From NCBI RefSeq assembly GCF_009914755.1, contig NC_060938.1: a stretch of DNA of 64,000 bases. One strand, given 5' to 3'. Of this stretch, positions 1-64,000 are shown in pieces. Position numbers and translations under genes: made by a program. The DNA is from the human T2T-CHM13v2.0 reference genome, Homo sapiens. Every line of letters begins with the position of its first letter. Position 1 is the first letter of the stretch. Below the pieces are notes generated by a model, which was given only the letters and a program-made list of their open reading frames with translations, was not told the DNA's origin and made no database searches.

Positions 1-82
1 TTACCCTCACACTGTTGCCTCAGTGGATGTCTGTCTTTTGTAACACATCAGTGCCCCCTTCTGCTTAATCTTTGTATGAATC

Positions 83-643
83 ATGTTTTTAATTTAGTGT
101 ATTTTAGGATGTTTTGACATCTTAGGGGGCTTGTGAATCCTAGAGTAACTGTCCCTGGCAGGATTTGCTTATTTTTAGAGATAACAACTTGCATTTGAGT
201 CTTGCCATTCATATACAAACCAACCAATCCAAAGCCCATATCCCTAAACTCCTCCTCTATCTAACTCACACTCCCCTGCCTTAAATCACCTCAGGGCCAG
301 ATGCTGCACAACTTAAGAACCACCCCTGTATATCAGAGCCCTCTGACATTATTAAAGCTGTCATGTAATATACTCAAGGTTACCTACCCTGCCTTGCCCG
401 TTCTTTCCTGTGGAAACCAAAGATACTTCTTCCTTAAAAAAAAAAAAGAAGACTCTGGGCCATGCTCTTCCTTGCTCCTTTGCCCTCTTGACCAACTCTT
501 GTGCTTCCCCATGCGACCCTTCTTGGCATATTGTGCCCTCCCCTCTCGGCAACTGTAAGAAATTCTTCTTTCAAGGCAGTTGTCTTCGTATCTATCATTT
601 TACCATACCTGGTTAAAACAGAGTCCCAGGTACATATTAAAGC
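83..643 (+). mobile_element. ERVL-class solo LTR, MER74-like
   Basis: Resembles remembered MER74 consensus (ttttgacatct...aaaccaaccaatccaaagcccata...ccatacct...cccaggtacat); boundaries approximate. Confidence 0.6.
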
Positions 644-898
644 AAGCCTTCATACATGTTGGCCCTCTATCTAAAAGCCTCTTCCCACTCCTTTCCCTTT
701 ACCTGGTAATCCCTGTTATTCCCTAGATGCCTGCTTTAAAGAGATTTCCTTTGGTAAATCACCCTGAACCCTCAGACTAGTCCAGACCTCTCTTTGATAT
801 TTTCCTCTTGACATTCAGCATTTATCCCAATTGAAAGTAATAATTACATTTGTGTAGTTATTAGATTATCTGTCTTCCTTAGTAAAAAGTAAGCTTAT

Positions 899-2420
<1,522 letters not shown>

Positions 2421-2535
2421 CTTTCATATTCTTTAAGTGACTTTATATGGAAAAACTAGTTCAAATATTATTATTTTAGTGGTTAATAACATTCTGTTCT
2501 GTTGACATCATTTGTTTAGCTATAGGGAATTACTT

Positions 2536-2988
2536 GTGTGATATTGTGATTTATAATAGGAAATATTTGGTCTTCTTGCTCTTTGCTGGCACACAATTCC
2601 TAAAGCCCTTGGAATCTCCAAGGTGTCTTTTTGTATTCTAATGAGATGACAAGTGGTTGGGAGCTCCTGGATAGCCTCAGGATGGGGGCTGGTTACCAAG
2701 GCAACCAACCATATGATCAGAGGGTTGGAACTTTTATTCCTACCACCTTACCTCCAGGTAGGGGACAGCAGGTGAAGGTTGAGTTTATCACCAATGGCCA
2801 GTGGTTTAATCAATCATGTCTATATAATGACGCCTTCATCAAAACCCAAAAGGACCTGATTGAGGAGTTTCCAAATAGCTGAACACATGGTGATTCCTGT
2901 AGGGTGGTGCACCTGGAGAGGGTGTGGAAACTCCACGCCTTTTCCCATATAACTTACCCCATGCATCTCTTCTATTTGGCTGTTCATC

Positions 2989-3019
<31 letters not shown>

Positions 3020-3478
3020 TTGTTCTTTTTTTGTCTTTTTAAAAAATTTTTATTATTTTTATTTGGCTATTCATCTATATCCTTTGTAATATCCTTTATA
3101 ATAAACAGTAAATGTGAGTAAAGTATTTCTCTGACTTCTGTGAGGTGCTCTAGCAAATTAAACCAAAGGAGAGGGTAGAGTGGGGACCCTGATTTATAGC
3201 CAGTTTGTCAGAAGCACAGACCATAACCTAGGGCTTGAGATTGGCATCTGAAGTAGGTGCAGTCTTGTGGGACTGAGCCTTTAATCTGTGGGACCTGACA
3301 CTATATCCAGGTAGATAGTGTCACAGTTGAACTGAATGGAATTAGGGGACACCCAGTTGATGTCCTCTGCAGAATTGCTTGGTTGGTGTATGGGGAAATA
3401 CCCCTCCACATCTGTTTTTAGAAGTGTTGAGTGGTGAGTGAAAGGAGGAAAAAGTAGATTTTTTTCCTATATCTCAGA
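2536..3478 (+). mobile_element. ERVL LTR, MER21-like
   Basis: tgtgatattgtgatttataata...ctaatgagatgac...caggatgggggctggt...gattggcatctgaagt...ggacacccagttg resembles remembered MER21 consensus. Confidence 0.65.
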
Positions 3479-4343
3479 GAGCTTATTTCCATTTTTCCTA
3501 CTAGCTGTGTTTAAGTGCCCTTGGTCTGGCCAGTGTCTATGGCTGCACTTGCTTTTAAGGAATACGTGGGAGGTGGCACACAAGCAGAAGCAAATGTATT
3601 CTTACAGAAGCTTCTGCATCAGTTCTCTGTTTCGTCTTTTACCCGTTTTACCTGGGTACACCGAACCACATGGGACCCCTTAATCAGGTGTCCTTCCATG
3701 TTTTCCATTTCCTGGTCCGTGCTGTCGTCCTCTACATTTTGGATTTCATGATAGAGGCAAGAGTGAGCCACAGAGGAAGAGAGCCTTGACTGCTACCAAG
3801 AGAAGTTGTTAGCCTTCCTCTTGAGATGGGGTGCAGTCCCATTGTGACATTCTGTCTTTGAGGGGTGAAGAGAGCACTTATCTGAGGTTAGGGGGCATGA
3901 AATAGGGAGCGTACTTGGTCTGAAGTTGGGATGAGCAACTGTATAAAATTCACTTCACTTCTTTTTGGGTTATTTCCACTGGGGAGACAGAATTGCTAGC
4001 CCAAAAGAAATCAAGTTTTATGGTGTATATGTTGCTAGTTTGTTTTCCATAAAAAATAGTTTTATAATATCAGCAACATGTGAGTGTAACCTAATTGGCC
4101 ACAATCCTTTGAAACCATCAAAACACTATTTTGTATTATTTTTTGCTGGTATAACGTGTATAATATTACTTCAGTTTCCTTAAGTAATTCTTTTAAATTT
4201 TTAGCTTTATTCACTAGCATACATTTCATGCATTTAAATGTACAATTCAGTGAATTTTGGAATACTCACAGAGCTTTGCAACTGTCACCTCAGTTTTTTA
4301 ATTTTTTATTTAAAAACAAATTTATTGACAAATAAAAATTGTT

Positions 4344-5406
<1,063 letters not shown>

Positions 5407-5638
5407 AGTGACAATTTTCAAGTATACAATACATTGTTAGCCACTGTTCCCAGCCAGTGGCAATTTTCAAGTATATAATACATTGTTATTAACTATAGTC
5501 ACTATGTTGTTTCAGGTCTTATGTTTAAGTCTTGAATGTATTTTGAGTTGATTTTTATGTATTGTGTGCAATATATTACTCATTATATGCTTTTAGTCAT
5601 TGGGTAAATTAGTAGAGTGGTTTGACATTATTGGATAA

Positions 5639-5869
<231 letters not shown>

Positions 5870-6019
5870 TGAACATATCTGATTTTTTTTCCCCGTATAA
5901 TTCTTACTTTGTGCATTTGATATTCAGTTGTGTTTGTAATCAGGGAAAAATAAAAGCATATATTTTCTTTTAGCTAGCTGCCAAAATGTGGAAAGCCTTT
6001 GTTCCTTTTCCACTGTTAG

Positions 6020-6510
6020 CTGTGTAGGGAAGTTTAAATTGTCCTTCTGAAGGTTTGATAATTGAGCCTGCTAAAATAAACTGACAATAAACAGATTAAC
6101 AGGAGAAAAACCATTTTAATTCATGTATGTGCACTGGAGCCTCACAGAAGAATAGGAGACTCAAAGGAGGGACCAGATGGTTGAAGGTGTTCTTTATTTG
6201 TTTCTTTGCTTGTTTGTTTGTTTTAGAGATGGGTTGTCACTGTGTTGCCCCGGCTGGTCTCAAACTCCTAGGCTCAAGCAATCCTCCCACCTCAGCCTCC
6301 CAAAGTGCTGAGATTACAGGTGTGAGCTTGAAGTTTTTATAGCTAAAGGAATGGGGCTTGAGGTTTTTGGGGGAAATGGCAACAAAAAGGGAAAGGGGAG
6401 GAATTGCATGGTAAACAAAGGTTATCTTATTGTAGATAAAGTCTCTCAGGTAATAAAAGTTGTTTCAGAGCAGCTGCCAAAAGAATAGGTAATAGCCTGA
6501 CTGGGTCTGC
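6020..6510 (-). mobile_element. ERV1 MER4-group LTR fragment (MER31/MER67-like), interrupted by an Alu monomer (~6195-6330)
   Basis: aaataaactgacaataaacagattaacaggagaaaa motif typical of these LTRs; family tentative. Confidence 0.45.
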
Positions 6511-6517
6511 TAATGAC

Positions 6518-7761
<1,244 letters not shown>

Positions 7762-7879
7762 TTAAAGTTTCTTTAATATAAAGAGAAGTAATATTGTTTT
7801 TTACTCTTTACAAATAAAGTATAGAATTTTAGCAAGACTGATGAATGGTTTACTCTTCTATAAACCATATTGGGTTATT

Positions 7880-8570
<691 letters not shown>

Positions 8571-8640
8571 CGTTGTCTCTACTTTGTTGTCTCAAAACAG
8601 GAATTCCTAGTATTTTTAAAGGGTATATATTTTATTTTAG

Positions 8641-8832
<192 letters not shown>

Positions 8833-8919
8833 TGATTTTCTGATTATTTGACGATTGTTATAATTCTTAATTGAAATTCCGGATATATGTATACCATTAA
8901 AAATATAAAATTGGATAAA

Positions 8920-9800
<881 letters not shown>

Positions 9801-10071
9801 GAATCTTATAAAAGTACATCCTTTTATAAATAATAGCCTTTATAGGTTGAAACCATTGAAAACAAACATTGTGTCCGAGCTGTGATTTTAGTTCGCCACA
9901 AGCTTGAAAAATAATGAATTGCACGTGATGTTTTGGGTCTGATTATTTATTCCTTTTATGAAATCAGATTTAATTTGCGAAATTTTATTTTTTTAAATTT
10001 AATTATTATTCTTTGATTTTATATTTTTCAATGAGTGAAAGCCAAAAATTGTGAGATTTTAACATTTAAAC

Positions 10072-10527
10072 TACCTATGGTCCCCAACTTATGATGGTTC
10101 TACTTTACAGTGATGCAAAAGCCCTATGCATTCAGTGGAAGCCATACTTTGAATTTTGAATTTTGGTCTTTTCCCAGGCTAGCGATATCAGTATGACACT
10201 CTCTCGAGATGCTGGGCAGCGGCAACAAGCTGTAGCTCCTGGTCAGCCACCGTATGTGGCTGAACAACTCCGTGAATCATGCCCAGCTGGAGTGGATGTT
10301 TATTTTGACAATGACCATAAGGGTAAACAACTGGTACTCTACGGTGTACTGTGTTGCCAGATGATTTTGCCCAGCCATAAGTGTTCTGAGCATGTTTTAG
10401 GTAGGCTAGGCTAAGCTATGATGTTCAGTAGGTTAGGTATATTAAATGCATTTTTTGCTTAGGATATTTTCAACTAATGATGGTTTTATTGGGACATATC
10501 CCTATCATAAGTTGAGGAACATAAGTC
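10072..10527 (-). mobile_element. TcMar-Tigger non-autonomous DNA transposon (MER47B-like) carrying a 60-bp PTGR2 exon-derived insertion
   Basis: Ends ggtccccaacttatgatgg ... cataagttgaggaacat; internal gtaggctaggctaagctatgatgttc and gctgggcagcggca resemble remembered MER47 consensus. Confidence 0.7.
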
Positions 10528-10738
10528 TACCTTTGTTCAATTTTAATAATTTTTTTTTAGGATGACATTGTCTGCCCTCAGTTCTTTTAGTTTCAAATTA
10601 CTTTTCATTAAAAGCAGCGTAATCTAACCTTAATTGTAATGAACACTGTCATATACCTGTAATATCTTGTATACTGGTACATTTTTACATTTAAATGTGA
10701 CAATATAAAGCCATTTAATCTTCAAATTTCCCCCCTAG

Positions 10739-10957
<219 letters not shown>

Positions 10958-11661
10958 TGATTTCTATAACAAATTTGAATACTGCACTTTATATGTTGTG
11001 ATATCTTTTTACCTAATACTGAGAAAAAAATTTATAAAATTGGAGGGATTATTGTGACTTAATGTGATGATCAGTATTGTATTTAAGTGATACAAAAGAG
11101 CTTGCTGATACCTACTTCCATTTACTTGCAGATTTGTACTATGAACTTCAATTTCAGTTATTTGCTACCAATATTATATTTTTCACTTTTGGTTTATTTT
11201 TGTGAAAAATTACAGTTGCATTGTTGAAATGCTGAAGCACTGATCCCTAACTCACCACTGACCAACTCACAGCCATGGCCCCAGACCTATGGGTTTCATA
11301 GGCTGCATGTATTTATGCATATTTACTAACAATATTATAAAATATCAACATGAGGTATTAACACTACATAGTCCTTTGCTGCATCTAAAATTATTTGCAG
11401 TTGAGATTATTAAATTGTTTAAATCCAAAAAAATACAGTTCTACCACTAATAAGTAGCAACAACAACTAATGTAATTCTTTTGCTGATTACCAACCATTT
11501 ATTTGCCTTGGTGTTCCTTTGGAATGTAATTATTTCTAGCTAGTTAAAATTCTTAAATACCTCTAACAGGTAAATTAAAAAAAAAATCGAACTAGTTGAC
11601 AGAAAGGATTAAATAGTCAAGGAGGCTTCCATTATGGCAGCCATAAAATCAGTAAACATAG

Positions 11662-11901
<240 letters not shown>

Positions 11902-11934
11902 TAGACACTTTTTCTTTATTAAATAAAACTTTAG

Positions 11935-12664
<730 letters not shown>

Positions 12665-12788
12665 AAAATTATTAATAGAAGTCTACATTTACACCTGTAA
12701 CTATGCATAAAACTATCTGATCAGACTCAATGTGTTATGTCCTAATATTTTAAGGATTAACAGATATTAGAATTCTGGAATGGTTTGA

Positions 12789-12977
<189 letters not shown>

Positions 12978-13382
12978 TGATATAATTTTGCATTATTTAA
13001 ATGTACTATAGCAAACATACTAGTTTCATTATAAAAATTCCTACAAAAGAAAAGTATGCTGAATATTATAAATTAACTCTACCTCCCAGGTGAGTATAAC
13101 CTCCTGATCAACAAACCCTTGCTTGTTATTCCCTTTATCTAAAATTTTTTAGCTTTACTTTCCATAGATTATATTACAAAATCATTAGGTTTTCCCCCAA
13201 ATGTAAAATTATGTTTATTAATTTAACAAATATTTATGGGATGCTACTATGTGTTAGAAGCTGTGCTTTCTCAAAAATAATGTGAGCACCTCCTGATGCT
13301 TATACCACCATACTTCTTCCCTGTCCTCCCTGGACATTCTAATGTATGTCTTAGTTGTTGATCGAAAATCAGGAGTTATTAA

Positions 13383-13722
<340 letters not shown>

Positions 13723-14039
13723 TGGCCTAGGCTATTCTTGAAACCTGCAAATGATAAGCAAAGTTGTACCTTTGTGTGCTTCTGTACTGTTCTTTTTCTG
13801 TTTTAGAGTGTATAGCTTGTGATCTGTTACTAATTGAAGAGATTAAACAATGGGAAAATAGGATATTACTTTAAAAAATCAATTGATAGGAAGCTTTTCT
13901 GGGCTACCTACATGAAATAAAGAATATCTATTTTTAGACAAAGTGCTAAATAGTATTGCTGGCTTTTGTAAGTATGGAAACTATCATATAGAAACATTGA
14001 AGTTTAAAGACTATTAAATCTAGCTATTTTGATTTACAG

Positions 14040-14079
14040 ATTAAAGAGACGGTAATAAATGGGTTGGAAAACATGGGAG
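14040..14079 (+). CDS. PTGR2: PTGR2 coding exon (exon 9), IKETVINGLENMG
   Basis: ttacag|ATT acceptor, GAG|gtaaga donor; 40 nt, phase 0-1. Confidence 0.95.
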
Positions 14080-14130
14080 GTAAGATGAATGTAGACTTAT
14101 TATATACACATGCTCAGCACACAAAGATAA

Positions 14131-15490
<1,360 letters not shown>

Positions 15491-15668
15491 TGAACATTGA
15501 TGTGCATACCAGTTAGATACCAATTAAATCTTTCCAGTATGGGCAAAACATTTTTTTAAGATGTTAATTGGGTTAGTTTGTGTGTAACTTTTTACTTGAG
15601 ATTTCTTTTCATGACCATTTTCTTCTATGCTTAATATTCAAAATCATTGAAAAAGTTATTTAACATAA

Positions 15669-15824
<156 letters not shown>

Positions 15825-15966
15825 TTGCTGTAAATGTCATCAAGGCAATCATAGATTTCTTTTCCATTTTGCATATTTTCAAAGATATGTTAAAAAATCC
15901 TTAGACTATACATAGCTCTTGATTTAAATGTGATCATAGGTGTTATTTTTAGTTGCATAGGGTATT

Positions 15967-16255
15967 TGATACAATCATTAATGGATCATACACAATAGGT
16001 TTTTAAAAATTAATAACTTTTAGTAATTACTTTTATTAATTTAAAATAGAACGCTTGAGAGGCACTTTGTAAAGATTTGTTAAACTGGAAACGTTTTACA
16101 TGATCTGATACAACCATTAATGAATCATACACAATAGGTTTTTTAAAATTAATATTAATAACTTTTATTAATTTAAAATAGAATGCTTAAAATAAAATAG
16201 AATGCTTGAGAGGCACTGAGTAAAGATTTGTTGAACTGGAAATGTTTTACATGAT
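15967..16255 (+). repeat. Imperfect tandem duplication (~140-150 bp unit x2) in PTGR2 3' UTR
   Basis: tgatacaa...tacacaatagg...gcttgagaggcact...aaagatttgtt...gttttacatgat occurs at 15967-16104 and 16106-16255. Confidence 0.9.
16191..16196 (+). terminator. Candidate PTGR2 poly(A) signal AATAAA
   Basis: Only canonical AATAAA I found between the PTGR2 stop and the ZNF410 promoter; usage unverified. Confidence 0.35.
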
Positions 16256-16655
16256 TCTTAAACTGAAACTTGGTGTAAAAATAGAATTGAGATGGCCTTT
16301 TTTTCACATTGTAGACTGAAAAGAGACTTAATGGTATGATGTGTACATAGGGACTGGGGGCAGGATTGGGGGTTTCGGAGCTTGTGTAACAGTTTTTGGG
16401 ATAGGAGACCAGCGGTTTTGGGTTGGGATTAGTATGGGAAGATAAATAACTTAGGTTGGTTAAGTTGACAAGATTTACTCCAGAGGATCATCTCTTTGTA
16501 TTTGCCAAATAATTTACTGTATAGCCTAAAAACTCCATATATATTGAGAAAAGCATATGTTTATTTTAGGTTAGCAGGCACATACTGTCAAGTTGTAAAG
16601 ATTGAGAGGGCAAACAGATGTAAACATCACTTGTAGGTGATTAAAAAGATTGACA

Positions 16656-17696
<1,041 letters not shown>

Positions 17697-17949
17697 TACT
17701 CTGCTTTTCTAAAGTGGAATTATCTTCCTCTGAAATGTTTCTCCTTTATTTTAAATCACCATTAGTAATTTGTGTACCCAAACCTGTCATCAAGGCTTAT
17801 CTTTAACCTTGAAAATGCCTTTTTAAAGAGAACTCCTTTAATTCCCACGGTTGAGTCTCTCATTCTTCCGCACGCAAATATTTTAAAATAAGTAATTTCA
17901 AGAAGTCAGTCAAACTCACAAAGCTTTAACAAGGTGGCATCCAGCTTGG

Positions 17950-19100
17950 AAGTCAAGTGTTCAAGCCCGCAGTCGGGACATCCAAGAGCTCTTTACATCC
18001 TAATTACAACACGGAACCCAGACTCACTGCATACCCCGTCCCGTATATAATGCAAAACTTGATTCTGCAAGTTCCTTTCTCGGGCGGTGAAACTTCGAAG
18101 GTCCTCTCCATGGAGACCTTTGATAAATGTTTAAGCAGTGATCTTTTCTTTCGCGTTTGCCTCCATTGCAACGCCTCCGCTGATGGGAAAAACTACTCCC
18201 TCCGCTACTGCGGGGTGGCAGTGACGTCAACGAATTAGCTGACCTGTTTTTTCGGGCTTCGCGGACATAGGAGTCCCGAAGGCCGAGAGTGAGTGAGTGA
18301 GTGGGAGCGGGGCGGCTGCGGCTCCTCCTGTCCGGGGCGGAGCCCTGCGTCGCGGGCCTGGGGAGGCCCCGCCAGCACCCTTGACGTCTGGGTCCCGAGC
18401 AGTGCGGCAGCCACACGACACTGAGGCGAGCGAGTGGGTGTGTGCGTGGGGGGTCAGCCAAACTTCCTGTCCCGCGCTCGAGCTGCTTCCGGCGGGAGCC
18501 GGAAGACGCTGTGTGTGGACGGAATTCGGGACCGACTGACGGCCGGCCGGCTTCCCGGAACTGGAAGGTGAGCTCCGAGGTGGGCCTGGCCACCCCTCCT
18601 CGGTTAGGTAGTACCCGAGAGGGCGGGGGCCAGTACCGGCTACTTGGGGCCTGGGGCCGAGTTCGCCCCGAGAGAGGAAACCGCCCTCCTTGGGCATCCC
18701 TCCTGGATCTGGCGGGCCCGGGAGCGGCCAGTCTGAAGCCCTGCGGCTTTGGCCCTTCCCCTCGCGGGTTTTTAGGGGCGATGTTCTTGCTCCTTTGCTT
18801 GGTTTTGGGGGTAGGGATATAGGAACAGACTGTCCTGAGAAAGCCAGAGTCAGCGAGTCCCCGGGGCGGGGGCTCTTGGACTGCACCCGCAGCCGGGGCC
18901 TGCCTACGGACCTTGGGGCCTTATTTCTGAGGCCTTTGTGGTGTGGGGTAGAGGATGCCAGGAGGCCTTGCCCTGAATGTTTCAGTCCAGAGCTACCCTC
19001 TCCTTTCATACCACTTACTTTCTGGGTTTGGAAAAGGGACAGCTGCCTACTCGGCTGGGCTGGGTCGCCCGTTTCTCCTTTGCCTGTCAGTTCGGGGGGC
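17950..19100 (+). promoter_or_regulatory. ZNF410: CpG-island promoter of ZNF410: CRE TGACGTCA (18222-18229), GC box (18334-18343), inverted ETS pair (18486-18505), GAS TTCCCGGAA (18552-18560)
   Basis: High GC and CpG density; motifs read directly; lies upstream of a strong splice donor and the ZNF410 exons. Confidence 0.85.
18470..18567 (+). other. ZNF410: ZNF410 non-coding exon 1 (start approximate)
   Basis: Consensus donor AAG|gtgagc at 18567/18568 within the CpG island; TSS cannot be fixed from sequence. Confidence 0.65.
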
Positions 19101-19599
19101 AGGAGTGTGTGGATTGTTTACGGCCTTCATACATTTCGTGTCGAATTTATTTTCTGAAGTTTCTCAAGATAATCCAATTTATTAAAGTTTATCCCACTTG
19201 ATCATGAGGCTCAGAAATGCATTTAGGCACCATTTGGAAGTTAAATATTATTAACTTGGGACTTAAGAATTAGTACTTAGGTTGGAACGAAGGTCAACGC
19301 AGCATATTTGCAATAAATAAAAAACATTTGGAAATAAAGTCGGGCATTTTGTTAGGGAGTGAGAAATTGCACTTGGTTTTTTCTTAGTGTGGTGCAGAGT
19401 AAAAGACAACTAAAGTAGCAGTCAGAAGTTTTAAGTTCTAGTTTTTTACGTTTTGCATCTAAGTAGATGTCTAATTTTTGGCAAGTTGCTGAATCTCTAG
19501 CTCTGGGGAGTTTTTCTGTAAACGAAGGGGTTTACCTTTAGGGCTATGACAATTTTTCCGAGGCACTGAACTTTGAGTAGAAGTGACATAAGCATTTCT

Positions 19600-20300
19600 T
19601 TGTTTTGGAAAGATAACTTGAATGGCTGCATAAAGGATGTATTGGAAAGAGGAATTTTAAACGCGGGGTGACCAGTTAGAGGCCTGTTTTAATAGTATAG
19701 TAGAAAGTTACTGAGAGACCTAAACAGGGCATTACAGTAGGGAACAGAGAACATTCTGGGAACAGAGAATCACGGGAATTATTTAAAAATGGAGAATGAG
19801 AGAGATTTAAAGACCTAGAATTTGCAGCTGAGTGGGAGGAAGATTGGGCGATCATTGAAATAGGTAATACAAGAAGAACAGGTTTGGTAAGGAAGATAAT
19901 AATCTGGATTTTGGACATTGTTAGGTTTGAGATGCTGTTGGATATACATGTGGAGATACCTAGCAAGCAGTTAGAAATGAAGGTTTGGAGTTCAGAAGAG
20001 ATGACTAGAGAAAAATGTAGGTATCATTTGTAGTGTCATTCATTCATTATACAAATATTTAGTACCTACCAGTTGCTTACTGGGAAGCTTGTATGGAAGC
20101 CCTTTAAGCTCATAGTAAACACATTAGAAGTGGGAAGTGACCGTTAATGGGCACAGGGTTTCCTTGTGAGGTGATGAAATATTGTAAAATTGATCGTGGT
20201 TCTGCTTGTACAACTCTGAATGAACTAAAGATATTTTAATTGTACTCTTTAAATGAGTCAATAGTATGGTATGTGAACGATATCTTAGTGAAACTAATTT
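19600..20300. mobile_element. L2 remnant followed by an L1M 3'-end fragment
   Basis: ggacattgttaggtttgagatgc...tggagttcagaagag (L2-like); gggcacagggtttccttgtgaggtgatgaaatatt (L1M-like). Confidence 0.55.
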
Positions 20301-20837
20301 TTAAAAAAGATTTACATTGCAGTTTTGGAAATCTGTTGAGTAAGGAATTGGGAATAGGAATGTTTAATTGTGTATTTGCCGTTACACCTATAGCTAATGT
20401 ACATAGTACGTTGCTCTGTTAAAGATGAGATCCCCACAGTACACTTGATAAGATACTGAGTGCTCTAGTACAAATTCTTTTGAGTTCAGTTGCATATCTT
20501 AATGCATCCTGCTATTTTTTATTTTATTCATACCGTACACATACAAATCATAAACTTGGACACAAAAATTGTATGGTAGTACTTAGTTATAATATGAATA
20601 CCCAGTGCTTGAGAAAATGCTCGTGTTAATTTTTAAAGATTATTGAAGTGAAAACACTGAAATAAAAAGATGTCATAGATAACATAAAAAGGACAGTAAA
20701 TAGTTGTCTGGTTCCTCAGAGATTTTACAATCCTGGAATCTCAAAGTTGGAGGAACCTTAAGGATGACTTAAACAACAAACATCTGATAATTTCTTGGCT
20801 TGTTAAGACAAGCTGGAATTGGGGAAGAGGAATTCTT

Positions 20838-23405
<2,568 letters not shown>

Positions 23406-23678
23406 TAGGATAAGACGGACATCTTTGGACATAGCTCTATCCATATTTAAGATAGTTTTTTAGATTATTAGAGGTTGAAATACTGCATCAAAGCGTAGTA
23501 TTTTTATGGGTTTTGATGCCTGTTGAGCTTGTTGTATTTTAAAAGAAGTGTTTCGGTTTGAATTCTTTATTTGCTTGCTTGTTGTGATTTTTTTTGTATA
23601 TGTAAAGAAGTGTCTTTATGTACCTGTGTTTTCCCACTGCTCTTAATGCCCCCTCTCTCTTTTTTACCCCTATTCTAG

Positions 23679-23827
23679 GTTACATTGATTACCCACCTAG
23701 TACAACATCTTACGGGAAGAGCATAGTATTTCCTAGAGGAATATGAACATAACAGGAAGGTATCATTGGCTCTGAATTAAATTTGAACTTGTCCCCTGAA
23801 TAGCTACAGGTTTTGGAAGCTGAATCA
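23679..23827 (+). other. ZNF410: ZNF410 exon 2, 5' UTR part, containing a uORF at 23743-23775
   Basis: Pyrimidine tract + ttctag|G acceptor at 23678/23679; continuous to the ATG at 23828. Confidence 0.8.
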
Positions 23828-23860
23828 ATGTTATCAGATGAGTTAGAATCCAAACCAGAG
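23828..23860 (+). CDS. ZNF410: ZNF410 first coding exon (exon 2), MLSDELESKPE
   Basis: ATG at 23828; GAG|gtgagc donor; all coding exons join to 1437 nt = 478 aa + stop. Confidence 0.93.
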
Positions 23861-24450
23861 GTGAGCCCAGTCAGCTTGTTTCCTTTTCTTTTGGTGGGCT
23901 ATATTTCAAAGTTTATCTTCAGTTTAGGGGGTCAGCAAACTTTTTCTTTAATGGGCCAGATAATAAATATTTTAGGTTTTTTAAGCTATATGGTTTTGAT
24001 TGTTACTATTTTTTCAAAGATTTAAAAATTATATTTTTTGTGATTGTTTTTATATCTGTTTTTCAGTATATGTGAAATCATACATTTAGATAATGTAATA
24101 AAATCTTATAAATAAAAATATATGTTTATGTATAAATATATACATAAATATGAGATACATGTGATGTATAGGTGTATAAGTATATAAATATTTACTACTA
24201 CAAATTCTTTTGTTTATTTTATATATATCTGTAAGTATTTTCTTTCTAAATGTGATTGGGGATTTAAACATTTTTTGTTGTTCACTTTTCTTACTTTAAA
24301 TTTAGCACATCTGTGTTGCAGAGTGGTCACTGAATTTGGAATCAGATTACTTAAATTTGAGGATTGGCATTGCTCCTAACTAGTCTTGTGACCTTAGACA
24401 AGTCACTTAATGTCTTCAATTTTATTCCTCAGCTGTAAAATACGCCTTAA

Positions 24451-24849
<399 letters not shown>

Positions 24850-24918
24850 TTATTTTAAAATGTAATTATTTTTATCATTTCTCTGTTTGACAGAAGGTGG
24901 CAGAGGTTAACTTAATTA

Positions 24919-25262
24919 CAGTGAAGTGTCACTTAGCGATAGAGATACATTCTGAGAAATATGATGGTAGTTGATATCATTATTATGCGAACATGGTAGA
25001 GTATACTTACACAAACCTGTATGGTTTAGCCTGCTACACTCTAGGCTGTATGGTATACCTTATTGCCCCTAGGCTGCAAACCTATACAGCATGTTACTGT
25101 ACTGAATACTGTAGGCAGTTGAAGCACAGTGGTAAACATTGTGTATCTAAACATATCTAAACGTGGAAAAAGTACAATAAAAATAGGATATTACAATCTC
25201 ACAGGACCATCATCCTATATGTGGTCTGTTAACTGAAATGTCGTTTTGCAGCACATGACTTT
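24919..25262 (+). mobile_element. Tigger3a/MER7-like DNA transposon
   Basis: cattctgagaaat...acttacacaaacct...cctaggctgcaaacctatacagcatgttactgtactgaatactgtaggca...gcacatgact. Confidence 0.75.
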
Positions 25263-25448
25263 ATATAAATCAGCTGTTCTCTAGAACAGAGAACTTGATA
25301 AAATAACTTTAGATATTATGTTGTTTAGTTTTTGTTTGAATATGGATGAGACTAGTGAACAGTCTTAATATTATCTTTTGGTAAATTCAAAGGTTTAGAT
25401 ACATTTCTAACAACTCGTATTTCTCAGTGTTGTCTTTTCTCCCCCCAG

Positions 25449-25584
25449 CTCCTGGTACAGTTTGTTCAGAATACGTCCATCCCATTGGGACAGGGGCTTG
25501 TAGAATCAGAAGCTAAAGATATTACTTGCTTGTCCCTCCTTCCCGTGACTGAAGCCTCAGAATGCAGTCGGCTAATGTTACCAG
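25449..25584 (+). CDS. ZNF410: ZNF410 exon 3, LLVQFVQNTSIP...RLMLP
   Basis: ccccag|CTC acceptor, CAG|gtaaaa donor; 136 nt, phase 0-1. Confidence 0.95.
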
Positions 25585-26075
25585 GTAAAAATTAAGATCA
25601 CTAGAAATAGGATAAAGAAGTCTTAAGAGCTTAGCCTACTCTATGTTACTGGTGGAATGAATATATCGTTTAATAACTGACTGGTGGAAACTGTAAAAAT
25701 TAGGAGTCATGGAGAAAAAGCAACCATGAAATCATTAGTGCATTGGTAGTTTAAGCCATAGGAATGGATATGATCACCCAGAGAGTGTGAGAGTGGGGAA
25801 AAAAGGTCAGTGCAAAACTATGGAACTCTTTATTTAAGGTACAGGGTAGGGCAGGAGAACTTGTAAAGGAGGGAAGAAACAAAGACTAAAATAGTTGGAT
25901 GAACATCAGCAGAGTGGAGGCATGAAACCCAGGAGAAATCATTGTATCAAATGCTACTGACAGGCCCAGTGAAATAGGGACTAAAAGGACTCCATTATTG
26001 ACTTTGGCAGAACCTGTTCCATGGAGAGAAGAGGATGGAAAGTCAGGCTGCAGTGACTTGAGTATACATACTTGC

Positions 26076-27562
<1,487 letters not shown>

Positions 27563-27967
27563 TACAAAAGTTAAGGAGAGGGAGCTCTCTCCAGGAAAAA
27601 TAAAATGTAGATCCTATTCTTGAGTTAGTATTCATTGTATAGCTATATTTTTCAAGGAGAAAGTACTGATTTCTGGCCTCAAAAAGGACTAAATTCTGTG
27701 ATGTCCAAATGTTGAATGGTTGGTTATTCACCAACCATTACTGCCAAGTGACAGAGAATTCTGTTCCTCACGTTTTGGCTGACTGCCTTTGGAACATAAA
27801 GCCATCTCTCTGTTCTTCTGTGAGACAAAGTTTTTATTTGTGTAATGAGAATGCTGTCTGTTGCTATAAGGATGTTAGCTTCCAAGAGATGTTGGGTGCT
27901 GTGTATCAAAATGGTGGGCTCCTAGAGATAGGTGCTACATAAAGCTGTGGTATTTTCCCTTTACTAG

Positions 27968-28186
27968 ATGATACTACAAATCATTCTAACTCCTCCAAGG
28001 AGGTCCCTTCCTCAGCTGTTTTGAGAAGCCTTCGGGTGAATGTGGGTCCAGACGGAGAGGAGACGAGAGCTCAGACTGTACAGAAATCCCCGGAGTTTTT
28101 GTCCACTTCAGAGTCTTCTAGCTTGTTGCAAGATCTACAGCCAAGTGATAGCACTTCTTTTATTCTTCTTAACCTAACAAGAGCAG
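27968..28186 (+). CDS. ZNF410: ZNF410 exon 4, DDTTNHSNS...LLNLTRA
   Basis: actag|AT acceptor, CAG|gtattc donor; 219 nt, phase 1-1. Confidence 0.95.
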
Positions 28187-29343
28187 GTATTCTTTCCTTT
28201 TTTTTGGGCTCTGCTTATGCCTAAGAAAAAAATTAGGGGTGGGGCATATTTAACTTAGTCATACTTAAAATAGAAAGAACCTTTATTATTTTATTATTTT
28301 GGAGAATTGGTGTGTCTGGTGACCATTTGAATATGTAGAGGGAGAGGGAGGACTCTAGTATGACTCATATCTTGTTTGGGAAATTATGTAGTGCCATTTA
28401 CTGAGATCGCACAGGAAGAGCAAGGCTTGGGGGAGGATGATTAGTTCCAATTTGCACCTATTTATGTTGAGATTTTGGAGGTATATTCAGGAGGACATGT
28501 CCTTTAGAGAGTTAGAAACATGAATCCAGAGTTCTAGAAAGGTCTGTTTTGGTGCTTATCAGCATTCAGGAAACGTATGAAACAATGAACATGGATTCTA
28601 GAGAAGTCTCAAGCATAAACAGAAAAGAAGGCAAGTCTGGGACCCTGGGAAAAAACATTTAAGAGGACAACAGAACAGGAAGGAGCAGCTGGAAGGGGAT
28701 GAAGAGAACTGGGAGAGAGTGGTAGCAGGGAAGCCAAGGGAGGAAGAAGTTTTAAGGCAGAAAAGATACTAAATCATGCCAAATACTACATGATGGGCTT
28801 ATTAGTGAGAAGAAGTGTGTGTCTGGTGACCCTAGCAAGAGCAATTGTTACTGTGGTAGCTGAGGTAGAGGCCAGGGTTAAAGAGATGGGGAGTGGATGG
28901 GAGGTAAGACAATAGATACACAAGTTAGAAGGTACACTTGTTCAAGAAGCTTGACTTTAAAGGAACAGGGAAGAAGGTAAATAGCTAGAGAAGTACTTGG
29001 GGTTTTCTAATTCTTTTTAAAAATAAGGGTGAGAGACTTGAGTTAGGACATATTTAAAGACATAAGGAAATGCTGGCCGATAGAGAGGAACTAGTTGCAG
29101 ATAGGAGAGAGGAGATAACACAAGTATATATGGGGGGATAATTGAAGAATGAGAATGAAATACAGTAGGTGGGGATTAGTCTGGTTGACCAAGAAAGACA
29201 GCTTTGCCTTGAAACCAGAGGAGGCAAGGTAATGACAAGCCTGTAGACTAAAGGTAGAAAGATGATAGCCTGCTCTTCAGTGAGAAGTTTGAGGTAAAAG
29301 GCGAAGGTCAGGAATAGCTTATTTAGGACATGGAGAGTTTCTG

Positions 29344-29700
<357 letters not shown>

Positions 29701-29722
29701 TCATATATTTTGTTTCTTCCAG

Positions 29723-29914
29723 GTCTGGGCTCTTCAGCTGAGCACTTAGTGTTTGTACAGGATGAGGCAGAAGATTCAGGGAATGATTTCCTCTCCAGTG
29801 AGAGCACAGACAGTAGCATTCCATGGTTCCTCCGGGTTCAGGAGTTGGCCCATGACAGTTTGATTGCTGCTACTCGTGCACAACTGGCAAAGAATGCAAA
29901 AACCAGCAGCAATG
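29723..29914 (+). CDS. ZNF410: ZNF410 exon 5, GLGSSAEHLVF...AKTSSN
   Basis: ttccag|GT acceptor, ATG|gtgagg donor; 192 nt, phase 1-1. Confidence 0.95.
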
Positions 29915-32383
29915 GTGAGGCCCGTCGGCATTTTCCTTGCCACTATTCTGTGCAAAGAGATTTTGGTAATGCAGTGGCTGGTTTGAGTTGTATATAATTT
30001 AAATTATTCTATTGATGAGAGCAGAAGGCTAGAAATCTGTAAATTGTTTAAATTTTATTTTCTATAAAATAACTTGGTCATGCCAGATTTGTGTTCAAAA
30101 CCAACTAGTATTCTGAATTCTCAACTTTAAATAATGTACAGAGCCCCTTTTAAAGAAAAAATAATATACATCCTGGGGTTTGAATTGTTTTTATTGTAAT
30201 GTCTCTTAAATATGCAAAAACATAAATTCTGTGTAAACTTCATATACTTAGAGCTCTTATACCATCATGAAATCAAAACAGTTTTTATCAGTTAATAGGA
30301 ATAAAACTACCAAATCCATGAAAATAAAAATAACATTAAGTCATTGTGGCAGAGGATTATGTTTTGCTGAAACTAAATTGCTGCTCATGGCAGTTTAACA
30401 ATTAGCTATGATGGTTTTAATGCTTTTTCTTTTCAGTTCAGCATGCCTATACTACTTACTCTGTGTCACTTTTCTCTGTTCTAGTAATTTTCAAAGCATT
30501 GTCACTGGATCATTGACGTCACGTGGGAACTGAGAAATATAAACTCTCAGGCCCATGCCAGACCTACTGAGTCAAAAACTTGGTTCTGATACATGTTAAA
30601 GCTTGAGAACCACGGCTCTATTCAGACCACTGCAGAATCTTTGCTTATGTAGCATGTCATGGATACTTTTTTAGGTCTGCCTCTGTGTTTTCTCATTAAC
30701 ATGTGACACAACTCAATACAACATGGTTTAATGCTATCATTATCACAAACTAAGCTTAAGCACTTAGTACACAGTTGTTTGGAGTTTATGCAGATTATCT
30801 AGTATATGCTTATTATTATTTTTTGATTACCATTCAAATGAAAATAAAAAGTTAAAATTTCTCATAGAGAACTAGAGTTCCCTATGAATATTTTGAAACA
30901 TTAAATCTTTTTTTTTTTTGGTCTTTTTTTTTCCCTTTTTATGGAGAATGAGGTTTTGCTCTGTTGCCAGACAGGTCTCAAACTCCTGGACTCAGGGTCT
31001 CCTCCTGCCTCTGGCTCCCTAAGTGCTGGGATTTTAGGTGTGAGCAACCATCCCCAGCCAAACTCTAAACTGTTTGTTTTCAAAATACTTAGTTCTGTTT
31101 ATGACTACCATAGTGCTACTTAGAATGGTTCATTTTAACATTTTGGTGGGACCCTTAAAATTCAGATTCTTCCTGAGATATATGTGCCAATCTCCAGATG
31201 CTGAAACCTTCAGCATTTCCTCTTACATTGAAGAAATAGTGTCATATTTGCCAATGAGAAGCAGCGTAGGGAGGGGAGCTTGCAATTTAGAATCTGGGAG
31301 CCCTGGGATCCAGGCCTGGCACCATCATTTACTGGTTCCCTGCCTTGGGCAGTTTAACCTCCCTTAGCTTCAATTTTCTTACGATCTGAACATAGAGATC
31401 AGGCAGCTTTCCTGACTGGCTTGTTATGGAGATTATGTAACATTCTATCTGGGAAATGTTATAATCAGCAAAGCATTGTGTGGATGTTTTTCTTACTCTC
31501 AAAGTATGTTGCCTTACTATCTTAACAACTACTTTGTATGCCTGAATATAAAATCACCCCAAATAGGCTGGGCATTGTGGCTCATGCCTGTAATCCCTGC
31601 ACTTTGGGAGGCCGAGGCAGGCAGATCATCTGAGGTCAGGAATTCGAGACCAGCCTGACCAACGTGGAGAAATCCCGTCTCTACTAAAAATACAAAATTA
31701 GCTGGGCGTGGTGGCGCATGCATGTAATCCCAGCTACTCAGGAAGGCTGAGACAGAACTGCTTGAACCCGGGAGGTGGAGGTTGCAGTGAGTGGAGATCG
31801 CACCACTGCACTCCAGCCTGGGCAACAAGAGCGAAACTTGGTCTCCCAAAAAAAAAAAAAATCACCCCAAATATAAGACAATCTTTTATTTTCCAACAAG
31901 ATAATACCCTAAAAGCCTTTTATTTTTTTCTAACTTAGTTATGTAAACTTTTAAGCATGTAGATAAAATTAACATTATAGGTTGCTATTTGGAAGCTTTA
32001 TGATTTTGGTTATACATACACATTTTAATTTTTTTTTTTTTTTTGAGACCGAGTCTCAGTCTGTCGCCCAGGCTGGAGTGCAGCGGCGCAATCTCGGCTC
32101 ACTGCAAACTCTGCCTCCTGGGCTCAAGTGATTCTCTGCCTCAGCCTCCCGAGTAGCTGGGACTACATGTGCATGCCACCATGCCCAGCTAATTTTTGTA
32201 TTTCTAGTAGACACAGGGTTTCACCGTGTTGGCCATGGCTGGTCTCAAACTCATGACCCAAGGTGATCTGCCTGCCTCTGCCTCCCGCAGTGCTGGGATT
32301 ACATGCGTGAGCCACCGTGCGTGGTCCCACATATACATTTTAAATCATATGAAATATATCAATATTGCTTTCACCCACTAACA

Positions 32384-32606
32384 CAAGCTTGTCCAACATA
32401 CGGCCTGTGGGCCACGTGTGGCCCAGGATACCTTTGAATGCAGCCCAACACAAATTCGTAAACTTTCTTAAAACATTATGAGATTTTTTTGTTTGTTTGC
32501 TTTTAAAGCTCACCAGCTGTCATTAGTATTAGTATATTTTATGTGTGGTCCAAGACATTTCTTCTTTCAGTGTGGCTCAGGGAAGCCAAAAGATTGGACA
32601 CCCTTG
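32384..32606. mobile_element. MER30 (hAT-Charlie) DNA transposon
   Basis: cttgtccaac...ggcccaggat...cccaacacaaattcgtaaactttcttaaaacattatgag...agggaagccaaaagattggacaccc. Confidence 0.8.
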
Positions 32607-32797
32607 CACTAACATGTAATGAAGTGATTTTATTCAATATTTTAATGCATTTTTAACATAAATATTTTTGTCATTGTTGACACTGAAGTCACTTTATGAG
32701 TCCTCTAGCATAGTTTTTCAGAGCATGTTATCTTCACTTACAGTCTAAGTTGTTTGAAATACAGAAACGTTTTAATTTTGCATAAGATGTTGTATAT

Positions 32798-33156
<359 letters not shown>

Positions 33157-33237
33157 TCAGTGATTTCTTAGCCTTGCCTTATTCTATGTATTCATTTTTC
33201 CTATTTTATGATTATATTAATATTCTTATTGTATCTA

Positions 33238-33962
<725 letters not shown>

Positions 33963-35612
33963 TGATCCACCCACCTCGGCCTCCCAAAGTGTTGGGATTA
34001 CAGGCGTGAGCCACTGCGCCTGGCCCTGATATTTTTCAAGTAAACACATTTTTAAAAACCTTGGGGCAATATTAAAGAAAAACTTAATAGTAACTAGCAG
34101 GAAGCATCCTAGGTTCTGCTCTGACCTTGGAGCAATTAGTTTTATGACTAGTATTTGGTAAAGTATAGCAAGGAGAAGATTAATAGATGGGACAGAAACT
34201 GCCTTTGATTAACCATCAGGTTCTAGGGGTTGTGATAGGCACAACATATATATTCTACTTTTGGCTATTGAGGGGGAAATTTGGAGATACAAATCTTATT
34301 GCTAAGGTATATATAGTGGAAAGATACACTGCCTGCATATGCTCATGGCAGAATTAAATGACTATTAATTTTTTTCTCTATTGATGTTCAAGTATTTCTT
34401 GAAGAAAGTGAAAGAAAAGGACCACCACCTGCTAATCTGGAATTTATATAAAAATTTTTAAGTAACTGATTTTGTTTACATTTAAGGGAGGCACTTTGTA
34501 CTCCTCTCCTCACCTCTCTTTATTCTGTTGAACAAAACTCCAGTAGATATTTTCTCTTACTTTTTAAAATGTGGTTAGAAATTTAAAAATCATCTGAGTT
34601 TTTGAATTCCTTAAGTATTTTATAACTAAAGAAGGGTGGTACAGGAAATTGGAAGGTGGTTCTTAGTTTGCAGAATGACAAGAAATAGCCAAATTCCTTT
34701 CAGAAGATGGAAATCTAAAAATGGCTGTCAGAGCCCACACTGAACCAGAATGACTACTTCTTCTTAAAATACAGTGGGATTTTTTGTTTGTTTGTTTTTG
34801 AAACAGGGTCTTACTCTGTTGCCCAGACTGGAGTGCAGTGGTGCAATCTCGGCTCACTGCAGCCTCCGCCTCCCGGACACAAGCAAAATACAGAGTTTTT
34901 ATTACTCAGAACTTTGTCATCTTTGTAGCACCCTACTCAGGGATAGTGTTGCTATCCCTGCTTCTCCACCAAACTGTGTAATGCAAAATGGTTTTAATTC
35001 TGATTTCTAATAGCAAACCATTTTGGATATCTCTTACATTTGTCAAAGAGGCCTAGTCTTGTGAAACAAAGCATGATAGTTTTTGGTAGTTTTTCTGGAG
35101 TAAGGGAATGAGGATGTAGAACACTTGCATTTCTATTGTTTCATTATATTTATTTATTTTTTGACAGATTCTTGCTCTGTCACCCAGGCTGGAGTGCAAT
35201 GGTGCAGTCACAGCTCACTATAGCCTCAACCTCCCAGGCTTAAGTGATCTTCCTGCCTCAGCCTTGGAGCCTCAACTACAGGACTGCGCCACCATGCCTG
35301 TCTAATTTTTGTTTGTTTGTTTGTTTGTGTTTTGTAAAGATATGGTTTCACCATGTTGCCCATGCTAGTCTCGGAACACCTGGGCTCAAGCAGTCCTCCC
35401 ACCTTGGCTTCCCAAAGTGCTTGGGATTATAGGTGTGAGCACCATGCCTGGCCAAGTTTCTGCTGTTAAGTGCATACAAAGATAACTGGGGAAGATGAAG
35501 ATAGATACCTGATTAATGATCACTAGGAGTAAAATATAGGAGCTTTATTGTTTGAGCCTAAGTATCTGAGTAGGGTCTTTCCCTGGATTACAAATATGTG
35601 ACTCTGTTACAG

Positions 35613-35763
35613 GAGAAAATGTCCACCTTGGTTCTGGTGATGGGCAGTCAAAAGATTCTGGGCCCCTTCCTCAAGTGGAAAAGAAGCTCAAGTGTACAGT
35701 TGAAGGTTGTGACCGGACATTTGTATGGCCAGCTCACTTTAAATACCACCTCAAGACTCATCG
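35613..35763 (+). CDS. ZNF410: ZNF410 exon 6, includes ZF1 (LKCTVEGCDRTFVWPAHFKYHLKTH)
   Basis: ttacag|GA acceptor, TCG|gtgagc donor; 151 nt, phase 1-2; C-x4-C-x12-H-x3-H. Confidence 0.96.
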
Positions 35764-36554
35764 GTGAGCAAATCCGAGATCTCATATTTGGATATACGTT
35801 GATGCAAAAGTTGATTCTTCCAGAGGAACTTGCCCCTCAGGTTGACAAATTACAGGAAAGTAGGGACTCCAGTTAACTTCTGGTTAAGATATCTTTTTTT
35901 CTTTAATAGAAGGATTTGCATTGTCTCATTTATCTCATTCTTGATAAATATTTAATAAGACATTTGGGACCTAAAGGCCTTAAACCAAGAGTTCTCAAAT
36001 TTTATTATAAAACATATTTCCTTTGAGAACTTAAAAGTAACAAATAAGCATGGGCTCCTACCTTGAACCTATGAGATCAGTTTAAGGGGTGGTGCTAGGC
36101 ATCTGTAGTTTTTTGTGTGATTTTTTTTGTTTAAGAGACAGGATCTCACTTTGTCACCCAGGGTGGAGTACAGTGGCGCCATCATAGCTCACTGCAGCCT
36201 CGAACTCCTGTGCTCAAGTCATCTTCCTACCTCAGCCTCACTTGGGATTACAGGCTTGCACCACCACACCTGGCTAATTAAAAAAACATTTTTTAAAGAC
36301 AGGGTCTCGCTATGTTGCCCAAGCTGATCTCAAACTCCTGGGCTCAAGTAATCTTCCTGCCTCAGCCTCCAGAGTAGCTGGGATTACAGGCGTGAGCCAC
36401 CACCCAGCTATAGTTTTAACAAAGTCTTCAGTTGATTCTGATATATCCAGTTTTTGGACTTACTGTTTGCCTTGAGAGTCAATAGGGGCTTTGACTTGTC
36501 ATCTCTAGCAAAGAGTGTTTTCAGATATTTTTCCTTATGTGATTATTTTTGCAG

Positions 36555-36736
36555 AAATGACCGCTCCTTCATCTGTCCTGCAGAAGGTTGTGGGAAAAGC
36601 TTCTATGTGCTGCAGAGGCTGAAGGTGCACATGAGGACCCACAATGGAGAGAAGCCCTTTATGTGCCATGAGTCTGGCTGTGGTAAGCAGTTTACTACAG
36701 CTGGAAACCTGAAGAACCACCGGCGCATCCACACAG
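36555..36736 (+). CDS. ZNF410: ZNF410 exon 7, ZF2 and ZF3
   Basis: ttgcag|A acceptor, CAG|gtgtgt donor; 182 nt; FICPAEGCGKSF...HMRTH-NGEKP-FMCHESGCGKQF...HRRIH. Confidence 0.97.
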
Positions 36737-37465
36737 GTGTGTGCAGCACCAACATTCCTTTGGGCAGTCTGCTCCTTGGCTCTGCATGTTTGCCTCTCCT
36801 TAGGAAAGACTCAAGTGGGAATAGAAATGAAGGTCTGGGGTTGTTGCTAGAACTCTGAAGATGGGATTTCTTTTTCAAATGACTTGTTGCACTTATAATA
36901 ACATTTATTGTATTTTTACCTGTGTGTGTAGAGTAGACAGTGTTGATTTCTGTTTTCAGGAGCCTAACCTGCAGGGAGAGCTGTAAGACCTTCTCAGACA
37001 ACAATGATGTGGGGAGATGTGGACAAAATCAGTCTGTGTTCAAATCTTTCTGAACACTGCGCAGTTATGATTTTGGGCAGTAACATTTACTGAGTCACAC
37101 AAACCATACAGAACCTGTTCTAGGCACTAAATGGGGCAGGGTGGGAAAAAAATACAAAAGATAAGATATAATCCCTGACTTTCTTGTTAGAGCCTCACAA
37201 CGTGAGAAACAGAATAGAGAAGTGAATTATTCTGGGTCACACAGTATGTTAATATCACAGGAGCAAAATAAAGATTCCTTGACTCTTAATCTAAGAGTCT
37301 AAGGGTGATTTTCCAAGCCACTTGGTCCAGCGTGAGCTAGTCTCTAGCCAAAGTATAATCACTGAACCCACACCACTCTTAGAATGTGTAACTATTCTTC
37401 CCCACTTACTTGCCACTTTGACTCTTCTTGATTCTTGCATTGGCAAAATGACAGCAGGTAAAATT

Positions 37466-39573
<2,108 letters not shown>

Positions 39574-40989
39574 TCAGTGGCTTACTATGAGGGCTTACTA
39601 TGTGCCAGGCACTATGCTGAATATTTACCTGGTATTATTTAATCCTCAAAACACTCTTTTGAAATTGTATTATCTCCATATTGTAGATGAAAAGCTGATT
39701 TTTAGAGAGATTAAACACCTTCCCCATGCAAATAAGTGGTAGTGCCAGGATCTGAAGTCAGAATTGGATTAACAGACCCCAAAGGCCATGTTTTTCACCA
39801 TTTTGCTGCATTGTCTTTTAAACCTCTTCCTTCTCCTGTGTCCGTTATCCCAGTGAAATAACCATCCTCTCAAGTTTCCAAATAGGCAGGTATGTCCCCT
39901 AACCAGCTTGATGCAGAGATTTCATGCCATTACATTCTTATGTAGAATCTTTTTCTAAATCCTTTTTGTTTTTTCAGTTCTTTAGTTCATCTTTTGAAAC
40001 ATTTGATCTTGTTATTACTAAAATTTTTTTTTTACATTTGTTCTGTTATATATATTAGTATATTGCTCATTCTTTCAATAACTTTTTGAGTACCTAGCAT
40101 TCTGAGGGATGAGTATACAATTAAAACATTGAAAAAAGCTACCGGTGGAGAGTCTCAAACATTAAACTGTGTGGTACAGTCTAAAAGAATAGTATAATCT
40201 AGCAGTGCTGTTCCCTCCCAGAAAGCTCAGCTCCCATATTGTCACTGTGCCAGCCTTACTAGCCATTTTCTGAACTTTCCCCGGGCACTCTGTTTCAAGG
40301 CTCTGCTCACAGTATTCCTGGTGCCTGAAATTTCCTTCCATCCTTGTCATCTTTTAGATGAACTCAGAAATTCAGCTGCTTACAAAAATTACTGCAACGG
40401 AGCACTTTTTTTTGTATTTATGAATTCATTTGTCTGTCTCACACTAGTTTGTGACCCTTGGAGGATAGAGACTGCATCTTTTTTGTTTGTTTGTTTTTTT
40501 GTTTGAGACAGGGTCTCTCTCTCTGTAGCCCAGGCTTGAGCCCAGGAATTTGAGATCAGCCTGGGAAACATAGTGAGACTTCCTCTCCAAAAAAATTATA
40601 CTTTTAGATGGATCTACAAACTGAGTCATAAAGAAAATTGATGTAAGGTAAAAATCCTGACAGCATATACAGTATTAATCTTGATATCCTCAGATGGTGG
40701 GAGTCACTGAAGAAGGTAGGTTAATGCAACTCTCCAGCTCTTGGGCCAGGAGGGAGAAGGAAATATAGGCTTACATTCCAAGGAAAAGGGCAAGGCTGTC
40801 TGGTGGCATATATACTAAAAGATCATTGAGAGGCAACACTTGCTAGGTAGCCCAGTTGAAATTATAACATGAATTAAATAAATCAGAGTAGGTAAGTCAT
40901 TAGACTCTGAATAAAGTTGGTGGGAAAAGAGAGTAACAGGTAATCAGTTCATCAGAAGACTGAGTCTTTATCTCATTTTCTGTCTCTAG

Positions 40990-41079
40990 GAGAGAAACCT
41001 TTCCTTTGTGAAGCCCAAGGATGTGGCCGTTCCTTTGCTGAGTATTCTAGCCTCCGAAAACATCTGGTGGTTCACTCAG
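40990..41079 (+). CDS. ZNF410: ZNF410 exon 8, ZF4 (GEKPFLCEAQGCGRSFAEYSSLRKHLVVHS)
   Basis: ctctag|GA acceptor, CAG|gtatca donor; 90 nt, phase 1-1. Confidence 0.97.
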
Positions 41080-42097
41080 GTATCAGAACCTCTGCCATTC
41101 ATAGATTTTAGGAAAAGTAGACAAAAGAATAAAAGGGTTGTGGGGGTGATATAAAGACAACTAAAAAGAAACAAACTGTTCACTATAAAGATAGAAAGCT
41201 TCTCATCATCATGACAGAATCAGAAATCAAGGCCCTTAATTCTTATAATCAAGGTTGGGGGGGGGACATCTAATTATTATTTTCAGCTGTGTTTCTAATA
41301 AAGCCTTCTTTTGAAGAGATCAGCAAATTTGTTTGGCACTCTGCTGGGTGCTTTATAAGTTACATAAAACATGGACCCTCTTCTTTAGGAATTGACATTT
41401 TTATCCTTGGGGAGGATTTCATATCAGAAGAAAGTAAAAAGACTGATATAAGTTGTAGCAGCACCAGTAATATTACTGCCTTCTGAGCAGGTGTTAGTGA
41501 TCCTGCTTGAGTCACCATTTTGGCAGAAACTATGCCTTTGGCAAACAGAACCACAAACCTTATCATTGCAGATGTGGAGAAGAGAAAAGAGGAGTAAGAT
41601 TTAGTGACCCATTTTCTGTTTGGAGCCTTAAATTAATTCCCTGCAATTCTGTCAGTTTGCTCACTCTGTGCAGATATATCTCATCCTCTCAACCAGAAGT
41701 CAGGTACAGCGCAGGGAAAAGCCTGTATCTTGTTAGAAGGACTTTTTTCCTGTAGGACATGGTGATTTACTTGGAAAACAAGATGGGGAAGGTAGTTTAA
41801 GAAGGGCCTAAAATGCCAGGAAGGAGAGTTTGTGGAGCCTACTGGAGGTACAACCTGATGAGAACTTGGCTTACTGAAGATTTATCTGGCAGTGATGCAG
41901 AAGCTAAACTAAAACAGGAAGAGATGAGAAGACTTTTTTTCAGTCTGGTCAAGAAGTCTGCTCCAGTGTAGTGGCAGGGAGCATGGAAAGAGACCCAGTG
42001 GAAGAATCTGTTCAACTCCACAAATGATTGGCTGGCTATAAAGTTATACAGCAATGGAGGCAGCAGGTGAGGATTATTGATGAATAATCAATAATCA

Positions 42098-42569
<472 letters not shown>

Positions 42570-43155
42570 TCAGGCTGACTCACATATTTATAAGAGGGGT
42601 TAGAAAAATGTTGGATGATGAGTGCTAGAGGGGCTCTGTAGACTAGCCTTGTAAGTTTGTTGGAGGTGAGAAAATTCCTGGCACACAACAGCTTTTTAGA
42701 ATTTGTTGATTGAACCAATTAGAATGAATAAAAGGATTGCTAAGTAACAGTGAATGAGGACATAGCTGAGAGTAAGTAGCATAACTTTTTTTAGTAGACC
42801 TGTTCAGATTTTATTACTTTTCTCTGCTACTGCTTAACAGTTTAAAAGCTGGGTACTGGAGAAAATAGGTGATGGAGGTTAATCAGAGCAGAGGCTTGCT
42901 GAGGAAGAGATGAACTCAAGGAGGAGAGGGATTCTAGAATGGAATCAGGTCATTGTTGAATGACTGGCCGTGGGAAACAAGGGGAAGCCAGAACATGACA
43001 AGTGGAGAGGAGGAACTGGAAAGTTACTTATGAGGAAAGCAAGCTACTGCAGCAGGAGCAAGGAAGTTGGAGAGTTATAATCAATCAGGGATGTACATTT
43101 CAGAGTTGAGATCTTAGAAGTAGAGCAGTTTTTTAATATGATGACAAGTTCTAAG

Positions 43156-43235
43156 CAGAGGTGGCAAACTGGTATCCTGTAGGCTAGATGTGGACTTCAG
43201 ATGTGTTTTGCTTGGATTGTAGAGCGTTTTTATTT
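43156..43235 (-). mobile_element. MER102-like hAT element, first piece
   Basis: cagaggtggcaaactgg...cagatgtgttttgcttgg resembles the reverse-complemented MER102 end. Confidence 0.55.
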
Positions 43236-43805
43236 TACTTTACTGTGTCAGATTATGTGAAAGATTCACCAAAGTAGAGAAATTTTTTTTTATATAGCAA
43301 CAGTGGTGTTATACCTGTCAAAATTAATATTTCCTTGGTTTTATCTTATAACCAATCCATGTTCAGTTTTTTCTACTTGTTTCGAAAATGTCTTTTAAAG
43401 TTGGTTTGTTTAAATCAGGATCCAACAAGATCCAATATTATATTTGGTTATTAAGTCTTTAAAAATCTAGATCTTTCTACATTGAGTTGTTGTTGTTGTT
43501 GTTGTTTGTTTGTTTTTTTCATAGAGTTGTTGCAAAACAGAGTCAGTTGACTCCTATAGAATAGCCCACATTCTGGATATATTGGTTTGCTTCCATTTAT
43601 GTCATTTAACTTGTTTCTCTACGTTTCCTATAAATGTAAGTAAGCTCTAAAAGCTTCAAAGTTTGGAAGTTTTGGGCAAGAATATGTCAGAGATGGTTCT
43701 GTGTGCTTCGTTTTGTGTCACATCAGGAAGCTCACAGTGCTTGGTTGTCAAAATTGATCCATGGGTTCAGCTGGCCTGATCCCTGTATTATAAGGTTCCC
43801 TATGA

Positions 43806-44151
<346 letters not shown>

Positions 44152-44849
44152 TGAATCTCTTATTTCATAAAGGATTGTAAAATGGTGGTTTTTCTTATTC
44201 CTTTACTCCTTTCACATTAGTTGGAATTCTTCTGTACTGTGCGACTCTTTAGTTGGACTCTTCCACTAATATCAAGTAGGGCTATTTGATCATTTGCATA
44301 GGCAAGACAGGATAAATATGTAATTCTTTTAATTGTGAATTTTGAGAATAAGGAATTGATGCTCTAGTTACTTCTAGTATTTCATGTTTGATGCTATTTC
44401 AAATGAAATGTTTTCTTGATTTTATTTTTGAGTTGTTCATTGGTAGTATATAGAAATACAATTGAATTTTGTACATTGATCTTGCAACCTTGGTAAATGC
44501 TTGAGTTTTAGTAGTTTCTTTTTTTTTTTTCTTCCAGCTTTTTAGTTCAGGGGTACATGTGTAGGATGTGCAGGTTTGTTACCTAGGTAAAGGTGTCCCA
44601 TGGTGGTTTACTGCACAGATCATCCCATCACCTAGATATTAAGCCCAGCATCCATTAGCTATTCATCCTGATGTTCTCCCCCTCCTCCTACACCCCATTT
44701 TTTTTTTTCTTTTCTGTTTATTTTTTTAGAGACAAAGTCTCACTCTATTGCCCAGGCTAGAGTGCAGTGGCACCATCATAGCTCACTGAAGCCTTTGAAC
44801 TCCTGGGAACAAGTGATCTTCCCACCTCAGCCTCCCCAGTAGCTGGGAC

Positions 44850-45399
44850 TGAGGCAGAAATTTAAAAATAAATATGCATTCATTCACTCCAAGAAAAGTA
44901 ACAGGCAAGGCAAGGGTTAAAAAGAAAAGAACAAGTTTTCCTCTGCCTAGCAAGCTCACTTCAAGGACAGTTATAAGATAACGCTGTTTGAGAAGCCAAG
45001 GCCAAAGGAATGGACTCCAGACACCCCCTCTTCCAGAGCAAGGTTGAAGGAAAAAAAAAGGAAAGACAAATTCCTTTACTGTTACTCCTTTCCCTGGCTT
45101 CTTAAGCATAACTGTGTTTTGCAAATGTCTGTATTTAGCCAGTTCTTATTTTTCTTTCAATGCAGCTATAAGGTCACCAGCTATGCAAGGCCACAAGTTA
45201 TGCTATGCTATAAAGTATGTGACCTGTCATGATTAACTGCTTTTGTTTTACTTTTGTAAGTCCGCTTACAAAAACCCCACTCCGTCTTTGTTTAATGCTC
45301 AGCTTTTTGGATGTGAATCCACTGAGCTGGTGCGTACCTAAAATAAACAATCCTCCTGTTCTCCGTATCAGTCTCTCCAGTCCTCAGTTTCCTGCAATA
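44850..45399 (+). mobile_element. ERV1 solo LTR (MER61-like, family tentative) inserted into an AluJ
   Basis: TG start; ends caata; 4-bp TSD GGAC at 44846-44849 and 45400-45403, restoring the Alu ctgggactacagg; AATAAA at 45342-45347. Confidence 0.8.
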
Positions 45400-45750
45400 G
45401 GACTACAGGCTCACACCACCACATCTAGCTAATTTCTATTATTTTGTAGAAATGGAGTCTTTGTGTTGCCTGGGCTCGTCCTGAACTCCTGGCCTCAAGT
45501 GGTATTCCCACCTTGGCCTCCCAAAATGTTGTTGGGATTACAGGCATGAGCCACCACACTTGGCTGAGTTTTAGTAGTTTTTAAAAAATAGATTTCTTAG
45601 TGTTTTCTACATAAAAGATCATGTCATCTGAGAGTAAAGATAGTTTTGCTTCTGCCTTTCCAAGCTAGATGCCTTTAATTTCCTTTCTTTCTTGCTTTTT
45701 TTTGAGACATGGTCTCCCTCTGTTGCTCAGGTTGGAGTGCAGTGGCATGA

Positions 45751-46149
<399 letters not shown>

Positions 46150-46249
46150 TAGAGACAGGGTCTTGCCATATTGCCCAGGCTGGTTTCACACTCCTGGGAT
46201 CAAGCAGTCTTCCTGTCTCAGCCTTCCAATGTCGGGATGACAGGCATGA

Positions 46250-46600
<351 letters not shown>

Positions 46601-46963
46601 TGAGTACAATGTTGAATAGAAGTGGTGAGGCCGGGCGCAGTGGCTCACACCTGCAATCCCAGCACTTTGGGAGGCCGAGTCAGGCAGATCACCTGAGGCC
46701 AGGAGTTCTAGACCAGCCTGGCCAACGTGGTGAAACCCCATCTCTACTAAAAATACAAAATTATCCAGGTGTGGTAGCTCATGACTGTAATCCCAGCTAT
46801 TCAGGTGGCTGAGGCATGAGAATCGCTTAAACCCAGGAGGTGGAGGTTGCAGTGAGTCGAGATCGCGCCACTGCACTCTAGCCTGGGTGATAGAGCGAGA
46901 ATCTGTCTCAAAAAAAAAAAAAAGTGGTGAGAGTACGTATCCTTGTCTTTTTCCCAGTCTTAG

Positions 46964-47224
<261 letters not shown>

Positions 47225-49173
47225 TGATCCACCTGCCTCAGCCTCCCAAAGTGCTGGGATTACAGGTGTGAGCCACTGCACCTGGCCTTTCATGATTAAA
47301 TTTGATGTTAGCTGTAGTTTTTTCATAGATGCCCTTTATCAGATGAAGGAATTTACCTTCTCTTCCTAGTATGTTGAGAATTTTTATTATGAATGGGTAT
47401 TGGATCTTGTCAAACACCTTCGTGTGTCTGTTGAGATGATCTTGTTTTTGTACTGTATGCTACTAATTTTACTGCTAGTAGTTGGTTTTTGGATGTAAAA
47501 CCAACTTTGTGTTTCTAGGGTAAATCCCATTTGGTCAGGGTGTATAGTCCTATTTATGTGGTGCTAGACTTGGTTTTGTCATAATTTGTTAAGAATTTTT
47601 ACAGCTGGCTGGATGTGGTGGCTCATGCCTGTAATCTCAGCACTTTGGGAGGCCAAGGCAGGAGGATTGCTTGGGCCTAGGAGTTCTGGACCAGCCTGGG
47701 CAGCATAGGGAGACCTGTCCTCTACAAAAAATAATAAATCAGTAAGAGAGAGGGAGGGAGGGAAGGAAGGAAGGATGAGAGGAAGGGAGAGATAGAGAAG
47801 GAGGGCGGGAGAGTGGAAAGGAAGGAGGAAAAGGAGTCTGGATGTTCATGAGCGATATTGGTCTGTAATGTTTTCTTGTGATATCTTTAGCTTTTCTATG
47901 AGGGTAATTATACTGGCCTCCCTGGTTCAAGTGATTCTCATGCCACAGTTTCTTGAGCAGCTGGCACTACAGGCGTCCACCACCAATGTCTTGTTAATGT
48001 TTGCATATTTTTTAGTAGAGATGGGGTTTTGCCTTGTTAGGCTGGTCTTGAACTCTTGGCCTCCAGTGATTCACTTGCCTTGGCTTCCCAAAGTACTGGG
48101 ATTATAGGTACGAGCCACCGTGCCTGGCCTGGTTGTTATTTTTGGAGCTTCTCATGCTGTATTTATGCTTTTGACATGACCCATTTGTCTTGTTATAGCC
48201 TCTCTGCTTTCTAACACAACAACAGTTCCCAGGCTTACCTTGGACTTGGAATCAGCTATTCCTCCATGGAGTCCTGGTTCCTTATAGTTGGAACCACAGT
48301 CTGGGTGCCATGTGCCCGTTGCTGTTAGGTTGTCATCGTTGGCAGGGCGCAGTGGTTTATGCCTGTAATCTTGGCACTTTGGGAGGCTGAGGCGAGCAGA
48401 TCACTTTAGCCCACGAGTTCGAGACTAGCCTGGGCAACACAGTGAAGCCCCGTTTCTACAAAAAAAAAAAAATACAAAAATTAGCTGGGTGTGGTGGCAT
48501 ACACCTGTAATCCCAGCTACTTGAAAGGCTGAGGCATGAGGATCTCTCGAACCCAGGAGGTGGAGGCTGCAGTGAGCCGAGATGCACCACTGCACTCCAG
48601 CCTGGGAAACAGAGCGAGACTGCGTCTCAAAAAAATAAATAAATAAAAAGGTTGTTACTGTTTCTAGAACTTTTCGGTGGAAAGAACTAAAGACATATTT
48701 TTGAAAAGAAAATAATTGGTTCATGTTGATAATTCCAATTTAAATTTTCACATTAAACAATTTTCAGGGGATTTTTTTGTACTTTATTTTTTTCTTACAT
48801 CGAAAATCTTGGTTCATAACATTAATACAATATTGTTTCAAAATGATAATACCAATATTATCAATTTGTCTACAGAATGAAGTTTAAGACTTTTGGAGCT
48901 GTGGTTCTTAGAATAATACTATGTTTAAATACCCTTTAAATCATTGTTTTAATATATCACCAGCTTGATATGTAGATTTGCTTCAGTTTCTTTTTCAAAA
49001 AGCCTTGATTATAGGTGTGTCTCTTTACCATGTTCCCTCCCTCCTTCTCTTATAGGTATAAACACTTTTTATTTCCTATTTGGTTTACTTTTCCAGTGGT
49101 TCTTTTTGCATATACAAGCAAATGCAGGTTATTTAAGTTGAGATATAGTTCACATACCATAAGATTCATCTCA

Positions 49174-49362
<189 letters not shown>

Positions 49363-49523
49363 TCAGGAGGCTGAGGTGCAAGAATCACTTGAACCTGGGA
49401 GGGGGAGGTTGCAGTGAACCGAGATCATGCCACTGCACTCCAGCCTGGGTGACAGAGTGAGACTCCATCTAAAATATAAAAAGAAGAAAAGGGTGCAACT
49501 AAGTGATTTTTAGTAGTAATATA

Positions 49524-50125
49524 ATTATCCCTTGTTATCTGTGGTGTATAGGTTCCAGGACCCCACAGATACCAAAATCCACAAATACTCAAGTCTCTTA
49601 CATAAAATGGCATGGTATTTGCATATAACCTACACATATCCTCCCATATGCTTTAAATCATCTCTAGATTACTGATAGTACCTAATACAACGTAAATGCT
49701 ATGTGAATAGTTATGCTATATTGGTTATTTGTATTTTTTATTGCTATATTGTTATTTTTTATTTATTTATTTTTTTAGATGGAGTCTCGCTCTGTTGCCC
49801 AGGCTGGAGTGCAGTGGTCCACGATCTTGGCTCAATGAAACTTCCACCTCCTGGGTTCAAGTGATGCTCCTGCCTCAGCCTCCCAAGTAGCTGAGATTAC
49901 AGGCATGTGCCTGGCTAATTTTTATATTTTTAGTAGAGACAGGGTTTCACCATGTTGGCCAGGTCTTGGAACTCCTGACCTCAAGTGATCTACCTGCCTT
50001 GGCCTCCCAAAGTACTAGGATTACAGGCATGAGCCACTGCGCCTGGCCTGTTATTTTTTATTTTTATTTTTTCTGAATATTTTTTATCTGCTTGGTTGAA
50101 TCAATGGATGTGGATGGCCAACTAT
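49524..50125. mobile_element. MER2 (TcMar-Tigger) split by an antisense Alu
   Basis: ggttccaggacccc...ataccaaaatccac...tatttgcatataacctac...ttggttgaatc. Confidence 0.75.
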
Positions 50126-50210
50126 ATATTCATAGTTTTACAGTTTTCTCTACTGTCCGACTCCACAACATTTCATCATCCCAAAAAGGATCCCCATATC
50201 CAGGAGATGA

Positions 50211-50552
<342 letters not shown>

Positions 50553-50578
50553 TAGCCAGGATGGTCTTGATCTCCTGA

Positions 50579-50865
<287 letters not shown>

Positions 50866-50955
50866 TGATCTCCTGACCTCAAGTAATCTGCCCGCCTCGG
50901 CCTCCCAAAGTGCTGGGATTACATGTGTGAACCACTGCACCTGGCTAAAATAAAT

Positions 50956-51500
50956 TTATTTTAGATTCAGGGGGTACATGTGCAGGTTTGTTACAAGGGT
51001 ATATTCCAAGATGCTGAAGTTTGGGCTACTAATGACCCTGTTGACCAAGCAGTGAACATAGTACCTGATAGGTAGTTTTTCAGCCCTTGCCCCGTAGCCG
51101 CTTTTGGAATCCCCAGTGTTTATTGTTCCCATCTTTGTGTCCATAAGTACCCAGTGTTTAGCTCCCGCTTATAAGTGAGAACATGGTGTTTGATTTTCTG
51201 TTTCTGTGTTAATTTGCTTAAGATAATGGCCTCCAGCTGCATCCATGTTGCTGCAGAGGACATGATTTTGTTCTTTTTTATGGCTGCATAGTATTTCATG
51301 GTGTGTATGTGCCACATTTTCTGTATCGTATTTACCATTGATGGGCACCTGGGTTGATTCCATGTCTTTGCTGTTGTGAATAGTGCTGCATTGAACATGT
51401 GAGGGCAAGTGTCTTTTTGGTAGAGCAGTTTATTTTCCTTTGGGTAGATAGCCAGTAATGGGATTGCTGGTTCAAATGGTGATTCAGTTTTTAGTTCTAA
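50956..51500 (-). mobile_element. L1PB/L1MA-type 3' end
   Basis: gggggtacatgtgcaggtttgttac...cttataagtgagaacat...catccatgttgctgca...gggattgctgg. Confidence 0.85.
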
Positions 51501-51869
51501 GCTTTGTAATATTCCACCCTGTTTCTATTGTATAGGTTTTTTTTTTTTTTTTTTTTTTTTTGCTATGCAGGACTACTGCAGTATCTATAGCTTTTTAGTC
51601 AGTCTCTGTGATGAATATTTACGTTGTTTCCAGTATTTAGCCATTTAAAATAATGTTGCCGTGATGAATAACCTTGTGCACAGAGTATTTCACATTTTGC
51701 TGCTGTAATTTTGGGACATATTCCTAGAAGTGGGATTCCTAGGTCAAAGGGCAAGTGCATCTACAATTTTTCTAGATCTGGTCAGATTCCCCCAAAGAGG
51801 TTTTTGTATTTTGCATTCCCAGCAAAATACAATCAGCAATGATGATTGCTGTACCATGTGTTTGTCAAT

Positions 51870-52107
51870 TGTGAATTTGTTCCTAGCATTTAGAAATTGG
51901 GAGATTCTACTTAAAAATCCTTATTTCCAGTGTCTTAAAAAAAAATCAGAGAATCTGCCTTAATCTACCCATGGCAACAGTTGGCTAGAGCTGAATAACA
52001 GCTGCCCCTTTTCTAGGTACTCTCTAGGTTACTGCAGCCCCCACTTGGCCATTTTACTTACTTTTGCTACCTATCAGTCTCCTATAGACATGAGTTTTTG
52101 ACCCCTG
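51870..52107 (-). mobile_element. MER102-like hAT element, second piece
   Basis: aaattgggagatt...aaaaatcc...catggcaacagttggctagagctga...gctgcccc...gacccctg. Confidence 0.6.
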
Positions 52108-52629
52108 CTCTAAGTATGGTTTTCTGGGTAGGTAGAATGGAGACGGAGAGTTTGGGACTTGAAGACATAGAGGACAATTTAGATTATTATGTTGTAAGAG
52201 CCACCAGTGTGAATGTTGATGACCCTAAAGAGGGTGGCAGGGAATATGACAAGGGGATATTAGGAACACAGGATTGAAATCCTTGAGGAAAGCACATGTC
52301 CTAGAGGTCCATGGAAGACTAACTGAAAAAGAAGGCATATTTTTTGTGGTTGCCATGGTCCTATACCAAAGAGGTTTTGTGAAGGCAGCATTACAGTAGG
52401 TCTGGAAAGGACCAGCAGCTGGGAGCAGGGAGTGTGCTAAAGCCCTCCTGGTGTACTCTTCCTGCCTTCCCCCATATACTGAAGTTTGAGAGGCTGGGAA
52501 GGTGCGGAATGGGAAAAGGAGCAGCTGCTTATGTTCAGTTTAACATTCTCTGGGTTTCTCCATCTAGGTCTTGAGTTCATTCTCTTCCTGTCCTTTTGGC
52601 TTCCTTGTTTAACCTGGTCCCTGTTTCAG

Positions 52630-52755
52630 GAGAGAAGCCTCATCAGTGCCAAGTCTGTGGGAAGACCTTCTCTCAGAGTGGAAGCAGGAATGTGCATATG
52701 AGAAAGCATCACCTGCAGCTGGGAGCAGCTGGGAGTCAAGAGCAGGAGCAAACTG
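52630..52755 (+). CDS. ZNF410: ZNF410 exon 9, ZF5 ([24 protein letters not shown])
   Basis: tttcag|GA acceptor, CTG|gtgagg donor; 126 nt. Confidence 0.97.
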
Positions 52756-53148
52756 GTGAGGAGGGTGGGCATAGTGGAACGCTGTACTACTTCTAGGGTT
52801 CCAAGAGCCAAATCACTGTCCTGCCTGCTTATCTGGAAATTTTCTGATTCTGTTTTGGGTAGATAGACCTGGTCTCATTTGATGGGCTGATGGTTTCCAA
52901 ACATAGCTATACAGTAGAATCATCTGCAACCTTTTAAAATTTATATACTTTTTGTTGCTTGTCCGCCCACCAATAAAACAAAGCAATCTGATAAATGAGA
53001 TAATTTGCAAGATCCTAGAATCTGTAGTTTTAAAAGTTTCCCTAGTGAGTTTGATGGTAACTAGTGCTGATCCATGAACAAGCATTTGAGTAACACAGTG
53101 ATAAAAGATTTCCACATGGGAAGAGTTTAAGCTTTTTAATTTTTTTAG

Positions 53149-53406
<258 letters not shown>

Positions 53407-53715
53407 TAATTCTTATTCCTTCGCCATATCTTTCCTTAATTATTCCAAATATTCCTTTCTAAAGATCCACCTATCCTGTTTCATATGCTAATTCTTCAGA
53501 CGCTGAACACAAGCAAGGATCATTATCTTCTAAGGCTTACTCTTTCCCTTCTAGGTTTATTCTTGTTTCTCGAAAGTAGGTGAAATAGGGGGTGGCATCC
53601 CATCTATAGGTTAACTTCTAGTAATGAAAGAGAAGGCCAGCTTCTGTTGAAAGAAAATGAGGACCAGGCACAGCCTTGATTGCTGTATGTCTCTCACAAC
53701 CTATTCTCTGTGCAG

Positions 53716-53856
53716 CTGAGCCACTAATGGGCAGTAGTTTGCTTGAAGAGGCTTCAGTACCCAGTAAAAACCTGGTGTCTATGAATTCCCAGCCCAGCCT
53801 TGGTGGAGAGTCCTTGAACCTACCAAATACCAATTCTATCCTGGGAGTTGATGATG
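53716..53856 (+). CDS. ZNF410: ZNF410 exon 10, AEPLMGSSLL...ILGVDD
   Basis: gtgcag|CT acceptor, ATG|gtaaga donor; 141 nt, phase 1-1. Confidence 0.95.
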
Positions 53857-54241
53857 GTAAGACTTCCAACTCTCCTTTATTTGGGAAAAATGGGCTGCAA
53901 CTAGGGGCTAAGGAATGGGGTGTCTCCACAATGTATGTTTAAATCTCATTTCTTATGAGTAGCTGTGGTATGAGTAGCATTTGTGTTCTTATTCTCTGGG
54001 GTGGATTAGTCAATCTGTTTAAAAAAAAATTTTTTTTCATTGAAGATAATATAATAAAAGAATAAAAAGAAAAAATTCTTAAGAAAAAATTATTCCTAAT
54101 CCTAGCATCCTAGCCCAACTATTTCTATCTTTCCTATTGCAGTTATGGAAGAACTTAACTTTTAGAACATTTAAACAGAACATAACCAGGTTTTACAGAG
54201 GAGATATAAAGCAATTTCTCCATACCTTCAAAAGCCATATC

Positions 54242-54386
54242 TTCTGGAGAAAAGAAAGGGCTCTCTAGGAAACACTTGCTCCTCTCTGGTATAGAAATTT
54301 CACCCAAGTTACACAGGCCAGGCCCTCTTCTCTGAAAAACTTAACAGGTGAGGTCAGCATGCATTTATTCAGTGCCTACTGTGTGC
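54242..54386 (+). repeat. Left arm of 145-bp inverted repeat flanking ZNF410 exon 11
   Basis: 137/145 identical to the reverse complement of 55477-55621, no gaps. Confidence 0.95.
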
Positions 54387-55044
54387 CTGGCACCATGGGA
54401 AAGACAAAAGTAGAAGATAGGGACCTTAAAATCCAGTTGAGAAGTGAAAGCTTACATATATATGGGAAAGAACATTGAGTACATAAAAGATAGTATATAA
54501 GCCAACATTAAATTATATGGTACAGCATAAAATAGTTGTATAATCTAGAAAACCCCTAGAAGAAACTTCTAGTTTTTTGAGGGCTAAGTGGTATATCCAT
54601 AAACTATTTCCAGAAGATTTTCATGGTGATCCCACTGATGAACATTTAGTAACTGTGAGACCCTATGTTTTTGTTACTCATATCATATTCAGTTAGTAAG
54701 TGCTATTAGTATCATTGGCGACTGCTTTTAAGGGTGGCTTTGGTTCCCTTACCTGCTTGCCTAAGACTTTTGCCTGTTTCATACATAGTTTTAATTCAGT
54801 TAAAAGTGCTAACACCATATTATTCTAAATCCTGTATTAAGATTTCTTGCCTTTCTATTCTCTTTTTATATTACTTTCCAAATTCACTGATAATGCTTAT
54901 CAGACAGGATTAACTTGGAAGAAATAGAGGAATGTGGGAAATAGAGGAATAGAGTTTTAGAGTTGTTAATGAGAGGCTTAATGATCCAGATAGGTGTATC
55001 TCTGGATTCACTTTTCATTGAAACATTTTTCTGTTGCTTCACAG

Positions 55045-55172
55045 AGGTGCTTGCTGAAGGATCCCCACGTTCCCTGTCTTCAGTGCCTGATGTGACACAT
55101 CACCTGGTGACCATGCAGTCAGGGAGGCAATCATATGAAGTTTCTGTCTTAACTGCAGTAAATCCACAAGAG
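55045..55172 (+). CDS. ZNF410: ZNF410 exon 11, EVLAEGSPRS...AVNPQE
   Basis: cacag|AG acceptor, GAG|gtaaag donor; 128 nt, phase 1-0. Confidence 0.95.
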
Positions 55173-55476
55173 GTAAAGTGGTCTCTTGCCCTTTGTTTCT
55201 GTGACAATTCATGTGGGGAATGATTGAGAATTTAGAGGACCTGAAAAAGTCTCCAGTTTCCATTTCCTGGAAACTTTGGCACGAATATTTTCCTTTAAAT
55301 TAAGCATGAGTTCAGCTTGAAAGGAGCCTGAGGGTTAGGGTCTTAATGAATTGGAGATTGGTCTGTCACAGCTGGGACTCCCGGCTTTAAAGTTCTTTTA
55401 TATACATTCCTTGTTGATGTCTGTTCCCACTATTCTCTGCCACACTATAACATGATACAGCTTTTATTTTATAAAA

Positions 55477-55621
55477 GCACACAGCAGGCACTGAATAAAT
55501 GCATGTTGACCTCACCTGTTAAGTTATTCAGAGAAGAGGGCCTGGCCTGTGTAAATTGGGTGAAATTTCTGTACCAGACAGGAGCAAGTATTTCCTAGAG
55601 ATCCCTTTCTTTTCTCCAGAA
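55477..55621 (-). repeat. Right arm of 145-bp inverted repeat flanking ZNF410 exon 11
   Basis: Reverse complement of 54242-54386 with 8 mismatches. Confidence 0.95.
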
Positions 55622-55788
55622 ATAACATCCTGGAAAAAGTCCCTCAGCAAAAAAGGTAGTAACAAAATCATTAAACATAATTATTGTTCATTCTGCTATG
55701 GTCATATGTCTGGGAGATACCAGGCTTAACCAAATGGGCATATACAGATTTGTTCACTTGCTTGCTAAGTGAGAACCATTACCTAAAT

Positions 55789-56072
55789 CAATGGTCTCCA
55801 GCCTTTTTGGCACCAGGGACCGGTTTCGTTTCACCTCAGGTCATCAGGCATTAGATTCTGATAAGGAGTGCGCAACCTAGATCCCTCAAATACACAGTTC
55901 ACAATAGGGTTTGCGCTCCTATGAGAATCTGTTGCTGCTGCTGATCTGACAGGAGAGGTGGAGCTCAGGTGGTAATGCTTGCTCACCTGCTGCTCACCTC
56001 CTGCTGTGTGGCCTGGTTCCTAACAGGGCACGGACCAGTGCTGGTCCATGGCCTGGGGGTTGGTGACTTCTG
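55789..56072. mobile_element. MER1B (hAT-Charlie)
   Basis: cctttttggcaccagggaccggtttc...catcaggcattagattc...gcaacctagatccctc...gggggttggtgacttctg; TSD-like acctaaat/atctaaac. Confidence 0.8.
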
Positions 56073-56123
56073 ATCTAAACAAAAAGGGTTTGAGGTTGAG
56101 CTAAAGCACTTTCAACTCTGTAG

Positions 56124-62551
<6,428 letters not shown>

Positions 62552-63153
62552 TCATTTTGTTTTTATATTAAAATGGAAGCCAATTTCATTATTTCAAAAC
62601 TCCTTTGAATAGAGCCTTGTGTATAGAGTAGAATGTTAGTGGTAGTTGCCATTATGCAGGAGTCCCTTAGGCTTATCATTCTTTTAAGCCCAAGGAACCC
62701 CTAGATCTTTTATGAGTGGGTTTCAGCTCTCATATAGTACTTATAAAGGAACAGCTCCTCTTCCTATTTCCTTCTCCTACTTGAGCCTTCAGCCTATCCT
62801 TTGGCTGACACGTATAAGATTTTGGTTCCACCATTTCTGTTTTCCCTGTAAGTTAGAGATTCCTCTGTCACTGACTGATGAGTAGGTAACTACACAAACA
62901 ATAGTTTGGCTTATAGACTCAGAATATTTGATTGCCAGAGTTAAAATGCCAGCCTTATGACATGGCTAAAGTGCTGTCCCAAGGCCACAGTGACATCTAT
63001 CAGTCCGTGCATGTGTTTGCTTTGGAAGTAGATAGCCTTCATTCACCCCTGTAGTGCATTCTCCATCCTCCACTCTTAATACTTTTTACTATGAATTATT
63101 TTTTCTATAATTCAACTGTAACCTATTCTAGATTTGCTTTCAATCTTTTACAG

Positions 63154-63192
63154 TTACTAAACCAAGGAGATTTAACTGAAAGACGGACATGA
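63154..63192 (+). CDS. ZNF410: ZNF410 last coding exon (exon 12), LLNQGDLTERRT*
   Basis: ttacag|TTA acceptor; TGA at 63190-63192; completes the 478-aa ORF. Confidence 0.95.
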   Translation, partial: LLNQGDLTERRT

Positions 63193-63726
63193 GCGTGGGT
63201 GCTGACTCCTGGAAGAGCAACTCTATCTGATCTCAAAATGCGTATACTGGGAACAGGATGCCTTAGCCCACAACAGAACCAGAATGAATCTTTGAAGGCA
63301 CAAGACTCTGCTTTTGCCACTCTTCCTCTTTCCTGGTATAGAAGATGGATGTAGGAGAGCTTCTTTTCTAACTACCATCTGATCAGACAAGGAATGAAGC
63401 AATGACTGTGGGCTGGGAAACTGTACCTACCTCTCTTCCCACTGCAAATTTCTGGGATAGACCAAAAGTGAATTTGATTATGTGTTGGCTGAAGTTCTTC
63501 ATTCTGACTGTTGAGGGGAGGTTTTCCTTTGAAGAGTTTTCATCCCAGACTCAGCTGTCTTTTCACATGGATGAAATAATTCCTGCTACCAACAACAGAG
63601 CTTCACCAGGAAGTTGAGTTTTCAAGATGCCTTGTTGCTTTGAAGAAGGGAGTGATGTCAATTCTCTTGTTACATTCTCCCTTTAGCAACCTGAGTAAGA
63701 GACTCTCTGCCACTGGGCTGCAAAAA

Positions 63727-63732
63727 AATAAA
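63727..63732 (+). terminator. Candidate proximal ZNF410 poly(A) signal AATAAA
   Basis: AATAAA in the 3' UTR with T-rich sequence downstream. Confidence 0.6.
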
Positions 63733-63907
63733 TTACTTGAATCTCCCCTTGGCCCAGGCTGAGGTACTATCTTGTCCTATACACTTCTACTTGGTCACTT
63801 TGCTTTCTTCGTTAATGGAACATACAGTAGCATGTTAAGAGGGATTTCATGTTTTTGTTTTTTTAAAGTTAAAAATTACATGATGCAGAGATTCAGGTTT
63901 TCCTTTA

Positions 63908-63913
63908 AATAAA
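63908..63913 (+). terminator. Candidate distal ZNF410 poly(A) signal AATAAA
   Basis: AATAAA followed by a T/GT-rich tract (ctttggctcttgttttt). Confidence 0.6.
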
Positions 63914-64000
63914 CAAAACAGCCCAGTCAGTTCTTTGGCTCTTGTTTTATACAAAATTTGTTTTCTTAGAGATTAAGAATTTAATCTTTCCCTTTAAAAT

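What the first reader, a model, noticed from the sequence alone, without database searches (positions are those of the whole stretch)
54242..55621. Non-Alu 145-bp inverted repeat brackets ZNF410 exon 11: candidate RNA-structure splicing switch
Seen: 54242-54386 and the reverse complement of 55477-55621 match at 137/145 with no gaps. As RNA, two of the eight differences are G-U wobbles and two are A-C mismatches. The 1090-nt loop holds exactly one exon (55045-55172, 128 nt, not divisible by 3), 658 nt from the left arm and 304 nt from the right. The arms look mostly unique; only the inner ~25 nt resembles an L2 end, which continues beyond the left arm only, so this looks like a local inverted duplication. 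An 8-bp hairpin (gcttttat-ttt-ataaaagc, 55460-55478) sits at the right arm's inner breakpoint. Computed by hand: skipping exon 11 gives ...GVDD-VTKPRRFN* (stop 63177-63179, in the last exon, so it should escape NMD), a 431-aa protein with all five fingers but without the normal C-terminal 55 aa. Known: intronic complementary regions promote skipping or back-splicing of enclosed exons, and long duplexes with A-C mismatches are ADAR substrates. Inference: a dsRNA switch, possibly editing-sensitive, sets the ratio of ZNF410 C-terminal isoforms and so CHD4/fetal-globin output. I am not aware of a description of this element.
Basis: partly seen in the sequence, partly recalled or inferred. Interest (0 to 1): 0.85.

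Follow-up and report, generated by a model that had tools for sequence, protein, structure and literature searches.

The report
Unique inverted duplication around ZNF410 exon 11
A 145-base piece of a ZNF410 intron was copied backwards into the next intron, so the RNA can fold a long double-stranded stem around one coding exon, but nothing yet shows that this changes how the gene is spliced.

Summary
54242-54386 and the reverse complement of 55477-55621 match at 137 of 145 without gaps, 1090 nt apart, and enclose only ZNF410 exon 11 (55045-55172). The arm is not a high-copy repeat: its unique 120 nt occur only twice in T2T-CHM13, and neither arm is masked. An old dispersed repeat runs across the left arm's inner end but stops at the right arm's end, so the left arm is the parent and the right arm a local inverted copy. 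Divergence of 5.5% suggests a primate-age event. The predicted RNA duplex is very stable (about -258 kcal/mol) and dominates the fold of the 1.46-kb region.

The functional reading is untested. All 6 RefSeq ZNF410 transcripts keep exon 11, and my paper searches found nothing on a ZNF410 circRNA, exon 11 skipping or editing. My best reading is a lineage-specific, probably near-neutral intronic dsRNA that is a likely ADAR substrate and at most a minor promoter of back-splicing or skipping. It is a new member of a known kind, the intronic reverse-complementary match. Reads, editing tables and other primate genomes, which would decide the question, were not available here.

The parts
54242..54386 (+). 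Left arm: the parent copy of the duplicated segment, in ZNF410 intron 10. It consists of about 120 nt of unique sequence plus the last ~25 nt of an old dispersed repeat.
   Evidence: 137/145 match to the right arm; unique part has only 2 genome copies; repeat continues past 54386 here only.
55477..55621 (-). Right arm: the inverted copy, in ZNF410 intron 11, 304 nt after exon 11. There is no target-site duplication, no A-tail and no upstream-exon sequence next to it.
55045..55172 (+). ZNF410 exon 11 (128 nt, coding), the only exon in the 1090-nt loop. It is present in 6 of 6 RefSeq ZNF410 transcripts.
54362..54404 (.). Fragment of an old dispersed repeat that spans the left arm's inner breakpoint. 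The family name, MIR/L2 3' end type, is from recall and from no call.
   Evidence: chr10 match to 54362-54404; alignment; 231 matches against 0 in the control.
55460..55478 (.). Perfect 8-bp AT-rich palindrome with a 3-nt loop, straddling the copy's inner breakpoint. Its last 2 nt are the first 2 nt of the arm.
   Evidence: (-5.6 kcal/mol as DNA, 0 of 200 shuffles as good), (about 3% chance for any of the 4 breakpoints).
54075..54386 (-). Terminal exon of the predicted antisense non-coding transcript XR_008488826.1 (filed under FAM161B). Its 3' splice acceptor boundary coincides exactly with the left arm's inner end.
   Evidence: exon table; canonical GT..AG junction.
63154..63179 (+). Start of the last ZNF410 exon, read in the shifted frame after exon 11 skipping. 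The stop is at 63177-63179.
54345..54353 (+). 5' splice-site-like motif inside the left arm. It would be buried in the duplex. Its mirror copy lies on the minus strand in the right arm, near 55517.

Best explanation
A lineage-specific local inverted duplication. 145 bp of ZNF410 intron 10 (left arm, the parent) was copied in reverse orientation into intron 11 (right arm, the copy), at a small AT-rich palindrome. The likely route is a DNA-level template switch or templated break repair. As a result the ZNF410 pre-mRNA, and also the antisense read-through RNA, can fold a 145-bp, 94-96% paired duplex that loops out exon 11. I think the element is neutral or nearly so. Its main molecular consequence would be a long intronic dsRNA, a probable substrate for ADAR editing and dsRNA helicases. 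Its effect on mRNA would be at most a low level of exon 11 back-splicing and/or skipping, not a regulated isoform switch. Shown: the repeat, its uniqueness, the parent/copy polarity, the predicted stability and the coding consequence of skipping. Inferred: the mechanism of origin, the age, editing, and the size of any splicing effect.
For: The repeat and its sharp ends are shown. There are only two genome copies of the unique part, and neither arm is masked. Polarity comes from the dispersed repeat that crosses the left breakpoint only. At the one difference inside that repeat (54378) the left arm agrees with the chr10 copy. There are no retrocopy or transposon hallmarks: no 5-mer or longer is shared within 25 nt either side of the right arm, there is no A-tail, and the upstream sequence is unlike the upstream antisense exon. 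The duplex energy is -257.8 kcal/mol for the + strand RNA and -261.2 for the minus strand RNA. The stem is present in both the MFE and the centroid of the 1461-nt fold. Divergence is 8/145, or 0.057 after Jukes-Cantor correction. 6 of 6 RefSeq transcripts keep exon 11. Transitions give 2 G-U and 2 A-C, with no excess of pairing-preserving changes. [quoted passage not shown]
Against: I saw no RNA data of any kind, so 'minor effect' rests only on RefSeq's transcript list and on silent literature searches. A skipped isoform that escapes NMD could exist in other annotations or in particular tissues. The duplex is far stronger and closer to the exon than typical Alu pairs, which argues for a real effect. 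The exact coincidence of the parent breakpoint with an antisense splice acceptor is not explained by a plain DNA-level accident. With only 8 differences, the test for pairing selection has almost no power.
Confidence: 0.6

Rival explanations
1. The duplex is a regulated, editing-sensitive switch that sets the ratio of full-length ZNF410 to a 431-aa C-terminally altered ZNF410, and through it CHD4 and fetal-globin output.
For: The duplex is very stable and brackets exactly one frame-shifting exon. The skipped product keeps all five fingers and has its stop in the last exon. Two A-C mismatches are present; a preference of ADAR for A opposite C is recalled knowledge. The finger domain alone acts as a dominant negative, so activation needs regions outside the fingers (bioRxiv 10.1101/2020.08.31.274324, passages).
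Against: 0 of 6 RefSeq transcripts skip exon 11. No paper was found on such an isoform, a circRNA or editing. The C-terminal region has no assigned function and does not affect DNA binding in vitro (PMC9976917). The element looks young, whereas ZNF410 and its control of CHD4 are described as conserved across vertebrates (PMC9976917), so the axis works without it. The exon 12 acceptor is 7.5 kb beyond the right arm, so looping barely brings the skipping splice sites together (inference).
Confidence: 0.07
2. A constitutive, unregulated reverse-complementary match that drives appreciable back-splicing of exon 11 (a 128-nt circle), with or without coupled skipping, and has no adaptive role.
For: The geometry favours it: the arms bring the exon 11 donor (304 nt away) and acceptor (658 nt away) together. 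It is the only listed inverted pair with an arm in intron 10, so nothing competes for the left arm (25 longest of 168 pairs shown). Such matches are sufficient for both outcomes in vivo in C. elegans (PMC8330042, abstract).
Against: 128 nt is short for a single-exon circle (recalled: single-exon circles tend to come from long exons). No ZNF410 circRNA paper was found. Intron 10 may be removed before the duplex matters (inference).
Confidence: 0.2
3. The copy matters for the antisense strand. In the FAM161B read-through RNA the right arm pairs with the first 145 nt of the terminal exon 54075-54386, with the 3' splice site at the very foot of the stem. This controls use of that exon or yields a hairpin RNA.
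For: The parent breakpoint coincides exactly with the acceptor boundary at 54386, and the junction is canonical. The minus-strand duplex is as stable as the plus-strand one (-261.2 kcal/mol).
Against: The transcript is a computational model (Gnomon). I saw no canonical AATAAA near its 3' end by eye. Rfam finds no known RNA family in the arms. The coincidence is post hoc, and a 2-nt microhomology would shift it.
Confidence: 0.05
4. Both arms are independent insertions of an interspersed repeat, or they are the terminal inverted repeats of a DNA transposon.
For: The inner ~25 nt belong to a dispersed repeat family.
Against: The other 120 nt have no further genome copy. The arms are not masked. 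No target-site duplication flanks the unit. The interior holds a coding exon of a gene described as conserved across vertebrates. The repeat fragment is cut at the copy's edge.
Confidence: 0.02

Closest known systems
Intronic reverse-complementary matches (RCMs, or intronic complementary sequences) flanking circularised or skipped exons
   Same: The arms are inverted complementary sequences in the two introns flanking one exon. They are predicted to pair across it. This is the arrangement shown to promote both back-splicing and skipping (PMC8330042, abstract).
   Different: No back-splice or skipping product was seen here. The arms come from a unique local duplication rather than from repeats. 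They pair much better (94%) than the Alu-sized pairs nearby (87% or less). The enclosed exon is only 128 nt.
Inverted-repeat Alu pairs (IRAlus) in introns and 3' UTRs: dsRNA, ADAR editing, circRNA biogenesis
   Same: A long intramolecular dsRNA in a pre-mRNA, with the same expected interactors (ADAR, dsRNA helicases; recalled).
   Different: The arms are not Alu. They are unmasked, have only two genome copies, and show no 7SL-like Rfam match, whereas a true Alu at 56343-56490 does.
Long-range RNA structures that loop out alternative exons (for example the FGFR2 IAS2/ISAR and ATE1 type; examples recalled, not read here)
   Same: Base-pairing between the flanking introns is proposed to change the choice of exon.
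   Different: Those structures are short, conserved and supported by compensatory mutations. This one is long and apparently young, and it has no co-variation evidence.
Templated insertions and local inverted duplications from replication template switching or break repair (FoSTeS/MMBIR-type events; recalled)
   Same: A short nearby segment copied in inverted orientation, with sharp breakpoints, no target-site duplication, possible 2-nt microhomologies, and a small palindrome at the insertion site.
   Different: The pre-insertion allele was not seen, so the junction microhomologies cannot be verified. One breakpoint coincides with a splice acceptor, which such models do not predict.

Membership tests
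Intronic reverse-complementary match (RCM) flanking an exon | Complementary sequences in inverted orientation, one in each intron flanking the exon | tested here: met
   The arms lie in intron 10 (53857-55044) and intron 11 (55173-63153) of NM_021188.3, matching at 137/145.
Intronic reverse-complementary match (RCM) flanking an exon | Pairing across the exon is predicted to win over alternative pairings | tested here: met
   The stem is present in the MFE and the centroid of the 1461-nt fold. Duplex energy is -257.8 kcal/mol. No other pair among the 25 longest of 168 has an arm in intron 10.
Intronic reverse-complementary match (RCM) flanking an exon | An observed back-splice or exon-skipping product of the enclosed exon | not testable with these tools
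As an indirect check, 0 of 6 RefSeq transcripts skip the exon, and no paper was found.
Intronic reverse-complementary match (RCM) flanking an exon | The product depends on the arms (deletion and compensatory mutation) | not testable with these tools
   This is a bench experiment.
Inverted-repeat Alu pair | Both arms are Alu elements (7SL-derived, high copy) | tested here: not met
   The unique 120 nt have 2 genome copies only. The arms are not masked. The Rfam SRP-like match lies at 56343-56490 only, not in the arms.
DNA transposon or MITE with terminal inverted repeats | Target-site duplication flanking the unit, and multiple genomic copies | tested here: not met
   The best shared word within 25 nt of the unit's ends is a 5-mer, not adjacent to either end. 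No further copies exist. The interior holds a coding exon.
Processed retrocopy of the antisense transcript | Upstream exon sequence joined at the exon boundary, an A-tail and a target-site duplication | tested here: not met
   The 40 nt upstream of the right arm are unlike the 3' end of the upstream XR exon. No shared word of 5 nt or more flanks the right arm. No A-run follows it.
Local inverted duplication or templated insertion | A parent and a copy nearby, with the copy truncating a feature that continues in the parent | tested here: met
   The dispersed repeat spans 54386|54387 in the parent. In the copy the alignment ends at 55477.
ADAR-edited dsRNA region | A long, nearly perfect intramolecular duplex in a transcribed region | tested here: met
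   139 of 145 positions pair when G-U is counted. The longest helix is 40 bp, and all interruptions are single mismatches.
ADAR-edited dsRNA region | Observed A-to-I (A-to-G) changes in RNA | not testable with these tools
   No reads or editing tables are available. The search for ZNF410 with RNA editing and ADAR gave 1 irrelevant review.
Known structured RNA gene (miRNA, snoRNA or other) in the arms | A match to an Rfam family | tested here: not met
   Of 4 matches at E<=1 in 53600-56600, none lies in an arm. Three lie in the Alu at 56343-56492, and one weak match (E 0.32) lies at 55420-55475.

The most novel reading that the evidence does not exclude
A primate-specific duplication that is not derived from a transposon created a 145-bp dsRNA clamp. 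The clamp loops out ZNF410 exon 11 and, depending on ADAR or helicase activity, diverts a meaningful share of transcripts to a 128-nt circle and/or an NMD-immune 431-aa isoform lacking the C-terminal region. This would add a lineage-specific tuning layer to the ZNF410-CHD4-fetal-globin axis. A bolder variant: the copy was templated by the antisense spliced RNA, which would explain why its edge sits exactly on a splice acceptor.
Probability: 0.06. Interest if true: 0.7.

Novelty: new member of a known kind. Interest (0 to 1): 0.33.

Why it matters
ZNF410 is described as a transcription factor with a single responsive target gene, CHD4, which is required for fetal-globin silencing. Any cis element that changes the amount or form of ZNF410 is therefore of some therapeutic interest. 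The element is also a clean natural test case. It is a long, unique, near-perfect intronic duplex around a single short exon, with no Alu partner competing for its upstream arm among the listed pairs. That would make effects on back-splicing, skipping and editing easy to attribute to it. If public RNA-seq shows neither the junctions nor editing, it is simply one more neutral structural accident.

Tried and rejected
Transposon or independent-repeat origin is rejected.

Retrocopy of the antisense spliced RNA was considered because the parent breakpoint equals the XR_008488826.1 acceptor. I found no upstream-exon sequence, A-tail or target-site duplication, so I keep it only as an unexplained coincidence.

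Known RNA families: none lies in the arms.

Selection for pairing: 2 G-U against 2 A-C among 4 transitions, 4 transversions, and none of the differences at a CpG. This gives no signal, but there are only 8 differences.

Baseline rarity: I wanted about 1.6 Mb around the window and obtained only 20 stretches of 10 kb. In 264,000 bases (169,370 unmasked) there were 7 unmasked inverted pairs of 40 nt or more. This pair was the only one of 100 nt or more at 90% or better; the next was 119 nt at 82%. The sample is too small for a genome-wide rate. Two short pairs from that scan (38974-39016 and 47236-47278 among them) turned out to be Alu edges that escaped the 100-base mask list.

Literature. Nine searches were run.
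- The two TCGA stomach-cancer papers list only an alternate-acceptor event for ZNF410 (passages).
- The SF3B1/SUGP1 paper mentions ZNF410 only as primers for an RT-PCR assay.
- PMC13104972 and PMC10503144 hold nothing on ZNF410 splicing.
- The papers listed were judged from titles and abstract starts only.
- The journal versions of the two 2021 ZNF410 papers were not held. I read passages of one preprint instead.
- Supplements are closed. Figure S1 of PMC9976917, which lists the ZNF410 isoforms, was not seen and might include an isoform lacking exon 11.

Protein-database check for the skipped isoform: not done. The isoform is a joined sequence that may not be typed, and single exons are too short for the length window of the search for homologous proteins.

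Cross-species presence of the right arm: no tool here holds other primate or mammalian genomes.

Full report
**Observation**

The inverted repeat is real and exactly as described. The repeat finder lists arms 54242-54386 and 55477-55621: 145 nt, 94% complementary, 1090 nt apart. A base-by-base check gives 8 mismatches and no gaps, and the similarity ends abruptly at all four ends.

Counting G-U, 139 of 145 positions pair, in helices of 19, 11, 10, 23, 28, 40 and 8 bp separated by single mismatches.

The loop contains one exon, 55045-55172 (128 nt), which is exon 11 of 12 in the select transcript NM_021188.3. Joining exon 10 to exon 12 yields a 431-aa product. It has a short novel tail and a stop at 63177-63179 in the last exon, and it loses the normal last 55 residues. 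By the usual last-exon rule (established knowledge) such an mRNA should escape nonsense-mediated decay. The 8-bp palindrome at 55460-55478 is also there.

**What it is**

The arm is not a member of a repeat family.
- A search of the whole T2T-CHM13 assembly with 54200-54440 found the locus itself, the other arm, and one 43-nt match on chr10 covering 54362-54404 (3 matches at E<=10).
- The unique 120 nt (54242-54361) found only the two arms (2 matches).
- No masked repeat of 100 bases or more lies between 53346 and 55867.

The 43-nt portion belongs to an old dispersed family. A 24-nt stretch spanning the left arm's inner end has 231 genome matches at 3 or fewer mismatches, against 0 for the reversed control. 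I recall this sequence as the shared 3' end of MIR and L2 elements; no call named it.

The polarity follows from that repeat. The chr10 copy aligns straight through the left arm's boundary (54362-54404). In the right arm the alignment stops exactly at 55477. So the left arm is the parent, and the right arm is a copy that took only the terminal ~25 nt of the repeat. At the single difference inside that portion (54378), the left arm agrees with the chr10 copy.

The unit is not a transposon, and the copy is not a retrocopy.
- No shared word of 5 nt or more lies within 25 nt on either side of the right arm.
- Only a non-adjacent 5-mer is shared around the whole unit.
- No A-run follows the copy.
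- The interior holds a coding exon of a gene described as conserved across vertebrates (PMC9976917).

**Age (inference)**

8/145 is 5.5% raw divergence, or 0.057 after Jukes-Cantor correction, with a binomial interval of 2.4-10.6%. At 1e-9 substitutions per site per year (a recalled rate) this gives about 29 million years, with an interval of 12-57. Slower or faster recalled rates give 57 or 13 million years. I therefore expect a primate-specific element. I could not check this, because no other primate genome is reachable here.

**Breakpoints**

Two coincidences remain unexplained.

First, the parent's inner end, 54386, is to the base the first base of the minus-strand terminal exon 54075-54386. 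That exon belongs to the predicted non-coding transcript XR_008488826.1, whose junction 64032-to-54386 is a canonical GT..AG. The right arm therefore reads, on the + strand, as the first 145 nt of that exon. But the sequence upstream of the right arm is unlike the upstream exon. By my own rough arithmetic, two parent breakpoints over a 1188-nt intron make an exact hit a 0.2-0.8% event, and this estimate is post hoc.

Second, the copy's inner end lies inside the AT-rich palindrome. That palindrome folds at -5.6 kcal/mol as DNA, and 0 of 200 shuffles fold as well. Such palindromes cover 0.81% of the window (25 places), giving about 3% for any of the four breakpoints. The last two bases of the palindrome are also the first two of the arm. 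This is compatible with a 2-nt microhomology in a template-switch event, and it would move the true parent breakpoint by 2 nt.

**Expected behaviour**

The two arms alone pair at -257.8 kcal/mol as + strand RNA and -261.2 kcal/mol as minus-strand RNA. In a fold of 54200-55660 the full stem appears in both the MFE (-549.3 kcal/mol) and the centroid.

Within 41000-64000 the pair is the best-matched of the 25 longest listed of 168 inverted pairs: 94%, against 87% or less for the Alu-sized pairs. It is also the only listed pair with an arm in intron 10, so nothing obvious competes for the left arm.

Reverse-complementary matches in flanking introns are known to promote both back-splicing and skipping of the enclosed exon (PMC8330042, abstract; PMC5042038, passages). 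The geometry here brings the donor and acceptor of exon 11 together (304 and 658 nt from the arms). The exon 12 acceptor, however, is 7.5 kb past the right arm. I therefore infer that back-splicing is favoured more than skipping. The exon is short for a circle (recalled).

Intron 10 can be spliced as soon as exon 11 is defined, and that would pre-empt skipping (inference).

**Evidence against a switch**

- All 6 RefSeq ZNF410 transcripts (5 NM and 1 NR) contain 55045-55172. The annotated variation lies elsewhere: skipping of exon 10, exon 4 or a 51-nt exon, and two extra exons in intron 11.
- Searches found 0 papers for circZNF410 spellings and 0 for ZNF410 with 'inverted repeat'.
- 5 papers mention ZNF410 with circRNA; I opened one and found it irrelevant.
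- 6 papers hold ZNF410 with 'exon skipping', of which 4 were listed; the two I opened were irrelevant.
- 16 papers hold ZNF410 with 'alternative splicing' and 'exon'. The two stomach-cancer papers among them report only an alternate-acceptor event.
- 1 irrelevant review came up for ZNF410 with editing. 7 papers hold ZNF410 with dsRNA, none relevant by title.
- The C-terminal region (367-478) is of unknown function. It does not change DNA affinity in vitro, and it has only a low-confidence predicted fold at 438-478 (PMC9976917, passages).
- The finger domain alone is a dominant negative, so activation needs something outside the fingers. Whether that is the C-terminus is not known (preprint 10.1101/2020.08.31.274324, passages).
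- The substitution pattern gives no sign of selection for pairing, but it has little power.

**Verdict**

This is a genuine, previously undescribed (within my searches) local inverted duplication of unique sequence. It should make a long intronic dsRNA around ZNF410 exon 11. It belongs to a known kind, the intronic reverse-complementary match, and is unusual mainly in being non-repeat-derived, short-range and nearly perfect.

The origin and structure are well supported. The proposed isoform switch is unsupported so far, but it is cheap to test with public reads. In the small baseline I could assemble, it was the only unmasked inverted pair of 100 nt or more at 90% or better (264 kb, of which 169 kb unmasked).

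Noticed in passing
window 54075-54386 (- strand), boundary at 54386: The terminal exon of the predicted antisense ncRNA XR_008488826.1 (FAM161B) starts exactly at the left arm's inner end, so the right arm reads as the first 145 nt of that exon in sense. The junction is a canonical GT..AG. No retrocopy hallmarks are present.
   Followed up: partly
window 56352-56469 and 58757-58878: The two extra ZNF410 exons of NM_001242924.2 and NM_001242928.2 lie inside Alu-sized masked repeats (56310-56633 and 58727-59035). The first overlaps a minus-strand 7SL/SRP-like Rfam match at 56343-56490, so it looks like exonisation of an antisense Alu.
   Followed up: partly
window 54345-54353 (+) and near 55517 (-): A strong 5' splice-site-like motif sits inside the left arm on the ZNF410 strand. 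Its mirror copy sits on the antisense strand in the right arm. Both would be buried in the duplex.
   Followed up: no
window 46281-46576 and 46628-46923: A tight Alu-sized inverted pair: 296-nt arms, 84% complementary, only 51 nt apart, in the long ZNF410 intron between exons 41079 and 52630. It is another strong candidate for intronic dsRNA.
   Followed up: no
window 53716-53856: RefSeq NM_001242926.2 skips exon 10 (141 nt, in frame), the exon just upstream of the left arm. By contrast no RefSeq model skips exon 11.
   Followed up: no
window 55250-55273 and 55613-55636: A 24-nt direct repeat at 71% identity, one copy in the loop and one overlapping the outer end of the right arm. It is probably chance.
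   Followed up: no
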